Below, piece after piece: positions 1-64,000 of a stretch of DNA of 64,000 nucleotides. Under the pieces are notes generated by a model that saw nothing but the letters and a program-made list of their open reading frames with translations, was not told the origin of the DNA and did not search any database. The number at the start of each line of letters is the position of its first letter. The first letter of the stretch is position 1. Source of the stretch: a virus (Duplodnaviria; Caudoviricetes); the IMG/VR virus record IMGVR_UViG_3300027819_000006; one strand, given 5' to 3'. Position numbers and translations under genes: made by a program.

Positions 1-400
1 CAAATGGGAATGGTTTAACATTTGAAGGATGCTCTAATGACAAAAGCATTTCTCTCTTGAAATAAAGAGCAAAATGCTCAGTGTTCTTTCTATATTTAGA
101 AAAATCTTCACCATCGACAAAAATTGTCTTGTCTGGTCTAAATATGCTCTCTGCTATGCCATCTTTTGCTTCTTGATTTGAACATAAGATTATTAGATCA
201 GCTATATCTTTACCAAATTTTACAGCTACATTGTCATCATATAAAGTATGATCATATTGACCTTCTACTTTTGAATAATTGCTTTGTTCAGTACAGTAAA
301 ATTTTACTTTATTTTGAAGTGAAAGTTCATGCAAGCCCTCTATTAAAGAACTCTGACAAAAATCATAAAATTTTGATTGAATGACTAAAATTTTCAACAT
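1..400 (-). CDS. Hypothetical protein, 3'-partial (runs off window start); possibly glycosyltransferase-related
   Basis: Manual translation from ATG at 400 (MLKILVIQSKFYDFCQSSLIEGLHEL...FVDGEDF...YFKREM) is open to position 1; absent from the ORF track because no stop lies in the window. Confidence 0.45.
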   Translation of the reverse strand, partial: MLKILVIQSKFYDFCQSSLIEGLHELSLQNKVKFYCTEQSNYSKVEGQYDHTLYDDNVAVKFGKDIADLIILCSNQEAKDGIAESIFRPDKTIFVDGEDFSKYRKNTEHFALYFKREMLLSLEHPSNVKPFPF

Positions 401-509
401 TCTTCTAAAATCTCTTCTATTTCAAACACTTCATTAAATTCTACATTTCCAATAGCTGGATAACCAGCATATATCATTATAATTATCAATTACTATATAA
501 ACCAGTAAA

Positions 510-1694
510 TTAATTTTCTTTGACAGAGAGATTATAGACTCCTCTGTGCAGAATGTTTAGAGCAGCATTGAAATCTGCATCTAAACTTAGACAGCAATTC
601 AGACATAAAAATTGTTCATTCTTCCTATTTTTTTTATCTCTGAATCCACATGTAGAACAAGTTTGAGATGTATAGAAAGAAGAAACTTTCTTCAATTCTA
701 TACCCTGTTCTTGACACAGCATTTCAAATTTTGAAATAACACTTGGATAAGACCAATATTGCAACTTACTATTCATTTTTTTGCTATATTTTGATTTATG
801 CTTTACTTGTTGTAAATCTTCCAAGATGACAGTAGAAACATTTTTTAAATCAATGGAGTTGCAAATTTCGTTGATTTTATTGTTTTTGAAAGTAAGATAT
901 TGTTTATAGTTTTTAGAGCCTCTCTTCATATTTGATAGTATAGTATACATTTGTTTCATTTCTTGACCATAGACATCATTATTTGAAGAAACTATAAGTT
1001 TATTGTAACCTATATCAAAAGCAATGGAATCATGTTTTTCTTTCATCTCTACTTCTTTTTCATATGAAAATATAATATAAAAATTGTCATTTATTTTCTT
1101 TAACTGCACAGTTTTCTTTCTATTCCAGTCTTTATATTTTAAAGATTGCTTATGCCACTTTATTGGAAGATTAATTTGAATTGCTTTCTTTTTATCAGAA
1201 TAAAAATGAGGCAATTTCAGTCCTATAAACTCATTAAAATGAATAGAAGAATTTTCATAGCTGAGTAATCTGTCATCAATATTAATAGAAATATTCTTAA
1301 TGTCTATTTTGCAAATTTTTATAGCATCTTTCAATTTCAAATCTTTAAATCTTTTGTTCAGAAATTTCAGCTGTCTATTTCTTTTGATAAAGTATTTGTA
1401 GCACTTCTTATATTTTTTATATCTTTTATCTAGACAGTATTCTATATTAGATCTGACAATCTCAGAAGCTTGTTTATAGACAATTTGTCTCCACTGAGAA
1501 TGATGAATTTTGTTAATAGGAAGAATCTTAGAAGACAAATTCTTATTTAATTCTAATTTTTGAGATAAAATAAGCTCTATATAAAATTTGACGTCTATTT
1601 CATAATCTTCAAATAGTTGTTCTAAATATTTAATTTTATTTAAATTAGAAAATTTTAAAATATGTCTACTACTTCTTATCAAGATCAATCTCAC
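510..1694 (-). CDS. tnpB: TnpB-family RNA-guided endonuclease (IS200/IS605/IS607 type), no TnpA adjacent
   Basis: RuvC-I AFDIG, RuvC-II VILEDL, zinc finger CSTCG...CLNC, RuvC-III DADFNAALNI; 394 aa. Confidence 0.9.
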   Translation of the reverse strand: MRLILIRSSRHILKFSNLNKIKYLEQLFEDYEIDVKFYIELILSQKLELNKNLSSKILPINKIHHSQWRQIVYKQASEIVRSNIEYCLDKRYKKYKKCYKYFIKRNRQLKFLNKRFKDLKLKDAIKICKIDIKNISINIDDRLLSYENSSIHFNEFIGLKLPHFYSDKKKAIQINLPIKWHKQSLKYKDWNRKKTVQLKKINDNFYIIFSYEKEVEMKEKHDSIAFDIGYNKLIVSSNNDVYGQEMKQMYTILSNMKRGSKNYKQYLTFKNNKINEICNSIDLKNVSTVILEDLQQVKHKSKYSKKMNSKLQYWSYPSVISKFEMLCQEQGIELKKVSSFYTSQTCSTCGFRDKKNRKNEQFLCLNCCLSLDADFNAALNILHRGVYNLSVKEN

Positions 1695-1799
1695 AATAAA
1701 AATGCCAAGTATTGAACCTCAAATAGACTATGTCTATAAAGATACTTGGCAAATAGATAACATCTATTTGAGGTTCATATATAAATATATTGTGAGATT
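1687..1799 (-). promoter_or_regulatory. Structured leader upstream of tnpB (interleaved inverted repeats plus start-codon-sequestering arm)
   Basis: Perfect inverted pairs 1703-1712/1742-1751 (10 bp), 1713-1727/1763-1777 (15 bp), 1687-1698/1788-1799 (12 bp, covers the GTG start); AATATATTTAT motif at about 1781-1791. Confidence 0.75.
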
Positions 1800-1988
1800 A
1801 GAAAAAGACAAAAAGGTTAAATTTTTACATTTATTTTACATAATTTTACAGAATATAGTTACTAGTTATAATATTTATGAAAGTTGACGCTTGTTGAATT
1901 GTATCAAACTGAGATGAATTCTTTGTAACAATATTTTCTCCCCAATCTGAATCATAGCTCACTGATACTTTCACGCTGAAACTCCTTG

Positions 1989-2546
1989 TTAAATCAAAAC
2001 TTTTTGTTTAATCTGTTTTCTAGCTATTAACTCTGTTCGCATAATATCTTTATCTGTCCAGAGGTATTTTCTGAAAGTGTTAGATTTCAGAACAAAATCT
2101 GTATTTATCAAACCTTGATCATGATACAATTTAGTCCCATCTTTGCAAAAATATTCAAACCAATCATCCCCCAACTGCGTTTGGTGAGTTGGATCGCGGC
2201 GAAACGCAATATCTCCAAATGGTACTTCTATAGTTAGTAAAGCATCATGTTTCATAACTCTATATATTTCATTCATCAAAAATATGAAAGGAGTTAATTT
2301 TTCTATGTTGCCTTCTGAGTCTTGAACATATACAATTTTAGCTGTGTGTTCTAAACCATCAAATATATTTACTTTATCTATAGAACTGTCTAAATTTGGT
2401 AACGGCTGAAATCCAAGATTTAGCTTGAAAAATAGACAGTTTTCAGGTTTAGATTTAGGCTGAACTATATCTATACCAATAGTTTGATAACCTTCTTCTT
2501 CTCTAAAGTTGCTCCCTACAAAAAGCTCGAGCTTGATTTTATCCAT
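1989..2546 (-). CDS. Class I SAM-dependent methyltransferase (type 11-like)
   Basis: LELFVG...IGIDI, LP..DSSIDKV...LEH, MNEIYRVMK...LTIEVP pattern. Confidence 0.7.
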   Translation of the reverse strand: MDKIKLELFVGSNFREEEGYQTIGIDIVQPKSKPENCLFFKLNLGFQPLPNLDSSIDKVNIFDGLEHTAKIVYVQDSEGNIEKLTPFIFLMNEIYRVMKHDALLTIEVPFGDIAFRRDPTHQTQLGDDWFEYFCKDGTKLYHDQGLINTDFVLKSNTFRKYLWTDKDIMRTELIARKQIKQKVLI

Positions 2547-3046
2547 TAATTTATTCCCAATTTCTGTTCTATTAATTTTCTTGTAATATAGTGTAAATTA
2601 AATTTGTAACAATATTCTATATACCATTGTTGTATAGTATTTTTATTCTTTTTAGCTTTTGCAGCACCTTTCCAATCACATATCATTTCTTCTACATATT
2701 TTTCTGGTATTTCTAATGCTATACACTTATCATACTCTTCATCTTCTTCAATATCAATTTCTAATGGCATAATCCAATATTGCCAATGATGTTTATTTCT
2801 TGCAAAATGTAAAAATACTGCTCTATCAAATTTATCACCAGAATTATGTGTCGAATTATATACTTTCTTGCTTCTATTTCCTGCACTTTTACCATAAAAA
2901 TATTCTGAATATGCTAAAAATTCTGATGGACAAAAAGACGAAATATCATGAATTAATCCCAGCAATGGTCTACCAATTTTGCACATTTCTAAAAAAACAT
3001 ACCATTTATGAATTAATCGATATCTTAAGTGTTTTAAATATTTCAT
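2546..3046 (-). CDS. DUF5662-like putative HD-type protein
   Basis: HK...HD.S.F...H..RNKHHWQYW...EMICDW pattern. Confidence 0.55.
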   Translation of the reverse strand: MKYLKHLRYRLIHKWYVFLEMCKIGRPLLGLIHDISSFCPSEFLAYSEYFYGKSAGNRSKKVYNSTHNSGDKFDRAVFLHFARNKHHWQYWIMPLEIDIEEDEEYDKCIALEIPEKYVEEMICDWKGAAKAKKNKNTIQQWYIEYCYKFNLHYITRKLIEQKLGIN

Positions 3047-3109
3047 TTTTAACTAGTCTCAAATTGATTGGATTGCTTAGCATCCCTTGAATCGCTTAGC
3101 GTCTTTAAT

Positions 3110-4045
3110 TTACACCTTTTTATTTTTCAACATTTTTCTCAATGTTCTTACCAACTGCTTCCTTGCTTGATTCATTCTTTTGGTCTTTAAATCTCTTCTC
3201 TTCCTACGTATTGGCTTTAATCCTTGAGCAATCCTATCTTCATTGATCTTCTTTCTATTTTCTTCTTTGTCAATTTTCTTCTGTTCTCTGTTCTGTATAT
3301 CAATTAAAACAAGCTTATTTCTCTGTTCTGTAATATAGTCTAATAAATGATTTGATAAATAAGCAGATTTGCAAATTCCAGGAGTATTGCCAAGAAATTC
3401 AGAAGTTTTTGTAACGATCAGTTTTATTTCCTTGCTCAAATCTACTTTTTTAAGAGGAAGCTCTTTATCTTTGATAAAATCTTCATATATGCAGAAAGCT
3501 GTGTAGTTTGCTGCTAATGTTCGAAAATCTTTTGTAGTGAATATTTTGCCTATATTCTTCTTTAAATACTTCTTTATGCTTTTATCTGTGATATTTAGCC
3601 ATAAATCTGTTGATGATTCTTCATAAAATTTATGACCATATTCAATTAAAATTTTATCATCAGAAGTTATAAATTGGCTTACAACTTTTTTTCCTACAAA
3701 ATCTAGTATGATATGATTGTCATAAAATAGAATATGTTCCTTTTTCAGAGTAGAAGCTCCAAAAGTTTGAACAAATTCGCCTTCATGTCCTTTAACTACC
3801 GCTGTATAACCTTCAGCTGAGCCCTCATTTCCCACACGAATTCCGGTTTTGCAGAGTAGATATATAGCATATGCTTCTTTTGATCCAGTTTTAATATCTT
3901 CTACAATCTCGGGTTCAATTTTTGTCCAAACTTCAGCAAGCTTGTTTACTCTATTAAATTTAGAAGCTTTCTTATCCTTCTGCTTAATTCTATTGCTTTT
4001 AGAGAAAAATTCTACCTCTCTACCATTGAATATCAGTTTTGACAT
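3110..4045 (-). CDS. DNA topoisomerase IB (bacterial/viral type)
   Basis: TGIRVGNE, DFVGKK, KDFRT, LGNTPGICKSAY catalytic-region motifs. Confidence 0.9.
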   Translation of the reverse strand: MSKLIFNGREVEFFSKSNRIKQKDKKASKFNRVNKLAEVWTKIEPEIVEDIKTGSKEAYAIYLLCKTGIRVGNEGSAEGYTAVVKGHEGEFVQTFGASTLKKEHILFYDNHIILDFVGKKVVSQFITSDDKILIEYGHKFYEESSTDLWLNITDKSIKKYLKKNIGKIFTTKDFRTLAANYTAFCIYEDFIKDKELPLKKVDLSKEIKLIVTKTSEFLGNTPGICKSAYLSNHLLDYITEQRNKLVLIDIQNREQKKIDKEENRKKINEDRIAQGLKPIRRKRRDLKTKRMNQARKQLVRTLRKMLKNKKV

Positions 4046-4098
4046 TTTTCTCTCTATTTAATAATAACACATTGTTTATGATTAAATATAAACAAATA

Positions 4099-5247
4099 TC
4101 ATACAAATGTAAACAACTTTTTTTCATCTTTTAATAAATCTTCTTTAAACAAAATATAGAATATTTTTGATTCTTTATCGTATTTTTCAATAAAAATTTG
4201 CATTTTCTCTTTAGATTCTGGTCTCATCCAGCCTTTAACTTCTTCTATTCTTATCAAATTATTATTTTCATCATAGATAAAGAAATCAGGAGTATAAGTT
4301 GTATTTTCTAATTTATAAGTTATTTCTTCATATTTCCAATTTGCAGATATAGAATCTAGAAATTGAGCTCTTTCCAGCTCATAGGTAGATTTCATCTTTA
4401 TTTCAGCATTGTTTCTATCTGCATAAACAACTCGATGCCACTTAGGAGATACTCCATACATAGGATTTCCAGAACCAGATCTATCTATAGACCATTTTTG
4501 TTTTTGTTCGTCTGAAAAAATATATCCATACATGCTATTTTTGCTACCAGTCATAGGATTAACACGATGATTTTCTTTATGTTTATTAATTAATTTTAAT
4601 AATTTATTTTCTGCAATTTCCTCTCCATATTTAATTACCCAAGCATCAAAAAAAGACATTCCAAACATTGGGTTTTTGTCTCCTTTTAATGATTCAGAAA
4701 TGTTTCTCTTATGAGAATCTGAAAGTTTTTTATCTTGCCAAACACCAGGCCTACCCATTAAAGATTTAGATATTTTTTCTTTTACTCCAGGCTTATGTAC
4801 AGGATTTCTATCTCCAAGTTTACAACAAACTCTGCACATATTTAAATCTGCAGAAACTACATTAGTGCATCCTTCTTCAACACAATAGAAAGTTTTAGAA
4901 GCTTTACATTCATCACAAATAAAAATTTTTCTATGACCTTTAAGCATTTTATCTCCACATACTGTACATCTACAAGTATTTTTCTCAGACATATAAAATT
5001 GATGTTTTGAACATCTACTACCTTCATTTTTTACTTTATTGTTGCAATTTTCTATTAAGCATTTATATTCTATTTTATTTCTGCAATCTCCACAAATACC
5101 AATTTTATTAGTTCCGCCTATAGGATTTATTTTACAAGTTTTGCATATTAATGGAGGTTTTCCACTCTTACATCTTTTACAGATATTACTTTTATAATTA
5201 ACATTAAGTTTTTTAGGGCACGATATACAGTATCTATCTTCTTGCAT
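4099..5247 (-). CDS. Free-standing homing-type endonuclease: Cys-rich repeats + NUMOD3-like repeats + PD-(D/E)xK domain
   Basis: Many CxxC pairs, HKRNISESLKGDKNPMFG repeats, C-terminal YTPDF...EEVKGW. Confidence 0.75.
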   Translation of the reverse strand: MQEDRYCISCPKKLNVNYKSNICKRCKSGKPPLICKTCKINPIGGTNKIGICGDCRNKIEYKCLIENCNNKVKNEGSRCSKHQFYMSEKNTCRCTVCGDKMLKGHRKIFICDECKASKTFYCVEEGCTNVVSADLNMCRVCCKLGDRNPVHKPGVKEKISKSLMGRPGVWQDKKLSDSHKRNISESLKGDKNPMFGMSFFDAWVIKYGEEIAENKLLKLINKHKENHRVNPMTGSKNSMYGYIFSDEQKQKWSIDRSGSGNPMYGVSPKWHRVVYADRNNAEIKMKSTYELERAQFLDSISANWKYEEITYKLENTTYTPDFFIYDENNNLIRIEEVKGWMRPESKEKMQIFIEKYDKESKIFYILFKEDLLKDEKKLFTFV

Positions 5248-5260
5248 TACCTCTCCAAAA

Positions 5261-5370
5261 AAAAATTGTCTATAGTAGCACCCTAATAGACTGAAGTCAG
5301 AAGGCTATAGACAATTTTTCAAATATATTTATGTTTTGTCTATTAGTGTGCTTATAATAAATATATTTGA
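5261..5370 (-). promoter_or_regulatory. Structured leader upstream of endonuclease 4099..5247
   Basis: Inverted pairs 5261-5275/5305-5319 (15/15) and 5277-5291/5338-5352 (14/15); 17-mer ataataaatatatttga at 5354-5370. Confidence 0.75.
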
Positions 5371-5603
5371 TCAAGAAATAAATGCATTTGACCTATCCCT
5401 GTCTCTGCCATTAGCAGATATCCATATCCCTCTTTTGAACCAGCTTCTATATCTTTAATTATCTTTGGTTCAATAGTTCCCCAGTCTCTAGCAATTTTTC
5501 CTACACGTACAAACTTTGCAATTTTCTTGTCTTTTTGCTTTATTCTACCATTTGGATCAGAGAAGAATACTGCTGGCCTATTTTCGTAAGTGAAGTTGAT
5601 CAT
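5352..5603 (-). pseudogene. Truncated 5' paralogue of topoisomerase IB
   Basis: Aligns to the N-terminal ~70 aa of 3110..4045 (FFS, RIKQKDKK, IEP, GSKE, TGI) and diverges exactly where the catalytic Arg (TGI|R) would be. Confidence 0.8.
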
Positions 5604-5620
5604 TTAGTAATTCTCCTCTA

Positions 5621-5655
5621 TTTTGGTATGTTTAAATATAAATTTCATACCAAAA
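5621..5655 (-). promoter_or_regulatory. Hairpin with TATATTTA in the loop, just upstream of the RBS of the truncated topoisomerase copy
   Basis: ttttggtatg (5621-5630) / cataccaaaa (5646-5655); an 8-bp hairpin (4072-4079/4088-4095) overlapping the same motif precedes the intact copy. Confidence 0.5.
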
Positions 5656-5669
5656 GTAAAGGATTATTT

Positions 5670-6359
5670 TCAAAAATTACACTGACATCCTTTTAACATT
5701 AAAATGTCCATATCGCAAATACAGCCCCAAACTCTATTTGTTTTCTCTAATTGAGCTTTTATGGATTCTTTAACATTTGTAACTTCATATCGAGAAAAAA
5801 TTTTATCTGATAATTCTGCATGAGGTATAAATGGAATATAGATACTTAATATATGTCTATTATCTAATCTCTTACAAATAGAATCTATAAACTTAGTTTC
5901 ATCATCTATTTCAAAATCTAACATTCTTGTTTCAGCTGTTATTGCTGTAGCTATTACTCTATCTTTACAAGTTTCTTTGTCATACATAAATAAAACTCTA
6001 GATGGCAAATTCATACTTTCATAACCATATATTATATTTTTATTTGTCATAATTTGAAGATGATAAACTAATTTTATTATATGACTATACAGTTTATTTG
6101 TGTAATCTGAAGTAAAACATCGATTTAATTGATCATAATCAGCCAAGAATCTTTCTTGATTTCTTAATAGAGTTATAGCTGTGCATTTAGAATATTCTGT
6201 CAGTTTTTCATATTCTTCACAATTTAAAACATTTTTCAATTTAATTTTAAGTTCTTCTATAGCATTCTCATTCAAACTATAACATTCTATATCAACTATC
6301 ATATGCTGTATTTTTGAATATATGCATTTCAACCAAGGATGTATTATATCTATATTCAT
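5670..6359 (-). CDS. Hypothetical protein with C-terminal CxC-x9-CxC motif
   Basis: Ends CICDMDILMLKGCQCNF. Confidence 0.6.
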   Translation of the reverse strand: MNIDIIHPWLKCIYSKIQHMIVDIECYSLNENAIEELKIKLKNVLNCEEYEKLTEYSKCTAITLLRNQERFLADYDQLNRCFTSDYTNKLYSHIIKLVYHLQIMTNKNIIYGYESMNLPSRVLFMYDKETCKDRVIATAITAETRMLDFEIDDETKFIDSICKRLDNRHILSIYIPFIPHAELSDKIFSRYEVTNVKESIKAQLEKTNRVWGCICDMDILMLKGCQCNF

Positions 6360-6362
6360 TTT

Positions 6363-7148
6363 CTATTTAACAAATTGTTCTAAAATTTGTCCTTTCGTTA
6401 TGTTATATTGTTTTAGCAATTGCTTTTTATATTCCATATTATGCGTGTGCAGTAAAGAAATTTCAGGTGTCCACTCTAGCCGGGGTAATTCTTTGCGCTG
6501 CATGTCGTGCCAATAATATTCTAATAGATGTCGATTTATTTCTATATTAAACTCTTCATCATTTAGCATTGTGAAATTTATGATTCTGTCTCTAAGTGTA
6601 TATAGAATATATTCTTCTGTATTTTCAAATCCTAAAGATGTTGGTGCGTATTTATCAATTAGCTTTTGCTGTCTTAATCGAAAATCACAAACTTTAAATT
6701 GAAAAGGTAATATTCTGTGCAAAAATTTTCTTCTAAACATCATACAATCTGGTGCTACCAATTCATTGCAATCTATTCCTGCTGAGAATTGCTTACCAGA
6801 ATCTATAAAATTTTGAACAGCTTTTACAAATCCTTGTTCTGTTAAAAAATGCACATCAAAATTATGTATAACTACTGTATCTCTGTAGCCAGCATTAGCA
6901 TAAGACAGCCCTTCGTTTATTTCTGAAAGTGCTCCTGTAGCAGGATTTTTGTCAATCGGCATAGAAATAAATGCATTCTCAAATACTCCTGAGCAAATCT
7001 TTGTAAGATCTCCGTTGTAAACTGTTACATGTTGCAGATCTTTGTTGAAAGAATAGTTGCTAATTATATCAATTCCAGTATAATATTCAAATACTTTGTT
7101 GACAGATCCAATTCTGATCAAAATTATATTTTTAGGATCAAACATCAT
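6363..7148 (-). CDS. Hypothetical protein, possibly GT-A-like glycosyltransferase
   Basis: Weak: GLSYA...VVIHNFDVHF resembles a DxD region; located in the glycosylation cluster. Confidence 0.3.
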   Translation of the reverse strand: MMFDPKNIILIRIGSVNKVFEYYTGIDIISNYSFNKDLQHVTVYNGDLTKICSGVFENAFISMPIDKNPATGALSEINEGLSYANAGYRDTVVIHNFDVHFLTEQGFVKAVQNFIDSGKQFSAGIDCNELVAPDCMMFRRKFLHRILPFQFKVCDFRLRQQKLIDKYAPTSLGFENTEEYILYTLRDRIINFTMLNDEEFNIEINRHLLEYYWHDMQRKELPRLEWTPEISLLHTHNMEYKKQLLKQYNITKGQILEQFVK

Positions 7149-7383
7149 AATCTATAGCAATCATTTCACTTTGTTTAGTATTATATACATATTGCAACTT
7201 TCCAGATTTATATGAAGCAAAAATAACATCCAATCTTCCATACTCTATCAAATGACTTTCAGTAGCTGTATATGGATAGCTTTTTAGATCTGATAATCCA
7301 AGCTTATACTTGAATGTATTGAAATCATTCACTTCTTCATATTTCATTTTTACTGTTGTCATTTTAGCAACCCTTTATTTAAA

Positions 7384-7620
7384 TTATGGAACTATAATAC
7401 TACTTGTCATCTGTCTGTGCATTGCTTCATATATGAGTTCTGGTATCTGCAAAGTTCTACAATGCGAACATACAATTGTAGGAATGGGTCCTAAATTGAA
7501 ACCCATTAGTTTCTCATCATCTTTCTGTTCATAACCACAAGCTACACATATAAAATGATCAGATGCTTCATTTTCTTGTTTTTCTTCCGAGCCAGGGAAT
7601 TGTAATATATTGTCAGCCAT
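7384..7620 (-). CDS. Small zinc-ribbon protein
   Basis: CVAC...CSHC pairs in 78 aa. Confidence 0.45.
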   Translation of the reverse strand: MADNILQFPGSEEKQENEASDHFICVACGYEQKDDEKLMGFNLGPIPTIVCSHCRTLQIPELIYEAMHRQMTSSIIVP

Positions 7621-8191
7621 TTTCCTCCACTATTTTTTCAATGATGCCGTGTATCAAACAAATGCTTGATATCTCATGAACTCCATATCCACTTTCTTTA
7701 AACCATATAATATCGTCAAAACACTTTTTAGATTCTTCATATGTATTTTGAAATCCAAATATTCCAATTGTTTTGCACTTAACAGATTTTGCATATGCAG
7801 AAGCATGTAAAATATTCTTAGACTTACCACTAGAAGATATAGATATTAGTAAATCATTTTCATTTAGATTAAATCTTTTTAGCCATTCAATATAAATATT
7901 TTCAAAAGTGTAATCATTGCCAAAACAAGTTAACATAGACCCAGAAGACATTACATGAGCTTCTATATTACATCTTTTAAATAGATCATTTGCTATATGA
8001 TCGCAGTTGCTCCAAGATCCCCCATTTCCTGCAAGGAATATTCTTTTACTTGATTTTATAGCATTATATAAATTATATACAGAGTTAATATTTGTAGAAC
8101 ATACAAATTTATTTACTTCACACGAGAACTTTGCTACAAAATCATTTACTTCATAAACATCTTTCAGCTGTTCTTCCATACTACTTTGCAA
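7613..8191 (-). CDS. gmhA: Phosphoheptose (sedoheptulose-7-P) isomerase, SIS domain
   Basis: LAGNGGS..CDH, GNDY, SISSSGKSKNI..A, VHE motifs. Confidence 0.85.
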   Translation of the reverse strand: MQSSMEEQLKDVYEVNDFVAKFSCEVNKFVCSTNINSVYNLYNAIKSSKRIFLAGNGGSWSNCDHIANDLFKRCNIEAHVMSSGSMLTCFGNDYTFENIYIEWLKRFNLNENDLLISISSSGKSKNILHASAYAKSVKCKTIGIFGFQNTYEESKKCFDDIIWFKESGYGVHEISSICLIHGIIEKIVEENG

Positions 8192-9021
8192 CTCTTGTAG
8201 TTACCTTCACTTCTTTTCTGTTCAACACTCTGTCTTTAACTTCTGATACTACTTGAGCAAGATGTGCTTCAACATGTTTTACATATTCAGCAACTACTAG
8301 TTCTTCTGCTTTAGCCTTGCTTTCTACATCTTCAAAAACATGTGTAAATGCAGGAACTACATGCAGTGCATCTTCTACTAGCTCTACTACTTTAACTTTT
8401 ACTTTCATTTTGTTTCTCCATAAATTTAGTTGTGATTTCTTGTGTCATAGTTCTATATTCGTAAAAATCTGACTCTGGTCTTTTGATAATTTGCAATAAT
8501 GGTTGCTCTATACTATTAGATATTAAACAGTAGTGCACAAAAGTATATGGATCTATAAAGTGTTTACCAGTTTTAAGATCACTTCTTCCATCGAACTGTT
8601 TAAAATCTTTTACTATAGCTGTAATTACTTTTTTAGGAAATGCTTTTATCATTTAGTTAGTATGTTGTCCTGTTTGATTTCTGCTAATTTTGTTTCTTTA
8701 AACTGTTCTACATTGATATTTTTTTTAAATAGCTCATATTTAAATCGAACCATATCTTCTATGCCTATCATAGCTTCTTTTACAGCATCTACTTTATGCA
8801 ATGCTTCTAAAGTTAATAGAGCTTCAGCATCTAAATTTGCATCTTTTAATAGATTCACACATTTGCTCCTATTTAGTTAGAATATCTTGTTTAATTTCTG
8901 ATATTAGTTTACTTATTTCTTGTAGCTTTAATAAAGTTCTTTCATTTTTTAAACGTAATTTTTCATTTTCTTCATTTAAATTGAAATTATCTTGTTGTAG
9001 CTGCTTTAAATCTTTTTTCAT

Positions 9022-10020
9022 CTATTCCTCAATATTGAAAATAATACGACTCCCATAAGAATCTATCTCAAAATGTTCTTCTGTCAAGCCTAAGCTATTC
9101 ATTGAAGCTCTTACATTCTCTTGTTTGTCTGGTTTGGCGTATAGTATTAAATATCCTCCCCCACCGGCTCCTGTAATCTTACCACCTGTTGCTCCAGCTT
9201 GTATTGCTGAATTATAAAGATTGTCAATATGCTCATTGCTTATATTACTACTAAATGTTTTCTTTAACTCCCAGTTCTTAGACATTGTTCGGCCAATAGC
9301 ATCAAAATCTCTATTTTTCAAACTAACATTTAGATGTTTAGCTAATTCTACATTTAGATGCATTGCTTCTATTACTTTTTGATTGTCAATTAAATTGCTA
9401 TTCTGTTCATTGAGCACAGAAGATGATTCTCTAGTTATTCCAGTATTAAACATTAAAATGTTTCTAGATATGCTTTTTAGCTCATCATCTGAGAAGTCAT
9501 ATCTCGATATTCCTACATAGTCATTCTTCTCAAATAGAAATCTGTTGAAACCACCAACTGATGCCCAGTATTGATCCTGAACACCGATATTACGGTTGCA
9601 CATGTTTATCTCTATATGACAAGCCTCTTTAGCTAATCTTTCTTTAGAAACTTGCTGACCATTCATAGTATATAAAGCATTCAATAGAGACACTAAAAAT
9701 GAGCTAGAAGACCCAAGTCCTGTGCCCTTTAAAGAAATATCAGAAAAACAAACTATTTCTAGTCCACAATCTATATTTAGATATTTTAAAGTATTTTTAA
9801 CAAAATCATGCTTTATCGAATTTATATTATTTACATCAACTATTTCATTTTCTGAATATTTAAGAAATATCTTATTATCTTTTCTTTTCTTAACCAGAAC
9901 ATATGTAAATTTATTTATAGAAAAACCTATACATATTCCGCCATATTTTTTAAAATATATTGGAGAATCACTTCCTCCACCGCAGAGTCCCAAACGAGTC
10001 GGAGATTTACTTAAAATCAA
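9022..10020 (-). CDS. hddA: GHMP kinase, D-glycero-alpha-D-manno-heptose-7-phosphate kinase-like
   Basis: PTRLGLCGGGSD, GTGLGSSSS, GVQDQY, KITGAGGGGY. Confidence 0.85.
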   Translation of the reverse strand: MILSKSPTRLGLCGGGSDSPIYFKKYGGICIGFSINKFTYVLVKKRKDNKIFLKYSENEIVDVNNINSIKHDFVKNTLKYLNIDCGLEIVCFSDISLKGTGLGSSSSFLVSLLNALYTMNGQQVSKERLAKEACHIEINMCNRNIGVQDQYWASVGGFNRFLFEKNDYVGISRYDFSDDELKSISRNILMFNTGITRESSSVLNEQNSNLIDNQKVIEAMHLNVELAKHLNVSLKNRDFDAIGRTMSKNWELKKTFSSNISNEHIDNLYNSAIQAGATGGKITGAGGGGYLILYAKPDKQENVRASMNSLGLTEEHFEIDSYGSRIIFNIEE

Positions 10021-10032
10021 GTTTTAAAATCC

Positions 10033-10416
10033 TTATCTTTCTAAATCATTTAGATATTCAACTAATTCGCTATATTTCTTAAACCATAGAGCTACGTTGT
10101 CTTCTATCATTTTACCTACAGCTTTTAAAGATTTTATCTGAGCTTTATCAAATTCTGAATCTCCATCTTTTGTGAAGAAAAAGAATAGAGTTTTATATGG
10201 TATCTTATTACTATCGTCTACAACTTCAGCTATAGAATAAACTCCAACTATCTTGGGAGTTATGTACTTTATCACAAATTTTTCTTTGTTTAATTTCTTC
10301 TGCTTGACATTCTGGAATCCAATCTTCTACTACAGGATTAAAATAATCAATTTTTAACTGATTAATTTATTTCTCCATTTGCTATCTGTACAAGTACCCA
10401 TTAATGCTACTTTCAT
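10033..10416 (-). pseudogene. Nucleoside 2-deoxyribosyltransferase-like gene with two frameshifts
   Basis: Three consecutive frames give MKVALMGTCTDSKWRNKLI / QLKIDYFNPVVEDWIPECQAEEIKQRKICD / YITPKIVGVYSIAEVVDDSNK; shifts near 10358 and 10272. Confidence 0.7.
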
Positions 10417-11468
10417 TGTTTACTCCTTATAGATTCTACTGTATCTTTTATCATATCGTTGATATTCTTTTTATGGTGCCAATCAAAATATTTACTTGTT
10501 TTTGTAATATCTGCTAAAGTTATTTGCGCTTGTTTCACAACGTCCGGTAAATAATCTATATTAGGCCACAGTAATTCATCATCTTTACCAGTGACATATT
10601 TTGCTACTAATCTGTATATTTCATACACACTGTAATTTTTGTTAGTGCCCACATTAAATGTTTCTGAATCTTTCATACATATTCTTTTTTCCAAAGCTAG
10701 CATGTGTAAATCTACAACATCATCTATATGAATGTAATCTCTTCTTCTACAGCGATCCCCATAGATTATTGGGTTTTCATCATTCAGCATTTTTGATGCA
10801 AATGCGCCCATTACAGGAGGGACATCACGCAAGATGTTCTGAGACTTGCCGCAGACATTGAATAATCTGAATAAAGTAGATCCAAATCCAAAATCTTTGC
10901 TCATAGACCTGACAAATTGTGATGCTGCCATTTTAGTTATAGCATAATAACCCATTGGAGTAGATGTATTAGGTGCTTGATTTTCATTAGAGGGATATGT
11001 AGAACCATAATTATATACTGTCCTTGACTCTATATCTACAACTTCTTTTGCTTCTACATATGGTATACTATCATATTCAGCACTTGTATCTGCAAAGAAA
11101 AAGTGTTTACATTCAAACTCTTTAGCTATTTTTAGCATCTGAATTGTACCATTAACATTTATATCTATAGCTTTTTCTGGATGATCATTACAGAAATTTA
11201 ATTCACCTCGTGCATGGCCACATACTACTGCATCTAATTTATCTATGCGTAATATACAGTCAAGATATTCAAATATAGTGTCATAATTTCTTGCATCTAT
11301 GACAGCAAAATGAAAATTAAGGTTGTCTTGCAAATCTTCTATATTCTTTTTAAAACCACAGCTAAGATCATCTATTCCTATCACATTATAGTTGCCATTA
11401 TTCACTAATCTTCTAGCTAAATGAGAATAGACGAAACCTGCACAGCCAGTTATTAGAATATTTTTCAT
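10413..11468 (-). CDS. NAD-dependent nucleotide-sugar epimerase/dehydratase (extended SDR)
   Basis: ILITGCAGFV, YAITK (YxxxK), RLFNVCG, RDYIHIDDV. Confidence 0.9.
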   Translation of the reverse strand: MKNILITGCAGFVYSHLARRLVNNGNYNVIGIDDLSCGFKKNIEDLQDNLNFHFAVIDARNYDTIFEYLDCILRIDKLDAVVCGHARGELNFCNDHPEKAIDINVNGTIQMLKIAKEFECKHFFFADTSAEYDSIPYVEAKEVVDIESRTVYNYGSTYPSNENQAPNTSTPMGYYAITKMAASQFVRSMSKDFGFGSTLFRLFNVCGKSQNILRDVPPVMGAFASKMLNDENPIIYGDRCRRRDYIHIDDVVDLHMLALEKRICMKDSETFNVGTNKNYSVYEIYRLVAKYVTGKDDELLWPNIDYLPDVVKQAQITLADITKTSKYFDWHHKKNINDMIKDTVESIRSKQ

Positions 11469-11728
11469 TGTTTATTCCTAAATTCTATATATCTATTTAG
11501 ACACCATATAGCTTTATTTATATCTTCTGTTTCTGATCCTTTATATGCTGCTCTACATATATATTTTATAGCATTACCCAGATGGAATCCAAAATTTTGA
11601 TCTTCCAAAAAATCTATAGTTTCAATTTTCCCTACATTATAATGTGATGGATGATTTACTTTTTCTTTTAATTGTGGAACTATAAAGCCTGTTCTATTTT
11701 CTTTATTCTTCTTTGTTGTTTTCTGCAT
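11465..11728 (-). CDS. DUF3310-family phage protein
   Basis: VNHPSHY...IETID...GNAIKY..R...K...EDI.KA.W.L. Confidence 0.85.
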   Translation of the reverse strand: MQKTTKKNKENRTGFIVPQLKEKVNHPSHYNVGKIETIDFLEDQNFGFHLGNAIKYICRAAYKGSETEDINKAIWCLNRYIEFRNKQ

Positions 11729-11930
11729 CTATTTCATCTCTTTCAGTCCAAGACATTTCAAAATATAGATCTTCCATTTTTGATAGCAATTCTTTTTCTT
11801 TTTCAGTATATTCAATTGTGTGTTCTTCTAATGCATTTTGCAAATTTTCTAGTTGTAGTCTTAATTCTCTGTATGTGTCTAATTGTAGCATTTCTCAGTT
11901 CTCCAATTGTTGCTATTAATTTATAATAAA

Positions 11931-12971
11931 TTATGACAAGCTTTTATAAATATCTAATTGTTTTTTGCCCATATCTAGTGCATAGCACATATTTTTCCAA
12001 AGTGATTTTGCATTATTACTAAAATATTCATAATCTACTTTTTTATCTGCAAATGCTTTCATTATTCTTGAATATTCATCTACATCTCCATATTTTGTCA
12101 CGAATCCTGAGTTCTGTATGCATTCTATATGTCCTTGATAATGTAATCCGTAATGACTTATTATTGGTTTACCTCTTGATTGAGCATTCCATATTGCTGA
12201 AGAATTACATTCGCCATCTTTTCTTGAGTGAGTCATCACATTTAGAGTGTTATAAAATCTATTTATTCTGTCTGTATCAATAGATTTATTTATCAATCTA
12301 TAATTTTTAATATTTAGCTTTTCAAATGATTCTTTAGCATATTCTTCTACTCCCATTATAACAAAACAAGTTTTGTCAGTTTCTATTTTAGAGTAAGCTA
12401 ATAAATTTAGATTATCAAAAGTCTGAGGATCTGGTCGACCAATATGACCGAAGACAAAAGTATCTTCGTCTATATTCAGTTCTTTTCTTAAATTTTCATT
12501 ATTCAAAGGATCTTCTACTGGATTTCTTACAACTAAATGATTTGAATCATTTTGCTTATTTACAGCATTTCTAATCCAGCTTGATACATATATTACTTTT
12601 GATATATCTATTGTCTCATCTTGATTTCCAAAAACTGAAGTAGATATAAAATGTTTGCAATGCTGTTTAATTTCTTTTATAAATGGAAACTCTGGAATGC
12701 CCGCAGAATATCTATGAGTAATAAAAGGCTTAATCTCTCTCGTTATATAAACTAGCTCTGGTCTTGATCCATAAGCAAATACTCTATCTTTACCCAATAT
12801 TTTTGAAAATTGTTCAAATCTTAAACTGTCTTTATCTGCAGGATAAAATACTGTATGAATAAAATTGCTCTCTTTATCAATAATATTCATGTGTTTACAT
12901 AGCAGTAATAACATCTCTTGTGTCCCGCCAATTCCTAAGTCTCCTATATGATGAAGTACTGTTTTTTTCAT
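11931..12971 (-). CDS. Glycosyltransferase, GT-B (GT4-like)
   Basis: LGIGGTQ, VVRNPV, FVFGHIGR, GE...AIWNAQSRGKPII. Confidence 0.8.
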   Translation of the reverse strand: MKKTVLHHIGDLGIGGTQEMLLLLCKHMNIIDKESNFIHTVFYPADKDSLRFEQFSKILGKDRVFAYGSRPELVYITREIKPFITHRYSAGIPEFPFIKEIKQHCKHFISTSVFGNQDETIDISKVIYVSSWIRNAVNKQNDSNHLVVRNPVEDPLNNENLRKELNIDEDTFVFGHIGRPDPQTFDNLNLLAYSKIETDKTCFVIMGVEEYAKESFEKLNIKNYRLINKSIDTDRINRFYNTLNVMTHSRKDGECNSSAIWNAQSRGKPIISHYGLHYQGHIECIQNSGFVTKYGDVDEYSRIMKAFADKKVDYEYFSNNAKSLWKNMCYALDMGKKQLDIYKSLS

Positions 12972-14020
12972 ACTTCATCCTTATAGATATTTTCTTTTAT
13001 TTTTATAGCTCTTTCTTTATAATATTCATCTAAATCTCTATCTAGATATTCGCCAAAAACTATATGATATATTTGAGATTGCTCAGGATATAGTTCGACA
13101 AATTTAGATATTTTTTCTCTCGATTTATTTAAAGTATATTCGCATTTCACTTCCTCTATTCTGATCAAATTATTATTTTCATCATAAATATGAAAATCAG
13201 GGATATATTTGCATGTCAATAAATCATATTTTATTTCTTCATAAGTCCATATTATATTTTTAGAATCTAAGAATATTGCTCGTTTAACTTCATATGAAGA
13301 TCTCATATTATATCCATTGTATGGATATCTGCTTTTTACTTTTATAGTGTTTTTTCTACATTTTTCACATATTCCATTTTTATTACCTTTATGAATAGGT
13401 GCAGGGCACAATGAACAAAAAACACCATGATTCTTAACTTTATCTTTAACATTAGAGCATTCTAATATTATATTTGGATAATCTTTTCTTATATGAATAG
13501 CATTCATATATTTATGTTTTGTCATCATATGTCTAGTCAGTTGCTGTTTCACTTTACTGCATATTGGACATATTAAATAATCAACGAATTCCTGTCCTGT
13601 CAGCAACTGTTTTATAATATCTAATCTTATATTTTTATTATGTTCAACTATATGCTGTTTGCTTTTTGATGCAGAGCAACTTCTGCATAAATCGCTTCTG
13701 CCAGTAGTTTCTCCACCACAATTAGAGCAGTAATATTTTTTAAGTTTTCTGCAATTATTACATTCTTCGAAACCATTAGATATAGTCCTTTTTGGAAGTA
13801 CTTTTCCACATGATATGCAGCTAATATCTTTTTTAAAATCTTCATCTCTGCATTCGACACACATATCAATATTTTTTAATACAGTATGATAATGAAGTAT
13901 TTTATTGCATGATATGCAACGAGCTCTGCTATTCAATCTACAATTTTTGCATATTTTTAAACCAGCTGCTATTGTATGATGATGAAGATTTTTATTGCAT
14001 TTTTCACATTTCTTATTCAT
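12968..14020 (-). CDS. Free-standing endonuclease: three Cys-rich repeats + zinc finger + PD-(D/E)xK domain
   Basis: Three ~27-aa CxxC...CxxCR repeats; C-terminal YIPDFHIYDENNNLIRIEEVK, nearly identical to 4099..5247. Confidence 0.75.
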   Translation of the reverse strand: MNKKCEKCNKNLHHHTIAAGLKICKNCRLNSRARCISCNKILHYHTVLKNIDMCVECRDEDFKKDISCISCGKVLPKRTISNGFEECNNCRKLKKYYCSNCGGETTGRSDLCRSCSASKSKQHIVEHNKNIRLDIIKQLLTGQEFVDYLICPICSKVKQQLTRHMMTKHKYMNAIHIRKDYPNIILECSNVKDKVKNHGVFCSLCPAPIHKGNKNGICEKCRKNTIKVKSRYPYNGYNMRSSYEVKRAIFLDSKNIIWTYEEIKYDLLTCKYIPDFHIYDENNNLIRIEEVKCEYTLNKSREKISKFVELYPEQSQIYHIVFGEYLDRDLDEYYKERAIKIKENIYKDEV

Positions 14021-14324
14021 TTCACTATATTTTCTTCTTGCTCTATAAACTCTGTCAATTTCTTATGCAAAACTTTTGCTTGCTCAATATTCATCTGTTC
14101 AAAATTTAAATCTTCTGGCACTAATATGAAACTACAGCTTTCATCTAATTTCTGTGAAGCAAAGAAATCTTGCAAGCTTTTAGATATACTCGATAACCAA
14201 TCGCTGCTATGTTTTGTTCTAGAACTATATTTAACTATGAAAAGCTTTCTATTTAGAGATAGAACAGAACATTCAGATATGAAACTATGCAAATCATTCA
14301 TAGAATTTAGTTTTTTAAATATGT

Positions 14325-14811
14325 TCATGATTTCTCCATATCTAATAAAGCTTTCTTCCATTCTGCACCAAATGCATAATTTCCTAAACCTCTATCTGAT
14401 TTAACTACTCTGTGACAAGGTATCAATATTGGCAGAATGTTCTTACTCATTATAGTTCCTACAGCTCTATATGCTTTGCTATTACATAGTTCTGCTAATT
14501 CTTTGTACGATAAAGTTTTACCTCTGTAAGTGTTTTGTATCAGTTGCTTATATTTTATAGCTAAAAGTTGAATGAGCAGTAATTCCAATGCAATAAGCTA
14601 AATTTTTATAGAATGATATTTCTTTTCCATTGTCAAAATATTCTCTGAAGTCTGATGCTATAGATTGTATAGTTTTGTTATCTAATTCTAATTCTTCTAT
14701 ACTAAATTTAACATCAGATTGTTTGAAGTCTAATAACTCTATTTTTAGAATCAAACCATCTATATAATAAACTTTTATTTTGCCAAATCTTGTGTTAAAT
14801 ATTGCTGTCAT
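14325..14811 (-). pseudogene. ogt: Methylated-DNA-protein-cysteine methyltransferase split by a frameshift
   Basis: Active site IPCHRVV, SYKELA, RAVG in 14325..14588; N-terminal domain in overlapping 14548..14811. Confidence 0.8.
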
Positions 14812-16087
14812 TGAGCATATCTAACTTCATCAGATCCTTCTTTTATCATTCTGATATTTGGAGCCTCTGGTTTTTCTATTGTCTCTTGCAAAGGTTTAAT
14901 TTCTAATTTATATCTATACCAATTTCTCTCATCTTTACTTGTTTCTTTAAAATAAACATCTTCATATCTTTTAACAGAAGCAACCCAGCCAAATTTCTGC
15001 AATTCTTCATTTATATGTGGCAATGCATGATCTATCCTATTAAAACACGGTAAATCTATTTATCCACCATTAGATGATATTCTTCTGTTAAGACTATTAA
15101 ATTCATACTCGATAGAAAACAAAACATTCTTTATTAGCTGTTCAGCATAATTTTTAGATATTTTGTGTTCTGTTTCTTTTAATTGCTGTGGAGTTGGAAT
15201 GTTCATAGATTGTCTGTAAATTTTAGAAATTGATGAATATCAGTGAAAACTTGATTATTTGCTACTATTCTGTAACCTTTTCTGTAAATATCTGATACAT
15301 TTGAAAGTAAAGATTTAACAACCTCTCCATTGATACATTCATAATAATGTATTCTTATGTTTTTATCATCTTTTTCTATAGAATACCAGCCATCTTTATG
15401 TAATAGATCATAATTCATAATTACTTGTCAAGTCCTAATTCTAATTCATGGCTCTTGACTGTCAGAATACTTTCTATCAAATTCAATCTTTCTCTTATAG
15501 CATATACTTCATTATAAAATTGCTCTATTTGTTCTGCTGAACAATTCATATCTCTTATACAATGTTCATAGCTAATTATATGATCTCTAATATTCATAAA
15601 ATCTTCAGTGACTTGCTTTTTCTGTTTATTTTTGTTCATTTTATATTTCTCCAATTAATTCAGCATTTTTGTCTATCCAATCAATATCTATAGCTTACTT
15701 GTGAAATCTGACATAGTCATTTTCACCAAAATCTATTTCATACATTTTGCTATATACAAAAGATATATTTCCTATCATCTCTATTTCTTGTCCATATCCA
15801 ATTTTAACTTTTATTCTATCATTTAACTTGAATTTATTACTGTTTTTTGGAGATATATAGCTTTCAAAAAATAGTATATTATCTTTTAATCTGATATTGT
15901 CATATTTCATGTTATCTCTCGAGTTTTGTTTTCTCTACCATACCATTTTTCTCTTTTATTAACAGCATTGTTGTATGCTTCTAAACAATTTATTAAATAT
16001 TCGGCTAATATAAAATCAGGAGTATTACTATAGTTTTCTATGGAATATTTATTTATAAGTTGCGTTAATTCTCTTTGAAAATCAATT

Positions 16088-17695
16088 TCATTCATCTTTA
16101 TAAATCCTTTCTTTAACTTTTTTAGCTGTTAATTCATATTGAAGCTCTTCTCTTTGCAAATCTCTTTTCTGTTTATCTATTGATTTTCTATGGATTATAT
16201 GATTGCCGATCAATATAAATTCTTTTTTAGCTCCAATAACTTGCTCATGCGTTTCACCACGAAACTGACATACGTTTTTATTAAATAATCTTTTTTGAGC
16301 GTCATGTTCATAATTTATCCATTTAAATCCAGACATATTCCACCCTCTAGATTGACAAAATTCTAATAATTCCTGATCAGATAGTCCATCTAAAATATTC
16401 TTTCTTGGAATAGAAATACAATCTATATTTTTATTTTGCATCTCCCATATGCACCAGTTTATCTGATTTAGAAAATGATGTTCATATGTTTCATCTGAAT
16501 CTATAAATAGAATATAATTATTTTTAGCATTCTCTAAAGATGCATTTTTTTGTATTTCAAAGTTATCTTTCCACTCTCTTTCTATAACTTTTACTTTATC
16601 TACTCCAACTTTATTTTGAAAGCTATATAGAATATTTTTAGTTCCGTCAGAAGATTTGCTATCTATTACAGATACAAATTCATTATTTATATATAGCTCT
16701 ATATTATCTAAAGTTCTTTTAATAGTTTCTTTGTCACTTCTTGCAATGTTGCAAATACTATATTTTACATCTGGCTTTTTATGATGTTCATACAAATACA
16801 TAAACTTGTCAAACACATCTTGAACTTCTGCATTTACATTAGTTTCTACATATAAATTATTGTAAATTTCTGAACTTCTCTGTGGCAAGTGCACTGGCAA
16901 GAAAAACGTGTTTTTTGTATAGATGCATACAGTTGGTATTCTATTTCTTGCTGCAACTTCCCACAGCCAACTATTGGTTGCTATACATCCTTGAGCGTAT
17001 TCTTGAATTAGTGCTATAGTTTCTTCTACAGACAATCCCATAGCATCAAAATATTCTACTTCTTTATTCAATGCTTCTTTTAATCCATAATCTTCATCGT
17101 TTATTCCTACTAGCATTGGAGTAAATTCATTTTCATATAACTTTCTACAAATAGAAACCCATTTTTCTTTTGATAAAAATCTACCCTGCTGTAAATCAAC
17201 ATCAAATCCCTCAGGAGAACCACTAGATGTGATAGGATTAATAATGACATATTTATATTTTAATCGTAATTTTAAATTTTTACATCTATTTGGTTCATCC
17301 AAATATTTTCTTAGTCTTATATGAGGGTAATATTCAGTTTTATATTTATAGAAATCTTCCATATCATAATTTGAAATGAAAGAGGGAGTTTCATTGTTAA
17401 AAATTTCAGCACAGAAACATGCATCAATGAGCATGTCGCCATCTTTCAATATAGATTTTTTCAACCATTCTTTGAAATATTCTACTTGTGAATGATTTGT
17501 GAAATTTTTTATTACAGAAGATTTATATCCTTCTCTTGTAGCTTGTTCTTTACATAAAATAGGACTTTTACCCCAGCCGCCAAAATAGAAAACTATCTCA
17601 TGATCTGAATGTTTTTCTTTTATAGATTTACATCTAGTCAAGAAAGATAGAAAATCTCCATAGCCTGCCATATGTAAAATCACTATTTTATTCAT
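16088..17695 (-). CDS. Fused glycosyltransferase: GT9 (heptosyltransferase-like) + GT2
   Basis: N-terminal GYGD...H.I, EKW, LEETI-like/A..CIATNS; C-terminal D..SSDGT, F..QKN.SL, LFIDSDE, GETHE. Confidence 0.7.
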   Translation of the reverse strand: MNKIVILHMAGYGDFLSFLTRCKSIKEKHSDHEIVFYFGGWGKSPILCKEQATREGYKSSVIKNFTNHSQVEYFKEWLKKSILKDGDMLIDACFCAEIFNNETPSFISNYDMEDFYKYKTEYYPHIRLRKYLDEPNRCKNLKLRLKYKYVIINPITSSGSPEGFDVDLQQGRFLSKEKWVSICRKLYENEFTPMLVGINDEDYGLKEALNKEVEYFDAMGLSVEETIALIQEYAQGCIATNSWLWEVAARNRIPTVCIYTKNTFFLPVHLPQRSSEIYNNLYVETNVNAEVQDVFDKFMYLYEHHKKPDVKYSICNIARSDKETIKRTLDNIELYINNEFVSVIDSKSSDGTKNILYSFQNKVGVDKVKVIEREWKDNFEIQKNASLENAKNNYILFIDSDETYEHHFLNQINWCIWEMQNKNIDCISIPRKNILDGLSDQELLEFCQSRGWNMSGFKWINYEHDAQKRLFNKNVCQFRGETHEQVIGAKKEFILIGNHIIHRKSIDKQKRDLQREELQYELTAKKVKERIYKDE

Positions 17696-18705
17696 TTATT
17701 TAACTCTATTGTCAAGAAATTATCTGCATTTCTAATATTATAATTTAAATGAGACATTATCCATCTATCTAAACAAATATTAGTATCTTCTATTTCTTTT
17801 TCTGCATATACTATCGTAGGATTTTGCATGCAAAGAGTAAAATCTTTATCTAAGTAGTGCTTTCCAGTATGAATAAATAAAAGTTTATTTTTAAGTATGT
17901 CTGTAACACCAGTATAAGAATATATGTTGCATTTTCTATGATTTAATGATATAGCTCCATATCTTTGAATACTATTATAATTAGAGTATTTATCTGGTCT
18001 AAAACTTTTTCTTTGCTCTATAGAAGCCAATACTTTATGTGAACATAATAGATTTATAGTATCTAAACTTTTATTTTCTGACCACTTACTATACAAATGA
18101 TCTATGTTGTCGATTGAATTGACATGTAATTTATATGAGCAAGCTATAATTCTATCTATGCAAGAAGATTCTATATCATAAAATGAATTTTCAGCGATTA
18201 TAGTAGAAAATTCAACTTCTGCATCTAATCTATTATATGATTTGAAATTTTTACTAACATCATCTTTAGATATCCATCTCTGTCTTAACTTTCTAGTCTG
18301 AATAGAAATCTCTCTATCTATTATTGAGACCTTGTTACATTTACAACCATTCAAACTTAAATCTCTTATACTGCAGCTACAGCTATTTTTATAATATATT
18401 GGAATCGTTCTATTCGTATTAGTACATATCCGTATGTTAAACAAGTTATGACAAAAACTTCTATACATTCTAACCCATATTGACAATGCTAAAGATTTGA
18501 AATATTCATCAGCATAATCAGATTTATTCAGAACACTAAAATTATCTAATATTCTCTTTATTGCAATTTTATGATATAATGATTTATTGAAACCCCTTAA
18601 AAATGACTGCTCTATTAGACTTATCCATTTTTCTGGTTTGTTATTATATTCATCTAATAGCTTATTTTCATAATCTTCTATATTAATTTTGCTCTGCATT
18701 GACAT
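17692..18705 (-). CDS. Hypothetical protein with internal CxC-x9-CxC motif
   Basis: CSCSIRDLSLNGCKC at 18337-18381. Confidence 0.55.
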   Translation of the reverse strand: MSMQSKINIEDYENKLLDEYNNKPEKWISLIEQSFLRGFNKSLYHKIAIKRILDNFSVLNKSDYADEYFKSLALSIWVRMYRSFCHNLFNIRICTNTNRTIPIYYKNSCSCSIRDLSLNGCKCNKVSIIDREISIQTRKLRQRWISKDDVSKNFKSYNRLDAEVEFSTIIAENSFYDIESSCIDRIIACSYKLHVNSIDNIDHLYSKWSENKSLDTINLLCSHKVLASIEQRKSFRPDKYSNYNSIQRYGAISLNHRKCNIYSYTGVTDILKNKLLFIHTGKHYLDKDFTLCMQNPTIVYAEKEIEDTNICLDRWIMSHLNYNIRNADNFLTIELNK

Positions 18706-19067
18706 CCAATAGACATTAGAATATTCAAATCACAGCTACATTTCATATCATCAAACATTTTAACTACTTCTACATAATCTTCATCTTTTTCAAAATCTAG
18801 AGCATCATCTTCATCAAATATAGCATACTCATAATAGTCTTCTAACATTATATTATATGTAGTCTTATTCATAGCATATATTATTATTTTTGATATTTGA
18901 TCATTATCAAACTCAGCATTCAAACAATAAGTAATGTCCCAACTATTCAAACTAGCTGCATCAAAAATAGATTCTATACTAGAATAGATGTCATTTTTAT
19001 CAGAAGTACTAGTTAATTCTGTGTCTTTATAGTAGAGCTGTAGAATATCTGTAATATCTAATTTCAT
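18678..19067 (-). CDS. Acidic hypothetical protein with C-terminal CxC-x9-CxC motif
   Basis: Ends CSCDLNILMSIGCQCRAKLI. Confidence 0.6.
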   Translation of the reverse strand: MKLDITDILQLYYKDTELTSTSDKNDIYSSIESIFDAASLNSWDITYCLNAEFDNDQISKIIIYAMNKTTYNIMLEDYYEYAIFDEDDALDFEKDEDYVEVVKMFDDMKCSCDLNILMSIGCQCRAKLI

Positions 19068-19253
19068 TGATGCAAGCTCTCTTCTAATAACTTAAAATTT
19101 TTGTTCAGCGATTCAATTATAGAAGTTATTTGTAGTTCTGTGTATGACTTGTTTAATCTCTTTTTGCTATTTTTTAAACTTTCAAATACCAAAGATGCTG
19201 TACACAAATTATCTATTGTTTTTTCTACAATAGATCTATCTAAAGCAATTTTG

Positions 19254-19736
19254 TCATCCATTGATCTTTTCTATTATGTTAGTTGTTGAAACTCCTTCAA
19301 TCATTGTAAATTGTAATACTTTTCCACCATATGATTTAACATAGTCTGAGCCTATTATTTTCTTTACAGAATATTCTGAACCCTTTACAAGAACATCTGG
19401 TTTGACAGATTTAACTAAATTTAACACAGATTTATCATTGAATGCTACTATATAATCAACAAATGATATAGCAGATAGTACTTTACTTCTGTTTTCTAAA
19501 TTGTTTATTGGTCTGTCTGGTTCTTTATTCTGTTTAGTAGATTTATCTGAATTTATTCCTACTATAACTATATTGTTAGCATTTATATTTTTGCAGAAAT
19601 TTAATAGGTCAGTATGCCCTGCGTGGATCAGATCCCAGATTCCATTAGTAAATATGACAGTTTTATTGCTGAATTTTGCATTCTGTATGCTGAATAATAA
19701 ACTCTTTAGATCGACAATTTTTTCTCTATATCTCAT
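19254..19736 (-). CDS. Heptose-1-phosphate nucleotidyltransferase (RfaE/HldE domain II, HxGH cytidylyltransferase-like)
   Basis: FTNGIWDLIHAGH, VGINSD.S...K...RPI, LVKGSEY, GVSTT.II. Confidence 0.88.
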   Translation of the reverse strand: MRYREKIVDLKSLLFSIQNAKFSNKTVIFTNGIWDLIHAGHTDLLNFCKNINANNIVIVGINSDKSTKQNKEPDRPINNLENRSKVLSAISFVDYIVAFNDKSVLNLVKSVKPDVLVKGSEYSVKKIIGSDYVKSYGGKVLQFTMIEGVSTTNIIEKING

Positions 19737-19857
19737 TTTTGTTCTCTATATACAAAACTTTCTAATTCATTATCATACAAAAATATTAATCTGTATTTCA
19801 ATTTCGAAATTTCTTCTTCTGTTTTTATTGGTATGATAGATATTATCTTTTCTGATA

Positions 19858-20433
19858 CTAAATTTGATTTTTGCATTGGCAACCTTTTAATATTAAAGTG
19901 TCTATGTCACAAGTGCATCTATTAATTAAGGGTATTTTTATATGTAATTTATGCATTCTATCAGACCTTACTATAGCGTCACATTCTTCTATCAGTTTTG
20001 CAGATTTATTTTTACCATTTTTATACAAGTGCATTGCATCTTCAGATGGAGAAATTACAAACAATGGAGCAAAAATTTTTTGAATTTCATTGAGATTATT
20101 TTTATCATAATTACTTTTTTTGAATTTTGCTATATCTTGAGAAGTTTCTATGTTAGTTTTTAATCTTCTTTCTATCATAGGTACTCCGATAAAATCATCT
20201 ATACAAACATTTAACATTATATCATTCATCATATTATCTTCAGAAGTAATTTTCCATATGTTTATATTTGATTGACATTCAAAACAATCACAGCTATGAA
20301 TTTTATATTCTGGCATTACATGCTGACTATAATATATGGCAGCATACTGATTAATTACAGAATATATAAATCCTTTTACAAATGATTTAGATTCACTTTG
20401 AAAATGTTTATTAACATACTCTTCTAATGTCAT
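19858..20433 (-). CDS. Hypothetical protein with C-terminal CxC-x9-CxC motif
   Basis: Ends CTCDIDTLILKGCQCKNQI. Confidence 0.6.
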   Translation of the reverse strand: MTLEEYVNKHFQSESKSFVKGFIYSVINQYAAIYYSQHVMPEYKIHSCDCFECQSNINIWKITSEDNMMNDIMLNVCIDDFIGVPMIERRLKTNIETSQDIAKFKKSNYDKNNLNEIQKIFAPLFVISPSEDAMHLYKNGKNKSAKLIEECDAIVRSDRMHKLHIKIPLINRCTCDIDTLILKGCQCKNQI

Positions 20434-21479
20434 TTCAATCCTCTTTTCAATAAGATACTATCAACACATTCATCAATTATTTCTATTACAGTTTTCTCTT
20501 GTTTTCCAAAAAAACTATGCAATAATGATGTATCACCAAGTCTTCTTTTTACCAAATTTGGATCATGTTCTTCATATATAATTTTGCTTCTAGTGCAGTC
20601 AATTCCTTTGCTTGTAAGCAACTGCTCTATTATTTCTGTTAATTGTAATACAGATGTTTCTTTACCAGAACAAGCATTTATAAAGCCCTCAAAATAGTCT
20701 GGATTCTTCTTACAAATACCTGATTGTGCAGCTAAAATGTTATATCTAGCTACATCTTCAGCATGTATAATATCTAGTGTCTGCTGTCCATTTCCATAGA
20801 TAGTTATATCTTTTCCATCAATGAATGCATTTATAAATTTAGGTACAATCTGCACATAGATATTTTTATCTGACTGTCTTGGACTAGTTATATTAAAAGG
20901 TCTAAAAGATATAAACTTTAGTCCATCATTATCTGAATATGATTTTGCTATATGCTCTACAGATATTTTATTAGCTCCATATAGCAATGAATTATTTCTG
21001 AAATGATGTCTTTCATCTGTAGGAAAATAATCTGAATTTCCATACACAGAAGCAGATGAAGCAAATATTACTTTCTCTACTCCATATCTCAAAGACAACT
21101 CAAACATGTTGACAGAACCCATTACGCCACATTCTATTGCTTCGTATCTTGCTGATCTACTATCAAGAGTTAAAAGCGACGCTTGATGAAATACATAATT
21201 TGGTCTGAAAACATCAAATATGAAATCCATCTTTCTATAATTCGTTATATCATCTCTATAAAAATGTATTCTATTATCATTTTCAGAAGCATATTCATAG
21301 GCCCTGTCTAGATTAGACAGATTGCCATTATACATATTATCAATTACGACAATATTAGAACCTTTGTAGTATTTAGCTAATAACTCTACTATATAACTTC
21401 CAACATTTCCCGCGCCGCCAGAGATTACAGATGTAGTGCAATCTTTCTGCTCTATCTGTTTGATGTTACTATTCATCAA
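20430..21479 (-). CDS. NAD-dependent nucleotide-sugar epimerase/dehydratase
   Basis: ISGGAGNVGS, FASSASVYG, YGANK, GNGQQTLD.IH.EDVA. Confidence 0.9.
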   Translation of the reverse strand: MMNSNIKQIEQKDCTTSVISGGAGNVGSYIVELLAKYYKGSNIVVIDNMYNGNLSNLDRAYEYASENDNRIHFYRDDITNYRKMDFIFDVFRPNYVFHQASLLTLDSRSARYEAIECGVMGSVNMFELSLRYGVEKVIFASSASVYGNSDYFPTDERHHFRNNSLLYGANKISVEHIAKSYSDNDGLKFISFRPFNITSPRQSDKNIYVQIVPKFINAFIDGKDITIYGNGQQTLDIIHAEDVARYNILAAQSGICKKNPDYFEGFINACSGKETSVLQLTEIIEQLLTSKGIDCTRSKIIYEEHDPNLVKRRLGDTSLLHSFFGKQEKTVIEIIDECVDSILLKRGLK

Positions 21480-21764
21480 CCTCCACTATCGTCGTCTTCA
21501 TCATCTGATTCTTCATCTTCAGAATCAAGATCTGAATCTTTGTCTTTATAGCCATGATAAACATGTTCAGCATCTTCAAATCCCCATTCTAACATTGTCA
21601 ACATGTTCTCTAATTCTTCTTTTACTATTTTAAGTTTACTTCTGTAATACTTGACCGAGCCTTCAGATCTTCTCAAATCTATCATGTCTAAAATGTCTGA
21701 TGATTCTTCTGACAATACATTTAGAGCATCTTCTAATCTATTGCTGATTCTCACTGAGGCCATT

Positions 21765-22111
21765 TTAATTTCTCCTGTTTTGTTTGCATTGACAGCCTTG
21801 TAGCATTAATGTATTCATGTCGCATAAACATTTTCTGCTATAATCAGATTCAAAATGAAAAAATGTATCAGTTGGTTTTTTCATGGGTTGAGTAACTGCA
21901 AATTCTTCTATTATATAGCTAGACTATGTTTTTATCAGCTCTTTCTAAGTATTCATTAAATATTTCTATTGGAGCATCTTCTATGGATGGAAAAGTAACA
22001 GACATCTCTATATCGTTGTTTACATAGAGCATTCTGTTCCAATCTCTTTTAAAATTTCTGTTGCTTAATTCTTTACAGCGCTAATATTTCAATTTCAGAT
22101 TGCTCAGTCAT
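21765..22111 (-). pseudogene. Frameshifted ORFan ending in the CxC-x9-CxC motif (not in ORF track)
   Basis: Manual translation: terminal frame reads ...SRKCLCDMNTLMLQGCQCKQNRRN* (motif 21786-21830); the upstream part is in other frames from ATG at 22111. Confidence 0.6.
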
Positions 22112-22499
22112 TTTTCAGCTCTTTCATTCTATCTGAATAGCACCCACATCCATATCTAGTTAAATTATCTACACTACAAATACATTCTGTAAATTCAAAG
22201 AAATCATCTAATATAATTGATTCAAGTGTTACAGTTATTTCTGGTATTTCATTAGGTTCTGTTTTGCTTGTTTCATATTTAAGATAGAAATATAGAGGTT
22301 TGAAATTAACTTCTTGGCATTTATCTCTTAAAGTTGTTATCTGTCCAACAAAATTTTTCGGTGCTGGCATTTCATATGTACCATTATTTTGTTTGAACTG
22401 TAATTCTTCTTTTGATATTTCTTTTCTGAGAAATTGACTCAGTAATGTATCTGATTGATCTTTATAAGATTTAATTGCTCTTGCTTTTGATACTGTCAT
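22104..22499 (-). CDS. Hypothetical protein with near-terminal CxC-x9-CxC motif
   Basis: CICSVDNLTRYGCGC at 22140-22184. Confidence 0.55.
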   Translation of the reverse strand: MTVSKARAIKSYKDQSDTLLSQFLRKEISKEELQFKQNNGTYEMPAPKNFVGQITTLRDKCQEVNFKPLYFYLKYETSKTEPNEIPEITVTLESIILDDFFEFTECICSVDNLTRYGCGCYSDRMKELKND

Positions 22500-23410
22500 A
22501 ATAGCTCCTTGCTTTTATATAGTTTTTCTAGTTCTTTTAAATGATTGAACTTCAGCTCATTATTTATCAATTTTTCTGACATTTCAGAATATATTTTATG
22601 CCAATCTTTCAGATATGCTGAACTAACTGTTAAGTTAATTTCAACATCTTTATCTTGTTTTGCCATTTTAGTAAGTTTTTTCAGATCAAGTTCAGAATTA
22701 GAATTCAAATAAAACAACATTGGTCTGATATTATTTCCTAAAAATCTAGATAAGAATGCTCCTTCTAATTGTTTTTCGGGAGTAGCTTTACCTATAGGGT
22801 ATTTATTCTCAGGATTATATGTCTTGCCTTTCTCTAAAGGTTTTATAGCATTAAATTCTTCTAATGTTATTTCACGCAAATCAAACTTGAATTTCTCTTT
22901 TCCTTGTTGTAACCTATTTAAGAAATTATAAGCATATTTATTGAAATCGTCTAAAACAGCTGAATAAGGTTTTTGTTTAGTATTAAATCCTAAAAGTTCT
23001 TTTTCATTATACTTTTCGTCATATTCAGAATATCTAAATTCTTTAATCTGATAACCATCCATTCTATCTCTGATCATTTCTTCTATTTGCTGTCTTGAAT
23101 CTGTAAAAACAATTGTATCTCCATTTTTATATTTGTTTTTATGTATTTCTTCATTTTGAGAGCTTCTTTTACTGTCATAACTATAGTCTATCTCCTATGA
23201 ATTCTTTCTTCTGTTTTTTAGCATATTTTTCCATTACTTGTTCATCACTCATTTCATCAAATCCAAGTTCACACCATCCAAGGTACCAAAATTTCTTGCT
23301 ATGCCATTTATTTTTAGTATGATAAGGATTGATGCTTACTGATAAGCCAATATTTTTTATTGATTTACCTTTTAGATAAGCTGAAATCTTCTTGTTTTCT
23401 CTCTTTTTGT

Positions 23411-23908
23411 TCATAGTTCATTCCTTCTGTATGATCCACAAGTACATCCCTGCAATATCAATGTATCAATGTTGCATGTGCACTTTTTAATTATTGATTG
23501 CATGTTTTCTGCAGTTATTGGTCCTAATTTGTATTCTGCTACTATGCTTTTTGCTACATTGCAACAAATAGATTCATGAAGATTTTCTAAATCATATAGT
23601 CTATTTTTTAGAATGTAATCATAATGTTCATTAATTTTCATAGTTGTAATATCATTATTGAACAATTTATCTGATTTTGTTAAAGAAGCTTCATCTACTG
23701 TTTCTTTAAATAGAATTATATTATCAATATTTTCATGAATATCTACTTTTACTCTATCAAGAGCAACTTTTTGGGTCCTGTAAGTGAAACATAATTCTAA
23801 ATAAAATTTAATATCTTCTATACAAGCATAGCATAAATCATATTCTTTATAATTTTCATCAATTTCAAAATATTTAGAATGATCTACTGTTTTATTAGCA
23901 CATCTCAT
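23411..23908 (-). CDS. Hypothetical protein with C-terminal CxC-x9-CxC motif
   Basis: Ends CTCNIDTLILQGCTCGSYRRNEL. Confidence 0.6.
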   Translation of the reverse strand: MRCANKTVDHSKYFEIDENYKEYDLCYACIEDIKFYLELCFTYRTQKVALDRVKVDIHENIDNIILFKETVDEASLTKSDKLFNNDITTMKINEHYDYILKNRLYDLENLHESICCNVAKSIVAEYKLGPITAENMQSIIKKCTCNIDTLILQGCTCGSYRRNEL

Positions 23909-24819
23909 TTAATTTTCTCAATTTCTTGTAAGAATCTCTTAACTGCATCTTTCCAATCTGGCATCTGTTTTAGCTCTTTGCATTTTCTCAATCTATAGCA
24001 ATCTAAAGCTGAAAAATTTGGTCTCTTGACATTGGAGTAAAACTCTGAAGCTTTTACTGCTTCTAATAAATTAACATCCCAACCCATCAATTCGTAAATA
24101 TATTTGGCAAACTTATACCAGCTCAGAACTCCTCTGTTAACTATATTCCATGTCCCATATTCTTGTACATCATGAATTAGCATATCTACTAAAACTTCAC
24201 TAATGTCTTTAGTATATGCTATGGAGATAATCTGGTATGACACTACTTTTGTTACATCTTTTCCATTATATTTGTTCATGATCATATATGGAAAATTGCT
24301 CCAATTTTTAGCTGAACTACCTTTCTTGCCAAATAGAGATGATACTCTTATATTAAAATATTTATTGCATATAGCTTTCAGAGTCATTTCTCCAGCAGCT
24401 TTTGTTACTCCATAGAAATTCAGAGGATCTACTTTTGCAAATTCTGTGAATCCTTCAGATGTTAGAGCTTGAGATGAATCCGAGCCAAGCACATAGTCAG
24501 TACTAAAATTAATGAGCAGACTATCGTATTTATTTGCCAACTGAGCCATATTTTTTACAGCAACTATATTGACCTCGCAAGCTAAAGATGGATTATTTTC
24601 AATTTGTTCAACATTATGACATGATGCTCCGTTAATTACGATGTCAGGACGTAAATCTTCAAAATAGTGCTCTATAAGTTTAGGATCAGTAACATCTAAT
24701 TCTTCTCTATTTCTAGCTATAGTTAAAAATTTATCTCCATGCAGTTTTAGATTACTATAGAGATCAGAGCATAATTGCCCATCGCTGCCAGAAATTAAGA
24801 CTCTCTTTACTAAACTCAT
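23905..24819 (-). CDS. rmlD: dTDP-4-dehydrorhamnose reductase-like SDR
   Basis: LISGSDGQL, FSTDYV, P.NFYGVTK.AGE, RP.FSALD, W...V..F. Confidence 0.85.
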   Translation of the reverse strand: MSLVKRVLISGSDGQLCSDLYSNLKLHGDKFLTIARNREELDVTDPKLIEHYFEDLRPDIVINGASCHNVEQIENNPSLACEVNIVAVKNMAQLANKYDSLLINFSTDYVLGSDSSQALTSEGFTEFAKVDPLNFYGVTKAAGEMTLKAICNKYFNIRVSSLFGKKGSSAKNWSNFPYMIMNKYNGKDVTKVVSYQIISIAYTKDISEVLVDMLIHDVQEYGTWNIVNRGVLSWYKFAKYIYELMGWDVNLLEAVKASEFYSNVKRPNFSALDCYRLRKCKELKQMPDWKDAVKRFLQEIEKIK

Positions 24820-25400
24820 TACTTAGTTTCCCTCTTCCAATCCCAACCCATTATATCGACAGAAGCTCTATATTCATCAGATCCGTTATATTTGTTATTT
24901 ATAAAGTAGAGTAAAATAGCTTCTTCATTTGTAAAATTAAAAGAGCCATGTTGTAATCCTCTTCTCACTATTACAGGGCCGTTATTAGTGTTCCTATCAG
25001 ACAAATAAAACCATTTACATACTGGTCCATTTATAAAATCAGAATATAAATCTTTATTCTGTTTAAAATAATCTGAATTCATAAAATCAAACCACTGATT
25101 AACTAATTTTAGTCGTTGAATTTTTGAATAATCAGATGTTTTTTTAATGAAATCATCAAGAGTTTTATTATCATATCTCTCTCTATATAAATCATAAACT
25201 GCTTGACTATAATTTGGAACATTACAAATTCCAATTTTTAGAGAACCTTTGAGCACAATTTGATAATCATCTTGAGCATAATGCATGTGGAAAGCTGCTA
25301 GTGTACCTGGATAAACTATACTGCAATTTATGTCTCCCTCTTTCATAGAAGAAAATATGTCACAGTATCTCTGAGCTCTATCATCTCCACCTGCTCGCAT
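24819..25400 (-). CDS. RmlC-like cupin (dTDP-4-dehydrorhamnose 3,5-epimerase-like) with an internal insertion
   Basis: S..YPG...AFHMH..QDD..VLKG.LKI and V.V.RGL.HG..N; adjacent to rmlD. Confidence 0.65.
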   Translation of the reverse strand: MRAGGDDRAQRYCDIFSSMKEGDINCSIVYPGTLAAFHMHYAQDDYQIVLKGSLKIGICNVPNYSQAVYDLYRERYDNKTLDDFIKKTSDYSKIQRLKLVNQWFDFMNSDYFKQNKDLYSDFINGPVCKWFYLSDRNTNNGPVIVRRGLQHGSFNFTNEEAILLYFINNKYNGSDEYRASVDIMGWDWKRETK

Positions 25401-25639
25401 TAGATCAATTCCTTTCTACAAATACACCCTTTTAATGTCAAAGTATCTATATCACAGACACATTCTATATTATTAGTAGCAATTTTATTAGCAAATCTTT
25501 CAAATTTAAAGTTATTCCTCATCACACTTCTCATGCCATTTTCTATATACCACTCAGAATAATTTTTTACTGATCTTATTTCATAGCCACTATTTTTAAG
25601 ATATCTCTGAATATCTTCTGGTAATTTACTTTCATTCAT
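25400..25639 (-). CDS. Small protein with C-terminal CxC-x9-CxC motif
   Basis: Ends CVCDIDTLTLKGCICRKELI. Confidence 0.6.
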   Translation of the reverse strand: MNESKLPEDIQRYLKNSGYEIRSVKNYSEWYIENGMRSVMRNNFKFERFANKIATNNIECVCDIDTLTLKGCICRKELI

Positions 25640-25654
25640 AACGCACCTCTTAAT

Positions 25655-26119
25655 TTAATATAGCATCGAAACTTTTAAAGCATTATCGAGCACTTCGTCA
25701 AGCTTGTCAATCGTCAAATTACGCTTCTTATTATAAACTGCTACTTCATCAGCTGCTTCTAATCTTTCTTTATCAGATAATTCTTTATTTCTTCTAGCAT
25801 CCTCAAGCGACCACAGCTTCTTCGTGTAAGTATTCAAATCTGCTATCAAATCTAGAAAATAATCATCTTGTTCTGCATGTACTGTTTTATCGTAATTCTT
25901 ATATTTTTTATACGTAGCTGGTCTATCCCAATTAATTATACTGACAAGTATAGATGATAATTCTTTTATTAACCAGCCTCTCTGTTCTAGAAGTCTGTCT
26001 ATTACTTCTAATTCTTCTTCAGATCTTGCTGTTTCTCTGTTTACTTTAATTCTTTGCTCTAATATGCAAAGCTGATCAATTATTCCACCTAAAGTTTGAA
26101 TTTTATAACACTCCATCAA
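25655..26119 (-). CDS. Helical protein, DUF4254-like (often found near glycosyltransferases)
   Basis: GIIDQLCIL..RI and L...LW.LED..R...N.KRN..ID pattern; recognition is from memory only. Confidence 0.35.
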   Translation of the reverse strand: MMECYKIQTLGGIIDQLCILEQRIKVNRETARSEEELEVIDRLLEQRGWLIKELSSILVSIINWDRPATYKKYKNYDKTVHAEQDDYFLDLIADLNTYTKKLWSLEDARRNKELSDKERLEAADEVAVYNKKRNLTIDKLDEVLDNALKVSMLY

Positions 26120-26757
26120 CTAATTCATCTATTTCATGCAACATGCCGTGATTGACATGTTTAATTCTGAGTAATACAGTAGATAGTTCTAAAATTTTAT
26201 TATCTTGATCTTTCAATTCTGCTAACAGTTTTATCTCTCTTGAAGTCAGAGAATTCTGATACATGAATATCTTTACATCATGAAAGAAATCATTTAGAAT
26301 TTTTCTTTGTTTCCATCTTTTCAAAATTTTCTCTTTTTATTACAATTTTCTATTTCTTTTAGCATTTTGTTAAATTGAATCTTGTTTATATGAATGTAGC
26401 TGCTAGCAGATAGTGAATCTATGAATAGTTCATAGTAGTTATTATCTTTTTCTGAGTCTAAAATTGTATGAGAATGAAAAATCATATTAGTATAACAACC
26501 AATCTAGCATCAAAAAATGTAATATTCTATATGTAACAGATATTCTGTGACTAAATTTTATGTTGTATGTTTTGTCATCTATTTGCTGCATAGAAAATTT
26601 CAGCTTTTTATCAACTAGAAAATTATAATTGCCAAATGTTTCATGCTTGTCATGCATGATAGCATATTTTATTTTCTCTTTCAATCTATAATACACTATT
26701 TCTGATATATCTATATTATAGATTTTATTTTCATAGTTTATATGAATCATCTATCTA

Positions 26758-27084
26758 TTATACAAAAGTCATTTCAAATTCTTTTTTGCATATACAACCC
26801 TGCAATATCAGAGTTTGCATGTCGCATGTACATATGTCATTAATTGTACTTATTCCATTATTTTTATCTTTGCAATTGTGCAAACATTCAAAGATATATT
26901 TTATGTTATCTTCTGTATATTTGTGAGTGTCAGGAAAATGTATAGCATCTCTATAACAAAATTCACATGTCAATCTCAGCTTTTCTTTATAGTTGTCCCA
27001 AGTGTCTAATTTTGAATTATATGTGAAACCCAAATGTTTTAAAAATTTTTGTATAGTAGCTATATCTTTATTCATTTCCAGCAT
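26758..27084 (-). CDS. Hypothetical protein with C-terminal CxC-x9-CxC motif
   Basis: Ends CTCDMQTLILQGCICKKEFEMTFV. Confidence 0.6.
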   Translation of the reverse strand: MLEMNKDIATIQKFLKHLGFTYNSKLDTWDNYKEKLRLTCEFCYRDAIHFPDTHKYTEDNIKYIFECLHNCKDKNNGISTINDICTCDMQTLILQGCICKKEFEMTFV

Positions 27085-27109
27085 CTCAATTAAATTTTAA
27101 TACAATAGA

Positions 27110-27973
27110 TTAGCAAATTATACGCCAAACTATATCTATTTCGTCTTCCCAGATGCGAATTAGTCTATAACCATTATCTTCAGCTATTCTATTTTTTCTA
27201 TTATCATTATCAATCTTTCCCTTTTGCCATTCATTTACAGGTCCATTAACATATATTCTAGGATTACAGTGATAATAGTTACCATCAACTTCTATTAACA
27301 TGTTATATTCTGGAATATAAAAATCAAAATAAGATTTATTTAAATAAAACTGACTCTTATACTCTATATTTAAACTATCTAAAATCTTAGCTATTTTTAT
27401 TTCAGGTTTACTTATTCTATATTTAAGACATTTTTCATTTCTATTTTTATTTCTTGCAATCCACATTTCTTCTGCTTTTTCAAGACCATGTTTTTCTATC
27501 CATATATCTTTAAGTGATTTACCATACATGGGATTTTTGCTTCCAGAAACATCTGCATGATTTTCTGACATACTAACAGTTGATTTTTTTATTCTTTCAT
27601 CAGTTTCTTTAGTTAAGCCTTTATTCCATGTTATTATAGATCCTTGTTCAAGCCTTTCTATTCGTGTTTCAGATATTTTATTACATGATTCGATAGAATG
27701 TTTTCTACCATACATGGGATTATTTTCACCCTTTGCTAAACCTTTTTCTATTCTAGTTTTAGATATTTTAGCTTTAGTTTCTTCAGATGCTTTTCTCCCT
27801 TTCAACTTTCCTGAATTTTTACATTTATGACATTTTCTATTCAGCCCAGTAACTTCGTTCAAGCAATTTGTCGCAGCACATTTATATTTGATATATTCTA
27901 TGCATTCTTGACATATTCCAGATTTATTTCTATTGCCTAATTCATTAATACCACAAATATAGCATAATAGCAT
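27110..27973 (-). CDS. Free-standing endonuclease: Cys-rich + NUMOD3-like repeats + Vsr/DUF559-like domain
   Basis: SEETKAKIS...GENNPMYG repeats; SKPE...FDF...LIEVDGNYYH...D..KN..A...GY.LIRIWE. Confidence 0.8.
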   Translation of the reverse strand: MLLCYICGINELGNRNKSGICQECIEYIKYKCAATNCLNEVTGLNRKCHKCKNSGKLKGRKASEETKAKISKTRIEKGLAKGENNPMYGRKHSIESCNKISETRIERLEQGSIITWNKGLTKETDERIKKSTVSMSENHADVSGSKNPMYGKSLKDIWIEKHGLEKAEEMWIARNKNRNEKCLKYRISKPEIKIAKILDSLNIEYKSQFYLNKSYFDFYIPEYNMLIEVDGNYYHCNPRIYVNGPVNEWQKGKIDNDNRKNRIAEDNGYRLIRIWEDEIDIVWRIIC

Positions 27974-27979
27974 TATACA

Positions 27980-28092
27980 TTCTCAAATAAAAAGACTTAC
28001 AGTGTGGATAAGAAATAATAGCAAAGCTATTTTCACTGTAAGTCTTTGTAAACTACTATTATTTCTTATCCAATAATAAATATATTTGAGAA
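27980..28092 (-). promoter_or_regulatory. Structured leader upstream of endonuclease 27110..27973
   Basis: Perfect inverted pairs 27991-28004/28034-28047 (14 bp), 28005-28021/28056-28072 (17 bp), 27980-27989/28083-28092 (10 bp, covers the RBS region); 17-mer ataataaatatatttga at 28073-28089. Confidence 0.8.
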
Positions 28093-28105
28093 AATGCAAA
28101 ATGCA

Positions 28106-30484
28106 TTATTTTAGTTTACATTTTATAAAAAATCCCTTATCGATATCTTGTAAATATTCATATTCTAAATTTACTAAATTTAACAAATATTCTATAGCTT
28201 TAGGAGTTGGTAGCCATACGTGCTCTCCCTTACCTATGGTTTGCCATCTCTGCATATGTTCTTGTGCTTCTATGCATCTAAAATTTGGACATCCTATAAA
28301 TAATAGTGAATTTTCATGCATCAAATTTTTACAATTATTTAAGAATTCTAAAGGATTTGTATGCTCTATTACTTGATCAGAAAATAGAATATCAAATTTT
28401 TTATCAGTAAATAGTTCAAAACTACCATATAGAAGCTTGTTTTTTAATTCTGGGAATAATTCTAATCCTTTATCTATGCTGGGCTTATTTATATCTACTC
28501 CTACAGCATCATAGCCTTCTTCTATAGCAGCTTTTACAACCAGTCCGCAGTTAGCTCCAATATCTATAAAAGAACCTGAATTTTTGTACTGCTTAGCTTT
28601 CAAAACATTGGGTTTAGAATGATTATTAAAAACTTCTTGCCATCTAAAACTATATTCATCAGATATATTCTTCTCTTGATCTATATGTATATTGTAATCA
28701 TTTTTCTGTATGAAATCTAATTCCTCATTTACATAGTATTGACTTCCTGGAATATTAAAATAGAATTTAGATTTTTTGCTATTATCTATCATTAGCTTAG
28801 GTTTTTCTAAGAATTTATCAATAGCTGCTATAACATGCTCTGGTTCGATGCTAGACATGCATATAAATTGACTAGTGTTTACGCATTTTGGAATAAAAGT
28901 TAATCCACCATTGTCTAACAAGTTAAAAAATTGTGAATGTTTGCATGAAATGCATTCTAGAGCATTATTCTGTATATAGTATATATATTCTCTGTTAGCA
29001 TTGCTTAAATAAGTAGAAGCTGCTCCATTGATAGCGATAGAGGGAATATTAAATGATCTTGCTATATGAATTGGACCATTATCTCCACCTAAGAAAAATT
29101 CGCTATGTTTAATTAGAGATAATAGTGTTTTTAAATCGACTTTATGATACTTGCTGTCTGTCAATTCAGAAAAATCAGATAGACCAGGCTCTATTACTTT
29201 ATGACCTTTTTTTTGTAAATATTCTATTATAGATTTATATTTAGCTTGTCCTAAAGTTTTTCCTCCCCACCCGCTACCATCTGCTACTACCACAACATAG
29301 GGTTTTAAATGAGAAAAATCTTCATATAGATGATTACTATTATCTAGTTCAGCATATTTATCTTTTGGATTATTAAACGTTATATCTGCTGTTCTAGCAT
29401 AGGAATCAATGAATAATTTATTTTTTGAGCTCTCATATGATAGATCGAGAGAGATTTTTAACTGATGATTAGTATTGTTTAAATGATCTTCTAATATTAA
29501 TTTGTCATCTATTTTTACTATTTCATCGGGCTTATGAGCAAAATATTCTACTATTTCAGGTTTAGCTGTATAGAAAGTAATTTTGCATCCTTCATATTTT
29601 TGTCTTAATTTCTTTACTATCGGCTCACATAGCAATATATCTCCAATACCAACTACACGAGAAATTCCAATGTCAACTATTCCAGATGTCTGTTTTAGTA
29701 TATCTAATATTCTATTATTGTGTTCTGTAAATGCAGCATTTCCCATCAGAGTTGGAAATGTTCTCTTTATTTCTATATCATCATCTTTTTCTATAATTTC
29801 TTCTTTAATGTCTACAGATTTAGGTGCTCCAATTTGCTTAGCTATATCTTCCAAAGACATCTGCTGTTTTCCACCACCAAATTTGACCCATTGAACAACA
29901 GTAATTTCTGCTGGTATGCAACCTCTATATCCTTTTTCTGCCCATTGCTTCAGTACAAGCCCAGGCATGAATAGAGGCTGTCCATCTTTTACTTCTACAC
30001 ATTTATTCCAGTCTACTTCTACATCTTTGAAATGACAGATTTCATCTAAACATATTTCTTCTATTTTTGGAGGATTTGATATTCTGAAACCAATTGTATT
30101 CAGAGGATGATCTGGAATATCTACATTTCTATATTCGCAATGTCCAAGAGCATATTTACAGTGCTTATTATTTGCAAAATCTTCTAAATGTGCAGCTATA
30201 TGTCTTGGAAACCACATTATGTTATTGACAGTCTTGTAAAAAATAATATCAGCAGAAGCTAACTTAAGTGCCTCATTGAATAGAGAGACACTCTCGTCAG
30301 TTTTAATAAATCTTATATTTAGAGATATTTCTTTACACTTCTCTTTAACAGTATCTAAATCTCTTATAGAAGACACAATTAAATCTATATTTTTATGAGT
30401 CTGTTCAAACACATTCTTGATAGAGTTTTGAACATGTATGTCATCTGAATTTTCAGCTATTAATATGACGGTTACTAAATCCAA
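28106..30484 (-). CDS. Three-domain enzyme: GT2-like + GT9-like + class I methyltransferase
   Basis: N-terminal VTVIL...S...FNEAL; middle GIGDILL...LRQKY, FFLGGDNGP.HIA; C-terminal IDIGANCG, GVDI, FDI...VIEH. Confidence 0.7.
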   Translation of the reverse strand: MDLVTVILIAENSDDIHVQNSIKNVFEQTHKNIDLIVSSIRDLDTVKEKCKEISLNIRFIKTDESVSLFNEALKLASADIIFYKTVNNIMWFPRHIAAHLEDFANNKHCKYALGHCEYRNVDIPDHPLNTIGFRISNPPKIEEICLDEICHFKDVEVDWNKCVEVKDGQPLFMPGLVLKQWAEKGYRGCIPAEITVVQWVKFGGGKQQMSLEDIAKQIGAPKSVDIKEEIIEKDDDIEIKRTFPTLMGNAAFTEHNNRILDILKQTSGIVDIGISRVVGIGDILLCEPIVKKLRQKYEGCKITFYTAKPEIVEYFAHKPDEIVKIDDKLILEDHLNNTNHQLKISLDLSYESSKNKLFIDSYARTADITFNNPKDKYAELDNSNHLYEDFSHLKPYVVVVADGSGWGGKTLGQAKYKSIIEYLQKKGHKVIEPGLSDFSELTDSKYHKVDLKTLLSLIKHSEFFLGGDNGPIHIARSFNIPSIAINGAASTYLSNANREYIYYIQNNALECISCKHSQFFNLLDNGGLTFIPKCVNTSQFICMSSIEPEHVIAAIDKFLEKPKLMIDNSKKSKFYFNIPGSQYYVNEELDFIQKNDYNIHIDQEKNISDEYSFRWQEVFNNHSKPNVLKAKQYKNSGSFIDIGANCGLVVKAAIEEGYDAVGVDINKPSIDKGLELFPELKNKLLYGSFELFTDKKFDILFSDQVIEHTNPLEFLNNCKNLMHENSLLFIGCPNFRCIEAQEHMQRWQTIGKGEHVWLPTPKAIEYLLNLVNLEYEYLQDIDKGFFIKCKLK

Positions 30485-30491
30485 GTTTTTA

Positions 30492-31004
30492 TTAACCTAC
30501 CTTTTCTTCATCATACTGATCTTCTAAATCAGATCTCTTATGAATAATTTTTACAAGTCTTGTGTCAATTTTCTTAATTTCAGATACATTCTCAGAATTA
30601 TGTTTAGTCAGAACAATACAATTTCTATAATTAGACCAGTCAACCATGAATTTGTTGTCTAAATTTCCATTGTTCTGTATTTTTACAAGCTCATTAAGAG
30701 CATTCAAAGTATATAGAGTGTTTGTATCTTTCTTTCTGTGTAGAGATACAGTATTTTCTACTATATCAGAAAATTTATTAATCTTGTCCTTGTCAACATT
30801 ATAAGTCAGAACATATTGATGTGGTTTTGTAGTGTCTCTAAGAAGAAATACTTTCTCATTGATGACACTAAAATTATTAAAAATGTCATAAACAGTGTTT
30901 CTAATACTTCCTTTTTTGACGAATGTTGCTAATAACATTAGATTTACATTCTGTCCATTGTAACCCTTATTTTCTGATTCTATAACAACCTCTTGATCTT
31001 CCAT
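30492..31004 (-). CDS. Conserved-looking phage hypothetical protein
   Basis: LLATF...TYNV...SLHRKK.TNTLYT.NALN...DW..Y.N..; long clean ORF; function unknown. Confidence 0.5.
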   Translation of the reverse strand: MEDQEVVIESENKGYNGQNVNLMLLATFVKKGSIRNTVYDIFNNFSVINEKVFLLRDTTKPHQYVLTYNVDKDKINKFSDIVENTVSLHRKKDTNTLYTLNALNELVKIQNNGNLDNKFMVDWSNYRNCIVLTKHNSENVSEIKKIDTRLVKIIHKRSDLEDQYDEEKVG

Positions 31005-31011
31005 GACAAAA

Positions 31012-31737
31012 CTAATCCTTTCTTGAAACTAATATGTTTAATTGTTTGTGAACCAATTCGTGTAGAAGATCTAATGATTCTTTTTCTTCTACTTTCATTT
31101 CACTTAATATTTTTATAAAACTAACAGCAAAATTTTTAAACTTGTAGTCTTCAAAAAATTCTACTAGATATTCTTCTGGAATTTTATTTAGGATAGTAGA
31201 GGCAATATCTTCTTTACTGATTATCTTCACTATTTCTTTAATCTCATCTACTATTACAGCCTTATTCATGTCATCTAAATCTCTACCATCCAATAAAGAG
31301 TTTAATTCATCTACTACATTTTTAAACACTCTATATAGTTTTCTTTTATCTTTTACTATCCAGTTCTCATATTGCTCAGCATTACCAGTAAAAGAAACTA
31401 TGTCATTCACATTAATATAGTGAGTACCATCAGATCTGCTTCTGATTTTGTTGACTAAATATGATTCTAGTAGATGTTTAACTTTCTTAAACATCTCTTC
31501 ATCATGCATGAATTTGTTTCTTAGAGCCATCATGGACTCACTTACTACAAATTCATAGATGTTTTTAATTTTTTCTAATAGCTCTGATTTGCTACTTTCA
31601 TCTGAAACTTTAGATGTTCTAATGTTGTTTTTGTCTTGAATATGCTTTTTAAATTTGTCAAAAACATCTTCTTTATTGATTCTAAATAATATTTCTATAG
31701 GAGCTGTAGCTTTGTCTGCTGTTTCTTCTGACATCAA
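31012..31737 (-). CDS. Hypothetical protein
   Basis: 241-aa ORF in an operon-like overlap arrangement. Confidence 0.5.
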   Translation of the reverse strand: MMSEETADKATAPIEILFRINKEDVFDKFKKHIQDKNNIRTSKVSDESSKSELLEKIKNIYEFVVSESMMALRNKFMHDEEMFKKVKHLLESYLVNKIRSRSDGTHYINVNDIVSFTGNAEQYENWIVKDKRKLYRVFKNVVDELNSLLDGRDLDDMNKAVIVDEIKEIVKIISKEDIASTILNKIPEEYLVEFFEDYKFKNFAVSFIKILSEMKVEEKESLDLLHELVHKQLNILVSRKD

Positions 31738-33062
31738 ATTTCTCCAATTTTGTTACATTTTAGAGTATAAAGAACAAATTCATTTTCTAAAATATTTAAT
31801 GATTCTTTTACTATATCAAATAGCAAATGATGCTCTTCTACAAAACAGTCTAATATAATAGAATCATGCTTTGTAGCTATTATTTTTGACTTCAAGTTGT
31901 TTCTAATAATGTTTGATTGAAAATTTGACACAAACTTTAAGAATATACATACTGCTTCATTCTGACAAAGATTATTAATGCTCTTGTCTTGAACATCTTC
32001 TAAACTGGTGTAAGATATGCTCTTTCCAGAAGAGCATACTATCTTCCTATTTTCTATACTCTTTATGTATTGTAAGATTCTAAATTTTAATTCTTTAATT
32101 TCTTTAATAGTTTCTAATTCTTTATTTCTATTTTTGTAACCATAAAGAAATGGTATAATAGAATTTTTTAAATTAGTTCTATTCTTTTTTAGAATTTTAG
32201 AATAATAAGTATAAAAATCAGTTTCTAAAAGCTTGATTCTAAAGATTTTATATAGCGTCTTAATCTCAAAATTTGAAAAGTCAAGAGACACAATTATACC
32301 CTGATCATCAAATCTACTCACAATACATTTTTCATACTTCTTCTGAATTGTGTGAAAACTTGAAGATAACCTTCCAGTACTGGTTTTAGTAAGGCTATAA
32401 CTTAAGTTAGCTATTTTACTATTCTCTATATAGTCATTGTAATAATTTTTTATGTGGCTATAAACATAGTTTGCATGATTTATATCAATATTTATTTTAT
32501 TTGTTTCTATAATAGAATATGTTATAGAAACTTCATGCAATAGTTTCGTAAATTCATTTTCTTTATAGTTATTCTCTATATAGTTCTTAAGTTTATTTAA
32601 TACTACTGTCTCATCTATTAAACTTTTATTTAATAAATTTTCATTAAATATTTGATAAGGGACTATAGATAGATCATAGCTTTTATTAACAAAGCTTTTC
32701 AGATCATTTCTATATTTTGTTCCAGTAATATTTCTGATCTCTTCATCATCTAGATCTAAATCTTTGTTCAGAATATTGCTTAAAGCTATTCTGACATCAA
32801 TAAATTTAGTATGATCTAATATTATATTTTGTTCAGCAAATGCTTTTGAAAATTCTTTTAAGTCATAAATGTATAATCTATTCAACTTATGAATGTTTTC
32901 TGCTATCAGCTTTATATCTATACAATTTAGAACATAAATTTCATCATTGCTGCAAAAGCAGAATCTGACTAGTTTGTTGTCAGAACTGCTTTTGTAATTT
33001 ATGATGCTGTCATCTTTGAAATTGCTGAAAAATATGTCTTCGTTTACATAGAACACTTTCAT
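31734..33062 (-). CDS. Compact family A DNA polymerase-like protein
   Basis: TSTGRLSS, motif A SLDFSNFE, motif B R..LK.....FLYG, N..CQ..A, motif C KHDSIILD. Confidence 0.7.
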   Translation of the reverse strand: MKVFYVNEDIFFSNFKDDSIINYKSSSDNKLVRFCFCSNDEIYVLNCIDIKLIAENIHKLNRLYIYDLKEFSKAFAEQNIILDHTKFIDVRIALSNILNKDLDLDDEEIRNITGTKYRNDLKSFVNKSYDLSIVPYQIFNENLLNKSLIDETVVLNKLKNYIENNYKENEFTKLLHEVSITYSIIETNKINIDINHANYVYSHIKNYYNDYIENSKIANLSYSLTKTSTGRLSSSFHTIQKKYEKCIVSRFDDQGIIVSLDFSNFEIKTLYKIFRIKLLETDFYTYYSKILKKNRTNLKNSIIPFLYGYKNRNKELETIKEIKELKFRILQYIKSIENRKIVCSSGKSISYTSLEDVQDKSINNLCQNEAVCIFLKFVSNFQSNIIRNNLKSKIIATKHDSIILDCFVEEHHLLFDIVKESLNILENEFVLYTLKCNKIGEI

Positions 33063-33068
33063 GTAGAT

Positions 33069-34235
33069 CTATCCGATCTTTATTGACTTAACGATATGCT
33101 GTCCAGGCAGAGAACATAAATAATTCTGCATTATTTCAGTAGCAGACAAACTTCTATTAAATATTCTAGTAAGCCCTATAACTCCTGTCAGTCCTGAATT
33201 AGACAAATCTAATGATTTACCAATCACCAATCTTGAATTTGCTATCAGTTGTGGAATTGATGTAAAAGCACTATAAGAAGCACATGCTCCATTTATATAG
33301 ATTGTAGCACCAGAAAAACTTCCAGTACTTCCATCAAATGTAGCAGCAACATGATACCATTTGCCTAAAGCCAAAGGACCAGCAGTGAAACTATTAGTCC
33401 CTATGTTCAATTTTAATACACCTGAATCTTCTTTTAATCCCAAAGTTTCAGTAGCACCAGATCCTATAGACATTATCTGGCTGTGACTGGTAGCAGCAAA
33501 TTTCACAAAGCATAATACAGACATTCCTGATAATGCTGTGCTAACAGGATTGAATAAAGCTGATGACGCACTTTCCATCCAAGATTTACCATCAAATCTA
33601 AATCCGCCATCACAAGGAGAATAAGTCCAACCTGTCACAGTAGCACTTAATCCATCTCCTGAAGCGCAACCTTTAATACTAGCATTCAGAGAATTTCCTG
33701 ATCTATCTGCTACAGCAGTTAAAGAAGTACTCAATTCTTGTCTGTTATATGTATAATATAATACAAGACTTGATCCAGTTACACCATTAGAGGGTAGTTG
33801 ATCAATATTTGGTCTTATTCCTGTACCAAAATAATTTAGAAGACCTAGTCTCTGAAAACCACTTAGAGAAATATCTCCAAAATAAACTCCTAAATCGTTT
33901 ATAATGACACTCAATTTATTATAATTAGACATAGCTGTACTGATAATATATTGAGTAGAGTCAGAAGTCATGCTTCCTTGCTGAGCTGTATGAGACTGAC
34001 AATACAAAGCTTGAGAACCTGTAACTGAAGATAGACCGGCTGTAGTTCCAATAGTCAAATATAGAGTTCCGCTGCCACCATCATTAGTATTGCTTCTGAT
34101 TCTGCCTACAGAGATAAAATTATTTCCTGTAAGAGCATCAGATTGTACTAAATTGAATATAGGCTGCTCATTGAAAGATCCGGTATTACCAAGGAACTTT
34201 AGTTTTGTCTCAATAATGAAATTGTCAGTCTGCAT
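33069..34235 (-). CDS. Virion protein with LamG/concanavalin A-like domain
   Basis: FDG...W.HVAATFDG...IYING...IG...G.IG..RIFNRSLS..EI..NY; Ser/Thr/Gly-rich. Confidence 0.75.
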   Translation of the reverse strand: MQTDNFIIETKLKFLGNTGSFNEQPIFNLVQSDALTGNNFISVGRIRSNTNDGGSGTLYLTIGTTAGLSSVTGSQALYCQSHTAQQGSMTSDSTQYIISTAMSNYNKLSVIINDLGVYFGDISLSGFQRLGLLNYFGTGIRPNIDQLPSNGVTGSSLVLYYTYNRQELSTSLTAVADRSGNSLNASIKGCASGDGLSATVTGWTYSPCDGGFRFDGKSWMESASSALFNPVSTALSGMSVLCFVKFAATSHSQIMSIGSGATETLGLKEDSGVLKLNIGTNSFTAGPLALGKWYHVAATFDGSTGSFSGATIYINGACASYSAFTSIPQLIANSRLVIGKSLDLSNSGLTGVIGLTRIFNRSLSATEIMQNYLCSLPGQHIVKSIKIG

Positions 34236-35037
34236 TTATTTCACCATTATACCAAATTTCTATAAATTTACATTTAAGAAAATTTTTTATTTCATTTTTT
34301 CTTGTTTTATCTTTTTCAATTGCATATTCATGTCTTTTTTCATAGTATTCTATAACAATATTTTTTTCTTTATCATATCCATCTACAAAATATCCTAATT
34401 CTTTTATATGAAATTCTCCACCGTTCATTCCATGCTGAAAATTATAGTTATACTGCTTACCATATTCATCAATAATTTCACAAGCTTTGGGACTGAATAT
34501 AGGAAATACTTTACCTATTTTTTCTAAAAATGCTATAGCTTTTATTTTTTTTTTAATTTTAGTTTCGTCAGATTGTTTAAATTTCATTCCTTTGTTCCAA
34601 GCTATTTGTCCCTTATGAGCTTTACTATTTTTCAATCTGTGTTCTTTAGTTTGAACTCTGCCTGTCATAGCTTTCGATCTTTTAATATTGGATTCTTCCG
34701 AATTCCAAACTTCATTATTATTTTTTCTACTTCTAATTCTTTTATTGTTTCTTTCTAAATCTTTTTTATAATTTTTCTTATTTCCTTCACTTATATTCTT
34801 TTTATGCTCTTCTGTTTGAGGACTCGATTTTCTTTTCTTACCTTATTGTCTACAACCATCTCTATTTCCTATTTTTGAACAACTTCTACATAATGTTGAA
34901 AAAACATTAATTGTATTGTTACACAAATCATTACTACATTTCTTTGTATTAATTCTATGTTTACCACAATACTCTATACCCCTCTTTTCTGAATTTATAT
35001 TTATTTTTTTATTACAATTTTCAGTTTTACATTTCAT
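34225..35037 (-). pseudogene. Endonuclease (Cys-rich + NUMOD3-like + PD-(D/E)xK-like) interrupted by one in-frame TAA at 34843-34845
   Basis: ORFs 34843..35037 and 34225..34668 are in the same frame; the 58 codons between them are open (GKKRKSSPQTEEHKKNISEG...); C-terminal FVDGYD...VIEYYE..H. Confidence 0.8.
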
Positions 35038-35055
35038 GGTGTTTCTCTAAATTAA

Positions 35056-35150
35056 AATTGCTAAGTATTGGATCTTAAAAGACTATATGTCTAAAGATGC
35101 TTAGCAATTAGAATTTAAGTCTTTTAAGATCCAATAATAAATATAACTGA
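35056..35150 (-). promoter_or_regulatory. Structured leader upstream of endonuclease 34225..35037
   Basis: Perfect inverted pairs 35056-35065/35100-35109 (10 bp) and 35066-35084/35118-35136 (19 bp); ataataaatataactga at 35134-35150. Confidence 0.75.
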
Positions 35151-35286
35151 ATATAAAAAAAACAAAATTGACACTATTGAAGCTCCTTTATAGATATTTC
35201 TCAATAAATTCTCTACTGTTAAACCACTTTTCATGAAAATTGTTATTTTAGTAATCTGGATTATATCAAATTTAGAGAACCATTCC

Positions 35287-35916
35287 TCATATTTTTTTAA
35301 ATTTTTTGCAAATATTTCTATATAATGCTGAGTTTATTTTTATAGCATAAAATCCACTAGAATTTGTTATCATTATTTCATGTTTACTTTTTATTGCTCT
35401 ATCCAAATTTTCTGAAGAATATGTATTTACATGATCTTTGAAAAAATCATATCCAGATTTTAATTCTTCCTCATATGTTTCTCTGGGTAATCTATGTATT
35501 AAATCATAATCATCTCTATTCTTTTCGACATAATCAACATAATGAATTAAAGAATCACTAAAAGCTCTACTCCATAAGTATTTAAAATCATCTATCATGA
35601 ATATTCTATATATTGTCCCATGTAGATTGGCTGTCACTTTTGATCCTGTACAAAAAGTTGAATCACTCATTTTTATAAATCCAAAATATTTAGCAGCATT
35701 ATCAAATCCTTTTACAAATCCTTTATTATCTTGTAATCCTGTTGGTATATTTTTTGCAATTATAGATTTGAAAAAAAATTCTCTTGTAACAGATATTCCT
35801 TTGTATAGAGGCAAATTTTTAGACTCAGTTAAAAAATGTGAACAATCTTTTGTAATAAGATTGTATACTTCTTGAACATTAACAGATAATATTTCTATAG
35901 CTTCTTTTAGTTTCAT
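35287..35916 (-). CDS. MKLK-leader protein, possible ADP-ribosyltransferase-like fold
   Basis: LPLYKG...FCTGS...A..HG..Y.IF pattern; paralogous to 46440..47040. Confidence 0.4.
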   Translation of the reverse strand: MKLKEAIEILSVNVQEVYNLITKDCSHFLTESKNLPLYKGISVTREFFFKSIIAKNIPTGLQDNKGFVKGFDNAAKYFGFIKMSDSTFCTGSKVTANLHGTIYRIFMIDDFKYLWSRAFSDSLIHYVDYVEKNRDDYDLIHRLPRETYEEELKSGYDFFKDHVNTYSSENLDRAIKSKHEIMITNSSGFYAIKINSALYRNICKKFKKI

Positions 35917-35918
35917 AA

Positions 35919-37385
35919 TTAATTTACTAACTGATAAATTGTCTGTCCTGGTTTTCTAAGTCTACTTGGTGCTATAAAAGCTTTAAAATCGTCTCCTTCG
36001 GAGATCTGAATTCCATCTATCTGAATGAGTCCTCTAGTTTGTATAACTTGAAAACCAACACTTCCAGTCAAAACTGATCCAACTAATGTATTCTTAACTA
36101 CAACTGGCTGCCATGTTCCTGTATCTGTGACCGCAGTTAATGTAACAGCTGAACTTCCCAATGTAAATATTATTCTACCTGATGTAGAACCAGATATAGA
36201 TCTATATCTTAATGAGCAGACATAATCATTTCCAGTAAATAGAAGTGCTGAATTTGATATATTCTGTAAAACTCCAGTATCTGCTGAAACAGCATTAATT
36301 CTAATACCAGATGCTCCATAAAAAATATTATTATTATCTTGAACTATAATAGGATTTGGAGAACCAGAGGGTGTCCAAACATTCTGAGAATTTTGAATCA
36401 GGTTTTCTGATCCCATTTCAAATCTTATAGTATCATCTGAAGGATCAATTGCTAAGAATCCTCCATGATCTAGAGAGCCTCCTTGTAATGATAATAAATC
36501 ACCAGAAGCAGATAAGCCCATGATAATTGTTTGTTCTGATGAAATAATATCTGAACCCTGAAAACCTGAAGGTGTTCCATCTAGATGATTTGGCGTTGAA
36601 TCTGTAATAGACCCAGATATAGCAGAAAACAATTGAAATGCAGATACTGAATCTAATCTCCACCATCCAGCTAAAACATTTGAAGAAGTGGTAAAATCAT
36701 TTATAGCTAAATCTTCTGGTGCCTTGCCAATAGATGTCAATGATGCTAATCTATTTATAGAACTTACAGAACCCGTAGCAAGCCATAGTCTCATTTCATC
36801 TATGACTCCACCAAATGCAATATTTCTTTCGCCTAACTGAGAAGCAGTCAAAACAGATGTAGTCCCAATAGTTCCTGATGCATATGCAGCACCATTTAAA
36901 AATATATTCATTGTCTTTGCACCAGATGCATATAAACAAAAAACATGATTCCAAGCTGTAGTAACTATAGAAGAAGTGCCAGACAACACATAAGTTAAAT
37001 CATGATCAATTCTAAATTCTATTACTGAAGATGTTCCTGCAGATAAAATATGTGCACTATATATTCCATCAAATCCAGAAGATGTAGCACAAGATGATCT
37101 CATTATAGAGACATCAAAGAATGTATTATGTGTATTACCAGATATATTAGGTTTTATCCAACAATCAAAAGACAAATTAGCAGCAGAAGTTCCTGATGTT
37201 CCAATATCTTCTGTAATTATTATGCTATCAAGAGTAATAGAGTTATTGATTCCATTAAAGGGAATAGATTTTAAAGACAGAACTCCTGGAGTATCTAGAA
37301 GGTTTATCACCTCTGGATTCTCGATCTGGCGCGAAAGTATGCTCTGAAAACTGCCAGAACTTATTGGGTTTAAATAGTTGAACAT
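35919..37385 (-). CDS. Virion protein with LamG-like domain
   Basis: SFDCWIKP, W.HV..Y...IFLNG, G.IDEMRLW, LAGWWRLD. Confidence 0.7.
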   Translation of the reverse strand: MFNYLNPISSGSFQSILSRQIENPEVINLLDTPGVLSLKSIPFNGINNSITLDSIIITEDIGTSGTSAANLSFDCWIKPNISGNTHNTFFDVSIMRSSCATSSGFDGIYSAHILSAGTSSVIEFRIDHDLTYVLSGTSSIVTTAWNHVFCLYASGAKTMNIFLNGAAYASGTIGTTSVLTASQLGERNIAFGGVIDEMRLWLATGSVSSINRLASLTSIGKAPEDLAINDFTTSSNVLAGWWRLDSVSAFQLFSAISGSITDSTPNHLDGTPSGFQGSDIISSEQTIIMGLSASGDLLSLQGGSLDHGGFLAIDPSDDTIRFEMGSENLIQNSQNVWTPSGSPNPIIVQDNNNIFYGASGIRINAVSADTGVLQNISNSALLFTGNDYVCSLRYRSISGSTSGRIIFTLGSSAVTLTAVTDTGTWQPVVVKNTLVGSVLTGSVGFQVIQTRGLIQIDGIQISEGDDFKAFIAPSRLRKPGQTIYQLVN

Positions 37386-37780
37386 TTTTTAAACAAACCT
37401 ATATTTTTCAATATAAAGGGGAATTTACGTGTCTCATATGATTTATATATCATTCTATTTTTAAACAAGTCTACATAAATTGTATCTATACTTTTAGATT
37501 TTTCTAATTCATTTATTAGATTTTCCATAGCTCTTTTTGATACATTTTCTTTAGAGTATTCTAATCCTAAGCTAGTGATAGACTCATCTTTTAATCTTAT
37601 CCATCCTAAATTTTCATAAACATAAATAAATATATCATCTATATTCTTAAATTTATAGCTCTTTCCAAATTTTCTCACTAATAGATCTTTATGTAGCTCA
37701 CTAGAGTATCCTATAAATTTACCTGTATCATCTATAAATAGAGAATTTTGTAAGCTTTCTAATAAAGTTTTTAATTTCAT
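37370..37780 (-). CDS. MKLK-leader small protein
   Basis: Starts MKLKTLLES; shares the FI...G...H...GW.R pattern with 37850..38275 and 46945..47454. Confidence 0.55.
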   Translation of the reverse strand: MKLKTLLESLQNSLFIDDTGKFIGYSSELHKDLLVRKFGKSYKFKNIDDIFIYVYENLGWIRLKDESITSLGLEYSKENVSKRAMENLINELEKSKSIDTIYVDLFKNRMIYKSYETRKFPFILKNIGLFKKCSTI

Positions 37781-37849
37781 AATTATAGATCCAGAGACAA
37801 AATTACAAACGCGCTAGTAAAATTTTTTGCATCATATAATCTTACATAG

Positions 37850-38275
37850 TTAATATGTTTTATGTATGATAAAGTCATTAGTATATTCCAAAATGATCAT
37901 AAAAATATATTGATCAATGTCTCTTAACTTAATTATTCTATATTTCCAAAAACTTTTAAAAACATCATCGATATAAATTTTAAAAGGATTATATTTAACT
38001 ATAAAGTTAAATATTTCTTTTTTAGCTAAATTTGTTAACATTCTATAATTAAAAGATATACACATATCTGTATTACTTAAAACAACTCTTGTATATCCAT
38101 GAGAATAAGCTTCATCATACATCTCATCCCCAGAATTATGTTGATCTATATTGTGAAATATTTGTTTATTTCTAGATAAATATTCAAAATGGTCTTTAAC
38201 TTCAATAAATATTCCATCATCATTAACCCAATATAGTCTGTATTTAATATATTCTAATAATGTTTTTAATTTCAT
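37850..38275 (-). CDS. MKLK-leader small protein
   Basis: Starts MKLKTLLEY; YWV..G..I...H...AY..GY.RV. Confidence 0.55.
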   Translation of the reverse strand: MKLKTLLEYIKYRLYWVNDDGIFIEVKDHFEYLSRNKQIFHNIDQHNSGDEMYDEAYSHGYTRVVLSNTDMCISFNYRMLTNLAKKEIFNFIVKYNPFKIYIDDVFKSFWKYRIIKLRDIDQYIFMIILEYTNDFIIHKTY

Positions 38276-39087
38276 AAATCAAGCTGCAAAATTACAGATG
38301 TCGAGGTAAAATTTAATTTTTTAATAGGTTGTGCAAGTTTTGAGATTGCTAGAAGTTCTCCTTCTTGATTATATAGTCCCACAGAACTTATAATCGGAGA
38401 AAAATCCAATCCAGAACTAACTAAAAATGGAGCAAATTCTGCTGCTGTTGTAGAAGATGTCAATGGATCAGACATCCAGTTTCCAACTCTACCAGAATTG
38501 AAAAACGTTGGGTTTAGAGAGTAGTTTTGCTCGTCATGAGGACAGCGACAGAAGACATTCAATCCTGTATGATTTACTTTTGATGAATATGAAATAGATG
38601 TAATTGCCAAAGTCAAATTTGCTGAACCAGCTGCTGTAACTACAAACATTCCATCATCTACTAGAACACAGCCTACAGTAGCACTTGTTGATTTTTGTAG
38701 CAACTGACCAGAACCAGAGTCTATATAGTCTCCAGCAAAATCTCCAGTTACAGTAGCTGTCAGAGAACCTTTTTGAAACCCTGTGTCATAGAATCTTTTC
38801 TTCAATGAAAATATTCCAATATATAAAGAAGTCAGACCAGAATATGAATTATAGAATCCTCTGTTGAATAGAGTCATCTGTGCATTATTGTAATGTCCAC
38901 TAAAACTCCCTGTTACTGCTGCTGTTAGAGAACAAGCAGAAGAATTTAGAGTGTCTAAAGCTGTTATAGAGAAATTGCGGCTAGTATAAAAATTTGTATA
39001 CAGAATATCAGAAGGATTTAATTGAACATAGGCAGATTCTATATCAGAGTTGACAACGATAGGAGTTTTGGGAGTGTTGAAAGCCAT
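38272..39087 (-). CDS. Baseplate/tail structural protein with C-terminal GLYN..GELLA..KL..P domain
   Basis: SVGLYNQEGELLAISKLAQPIKK; paralogous C-terminus in 39959..42133 and 42688..43554. Confidence 0.6.
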   Translation of the reverse strand: MAFNTPKTPIVVNSDIESAYVQLNPSDILYTNFYTSRNFSITALDTLNSSACSLTAAVTGSFSGHYNNAQMTLFNRGFYNSYSGLTSLYIGIFSLKKRFYDTGFQKGSLTATVTGDFAGDYIDSGSGQLLQKSTSATVGCVLVDDGMFVVTAAGSANLTLAITSISYSSKVNHTGLNVFCRCPHDEQNYSLNPTFFNSGRVGNWMSDPLTSSTTAAEFAPFLVSSGLDFSPIISSVGLYNQEGELLAISKLAQPIKKLNFTSTSVILQLDL

Positions 39088-39089
39088 TA

Positions 39090-39524
39090 TTACATTCCAA
39101 TATTTCTATAAATATCATAAATAAATTTATCTACATTCTGTATAATATTTTTTGGCACTTTATTAAATGATAGATATGGATCAATAAAATAATCTTTATA
39201 TTTTATGAAAGAATGCCCATTGACATATCCACTTATCATATCTTCTATGAGATTATTAACAATTTTATTTTTAAAATCTATTCTTTTTATATCTACATTT
39301 TTTCTCATATAATCTATAAAATTATCTATTTTATCTTCATCCCAAAAAATGAATTCTAAGTCTTTATAATATGGTTTATTTTTAAACTTTTCTTCTATAT
39401 TATACACAGAATCATGACATTCTTCGCCATATGAACAATCTTCAGATTTTAAAACAAAATCAATAATTTCATTTTCTACATTATTAACAGAAAATGTTTC
39501 ATTTATTAGATGTTTAAGTTTCAT
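39090..39524 (-). CDS. MKLK-leader small protein
   Basis: Starts MKLKHLINE; C.H...GH...IDP pattern. Confidence 0.45.
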   Translation of the reverse strand: MKLKHLINETFSVNNVENEIIDFVLKSEDCSYGEECHDSVYNIEEKFKNKPYYKDLEFIFWDEDKIDNFIDYMRKNVDIKRIDFKNKIVNNLIEDMISGYVNGHSFIKYKDYFIDPYLSFNKVPKNIIQNVDKFIYDIYRNIGM

Positions 39525-39844
39525 ATTTTAATGTTGTAATCTGACTTATATGTAGAATTATAAAACTGTTGTTTTAATTTCTGTAATTCTCTAATCAATT
39601 CATCAAAAAATGTCTGTGTGACAGATTTAGATGTATCTGCTGCTAACATCAGAGCTTCTGGCATTCTATTCTTAATAACTTTAAGTATTGTATGCTTCAA
39701 TGGTATTAATTTTTGTGCAGCTTCTTTTGGATGTCCAAGAGCAGAACCACGAGATTTTAGAAACATGTCAAGAGTTCCAGTTTCTTTTATCAACTCTTTT
39801 TCTATCTCTTCTTTGATAAGTTTTTTTAATTGTTTTTCAGTCAT
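39521..39844 (-). CDS. Small protein with KQLKKLIKEE leader
   Basis: N-terminus resembles that of 57159..57410. Confidence 0.45.
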   Translation of the reverse strand: MTEKQLKKLIKEEIEKELIKETGTLDMFLKSRGSALGHPKEAAQKLIPLKHTILKVIKNRMPEALMLAADTSKSVTQTFFDELIRELQKLKQQFYNSTYKSDYNIKI

Positions 39845-39958
39845 TTTTATCTCCTAAGATCTTATAACATTATAGCACTTCTGCATCTTCCGCAAGTATC
39901 AAACACAGATTTTATTGTGCTTTTGAACAATGTTCTCGGACATGTTTTACATTTCATA

Positions 39959-42133
39959 TCAAAAATCCATCAAATTTTGAATTATTATATCTGTATTAGA
40001 ATCTTTTCTTATAGGGTTTGCAAGTTTAGAAATTGCTAAAAGATTCCCCCAGTCGTCATACAACCCCACAGTTGTAATATAAGTTGCTGGTGAATCTAAC
40101 AAGCTATCATTTGTATCAGGTGAAACAGATGTTGGGTTCTCTGAATAATTATATTCTGAACCAGAGATTGTAGCATTCAGCATCAGTCTTCCTCTATTTT
40201 CTATAGAATCAAAAGCTATTCTTCTGATATTGAAAGCTGAATTATTATTTCCTGTAACTGTAAATCCAAAGTCTCCAGTAGTTCCAGATGCAGGATATAA
40301 CCAAAATAGTCCAGCATTTGCATCATTATTATCTAATATGATAGTTTTCAGATCATAATAGATTAATCCTACTCTTGTAATTGTGCCATCACCACCAGAT
40401 CTAAATATTCTACCTTGTTTCATTCCATTTTGCAAAACAGTTTCAGGTTGATCTGTATATAAATATGTCCTCAGAATAGAAGATGCAGAAGATTCTGATA
40501 TTGGCATAGCTGTAGTTGTAATATCGTCATGATCAAATAAATCTATTCCACTATTTCCAACTAGAACTCCAGTATTTGAATATTTGCTTATATCGTCAGC
40601 AGACAGAGTATTTCTTTCATTGAAATTCCACCAAGCAACTATATTTGTAGAAGTAGATCCTCCTGTCAATGTAGGATCCCAAAAATTGCTGAATAGAATG
40701 CCAGCTGTTGATGAAGCAGTAACCAATTTATTTATCTGATCTTTAATTCCTGTGCTACCATCTGTAAATCTTTTATTCCACATTCTTATATGTTGAATCT
40801 GTCCATCATAGCCACCATCTAAATTTGTATCACCAGATAAAGCTAAAGATACTCTATCACCAGTAGTATCAGTTTTTGCTCTATTATAGTTAGAAATTCC
40901 TATGTATAGATTATTGGCAGAGTTTGTAGCACCATCTACCATATCTCCATAAGAAATACTTGTGGTCTTCAAAGGAATTCTCTGGTCAAACATATTAGTC
41001 TGAACTACTGGTCCATTTGCTGCATCTGAACCGTTTAACCTTGGATCAACTTGTTCACTATTATATAATTTGTAACCATCAATATAACCAAATACTGCTC
41101 CAGCACCAGATTCTACAGTATTTGAACCATCTACACCAGATATTCCCCAACTAACTATTAATCTATGAAACTTGCCATCATAGATATTTATGCCTACATC
41201 ATCTGGAATGAATAGACCAGAAGCTTGAACATCTTTCTGAGCAAATGTATTTGTAAAATCTGTATCTGAAGAAGAGCCTCTTATATAAAATCTAAATGCT
41301 GATTTCTGTTTGTCTGGTGATTCACAGAGTTCTAACTTCATAAAAGCATTTTGAGTGCTGATATTTGATCCATCAAAACCAGAGTTTGAAAGTCTTCTCC
41401 ACAAAATAGTAGAATTAACATTATATGGTCTTATCACAGCTTCTATTGTCAGAGCACTTGTTGCTAAATCTAAACTGCTATTAGGTGCCCATCTGACTCC
41501 AAAGAATGATTTTGTAGGAACACCAATATCTCCGCCATAGGAATTTTTTAAATCTAAAGCTGTAGTAAATCCCGTGGCATTTCCTGTCACTATTCCCGTA
41601 GCAGAACTATTTGAGTTATTAAATTCCATTCTAAAAGAAGAAGGTAATATATGATCTTTTGCTAAATCTCTTCTTAATGATATGACTCTAGCTACAGTCA
41701 AGTTTATAGATGTAGTAGAGCTAATTATAGAAGTACTACTTTGAGCAGAATATATATTATCTTGTCTGTATAGATATCCTTGTAGATAATTGAACAGAGC
41801 TTGATGAGACATTGAAGAATTGTCATTAGAGCTGCTTTTATAATTCTGCACAGCAGAGTTAGATAGGAAACATCCAACTGGTCTTTCAGCTGTCAGAGAA
41901 CTTCCAGGTATAGTAGTTTTGTCAAAATTCCATAGATATTTTACTTCTTGAGCTTGAGTTAGGCCAAATTGTAGAGGAACATCTGTTCTTAAAAGATTTA
42001 CTTTACCAAGAGATTTGATAGCTGTAAAGAAATGAACATTAGAAGCACAAGGACTTATATTAGAGATAGAAATAGTCTCTTGATTATCAAACTTTATAGG
42101 AATTATCTGCGAAGGTTCAAAGACTTTAAACAT
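39959..42133 (-). CDS. Large baseplate/tail structural protein (LamG-like insert, GLY..GNLLA C-terminus)
   Basis: 724 aa; GQIQHIRMW, VAWWNFNE, TYITTVGLYDDWGNLLAISKLANPIRK. Confidence 0.65.
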   Translation of the reverse strand: MFKVFEPSQIIPIKFDNQETISISNISPCASNVHFFTAIKSLGKVNLLRTDVPLQFGLTQAQEVKYLWNFDKTTIPGSSLTAERPVGCFLSNSAVQNYKSSSNDNSSMSHQALFNYLQGYLYRQDNIYSAQSSTSIISSTTSINLTVARVISLRRDLAKDHILPSSFRMEFNNSNSSATGIVTGNATGFTTALDLKNSYGGDIGVPTKSFFGVRWAPNSSLDLATSALTIEAVIRPYNVNSTILWRRLSNSGFDGSNISTQNAFMKLELCESPDKQKSAFRFYIRGSSSDTDFTNTFAQKDVQASGLFIPDDVGINIYDGKFHRLIVSWGISGVDGSNTVESGAGAVFGYIDGYKLYNSEQVDPRLNGSDAANGPVVQTNMFDQRIPLKTTSISYGDMVDGATNSANNLYIGISNYNRAKTDTTGDRVSLALSGDTNLDGGYDGQIQHIRMWNKRFTDGSTGIKDQINKLVTASSTAGILFSNFWDPTLTGGSTSTNIVAWWNFNERNTLSADDISKYSNTGVLVGNSGIDLFDHDDITTTAMPISESSASSILRTYLYTDQPETVLQNGMKQGRIFRSGGDGTITRVGLIYYDLKTIILDNNDANAGLFWLYPASGTTGDFGFTVTGNNNSAFNIRRIAFDSIENRGRLMLNATISGSEYNYSENPTSVSPDTNDSLLDSPATYITTVGLYDDWGNLLAISKLANPIRKDSNTDIIIQNLMDF

Positions 42134-42135
42134 TT

Positions 42136-42662
42136 CTATGTTACTCTAATTTTATATTTTTTATCATTCTTGCTTGAATATATAATACATTTAGCTATAA
42201 AACATAAATTATTGAATTCTTTATTGTTTTCTAAATGGTTACAACTATCTTTTTTAACATAAGCTACTGTGACATGTGGTTTGTAATCAGGATATGAATT
42301 TTTATTATCAAAATTGTCTTCTATATCGTAGTGTAATTTTTCTAAATCTTTACTTGCTATTCTTATAGTTACTACATCATGATCACTTGAATCTCTGAAT
42401 ATTTGAACATTTTCAAACAGAATCTAACTTGTCCATAGTTGTCAAGATAATCTCTAATTTTATCTGCTTTTTCATCCGTTAAGCCATAGAGAACTGTAAC
42501 GTGTATATCATTTTTAGATTGTCTACCCATGTCATCTTTTGCATATATAGAATTCTGGGGAATATTTTCAATTCCCCATTTGTAGATTCTACTTGAGATA
42601 TTTGTTGGTAGATCAATCTGAGTAGATGAATAAGAATGTTCTAGTAGATAAGATAGTTTCAT
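42136..42662 (-). pseudogene. 2H phosphoesterase (two HxT motifs) with one frameshift
   Basis: IHVTVLYGL in 42372..42662; alternate frame continues VQIFRDSSDHDVV...YPDYKPHVTVAYVKK...* to 42136; shift in an A-run near 42411. Confidence 0.75.
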
Positions 42663-42687
42663 TATATTATTTAATATTACTTAATAT

Positions 42688-43554
42688 CTAGTACTGAAGA
42701 GTGGTAACTATCGAAATTTCTTTTGTGAACAGCTTTCTAACTGGTGGACTAACTTTACCGACTGCCAAAATTTCTCCTGAATCATTATACAATCCAACAG
42801 TTGTGACATACGTTGTTGGAGAACTTGTTAACGATCCAGAAATCGTTCCCAATGTAGGATTAGATATGGCTGTCGGATTTGTAGTATAATTACATTCATT
42901 TGGAAATGCTCTACAAAAATACATTGTCTGCTTTAAGATATTCAGAGCTTGAAATGACAGAGAAGTACATACAACAAAACCTGCAGATGCTGCTCCAAAT
43001 GTAAATCCTGAAGCTGAGTCACAGAGAAAATGTGGCCATCCTGTTCCACCATGAAATAGTAAAGAAGCTGTATCATAAAATACAGTTCCTACTATATTAG
43101 ATGTATTACTTTGCGAAACTAAAGATCCTTTTCTACCAACAGATCCAGTAATAGAAGATTCTGGTATATCTATATATGTATTATTAGCAGAAGTTCCGAA
43201 TGTAAAAGTAGCAGTAACAGTACCAGAAACTATTCCATCATCAGAAGTAGTTCTACCAATAGTCATAGCTCTAATAAGAGATGTAGTAGAAGCCAAATTA
43301 TGAGCAACAGGAACTACAGCTGAGGCAGTTGATGAGAAATAGTAATTAGCTATATTTCTAAATGCAGAACTCAGAGGAGTAGTTGTCACAGTTCCTTGAG
43401 CATTATTCATATATGCTGTATCTGAAGCTTGAGCTACAAATGAATTTATATTCTTATTTTGTGCAGCTGAAAGAGAAGTCAGAGCAAAAGATGTTTTATT
43501 TGATATCTCATTCTGCACGATATCACGGTTTTCTTGTAAAGATATGAGACTCAT
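42688..43554 (-). CDS. Baseplate/tail structural protein, GLYND.GE.LA family
   Basis: FCRA...E.NYTTNPT, TYVTTVGLYNDSGEILAVGKVSPPVRK. Confidence 0.6.
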   Translation of the reverse strand: MSLISLQENRDIVQNEISNKTSFALTSLSAAQNKNINSFVAQASDTAYMNNAQGTVTTTPLSSAFRNIANYYFSSTASAVVPVAHNLASTTSLIRAMTIGRTTSDDGIVSGTVTATFTFGTSANNTYIDIPESSITGSVGRKGSLVSQSNTSNIVGTVFYDTASLLFHGGTGWPHFLCDSASGFTFGAASAGFVVCTSLSFQALNILKQTMYFCRAFPNECNYTTNPTAISNPTLGTISGSLTSSPTTYVTTVGLYNDSGEILAVGKVSPPVRKLFTKEISIVTTLQY

Positions 43555-43591
43555 TCTTGTTCCTCTAAAGTTATTATTTTAAATGTCATTT

Positions 43592-44689
43592 TTAACTTCC
43601 ACTCGCAGAAACTGTTAGCTGAAAAACACCGCGGGCACCACTTTGCAGACCTACACAGTCTACTAAAACAGTTCCAGAATTTCCCAAAGCTGTTTTCATT
43701 TGAAATGTAGCTATACCTTGTGAATTTTGTTGTACTTTAGAATTCACCAGTGTTGCTATACTTGTATCTCTAGATATTCCAGCATATCCAGACACATCTG
43801 TTCCATTTGTAGTTTCTACTGTAAAAGAGACTGTGTCTCCATATTTTACTGTAGCTATAGAGGGCTTTATAGATAATACAGACACTTTTAGAGAACCTTT
43901 AGGCAAAGTTATCAGACGGTATCTTTGAGCTATGTCAGGATTTGATGTAGGCTCAAGAATAGGCAAATTCAGAATATTTATGTCTGGATTCGATGGGTTG
44001 CTGACATCGTATAACTGATAATTTATTTCCACTTATTCTGGTTGTCACCAACCAGGTTAGACTATATCTTCATATTATTACTTCTAATATGCTCTGCTTT
44101 TCGATCTATTTTATAAGATCTACTCTACTCTGTGAATATTTTATTATTCCATTTCGATAGTCGTTGAGCTGACTTCATTTTACAGAAGATTAGTTGCTGG
44201 TTGACTCTAATTAAATATTTTTAAGCATTCACATTCATTATTTCTAATCATGTTGTAGCTATTTAATTTTAGCAAGCTATTCCAACAATTAACAGAGTTT
44301 ATAGACGACTCAATAATTTATCTTACAGGATCGTCCCCGAACGAAAATTTTGTAATTTTAAAACTGCCATCGTTCTTGGCAAGCAATTCTCTTCCTTTGG
44401 TCGTTAAAATGCAATCTATGATCGCCGAATTGTTAACTTATAGTTATAATTCCTATAAGACCGGACTATTTCTTCAACTGGTATATGTTTCAGTTGCTCG
44501 GGGCTTTATGAGATATTATTAGTAAGATTCTTCAATCTCTAGTCTCTGCACCTTTCTATATACTTATTATCTATTCTATAGAGTAGGCTCAAGATTGGCA
44601 TTTCAGCTTTCCTTGAGTTTACCGAGTTTTTCATTATATATCGCTATATAAGCTACCTATGATCAAGTAGATGAATCAAGATATGCCAC
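43592..44689 (-). CDS. Spliced virion structural gene (exons 44666-44689, 44330-44425, 43592-44029; 185 aa)
   Basis: RBS aaggag + GTG at 44689; the joined exons read MAYLDSST|AIIDCILTTKGRELLAKNDGSFKITKFSFGDD|EINYQLYD..., with all junctions on codon boundaries. Confidence 0.85.
44030..44329 (-). ncRNA. Group I intron (300 nt, ORF-less; IA/IB-like core)
   Basis: P1 GACGAU/GUCGUC with U.G at the 5' splice site; R UCAACGACUA (44158-44167); S AAGAUAUAGUCU (44059-44070); P9 CUGGUUG-GUGA-CAACCAG; terminal G at 44030. Confidence 0.9.
44426..44665 (-). ncRNA. Group I intron (240 nt, ORF-less; IC3/tRNA-Leu-like core)
   Basis: P1 CUACU/GGUAG with U.G; P AAACUCAAGGAAA; Q AAUCUUGAGC; R GCAGAGACUAG; S AAGAAAUAGUCC; P3 CUCGG/CCGAG; terminal G at 44426. 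Confidence 0.88.
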
Positions 44690-45571
44690 TATTTATTCTC
44701 CTTTAAATTTAATTCTTTCTCATGTTTTTCTATATCTTTTAAAAACCAAACTTCTAATTCATAATTTAAATTTCTTACAGCTTGCCATTTCAATTCATCA
44801 GTGCTTGTTTTGAAACCTTTAATTTCTAAATATTTAAATGAATTATCTATATTATTTTAAAATCGATACAGTATGAATGATTTTTATCATCTTCTCCAAC
44901 ATATTGCACTCTGTCGTTAGTGTATTCCCAATCTTTAATAATACCTGCATCTTTCATTTTATCTAATATAAAGCAAGATCTATATTCATAGCTTCCTAAA
45001 ACTTTTAAATTTTCATTATATTGTATCCATTTTGAAAAAGACTGTCCAGATGGATTTCTACCATTTATATAAGTATTCTTTGCAGATTTCGACATCTTGT
45101 CTTTAGTTTTTTCAGTTTGTTTAAACCCTTTTCTATTCTTTTTGCTCTAATTTTATCTCTAGTTTCTTTAGAAACAGGTTTATTATATCGACCATTTTTA
45201 TCACCTTCAGTTAAATAACCCTTATTATAATGGCCATTCTTACTTCTTGATACTAGATGACCCTTGCCATACATTCCATTTCTTTCACCTTGACTATGAT
45301 ATTTAGAAACACATTTTATGCTGCAAAACTCATGCTTTAAAGTATCTGTTGGCAAATGATAGCTATTTTCAAACCAACTATTGCATTGTAAACATTTAGT
45401 GAAGCAGTTAAATACTATATTAGATAGCCAAAATTTACATTTTCTAGAGCAGCAATTTGATTTATAGATTACAGCAGAGTCATTTTTAACTTCTGTTTCA
45501 AACCACTGACAACATGCATCACATTTCTTACTACATGTATAATATTTTGCTTTCATATAACTAAATATCAT
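44689..45571 (-). pseudogene. Decayed free-standing endonuclease (Cys-rich + NUMOD-like + PD-(D/E)xK) with two frameshifts
   Basis: Frames 45065..45571, 44847..45095 and an unlisted third (DNSFKYLEIKGFK...W...KENK*) whose TAG overlaps the GTG of the intron-containing gene. Confidence 0.8.
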
Positions 45572-46433
45572 CTTTCTCTGTTTTTTGTCCTTCTTCTGCT
45601 ACTGCTTCTTCAACTACTTCACTGCTATCTTCATTATTCAGTTCTTTCATTACTTCTATTATACTTTCACTATTATCTTTCACAAATGCTTCTAATCCTT
45701 TATCTGCTTGTTCTCTAGTATCTGTCATAATTTCTTCTTTAGCTGTATCTTGTTCGATCTCTTGTTTACTTCTTCGTTTTCTTGTTCTTTTTTCTTCTGC
45801 GGGTTCAATCTGTTCTATAGTTTCTGTTTTAGTTTCTTCTGCAATTGACACCGCTACATCTGTTTGTACAAAATTCAGTACACCAAATCCATTAGGGAAA
45901 CCACCATCATCATTGGTTTCTATCAGCTTTACCGACTTTTCATCATAAGTTCTCTGCCAAGATTCAAATAAAGCTTTTGACTGCATTTCATCTGTAACTG
46001 CACACTGTACATCGTGTATTACAATTGTGCATTTACCTGCAACATTTTTCTTTATGATGTTCCACAATATGTATAATTTATCTATACTCAAGCATTCATC
46101 TATTAGAATAAAATCAGCATTTTTAAGAATATCTAAATGATTGTCTAAATATTCTATTATATTGGGACTAGTCTTTACTGTTACATCATGAATGTTGTTA
46201 TCTTTTAGATTGTCATAGACTGAGGGTAGCAGATCTCTGTAATAATCTAATGTTATTATTTCTGCTCCTGTTTCTCTTGCTGCATATGCTAAATATAGAG
46301 TGTTAAACCCAGCATATGTGCCAATCTCTACTATATTTTTGCAATTGTTTTCTTTGACTAGATTGTAGAGAATCTCGCCTTCAGTATGAGTTGAAAGACG
46401 CGAGCCTTTAAAGTTGAATCCTTGTAAGTTCAT
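45561..46433 (-). CDS. Class I SAM-dependent methyltransferase (Methyltransf_24-like) with acidic C-terminal tail
   Basis: IVEIGTYAG.NT...LA, ITLD, DFILID, IVIHDV. Confidence 0.75.
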   Translation of the reverse strand: MNLQGFNFKGSRLSTHTEGEILYNLVKENNCKNIVEIGTYAGFNTLYLAYAARETGAEIITLDYYRDLLPSVYDNLKDNNIHDVTVKTSPNIIEYLDNHLDILKNADFILIDECLSIDKLYILWNIIKKNVAGKCTIVIHDVQCAVTDEMQSKALFESWQRTYDEKSVKLIETNDDGGFPNGFGVLNFVQTDVAVSIAEETKTETIEQIEPAEEKRTRKRRSKQEIEQDTAKEEIMTDTREQADKGLEAFVKDNSESIIEVMKELNNEDSSEVVEEAVAEEGQKTEKDDI

Positions 46434-46439
46434 TTATTT

Positions 46440-47040
46440 CTAATCCTTTCTATTTTTTATTATTTCTGTATATAGTTCTTTTTCATATATAACTTCTACT
46501 GCATAATATTTGTCACAAGTAATCATTACTTCATATTTCGATCTTATAGCTCTTACTAAATTTTTATCTGTATAGTATTCCTTTACTTCATCCCACCATC
46601 TCTTTATTTGCTCTATATATCATGTAGATTTACATACTCCAATCCTACATCTCTACCAGTATCTTTTATAAATTTTTCAAGATAGTCTTTACATCTTGTA
46701 CTATATGTGAGAAATGAAATGTTTCTATAGGAAAAATTAAGTGTACAGCTCCATATTCAGCAGCTTTTTTAGAATCACCTGTACATAGTATAGAATTAGA
46801 TCTATGAGCTATAAAATTTTTGCTCAATTCACTGTCAACATAATTAAAGAAAAGTTCATGCTTAGTCTTTGATCTCCTATCTTTTCTGACTGTTCTTATT
46901 AATTCTCCTCTTTCTGTTCCTCTATATAATGGTAACAATTTTGATTAGTCTAAAAACTTTGAACAGTCTACGATTATAGATTTAGCTAATTGTTTTATGT
47001 CAGTGCTATTTATAGCTTCTTTTAATAGTATTTTTGTCAT
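46440..47040 (-). pseudogene. Disrupted paralogue of 35287..35916 (in-frame TAA plus frameshifts)
   Basis: DCSKFLD*SKLLPLYRG vs DCSHFLTESKNLPLYKG; a later frame gives NLVRAIRSKYEVMIT vs NLDRAIKSKHEIMIT. Confidence 0.65.
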
Positions 47041-47454
47041 ATGAATATTTTCTATTAATCCTGAATAATATTCAAAAAATTCATCTAAATTTATATCTAT
47101 GTATTTTTGTTGTTTATTGTCTATACTAATCTTTTTGGGTTTATTATTTACAATTAGATTTACAGCTACTTTAAGTGATTTTTTTGAAACTTTTAGTTTA
47201 TCATAATGCATATATGCATCACCATATAAAAATCCTATCCTAATATATCCAAAAGTAAACGATTTTTCATATAAATCTTTATAGTTTGTTTCATCTTTAA
47301 TAAATGCTGTCATTTCTGGAAATTTTTCTGGATGCAAAAACATCCAATATTTATGTCCTTCATTTCTATTCACTTTCAGAGCTTTAGCTAGTGGTGTAAT
47401 CCAATAAAGAGTTGGATAATAGTCATGTAGTTCTAATATTAGTTTTAGTTTCAT
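46945..47454 (-). CDS. MKLK-leader small protein (3' end runs into the disrupted gene)
   Basis: MKLKLILE; YWITP...H..W...GYIRI. Confidence 0.5.
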   Translation of the reverse strand: MKLKLILELHDYYPTLYWITPLAKALKVNRNEGHKYWMFLHPEKFPEMTAFIKDETNYKDLYEKSFTFGYIRIGFLYGDAYMHYDKLKVSKKSLKVAVNLIVNNKPKKISIDNKQQKYIDINLDEFFEYYSGLIENIHMTKILLKEAINSTDIKQLAKSIIVDCSKFLD

Positions 47455-47457
47455 TTA

Positions 47458-50400
47458 TTAGCTCTGTATACGAATTCCAACTTGTTGTGAAGATTCGCCC
47501 AAAATATTATTATCGTTTGTAATGCCTACTCTTATCACTTGTGTAACATTGCTAAACAAATTAGTAATTCTTATTGGAACTATTCCCAGAGTACCAGATA
47601 ATGATGTAGTGTCTGTTGAAAGTGCTCTGACTACATCTGCTAATTGCAAGTTCATCTCTATTGTTGCAATATCAGTTTTAGTGCTGAATATTCTATCTTT
47701 GCCACTGATATCTCTATATTTATTGTTTGCTATATCTCCAATCTGTGCTTTAAATAAGTTTGTAGTTCCATCACCAGATACAGGGAATTCAAATCTCATT
47801 GCTGGTACATTTGACAGCACAGGTTTTCCACCTCTCAATATTCTGAACCTTCCATAGATATTTCCATTGAAAGCTGAAGGAGATGCTGTAGGAGATAAAA
47901 CTATTCTGCTAACAGTTATATCTAATTCTGTTTTCTCTGGTGAAGATGGTGTTGATTTTACTGTCAACAATCTACCAACTCTAGTAGAAGAAAATCTTGG
48001 TGTGTTGACAGAGCTGTTAGTAGAAAGATTGGGCAAATTTCTTTCAGAAGAAATAGAATTGCTTATAAATTGTTGTAATGGATTTTGTATTCTATATCCT
48101 TGGAAACTAGAAACTGTTGCAGCAGATACAGAAGTGTCTGATAGCAAAAAGTGATTACTTATTCCAAATTTAAATGAAGTCAAACTAGAAACTGTATAAT
48201 ATTCTCTCTGATTCTTTGGTCTTTCTAATATATGATTTTTAATTGTCAAACCTTCAGACAGCATATTAGATTTAGCAGGAATAAATTGGTACATGAATAC
48301 AAACATGTTTCCGATTGTATCACTGAAATTTTTCAGAGATCTGTTGAAGCTATTAAAATCTATAGGTAGCTTATGATTGAATCTAGTAAATATATCTTGT
48401 CTGATTGTAACAAATGGACCAGTATAAGATGGTCTGTATAGATCTTCTGGATCTCCTAATGAATTTGCTATATTCAGATCTCTTTTACTATTCAATATTT
48501 CTCTATTCAGCACATTTATAGGATCAAACGCTACAGAAATATATCCTGGATCTAACATGTTTTTTGAAACATCATCTTGTGTAATCTTGTCATCATCTAT
48601 AGCTAAAGATGCAGGATACCAGAATGAGAATTTCTCCATGCTTGGTATCATCTTATATCTATTTACAGATTGAAAATTTATTGGTATAGCTGAAGCATTT
48701 GCTGTAGTAGAATCAACTATAAAATTATATGCACCAGTAAGGACATGATTTTCTTTTAATCTATAGTGAGCTCTCAAACTACCATAAGTAGCAGAATTAG
48801 AAGCAGTCGAATTTTGAAAATCAATACTTTGGAAATTTCTACAATGTTCTTTTAAATCTTCTTCTTCTAATGCAACATTCCATACTCTAATTTCTTGCAT
48901 ATATCCAGAAAATGATCCTGAGCCGGGAAAATAAGTTCCAAAAGTCATAGCTCCACCAGATGAATGCAAATTTATTGCTTGTAATCCTGTAGTTACTCCT
49001 GAAGCTAATATAACTATATCATCATTTCCAGATCCAGAACCAGATAATCCCATAGTCCATATTTTTAAATTATCTCCAATTCTTGAAGCTATAATATTTA
49101 TAAAATTATTATCTCTGCTCTGTATAAAAGATGATAAAGAAGATTGAGTTGTTGAAGAAGTTATAGAAGCCCCTAAAGTTGCATTTATGCAAGCTGATAC
49201 AGAATCTATTAAAGCAGTATTGGATACAAATACAGGAGATGCTGTAATATTATCAATAAATACTTGGCTACTTACAGAATTGTTAGCAAAAATAGACAAC
49301 CAAGCAGTAGTAGCTGTATTACTCCATGATCCTGTTAACTGAATATATGATCCAGATGTAGAAGAAGTAGTTGAAAAATAGGGAGCTCCTGTTTGACTAG
49401 ATATAGTTCCTAATCTCATTCCATATGTACCTGGAACTTGAATATTTATAAAACTACTCAATCCATAAACAGTATTAGCTGTCAATCCAGTAAGCTGAGT
49501 AGCAAAAACTTGACTACCACAAGTGCTATTTGTACTTGCTGAAAATGATACTACTTGAGCAGAAGTTCCTGTATATTGCCCTCCACCAGCAGTAATTGTC
49601 GTAGTTATACTAGAATCTTTAATCCATCCAGATGCAGTATTATTGACATCAAAACCAATTTCAAACCCGGTGTTAGAAATATAATTGTATATATTACCAG
49701 TAGGTAATATAAAATAATCTTGTAACCAAACCCACACAGTTGAAGCAGTATTAGTCCATGTTAATACAGATTTCCCATATGTTCCAGTTGTAGTTGCTGT
49801 TGTAGATGTTTGCCAATCACTTAATCCGCTATTTGGACCTATTCTAAATACTAAAGTATGCTGATTTGAACCTGTAAGTGTAGTTATATCTATAAATCCA
49901 GTAATCCCATAGGGAATAGAATTAGTAGGTAATCCTGTCAATTGTTGAGCAAATACTGTTCCAGTTCTACTTGCATGATCTGGCCAAGTACTAAATTCTA
50001 ATCTTTGAGCTGAAGATCCAGCATGAACAGTTGTAGTTTCTGCAGAAGCTATAATAGATGGAGATTTAATCCATGCAGAAGCTAATCCCGTAGTTCCATT
50101 CTCAAAAGCGCTATTAGAAACTATATTTGCATATATTCCTGATATGGTATTAGTTATAAAATAAGCTCTACCAGATGCATCTATTTGCATTCTATATGCA
50201 GGATGTGTTAATAATCTATGAGTAGTTGCTGCTGTTGCAGAAACTCTCATTTCTATTGTGAAGTTGCTCGATGCTCCAAAATCAAAAGATGATATGCTAG
50301 CTGTTGGAGTTTGAGCATAAACATCTCCTGTGCTGAATAATACTGGAGTATCTAAATATTCTGGTATCTTTACATATAATGGATTTTTGAATGTAGAATA

Positions 50401-51381
50401 TTCATTTATTCGCACAAAGTTCTGATTCAGTCCATACAGATTTGTAATAGCTTCTATGCATTTCTTTGTACCTTTTGTCTTTATCAGATACATCAAATTG
50501 TTCAGAATTCTATTCCATATCTCAAATGATATTTCTTCTGATCTTAAACCAGAAACAGAATCTGTAAAGAAGTCATCAAATGAGGAATTTACTGCTGTCT
50601 GAAATAGATCTACTCCAAATTGTTTTGCCACTGTTGGTAAATATTTATTTGGAGTTCTGTCAAAGTCACCATAGCTCAAATGTCTAACATGAGACATCTG
50701 ATCAATAAAACTTTTTAGATTATCTAGTTCATCTCCAAGTACAGCAAGTAACCTTTCTAAATTGTTATCAGTGTCATTTAAAAATAGAATATCTGGCAGA
50801 GTTTCTTTCAGATTAATATTTCTTGCTACATATTGTTCTGCTGTTGCAGCATAGATTGTACCATCATTTGCAGAACCAGGAGTTTGGTATACAAAGTTTA
50901 GGCCAGATTCAAAAGAAGTAGCTGAAGCAGATACAGAATTTGTTATAGCTGTTTGAGACCCAGTAATAACATTTACAGAATTTCTATAAACTACAGTAAG
51001 AGGTATAGTCTGACCTTTGGCATTTGTAGCTCCAGCAGTCAGAGTTCCAGATAGACTAAATTGATCTAGTAGCCATAGTTGGAAACCAGTAGAATTTTTT
51101 CGAAAATTATCAGCAGCATAAATATTTGCAGCACATAAAGATGCAGTAGTAAAACCATTTAGTCCAATAGGATAGTTTTGAATGATACCAGTCAGAGCTA
51201 CATTGAATTTTCTGACAGCATCACCAAAATAGACATGCTTGGAAAAGTCGCTGTAATCTACTAGAGGTAACACTTTTGTATGTGCACCTGTCACAGAATG
51301 AACAGCAAAATTTCCTGAAGCTGCTCCCATGCTAGACAAACTAGATACTAGCGTGTCAAATGAAAATCCTGCATCTACCAC
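47458..51381 (-). CDS. Large baseplate wedge/tail protein with carbohydrate-binding-like and LamG-like inserts
   Basis: 1307 aa; LP..LF...LERLL...G.ELD, L..LIKTKGT...IEAI..LYG (P2 gpI/T4 wedge-like), two N..FE.G repeats, G..QEIRVWN.AL. Confidence 0.65.
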   Translation of the reverse strand: MVDAGFSFDTLVSSLSSMGAASGNFAVHSVTGAHTKVLPLVDYSDFSKHVYFGDAVRKFNVALTGIIQNYPIGLNGFTTASLCAANIYAADNFRKNSTGFQLWLLDQFSLSGTLTAGATNAKGQTIPLTVVYRNSVNVITGSQTAITNSVSASATSFESGLNFVYQTPGSANDGTIYAATAEQYVARNINLKETLPDILFLNDTDNNLERLLAVLGDELDNLKSFIDQMSHVRHLSYGDFDRTPNKYLPTVAKQFGVDLFQTAVNSSFDDFFTDSVSGLRSEEISFEIWNRILNNLMYLIKTKGTKKCIEAITNLYGLNQNFVRINEYSTFKNPLYVKIPEYLDTPVLFSTGDVYAQTPTASISSFDFGASSNFTIEMRVSATAATTHRLLTHPAYRMQIDASGRAYFITNTISGIYANIVSNSAFENGTTGLASAWIKSPSIIASAETTTVHAGSSAQRLEFSTWPDHASRTGTVFAQQLTGLPTNSIPYGITGFIDITTLTGSNQHTLVFRIGPNSGLSDWQTSTTATTTGTYGKSVLTWTNTASTVWVWLQDYFILPTGNIYNYISNTGFEIGFDVNNTASGWIKDSSITTTITAGGGQYTGTSAQVVSFSASTNSTCGSQVFATQLTGLTANTVYGLSSFINIQVPGTYGMRLGTISSQTGAPYFSTTSSTSGSYIQLTGSWSNTATTAWLSIFANNSVSSQVFIDNITASPVFVSNTALIDSVSACINATLGASITSSTTQSSLSSFIQSRDNNFINIIASRIGDNLKIWTMGLSGSGSGNDDIVILASGVTTGLQAINLHSSGGAMTFGTYFPGSGSFSGYMQEIRVWNVALEEEDLKEHCRNFQSIDFQNSTASNSATYGSLRAHYRLKENHVLTGAYNFIVDSTTANASAIPINFQSVNRYKMIPSMEKFSFWYPASLAIDDDKITQDDVSKNMLDPGYISVAFDPINVLNREILNSKRDLNIANSLGDPEDLYRPSYTGPFVTIRQDIFTRFNHKLPIDFNSFNRSLKNFSDTIGNMFVFMYQFIPAKSNMLSEGLTIKNHILERPKNQREYYTVSSLTSFKFGISNHFLLSDTSVSAATVSSFQGYRIQNPLQQFISNSISSERNLPNLSTNSSVNTPRFSSTRVGRLLTVKSTPSSPEKTELDITVSRIVLSPTASPSAFNGNIYGRFRILRGGKPVLSNVPAMRFEFPVSGDGTTNLFKAQIGDIANNKYRDISGKDRIFSTKTDIATIEMNLQLADVVRALSTDTTSLSGTLGIVPIRITNLFSNVTQVIRVGITNDNNILGESSQQVGIRIQS

Positions 51382-51408
51382 TTATATTTTCTCATTAAAA
51401 ATGAATTA

Positions 51409-51876
51409 CTACAGACTGATAATAGAATTACCAGTTCCAGCTAAATATCTATTGTACAAAGACATAAACCCTATTTTGAAAGAACTTGTCTTGATAGAAT
51501 CCAATATTCCATCTAAATAGCCATCACTTATAGCATATTTGCCTTCTGCTGCCAATGCTCTTGCATTCTCTACATAGTTAATTAGATCATCTTTTCTTTT
51601 CTTTGTAGCAAATCCTGATAGTTCTTGATTATGATCTATGATATATTTTGTGAAAGATTTCTTTTCAGATATATCTACTACTTCAGACATGACTTTTCTG
51701 ATTTCATCTTTTACGATTCTTCTGATTATCTGTGCTTCTGTTAGTTGCTGTTTCTGTTTCATGTTTTTAAGTCTCCTTTTTAATTCTTTATAGATGTAAT
51801 TGTTCCAGCTTTGAGTAATACTGCTTATTTTCTTTAAGGTGGGCCCAAGCAATCTTTCCTGTCTTGATTGGATCAT
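51409..51876 (-). CDS. Hypothetical protein
   Basis: IIRRIVKDEIRKVMSE leader-like segment; the true start may be internal. Confidence 0.4.
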   Translation of the reverse strand: MIQSRQERLLGPTLKKISSITQSWNNYIYKELKRRLKNMKQKQQLTEAQIIRRIVKDEIRKVMSEVVDISEKKSFTKYIIDHNQELSGFATKKRKDDLINYVENARALAAEGKYAISDGYLDGILDSIKTSSFKIGFMSLYNRYLAGTGNSIISL

Positions 51877-52048
51877 CGTCTGTTATGTTTGTTTCTGGAT
51901 CTTTTAACCCATGCTCGCTCTCAATATTTAAGCCCATTGTAAACTGATCTAAGCTGATCTGTTTCCAATCAATGCCAAGCTGGTTTCCAATGTCTTTAGC
52001 TCTTTTCTTAGATATTTGTTTTGATTCTAATAAGATGTTGAGTTTCAT
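51788..52048 (-). CDS. DUF5661-like protein with MKL leader
   Basis: G...E.EH...TDDD....KIA.AHL.E...YY..L. Confidence 0.65.
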   Translation of the reverse strand: MKLNILLESKQISKKRAKDIGNQLGIDWKQISLDQFTMGLNIESEHGLKDPETNITDDDPIKTGKIAWAHLKENKQYYSKLEQLHL

Positions 52049-52692
52049 TATGGTTTGCCAATTTTAGCAAGAGGATGATATATTAAATCTTCATCTCTTT
52101 TAATTGAGTTCATATAATATTCATAAGATTGTAATCCAAATTTTTCTAATCTTTTAAATTTATATGCTCCTTGAGTAGTAGATGTATCTATTTTATCTCT
52201 ATTTTCATAGTCTTCTTTTGCTTTTTGAGCATTTTCTAATCTTTTTGAAATGCTATTCTTAACTTCTTCAAATATTTTTGGCACAATATAAATTTTAATC
52301 AGATATCTATCGAGAGGTTTTATTGGACCATTTATTAGCAATTCTTCTGCTTCAACTTTATTTTTTTGACTTTCTTTTCTTCTATCATGAAAAGCATATG
52401 CATAAGGTCTAATTTTATATCTAGCTCTTAATTTATCCCAGTCTAATTCAAAACAAACATCCATAGATTTGCTGCCTATAATAACATATCTGTCTCTAGT
52501 AAGTGATACGACACCTGATTCAAAATGAGGATTCTTAAATGTAGCTACATCTTCATATTCTACTTTGCCTATACCATTCATAGCAACTATATTTTCTGCC
52601 CACCCTACATAAGTCCAATGATATAGAGATTGTCTAGATTGTTCTAATATTAAATCTTTAAGTTTCACTTTCTCATTTGCTCCAATATCCAA
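52048..52692 (-). CDS. Putative ADP-ribosyltransferase-fold protein
   Basis: LYHWT...VSLTRD...FELD...EAEE pattern (H-x-T / S-x-T / ExE). Confidence 0.4.
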   Translation of the reverse strand: MDIGANEKVKLKDLILEQSRQSLYHWTYVGWAENIVAMNGIGKVEYEDVATFKNPHFESGVVSLTRDRYVIIGSKSMDVCFELDWDKLRARYKIRPYAYAFHDRRKESQKNKVEAEELLINGPIKPLDRYLIKIYIVPKIFEEVKNSISKRLENAQKAKEDYENRDKIDTSTTQGAYKFKRLEKFGLQSYEYYMNSIKRDEDLIYHPLAKIGKP

Positions 52693-52773
52693 TCTGTTGC
52701 TTTATACAGATAGCTCATGATTATCAAAACTATCATTATATGAACGAAATCTGAAATGTATATCAATCATATT

Positions 52774-54162
52774 CTATTGCACAGAGAAAAACCATTTCTG
52801 TTTATTGGCATAGATATATGTAGATCCTTTTAATGACAGTTTTAACAAAATATAGTATTTCTTATTTGCATATAAGTCCTGACAGTTAAATTGTAGGAAA
52901 TTTCCAACCTTATCGAATGATAAAGTGTCAGCTGGAATCTCCGTCGAATCTGTATCTAGCTCATGTAGCTCCCAGGTGCTATTTGTGGCAATAAAATTCT
53001 GTTGCGCTGTTGTAGCTCCAGTTGCAGCTACCAATGATACAGAGTTGTCTTTTATGTTTATTCTAATTCTTGGTTGTGAATTCTTGTCATAAACATTGCT
53101 CAAATTCTGCAATATAACTCTATAAGAAGAAGTCTGATAATTATCAAATCCAGAAGCTGGATTTATTGTTGTAAATGAAAATGTATAATTTGCTGTAGGA
53201 GATGCAGAGATATACCAATTGTCTTTGAATGAAGTAGCAGCAAATGCATTTGAAGTCAGGGGCATTGTTCCAATATTACACTGATAAATACCTTTAGACC
53301 ATCTTTTAGCTGTCAAACTTGTTTTAATTGCAGAAACAGCATTGTTTGAAGATGAAGTTCCAGATAGAGTAATGTTTCCAGGGAAATCTCCAGATGCTAC
53401 AGCATTCAAATCTGTTAGCTGCCCATTGACTATATTATAGAAAAATAGATTAGCTGTTGAATTAAATGCAACAAAATTTCTGAAATCTTGTATTGCTCCA
53501 GGCCACTCTAGAGAAATAAATGGCCTATTCGTAGTGTTAGTCTGACGAGAATAAAATTTCTTTGTATAGTAACTGAATGCTGATAAAGAGCCTGCTTTAT
53601 TCTCTTCTGTATTAGACATTCTAATCATTAAGCCCTGATTGGCTGTTTGAGAGTTTGTCCATGCCTTAAAAATATTTGTAATGTTGATTCGGAGATTTTC
53701 TTCTCCCTGAGGGAAATATTGAGTAGCAGAATTTGCATCAATTACATAATCTCCACCAGAAGCATTCCAAGCAGTAGAATTTGTAGCAGACACAGCATTT
53801 GCAAAACCAGTTTGAGACATAGAATTGTTTTCTAACCCAGAAGATTCAGACCAATTACTAGTTACTGGATATACATTTAAATTGAAATTAGAAGCTAATG
53901 GATCTCCATGTTTACAGTTGAAAAGATTTAAATATGCAGACACAGTAGTGTCAGTTATTATGTCGGGCAAATCTCTATTTATAATATTAGCTGTGCATGA
54001 AGATATATTGAAAGATATTAATATTCTTGCCCAATTTTTAATGTTAGTATTATTATTGAACAATGTCCAAGTTTCTAATATGGGAGATGCTCCAAAATTA
54101 GAAGTTATGGATTTATCTGTTATAAAAGTGTCTTTATCTGACCAAGATCTAAACACGCTCAT
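52774..54162 (-). CDS. Virion structural protein (DNRLRE/disaggregatase-like domain)
   Basis: DTFI...NFG....LE, R.LI.F, A.LNL, W..SGGD, N.GL.I, K.FYSR.T....P. Confidence 0.6.
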   Translation of the reverse strand: MSVFRSWSDKDTFITDKSITSNFGASPILETWTLFNNNTNIKNWARILISFNISSCTANIINRDLPDIITDTTVSAYLNLFNCKHGDPLASNFNLNVYPVTSNWSESSGLENNSMSQTGFANAVSATNSTAWNASGGDYVIDANSATQYFPQGEENLRINITNIFKAWTNSQTANQGLMIRMSNTEENKAGSLSAFSYYTKKFYSRQTNTTNRPFISLEWPGAIQDFRNFVAFNSTANLFFYNIVNGQLTDLNAVASGDFPGNITLSGTSSSNNAVSAIKTSLTAKRWSKGIYQCNIGTMPLTSNAFAATSFKDNWYISASPTANYTFSFTTINPASGFDNYQTSSYRVILQNLSNVYDKNSQPRIRINIKDNSVSLVAATGATTAQQNFIATNSTWELHELDTDSTEIPADTLSFDKVGNFLQFNCQDLYANKKYYILLKLSLKGSTYIYANKQKWFFSVQ

Positions 54163-55358
54163 TTATTATCTCCATAATTCATAACAAATTCTATGTTATT
54201 GTTTGAGCAATAAATCTTAGCAGCTTCTATTTTTAAATTTAACTTTTCCTGATCAAATATTCTGCCTTTTGTTTCTTCTAATACTATTTTATTTTTATAT
54301 TGTATTAAAAAATCAGGTATATATCGTCTCAATCTGTCATATTCATATTTTATAACTATATGATGTTTTTTTGTCCATTTTATAACATTCATATCTTTAT
54401 CTAATTCTTTCATTCTTTGCAGCTCAAGTCCACTAGCATAAAATTCTTCTATTCCAGTTTTTATAGAAGTATAATACCCTCTTTTAAAATATTTTACTCC
54501 ATAATTTTCGCATCTATTTGCTGCAGCTATACTCATTTTTTGTTTTGTTTCTTCAGATATTATAAAATGTCTGCCAGTACTAATTTTAGACTGATGTTCA
54601 CATTTGACTTTCCACATCTCTTCAGCTTTTTCAATTCCATATTTATCTATCCAAACAGATTTTACAGACACTCTATACATTGGATTACCAGAACCAGAAA
54701 TCTTTTCAGAAATGTTTGCATTTCTTTCTGCCCACATTTCTTTGGCTATTTCAATACCGTATTCTTTTATCCAAATATCTTTTACTGAAACTCCATACAT
54801 TGGATTCAAATCACCTACTCTATTTGACCCAAACATAGGATTGTTTTCTCCTGACATATTCTTTGAGCCAACTATTTTAAATTTATCGCTTAATATATCA
54901 TTAACTGTTTTGCTATCTGGAAATTGTTTTCTATATTTTTCAGAACTAATATTATGTTTGGATTTTAAATGTACACACAAAGCTTCAAAATATCTGTGAC
55001 ATATTAAACATTCTATTTTATTTTCATCTGCATTAAAAGAATTGTCAATATAGATTTGTTTTTTTGATTTTGGTCTTTTATTTCGTATTTCTTGAATTTT
55101 TTCTTCGCTAAACATTTCTTTATATTTTTTATCTTTACTCCAAATAACTATCTCTTTATTTAAATGTCTTCTTTTTAAAGTTTCAGAAATGCGTCTTTTT
55201 CTACATACTAAACATCTTCTGTTTATATCTTTTGTAATATTAGAACAATCTTTTTCTATACAATAGAAAGTTTCATTGTCTCTATGTTTAGAGCAAGTAG
55301 TATATCCTTTGTTTATAGTTTTTTCTCTTAATTTAGCTGCACAGTATTTACAATTCAA
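54159..55358 (-). CDS. Free-standing endonuclease: Cys-rich + C2H2/MucR-like + NUMOD-like + TnsA-like PD-(D/E)xK domain
   Basis: CLIC...L..HL...H, GENNPMFG repeats, YASGLE...YIPDFLI...LEETKG. Confidence 0.78.
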   Translation of the reverse strand: MNCKYCAAKLREKTINKGYTTCSKHRDNETFYCIEKDCSNITKDINRRCLVCRKRRISETLKRRHLNKEIVIWSKDKKYKEMFSEEKIQEIRNKRPKSKKQIYIDNSFNADENKIECLICHRYFEALCVHLKSKHNISSEKYRKQFPDSKTVNDILSDKFKIVGSKNMSGENNPMFGSNRVGDLNPMYGVSVKDIWIKEYGIEIAKEMWAERNANISEKISGSGNPMYRVSVKSVWIDKYGIEKAEEMWKVKCEHQSKISTGRHFIISEETKQKMSIAAANRCENYGVKYFKRGYYTSIKTGIEEFYASGLELQRMKELDKDMNVIKWTKKHHIVIKYEYDRLRRYIPDFLIQYKNKIVLEETKGRIFDQEKLNLKIEAAKIYCSNNNIEFVMNYGDNK

Positions 55359-55398
55359 AACTATACCTCCATTTATCTGCCCATGATCTAAATATCAT
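55348..55398 (-). pseudogene. Short 5' duplicate of the start of 52774..54162
   Basis: MIFRSWADK(WRYSFEL*) vs MSVFRSWSDK; tttagatcatgggcagataaa vs tttagatcttggtcagataaa (19/21 nt). Confidence 0.7.
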
Positions 55399-55517
55399 TT
55401 TTAATTCTCTTCAATATGAAATCATGTTTATGTCTAATTCTATCGATAATATATCCATAATTTAAAATATATTAATTAATTTCCTATAAAGATCTTCTTT
55501 TTCTTCTTCATTAGCAG

Positions 55518-55814
55518 TTATGTGTATATATTTTCTTTTTCTAAAAAATCTCTAACTGCATTTATAACATTAGAAAATACTATAAATTCATGACCAGATT
55601 TAGAAATCAGTGGATCGTAATATACTGTATTATCATTTTTTGTTTTTATACCAAAATAAACATCCCAATAAGTATTTCCTATATTTTTAGAAACTACATG
55701 TTTTGATATGCTTGTTCTATACTTTAATTTATCTACTGTAAAATAATATTCTATTCTATCAACAGATCTTCTTTTGGTAAATTTTTTAGTGTCAAACAAT
55801 TCTTTAAGCAGCAT
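55518..55814 (-). CDS. Small leader protein, shorter paralogue of 56497..56919
   Basis: F.VD...YR...W.V.F...G.EF.VFS.V..A...FL shared. Confidence 0.5.
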   Translation of the reverse strand: MLLKELFDTKKFTKRRSVDRIEYYFTVDKLKYRTSISKHVVSKNIGNTYWDVYFGIKTKNDNTVYYDPLISKSGHEFIVFSNVINAVRDFLEKENIYT

Positions 55815-55816
55815 CT

Positions 55817-56500
55817 CTAATTTCTCTTTTTAGGAATAGATCCACATTTGCAGCCATATAGAATCAAAGTACTCATATCGCATTCACAGTCATGAATCTT
55901 TTTAGTCTTACTATCTGGTACAGTATTTACAATCCATTCACTCTCATGATCATATTCTGGAGGATCACATGCATTATAATCTATATCTGCATCTTCTTCA
56001 AATATTTCACAGAAGAAATTACCAAGACATTCTCTATGATATAAGTCTTCTGTAAATAGATGAGAATAGCTAAGTTGTTTCATATCTTCTTGGTTTATTG
56101 AATATTTCTTATAGAAATTATCATTAACATTTACAAGCTCTAATAATATATCTCTATCTATGCCATGTGCAAAATTATAGTAATCTTTCTCTGTTCTCAT
56201 TTTCATAGGAGTAGTACAGTAATATCCATCTTCTAATATTGGAACTTTATTATCCATAAAATCAAATTCATCAAAATATATTTTATGATTGTCATACATA
56301 GTCCAGTCTAAGATGTAATCTTTATATGTTACACAATCGAAACTACCAGCATAATTATGACTGTCAACTATGTTAATCATGTTATTTTTATTATGTATTA
56401 CTGTCACTACATTGATACCAGCTGTAATATTTTTTATTACATCTTTGATCAATCTTGTAGTTTTACCAGATCTTCTACCAGATATTTCTAAATACATCAT
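55817..56500 (-). CDS. P-loop NTPase-like protein with C-terminal CxC-x9-CxC motif
   Basis: ISGRRSGKTT (Walker A), IYFDEFD (Walker B), ends CECDMSTLILYGCKCGSIPKKRN. Confidence 0.6.
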   Translation of the reverse strand: MMYLEISGRRSGKTTRLIKDVIKNITAGINVVTVIHNKNNMINIVDSHNYAGSFDCVTYKDYILDWTMYDNHKIYFDEFDFMDNKVPILEDGYYCTTPMKMRTEKDYYNFAHGIDRDILLELVNVNDNFYKKYSINQEDMKQLSYSHLFTEDLYHRECLGNFFCEIFEEDADIDYNACDPPEYDHESEWIVNTVPDSKTKKIHDCECDMSTLILYGCKCGSIPKKRN

Positions 56501-56919
56501 GATTCCTCTCGTATTAATCTAAAAAATCCGTTATTGGCATTACTACTTTTAGATAACTTAAATCCAATAGTAGGAGCTAGTTTTTTAATCATTCTTTTGT
56601 ATAATTTAATTCTAGAATATTCTTTAGCTGTAAAGTTCAAAAAATTAGTTTTTTCTTGTTTTAAAAATTCTTTTATTGCATCGACGACAATAGAAAATAC
56701 TTTAAATTCATTACCGAGATTATTTAAATCTACATAATTATTTGCTTCAAATCTTATATTCCATTGTTTGTCGACAGTTCCATTATAATGAAAAACAATT
56801 TTCTCTATGAATACTCTATATTCTACATCATCTATTTCAAATTTACCAACCCATTCATCTTCTTTTTTAGTAACCCATTGAATTTTATCAACAGTATTGA
56901 ATATTTCTATAAGTTTCAT
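56497..56919 (-). CDS. MKL-leader small protein
   Basis: MKLIEIFN; FTAKE.SR..LY.RM pattern. Confidence 0.5.
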   Translation of the reverse strand: MKLIEIFNTVDKIQWVTKKEDEWVGKFEIDDVEYRVFIEKIVFHYNGTVDKQWNIRFEANNYVDLNNLGNEFKVFSIVVDAIKEFLKQEKTNFLNFTAKEYSRIKLYKRMIKKLAPTIGFKLSKSSNANNGFFRLIREES

Positions 56920-57419
56920 AACAATTATGTGATGTCAACTTCTAGCTTTGCACTGCCAGCAGTAGCTTTGACGTTCACGCATACTTCGTATTGTATAGTT
57001 TCTCCAAGATGTTCATTCTTGAAATCTAATAGTTTAGCTACTTGAGCATTATTCTTTCCAAACTGACCTATGAGCTGAGATACTTCTGTATATGTTACAG
57101 GTATCATAGATTCTGTTAATATATCTTTCAGTTTTATTCTCACTACAATTTCTCCAATTTATGTTAGATCAAACTTTTTTATACCCAGACTCTGAGATTT
57201 TACTTCTACTTCTATGTGTATAAGAATTCTTTCTTCTCCATGATCTTTTTCATGTGCTTTTTTCATGAAAGCAAAAAGTTCATTACGCTTATTTTTATTA
57301 AGTAAAGATGCGCTATTGCTGAGAAAATTTCTTATTTCATCAGCATCTGAATGCACCAGTTCTTCTTTGATCAATTTTCTTAATTCTTTTACCGTCATTT
57401 TATACTCCAAATTTTTAGT

Positions 57420-59231
57420 TTAAGCTATCCGCATAACGATATCATTATTTGCATTCTTTAATTCCCAGCAAGCTGTCTCAGGAAATCTTAATACTCCGCC
57501 TTTTGTATTAGCCAAAATGTTATATTCTGTATTAGAATAAACTCTTCCATCTACTGTACCAGCAATGTTGACAATATTAAATTCTGCCACCGACCTTACT
57601 TCTGGCAAACCCTGAATTTTTGAGATCATATCAGGAATCACAATGTAGTCATTAAAATTGGATTGGCTTATGTCCAATTCATTCTTAATGACAAAGTAAG
57701 ATTTGATTAATGCTTCATTAGGGTTAATGTCAGGTTCGGGTACGATGGCAAAATTTACACCAATATTGATTATACTTCCATTTGTTAATTTTACTGAATC
57801 AGAGAATGATCTGTATCGTGATATAAATATTTCTATATTATTTTTTAAGACACTGTCAGGTGCTACTAAATAACCTTTTGTATCTCGAGCTATAGTAATT
57901 AGCTCTACGCCTAAATTGTTTGTAGGGTCTTTTCTAGCATAACTTCTGAATACAGTTCCAAAGTTTTGTGGCATAGATAGAGCTATAACTTGATAATCTT
58001 GTAGAGTAACAGCTCTATTCTGAGCATTGAAGAATGCAGATGTTCTCTGTCTTATTTCATCTAGAGTTTCTCTTTCAGATCCTCCAAATGCTGGTGATAT
58101 ATTATTGGCTGACAGACTTCTCAGAATATTAGAAGCAATATTTGATGAAACAGATTCAAAATTTGCAGTTTTGAATGAATATCGCAAATTTCTAATTGTT
58201 TTCAATGTATTTGCAGCAACATTTGTAGCAATCCCCCCGCCTACTCTGTAATTCACTGTAACAGCTATATTTCTTGGTGCTACACCCAAACTATTGCCAT
58301 CAATAAAATTTGTAGGATCTATTGTAGCTGGTGAGAACCCAGATGGAGAACCCCTTAATGTTGGAGGTAAAGCATAGTCTTCAGGATTTGGTATAATCTC
58401 TGTATCTTCTACTCCAAGAGTACCTGAACCGAATACAAGAGAAGTTCTTCCTTTTGTTTCTCTTTCTGTTACAAATCTTCTTGGTGATCTTTTAAATGCC
58501 AGCACAAATGGAGTATTACCAGAACTAGAAGTTGTGTTAGGTATTCCAGAGAATATTACATCTTGAGCTAAATAATCTACTTTATTCCATTCTGTATTAT
58601 CAGATCCAGATACAGCTACTATTTCTGTAACATCTGGTTCTGGTAGAATAATCTTAAGAAATGGAGTAGCAATAGCTCCTGCTGTATAGATAAAAGTTTT
58701 AGTAGTACCAGCTATAGCCGATATTCCAGATATAGATAAAGTTGTAGTTCCTGCAGCTGTATTGTTAGTAGCAGTTCTATTTGCTGTCAAAGAAAAGTCT
58801 ACATCTTGCATTATCTCAAATGGAATAGATGGCAATAAATTGGTCAATACTCCAGTACCCTTATTGATTGTAAACAGAGAATTAGCAGAAACAGATGTTG
58901 GTACAGAAGCGCTTAATGAAATATTTACTAGAGCAGGAACTCTTGATTTGGGCTGCCTACCGAAAGTCTTAGCATTAGATAGAACATTTCTTTCTTCAAT
59001 AGCTCTATTTGGATCTACTTCATTGATCTGTCTGTCTATGTAGAAAGAAAGCATGTCTCCGACAAATGCTTCCATTTCTAGTATAGCAAGACCTCCAGAA
59101 GCTTGGTTGAAATCAGAATACTGATCTGGAAAGTGATTGCGAAGATATGTCAGCAGTTCAAGCTTGATGCTGTCGAAGTCTTTAGAAACATATCCGATTT
59201 GGCGTATTTCTTTTGGTGCATTTACTGCCAT
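57420..59231 (-). CDS. Baseplate wedge protein (T4 gp6 / baseplate J-like)
   Basis: DFD.IK..L..YL...Y.DF, L.FY.D.Q.NE, GG...ET.DEIR, QNRAVT.QDY. Confidence 0.9.
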   Translation of the reverse strand: MAVNAPKEIRQIGYVSKDFDSIKLELLTYLRNHFPDQYSDFNQASGGLAILEMEAFVGDMLSFYIDRQINEVDPNRAIEERNVLSNAKTFGRQPKSRVPALVNISLSASVPTSVSANSLFTINKGTGVLTNLLPSIPFEIMQDVDFSLTANRTATNNTAAGTTTLSISGISAIAGTTKTFIYTAGAIATPFLKIILPEPDVTEIVAVSGSDNTEWNKVDYLAQDVIFSGIPNTTSSSGNTPFVLAFKRSPRRFVTERETKGRTSLVFGSGTLGVEDTEIIPNPEDYALPPTLRGSPSGFSPATIDPTNFIDGNSLGVAPRNIAVTVNYRVGGGIATNVAANTLKTIRNLRYSFKTANFESVSSNIASNILRSLSANNISPAFGGSERETLDEIRQRTSAFFNAQNRAVTLQDYQVIALSMPQNFGTVFRSYARKDPTNNLGVELITIARDTKGYLVAPDSVLKNNIEIFISRYRSFSDSVKLTNGSIINIGVNFAIVPEPDINPNEALIKSYFVIKNELDISQSNFNDYIVIPDMISKIQGLPEVRSVAEFNIVNIAGTVDGRVYSNTEYNILANTKGGVLRFPETACWELKNANNDIVMRIA

Positions 59232-59242
59232 AGTTTAGCTCT

Positions 59243-59641
59243 TTAAATAGTTAGTGCTACTGTTTCTGAAAAATTTGGTGCATTTTTCAAAGAATATGTA
59301 ATCTTTATCATGATCGACGTATCGTCTAAATAGTCTAATTCTGATTTTGTAAGCAGCTGTATATCATTCAATGTAATATTTGGCAAGAAATTTGTAACAG
59401 CAGAAGTTATTTCATTTCTCATTTTCAGAAGCATTTCATCTCTATTGATATTGTTAAATAATTCTCCACCAATAGTAGTGATGTTTGTACCAATAGTAGG
59501 AAACAATAATCGTTCTCCTTTTCTAGTCATAAGAAGAACTTTTAAATCTTCTCTAGTAGCATTTACTGTAGTCTTGTTTCCTTCTGGGATTCCCTCATTA
59601 CCTTTGATGAACGGAAATTTCCAATTAATCGTTTTAGACAT
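59243..59641 (-). CDS. Baseplate protein, GPW/gp25 family
   Basis: L..LLMTRKGER...P..G...LF...I......LP.I.L. Confidence 0.88.
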   Translation of the reverse strand: MSKTINWKFPFIKGNEGIPEGNKTTVNATREDLKVLLMTRKGERLLFPTIGTNITTIGGELFNNINRDEMLLKMRNEITSAVTNFLPNITLNDIQLLTKSELDYLDDTSIMIKITYSLKNAPNFSETVALTI

Positions 59642-59653
59642 TTATTCTCTGCA

Positions 59654-60847
59654 CTAATTGATAAACTGATGTTTGCTTAAATGATCTTCTAACTGCGTTT
59701 TATATGTGTCTAGCAACTGAGTCAATATCTCACTTTCAAATAAAACTGTATCTATAGTTCCTGCTGCATCATCTAATATAGTTACTTCTCTTGCTGGTAC
59801 AGCTGTAGTTACATTAATATTCCTTGTACCTTCTTTGCCAATATCTATAGTATATGTTGTATTGCTAGTATATGCTGGGAAAACATGTGTATGATTCTTT
59901 AACAGAGTAATGATGTCGCTGTTATTTTTCATTACTGTCTGCAGCAGAAGCATGATATTGTTTAAGAATAAATTCTGTTTTTCTCCAAGCACTTGTCTAA
60001 ATAATTGTTTCTCTGATTCTTTAGAAGTAGAAATATTATATATTTCTTCTGATTGATTTAATATTATATTTCTGTCTGTGTCATCATCTATTTCATTTAT
60101 AGCTGGAGTTTCTGCTAATGTAGCATTAAGAGATACTTTTATTTTCTTGAAATTAATAACATCTTTAATTTTAGACAGAGCTAAATGGATAGTTTTAGTT
60201 AAAGTTTTTCCTATGCTGACTGAAGTATTAGTCAGAGCAGGATATTTTATTGCATCTTTTATCCCTGATTCAAGTATTCCTTGCTTATTATTAGGATTGA
60301 AAGAATGTCTGATATAACTGCCAGATCTACCTTGCTGAAATACATCTCCGTTTCTGACTGGTATAGAGAATATAATTCTTTCTTTCTGAGGGCCGGCTTG
60401 TTCTATAGATTCTAATGTAAAATCAAATCCATATTTCTGTAAAGGAGTTCCATTGAGATAAGTTCTAGCTAAATACTTGTTCAGATTGTTGTTGTCATTT
60501 ACTCTACATATCCAAAACCCATTAGCATTTATATCATCAGACTCTTTCAGTATCCATATTTCTTCACCAGGTTCTGGTAGTTCTAAACTATGTATTGGAA
60601 ATAAAGGAGGGTACCATTTTCTGACATCTGATAGTGGACTTCTTGTGTTTACATCTTCTCCAATAATCTTGGCATATATACTGAATGGTGGCACGAAAGA
60701 AGCATTTGTTCCATTGTCTATATTTTTCAGAACATCTATGACAATTCCTTTATATAATATAAATATAACGGAGTTAGCAGATCTTGCACTTGCATATGTT
60801 TCTTTGACAAACTTTGTTCCTGGATACAGAATGTTTCTAATTTGCAT
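59654..60847 (-). CDS. Baseplate hub/spike gp5-like protein (OB-fold N-terminus, H-x-H tip motif)
   Basis: PL.P....LPEPGE.IW, GD....GRSGS.IR, NHTH near the C-terminus; adjacent to gp25. Confidence 0.55.
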   Translation of the reverse strand: MQIRNILYPGTKFVKETYASARSANSVIFILYKGIVIDVLKNIDNGTNASFVPPFSIYAKIIGEDVNTRSPLSDVRKWYPPLFPIHSLELPEPGEEIWILKESDDINANGFWICRVNDNNNLNKYLARTYLNGTPLQKYGFDFTLESIEQAGPQKERIIFSIPVRNGDVFQQGRSGSYIRHSFNPNNKQGILESGIKDAIKYPALTNTSVSIGKTLTKTIHLALSKIKDVINFKKIKVSLNATLAETPAINEIDDDTDRNIILNQSEEIYNISTSKESEKQLFRQVLGEKQNLFLNNIMLLLQTVMKNNSDIITLLKNHTHVFPAYTSNTTYTIDIGKEGTRNINVTTAVPAREVTILDDAAGTIDTVLFESEILTQLLDTYKTQLEDHLSKHQFIN

Positions 60848-61074
60848 TTTCTATTTTCTCTGTCTTCAATTCAATTCCCATCAATTTCAATTCTGAACAA
60901 ACATCTGATAATTCTTTTCTACAATTTGCCAATTTGATCACTTCTTTTTCTAAAGTATATAAAAAATGTTCATTTGCAGGGTTTAAATCAGAAATACTCT
61001 TGATTAAAGAATCTATGATTAGGAGATGCTCTTCATAGTTTCTCATCAGTTCAGAGAACCTTTCCAGTGTTTCT

Positions 61075-61794
61075 TTAGAGTTCATAGTCTATTGATTTCA
61101 ATTCTTCTTCTGTTGCTTCATGAAATTCTCTAGAGTTCATGTAGTCAGCTCTCGCTTTTTCATATAGAGATTTTATTTTCTTAACAGATTTAGTAATCTT
61201 TCTAGTAGGGAGGTTTGTAGCTTCTCGAATATAAATATATAGTTGTTTTTTATTGAAGATGTCAAAATTGAAGGTATATTCTTTCAGAATAACTTCTATA
61301 ATGTCAAGAACTACATAATCTTCTGGATCTAATTCAGACTTATATGTCTTGATATGAAAGATAATAGCAGCCATGAATTCTCGTATATCATCTCTGCTCT
61401 TATTCTCATTATGTCTATGAACACTGATGTCATGCAATATCTTTAGCTTGTTCTCATCATCTATATCATAATGATTTTTGTTCTTCTTGTACTCTTGTAT
61501 TAGCCAATTTTTAGCAATAGTGCCGAAATAAGAAAAAGATTTGAATCCTTTAGTAGGATCAAATTTATCAAGTCTTTCATATAGATATAGTAGTAAATCT
61601 TTCTTAACATAATCATAGTTTTTTACAGTTCTGTTAAAGTTGTATGTGAAGTATATGTTCTCTATCAGTTTTTCTAATTTGCTATGAATATTTTTTTGAT
61701 ATATAGAATGTTTTAATTCTGTTGTATCTGCTGCAATGTAATTTTTAATAGCTTCTTCTTCATCACTACCCCAGTACATTTTTCCTTCTGCCAC
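61075..61794 (-). CDS. Sigma-factor-like protein (region 2 only; T4 gp55-like)
   Basis: L.KFDP.KG.K.FSYF..IAKNWLI region-2 pattern. Confidence 0.7.
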   Translation of the reverse strand: MAEGKMYWGSDEEEAIKNYIAADTTELKHSIYQKNIHSKLEKLIENIYFTYNFNRTVKNYDYVKKDLLLYLYERLDKFDPTKGFKSFSYFGTIAKNWLIQEYKKNKNHYDIDDENKLKILHDISVHRHNENKSRDDIREFMAAIIFHIKTYKSELDPEDYVVLDIIEVILKEYTFNFDIFNKKQLYIYIREATNLPTRKITKSVKKIKSLYEKARADYMNSREFHEATEEELKSIDYEL

Positions 61795-61862
61795 TAATTG
61801 TCCTCGTTCATAAATTGTTCGATGCTAAATTATTTTTAATCTAAATTTGAAGCATTTTAAAC

Positions 61863-64000
61863 TCATGCTGTCTGATCCATCCCACCTGGATTTGTGGGTT
61901 CTACTGTAGTAGAGTTCATTGGAGAGTCTGCAGGTAAACTGCTATATCTTTGAGCTGAACTATCTACTGTAGGATTATTTTTGTCATATGTAGTAGATTT
62001 TTCTACTGTGTTACTAATTAATGATGGAGATATTAATCTTGCTTCTATTACAGTAGAGAATGTACCTAAGTCTAGTTGCTCTGTAAGCTGAGTAATGTTA
62101 TATATTCCAGATAGATTATCTATAACTCCTTTAAGTATTATGGCATTGTAAGGTTCTAATCCTACAGTGCCATGTATAGTTATAGTAGTTTGCTTCAAAT
62201 AATAACCCATTAGTCTAGCAAATAGATCATTTTCATCTAAAGATGCTTGCACTACGTTAGCATATCTGACAGTATTTTGTTGAATAAATCTTTCTAATAG
62301 AGTGGTGTCATTCTGTGCTCTTATTATAGCATCTGAATTAGATATATCTTTACTATTTATATCCAATTTGACAAAGTTGAAAAAATCTTTAGCTATTGTA
62401 GAACTTAAATCTGCTTTTTCTCCTATCAGTCCTAAATTTGTCAATATTTTTGTGGTAGCTGCAGCTGTGTCCTGCTGAGTATCTCCAAATATGATTGGAA
62501 GATTGTACACATCCATAGCATTTGGATCTAATTTAGATGACAAGTCTATAGTTTCACATAATGAACCTCTAGTACCAAACTCTATTGTAAATACATTTTC
62601 TTGCTGAGCCATTTTTTTAGCATCTATTCCTATTATAGATATAGATACTTTGTTATTCATAAATGCTAAAGCTAAAGTTAATCCCTTTGGGCTATCTATA
62701 ATGTCAGAATCTGTTAATGCTCTAACTACATCTAATAATGAAGCAACAGAATTTGTAAATATTTTCTTCACTTTATCTGCATTCAACATAAAATCTTCTG
62801 CAGTTTTAGGAGTTGTTGCTATTTGAGAAGAAGGATATTCAAAAGCTAAATCTAAATAAGAATGAGATGCTGTATTTATAGGAACAGCTGTAGAAGTTTG
62901 TTGCTGCTTTAATGAAAGCTCTAAAGCATTTACTTGATCTGTAAATTCTTTTTCTGTTATAACACTTGAATCTGCTTGCTGTACTAAATCTTGATATTGT
63001 TGTGTTTGAGTAACATCTATTTGAGCTGTAGAGACTGAAGGCGTGGCTGGAATTCCAGTGTTTGCTTCATGAACAGCAGTTTGAATTTGATCAAATACAT
63101 CTTTTAATCTGTAATGAGTAATTACAGCTTGACTTGTAGTAGGACTGACAGGGTCTGTAAATGTTTTAACTTTTGCAGAATCATTTAAATTTGTAAGAAC
63201 AGATTTAGATATATTAGCCATTTTTATAAATGATAATAATCCCTGATTTGGAGACATAAATTCTAATGTTCCATTCATATGCCCTACTTCATCAAAGCTA
63301 AAATTATATCTGTATAATCTGAACAGCATTGCTCTCCAATAACCAAAATTTATTTCATCTAGATCTATGGACAGATTATTAGGAGTATTCTCAAAATTTG
63401 GAGGGTTTGTAAATTGCAATCCTTCAGAAGATGACCAGCCATAAGATACTAGAAATAGAGAGTTTAGTGTAATTAAATTATTCAACTCTACTCTGTCTTT
63501 GAATATGTTTATATCTGTGATTGTAACACTCATTGTAGCTGAATAGTTATGCTGGGCACCTCTAGTGATACTAAAAGATGTAATTCCTTCTCCACCTCTT
63601 TGGTTAAGAGTATTTAGTTGAGATTCTATTCCTAATATTGGAACAAATTTAAATTCAATAGATGTCTGTCCCGATAAAATAGATTTAAAGTCGGCATTAG
63701 ATGCATTGAATTTATCGTCTATAACAGAGTTACTAAATTGATTGACTGTAGTTCCTTTTATAGATATTGGTTTCAATCTGCTTACTAATTGCTGCCACTT
63801 ATTTGTATTAGCAGCAACTCTAGTTAACTCTGTAACATCTTTGCTATCATATAAGGCAAGTAAATTTATAAATGGAGACAGTTTAGATAAATTCAAAGAA
63901 CCCATAGAAAGTTTAGACTTCCAACCTGCAACCAGTTTATCATTTGCATTTTGTAAATCTTTGCTTCCAGGTAGAGTTACTGGTCGAGCATATGTATTTA
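61863..64000 (-). CDS. Baseplate hub-like protein (gp27/late-control-D-like C-terminus); 5'-partial, the frame stays open to the window end
   Basis: ITIHG.VG...I.L......SG.Y.I......L....F.T.IEA; the frame upstream of ATG 63905 has no stop up to 64000. Confidence 0.5.
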   Translation of the reverse strand, partial: NTYARPVTLPGSKDLQNANDKLVAGWKSKLSMGSLNLSKLSPFINLLALYDSKDVTELTRVAANTNKWQQLVSRLKPISIKGTTVNQFSNSVIDDKFNASNADFKSILSGQTSIEFKFVPILGIESQLNTLNQRGGEGITSFSITRGAQHNYSATMSVTITDINIFKDRVELNNLITLNSLFLVSYGWSSSEGLQFTNPPNFENTPNNLSIDLDEINFGYWRAMLFRLYRYNFSFDEVGHMNGTLEFMSPNQGLLSFIKMANISKSVLTNLNDSAKVKTFTDPVSPTTSQAVITHYRLKDVFDQIQTAVHEANTGIPATPSVSTAQIDVTQTQQYQDLVQQADSSVITEKEFTDQVNALELSLKQQQTSTAVPINTASHSYLDLAFEYPSSQIATTPKTAEDFMLNADKVKKIFTNSVASLLDVVRALTDSDIIDSPKGLTLALAFMNNKVSISIIGIDAKKMAQQENVFTIEFGTRGSLCETIDLSSKLDPNAMDVYNLPIIFGDTQQDTAAATTKILTNLGLIGEKADLSSTIAKDFFNFVKLDINSKDISNSDAIIRAQNDTTLLERFIQQNTVRYANVVQASLDENDLFARLMGYYLKQTTITIHGTVGLEPYNAIILKGVIDNLSGIYNITQLTEQLDLGTFSTVIEARLISPSLISNTVEKSTTYDKNNPTVDSSAQRYSSLPADSPMNSTTVEPTNPGGMDQTA

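Follow-up and report, generated by a model that had tools for sequence, protein, structure and literature searches.

Two unrelated group IA introns appear to split a baseplate-block gene in an uncultured groundwater jumbo phage

The minus strand at 44689-43592 of the window, a 64-kb stretch of phage DNA analyzed here as a whole, very probably carries one gene of the baseplate/tail-fibre block that encodes 185 aa and is interrupted by two unrelated, ORF-less group IA self-splicing introns (Table 1). A first-pass annotation of the same DNA had described a gene split by two ORF-less group I introns behind a first exon of 24 nt (8 codons), and the Rfam matches together with the restored 185-aa frame agree with this description; the exon and intron coordinates given there were reproduced exactly. 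The three exons joined make 558 nt and 185 aa, with the introns placed after codon 8 and codon 40. That both introns are spliced we infer from the ribozyme cores, the signatures at the splice sites and the colinear exons.

Table 1. Coordinates within the window of the split gene, its introns and the adjoining upstream gene.
Feature	Coordinates	Strand	Description	Basis
Ribosome-binding site AAGGAG	44698..44703	-	8 nt ahead of the GTG start	Sequence
Exon 1	44689-44666	-	24 nt; GTG start; VAYLDSST = (M)AYLDSST; ends in the U pairing with G in P1	
Intron 1	44665-44426	-	240 nt; assigned to group IA; no ORF	Rfam and checked helices
Exon 2	44425-44330	-	96 nt, 32 codons: AIIDCILTTKGRELLAKNDGSFKITKFSFGDD	Colinear with homologues
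Intron 2	44329-44030	-	300 nt; assigned to group IA2; no ORF	Rfam and checked helices
Exon 3	44029-43592	-	438 nt (435 nt + stop); remaining conserved N-terminal region and Ig-like C-terminal domain	
Endonuclease-like gene, three frames	44692..45571 (45571-45065, 45095-44847, 44856-44692)	-		Three-frame translation

The Rfam scan of the 64-kb window found two matches to RF00028, the group I intron model, and nothing besides these, and a scan of a sub-window gave the same two. Both are on the minus strand, the first at 44442-44676 in intron 1 (63.7 bits, E 8e-14) and the second at 44038-44355 in intron 2 (50.8 bits, E 6e-10). Each spans model positions 1-253 of 253 and exceeds the gathering score of 50, and the covariance scan with group I models that had been named as a check in the first-pass annotation thus returned two full-length matches. 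Intron 2 is barely over the Rfam threshold (50.8 vs 50), and its Rfam alignment mis-places P1 and puts the 3' end at 44038. The boundaries accepted for intron 2 are those given by the protein alignment together with a manually drawn 7-bp P1, P10 and the terminal G.

Each base pair was checked in helices P1 and P3-P9 of both introns and in P2, which only intron 1 has. All core helices consist of canonical pairs in both introns, the P3/P7 pseudoknot included. In P1 of intron 1, AUCUACU^UG (the caret marks the splice point here and below) pairs with UAGGUAGCU, and U44666 stands opposite G. P2 of this intron has a GCGA loop, P3 is CUCGG/CCGAG, P4 and P6/P6a are present, and P5 is short, with only 2 bp as drawn. 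P7 (GACUA/UAGUC) is followed by a 30-nt P7.1 domain closed by GAGAU/AUCUC, and the 3' part includes P8, P9.0 and P9 before the end ...AAUUCG, with the terminal G at 44426. Intron 2 has no P2. In its P1, GGACGAU^ pairs with GUCGUCU over 7 bp, placing U44330 opposite G and enclosing a small extension hairpin. Its P3 has 7 bp, P4 is present, P5 bears a long AU-rich extension, and P6/P6a is followed by P7 (GACUA/UAGUC). P7.1 (GAAUA/UAUUC) and P7.2 (GAUCU/AGAUC) are connected by the linker ACAGAGUAGAGUA (...GAGUA), and the 3' part consists of P8, P9 with a GUGA loop and eight further bases, the end being ...AAGUG with the terminal G at 44030. The U.G pair at each 5' splice site and the terminal G, both claimed earlier, were seen in this pairwise check of the helices.

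For both 3' exons, a candidate 5-bp P10 can be formed with the bases just 5' of the guide sequence. The 8-mer GAUCAUAG occurs twice on the minus strand, at 44657-44664 (bases 2-9 of intron 1) and at 44416-44423 (bases 3-10 of exon 2), a repetition that fits the intron start and the start of the 3' exon competing for one guide region (P1 extension/P10). An ORF search within introns 1 and 2 found no open stretch longer than 42 codons.

The product is colinear with 13 uninterrupted homologues when the junctions are ...TCTACT^GCGATC... and ...GACGAT^GAAATA.... The MAFFT alignment of the joined product with these homologues had zero gaps at both junctions, and the 40 residues from exons 1 and 2 were 60-88% identical to the 13 sequences, so that the junctions predicted in the first-pass annotation are supported by gap-free colinearity with intron-less relatives. 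An alignment of 83 family members shows no variation at D39, D40 and E41, the residues on either side of junction 2, and these would be altered by any shift of that junction. For intron 1, splicing one base downstream at both ends (ACUU^G...CGG^CGAUC) would retain the U before the 5' splice site, the G at the intron end and the frame, and codon 9 would be Ser, not Ala. Ser is present at the same position in homologue P0005, but 9 of the 13 homologues have Ala, and it is U44666 that pairs with G in the wobble marking the splice site, the U after it being paired with A. The shifted junction is accordingly considered improbable, and the junction after U44666 is used below.

The source of the DNA is groundwater metagenomes, in which the longest recorded contig is 271,887 bp (an uncultured jumbo phage of ~272 kb), and the runs carrying the stretch consist of groundwater or sediment metagenome contigs, none of them being an RNA run. 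As the source is a metagenome assembly, intron-like DNA of another phage might have been stitched into the contig, and short conserved segments of the intron core, such as 44516-44551, do also draw unrelated contigs. Against such an artefact, the whole stretch concerned is covered by a single 49-kb contig at even depth. Contigs of 152-365 nt from another sample and study showed zero differences over the pieces that they cover, and one of them, an identical second-sample contig at 44576-44727, crosses the border between exon 1 and intron 1. The comparison of contigs in four runs revealed no joints and no intron-less allele, the low-coverage runs giving identical fragments. Both introns are moreover located exactly at codon boundaries, restoring the frame. 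The probability that the introns were introduced in assembly is regarded as negligible, and the split gene is treated below as a feature of the phage genome.

The ORF list includes exon 3 alone, at 43592-44032, as had been reported for the ORF track in the first-pass annotation; the GTG "start" of this ORF, 44032-44030, consists of the final three bases of intron 2 and is a false one. In the public protein collection the gene is represented by P0003, a truncated call of 146 aa, and by no other product. Since two ORF-less introns split the gene, gene finders see only its last exon. The annotation is here corrected to a true product of 185 aa in place of the public 146-aa ORF with its false start inside intron 2. 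In exon 1, an in-frame TAA is present two codons upstream of the GTG, which is therefore the sole possible start.

The 146-aa ORF would gain meaning if the introns were real and one or both of them were dead for splicing, in which case the gene would be non-functional or expression would be confined to the exon-3 ORF starting at GTG 44032. Gene callers do give this ORF, intron 2 scores just 50.8 bits, and the decay of the adjoining endonuclease gene indicates that mobile elements at this locus erode. Yet exons 1 and 2 show no damage, keep the frame and match the homologues at 60-88% identity over family-invariant residues, which is unexpected of a dead gene, and every core helix is intact. The GTG at 44032 is situated immediately 3' to the stem of P9 at the end of intron 2 and is without a Shine-Dalgarno sequence, and the occurrence of the gene in at least 581 related phage contigs suggests that it is needed. 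Loss of splicing is thus given little credence in comparison with a gene whose two introns are both removed.

The first-pass annotation had proposed two complete cores of different subclasses. The cores are indeed complete, but the subclasses do not differ in the way suggested: both introns have helices between P7 and P3' and are assigned to group IA. Intron 1 had been considered tRNA-Leu-like (IC3). The IC3 core, as in the Azoarcus and Anabaena introns, is compact, with P3' directly after P7 and no P7.1/P7.2 domain. In intron 1, 38 nt separate P7 from P3', including the 30-nt P7.1 domain, which contradicts the earlier assignment; the GGUGCAGAGACUA stretch is presumably the sole part of the intron that resembles the IC3 tRNA introns. 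IC3 was ruled out by this extra domain, the stem of which covaries in related phage introns: the closing stem GAGAU/AUCUC corresponds to GAUGU/ACAUC, CAAU/AUUG and GAGAA/UUCUC in the relatives, all of these being compensatory changes. On its predicted secondary structure, intron 1 is a group IA intron. The relatives were collected by scanning viral contigs for a 15-nt P7 motif, which gave 120 hits, mostly due to chance, and BLAST narrowed these to about 10 real ones.

The relatives of intron 1 in IMG/VR contigs include introns of a family A DNA polymerase gene in contig L205, which carries four group I introns inside a 2.8-kb part of that gene (5307-8053, minus strand). One of the four is structurally close to intron 1, there is a likeness to intron 2 elsewhere in the locus, and one region between the intron hits includes a LAGLIDADG-like ORF.

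Intron 2 is assigned to group IA2 by its P7.1 and P7.2 helices joined by GUA; P7.1 and P7.2 "linked by G-U-A" is the criterion used for IA2 in PMC3428280. The core of intron 2 is ~70% identical to those of introns in Serratia 2050HW-like, Staphylococcus and Bacillus AR9/PBS1 phages. The order UCGAAA, P7.1, GAGUAGAGUA and P7.2 is common to intron 2 and the AR9 and Serratia 2050HW introns, the stem sequences being different. BLAST of intron 1 against intron 2 detected no similarity, and judged by their sequences intron 1 is not a copy of intron 2, nor the reverse. Because the two introns are unrelated in sequence, two separate insertions form the simplest history, in agreement with the two independent invasions proposed earlier.

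The search with the exon-3 protein found 22 metagenome relatives, most of them 187-191 aa long and thus about 40 residues longer than exon 3. The N-termini of the homologues read MAFLDSSTAVIDAILTKKGRELLAKNDGSFKITKFAFGDDEINYQL and start with MAFLDSST. Relatives are encoded at no fewer than 581 IMG/VR loci, so that the 185-aa product belongs to a very widespread family, and the best 80 of these are all continuous from residue 1 and uninterrupted. The group I intron search in six of the closest loci (two from the encoding contigs and four from IMG/VR) gave no hit. The closest homologue, P0004, has 166 aa, and was suspected of having an intron of its own; the 63-nt gap ahead of its called start, however, equals 21 missing codons and is probably due to a late start call.

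For 67 family members, nucleotide conservation was calculated in 24-nt windows across the gene's first 150 nt. The intron 2 site (...GDD^EINY...) lies in the most conserved window, at the 99th percentile, and the intron 1 site (...DSST^A...) is among the least conserved windows, at the 9th percentile. The earlier suggestion that both introns had invaded one short conserved motif is therefore true of intron 2 but not of intron 1.

Searches of Pfam, PHROGs, the PDB profiles and the ESM Atlas assigned no named family to the protein, nor does any proteome give it a name. Upstream in the same orientation are PHROG baseplate wedge matches, gp25-like at 59243-59641 (E 3.6e-11) and gp6-like at 57420-59231 (E 9.8e-22), and the split gene is located a few genes downstream of these two wedge genes. 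Downstream of the split gene there are ConA-like lectin (Laminin_G_3) proteins, and the gene order recurs in two marine contigs, L001 and L002. Flavobacterium phage immuto has a distant homologue, gp107, between its baseplate wedge and tail fibre/spike genes; gp108, upstream of gp107, had no Pfam match. Microcystis phage Mel-JY01 is, like immuto, a cultured relative. AlphaFold models of a homologue, made with 18 or 83 sequences, consisted of a confident Ig-like sandwich at residues 90-185 and an extended low-confidence region at the strongly conserved residues 1-87. In fold searches the C-terminal domain matched generic Ig-like domains, including BIG2/Ig domains of tail, decoration and other virion proteins, and a profile search gave a weak match to the C-terminus of lambda gpV. 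The wedge synteny and the Ig-like C-terminal domain make a virion role of the protein plausible.

Some further observations were made on the surrounding genes. The products of 42688-43554 and 39959-42133 (both on the minus strand, downstream; 288 and 724 aa) have in common a C-terminal motif, TTVGLY(D/N)D.G.(L/I)LA..K...P(I/V)RK, which suggests a common C-terminal module in these neighbouring, presumptively structural proteins. A 96-aa ORF at 42372-42662 on the minus strand contains IHVTVLYG and has no Pfam match by itself; its counterpart at 13999-14553 in L001 has Pfam hits of the Acb1/2',5'-RNA-ligase type. For a 442-aa ORF at 31734-33062 (minus strand), the matches to DNA polymerase PHROGs are confined to the C-terminal part (phrog_17, positions 964-1196 of 1445), and the DNA polymerase gene of the phage may be split or fragmented.

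Directly upstream of the split gene is an endonuclease-like gene in three frames, the TAG of which overlaps the GTG of exon 1 (TAGTG). Its first piece includes a Cys-rich part and a NUMOD3-type module, the module having 60% identity to a portion of an HNH endonuclease, and the gene matches phrog_1271 with an E-value of 9.5e-4. The later pieces have a motif-level PD-ExK resemblance (IDF...LEIKG) to the gene at 54159-55358, with weak scores (E 0.12-2.5). Neither Pfam searches with each piece nor BLASTP against the unbroken paralogue 54159-55358 gave a significant match. The frame breaks are present also in the second-sample contigs. The paralogue itself, on the minus strand among the structural genes of the baseplate block, is an unbroken gene for 399 aa that matches a ROS_MUCR zinc finger, NUMOD3 and a TnsA-like N-terminal nuclease, and its domain content indicates that it is probably a free-standing homing endonuclease.

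In L001, a different endonuclease of 292 aa (7130-8008, plus strand) occupies the same spot ahead of an uninterrupted target gene, the start of which it overlaps by 8 nt. It has a C2H2 finger and matches the DUF559, Vsr and PHROG "HNH/homing endonuclease" models. The spot upstream of the target gene seems to have served as a landing site more than once. The decayed endonuclease gene here and the different one in L001 before an uninterrupted gene offer a natural case for the study of how introns and endonucleases travel together. By analogy, ORF-less introns beside a putative free-standing endonuclease fit collaborative homing. In cyanophage S-PM2, the psbA intron is ORF-less, the free-standing endonuclease F-CphI is adjacent, and homing is collaborative, in trans (PMC3984707, PMC6083498). 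The likeness lies in an ORF-less intron in a conserved phage gene with an endonuclease-like gene directly beside it; the difference is that two frame changes disrupt the endonuclease gene here, the nuclease domain of which is only weakly recognizable.

The arrangement of the gene suggests the following course of expression. Each intron would fold into a ribozyme within the primary transcript, and guanosine would attack after the last exon U, held in P1 by the U.G wobble with the internal guide. The freed exon would then attack after the terminal G, joining ...UCUACU to GCGAUC... and ...GACGAU to GAAAUA..., and only the doubly spliced mRNA would yield a protein in which the 40 conserved N-terminal residues are joined to the remainder. 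That a full-length product needs both splices, as the first-pass annotation had claimed, is supported by the 185-aa frame, for which exons 1-3 are all needed. Intron 1 begins with the codon UGA, and in intron 2 the fourth codon is UAA, so ribosomes on unspliced RNA would be expected to stop at once. An in-frame stop after the 5' splice site is common in group I introns of protein genes (reviewed in PMC3984707). The introns may have arrived separately by homing, perhaps aided by the upstream endonuclease gene that has since decayed.

The start codon is just 24 nt ahead of the 5' splice site of intron 1. A ribosome initiating or terminating near the start would cover the P1 guide, and translation would therefore exclude the first splicing step. 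With a first exon of 24 nt and a middle exon of 96 nt that is in frame, there would be room for a competition between translation and splicing, or for exon skipping. That the layout is regulatory, with translation and the first splicing step mutually exclusive and with exon skipping of the Twort type in addition, is a speculative and rather unlikely extension. If it were true, the yield of a baseplate-module protein would be set by the speed of RNA folding, and skipping of exon 2 would produce a 153-aa isoform without the most conserved segment.

Phage group I introns are mostly found in genes of DNA and nucleotide metabolism (PMC11878797, PMC12350094), and the present gene bears on the question, raised in both papers, of why these genes are favoured. 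A baseplate-block gene with group I introns is a minority case of a kind already known, and the finding leaves the known workings of such elements unchanged. The rarity of an intron-split structural gene implied in the first-pass annotation does not stand, as Twort orf142 and AR9 gp204 are precedents. T4 td is a phage group IA2 intron. Intron 2 is like the IA2 intron within the gene for DNA polymerase of the T7-like cyanophage Pf-WMP3 (PMC3428280) in having no P2 and in having P7.1 and P7.2 joined by G-U-A, and it resembles introns of the Pf-WMP3 type also in its short P10, the U.G at the 5' splice site and the terminal G. Phage IA2 introns differ from it in being located in DNA and nucleotide metabolism genes and often including a homing endonuclease ORF, while intron 2 is ORF-less and within a structural block.

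Gene orf142 of Staphylococcus phage Twort, which encodes a tail tube protein (PMC11878797), has three introns and undergoes exon skipping according to Landthaler and Shub (1999) as cited in PMC11878797. It is likewise a short virion gene of a large myovirus with several small, clustered, ORF-less group I introns, and its full-length protein requires multiple self-splicing events. It differs in the number of introns (three against two here) and in the host gene (tail tube against baseplate module), and its splicing was shown experimentally, whereas here it is deduced; the present gene is further set apart by a first exon of only 24 nt. The "virion structural protein" gp204 of AR9 (NC_031039) is annotated as three joined pieces with an Rfam group I hit of 56.1 bits inside. 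It is a jumbo-phage virion gene in three exons, with an intron core ~70% identical to intron 2 and the same UCGAAA...GAGUAGAGUA P7.1/P7.2 region. Its host gene is another, much larger one beside the tape measure gene, and AR9 belongs to another phage lineage with a Gram-positive host. With Twort orf142 and AR9 gp204 as precedents, the baseplate-block gene of this uncultured groundwater jumbo phage joins a short list of multi-intron phage structural genes.
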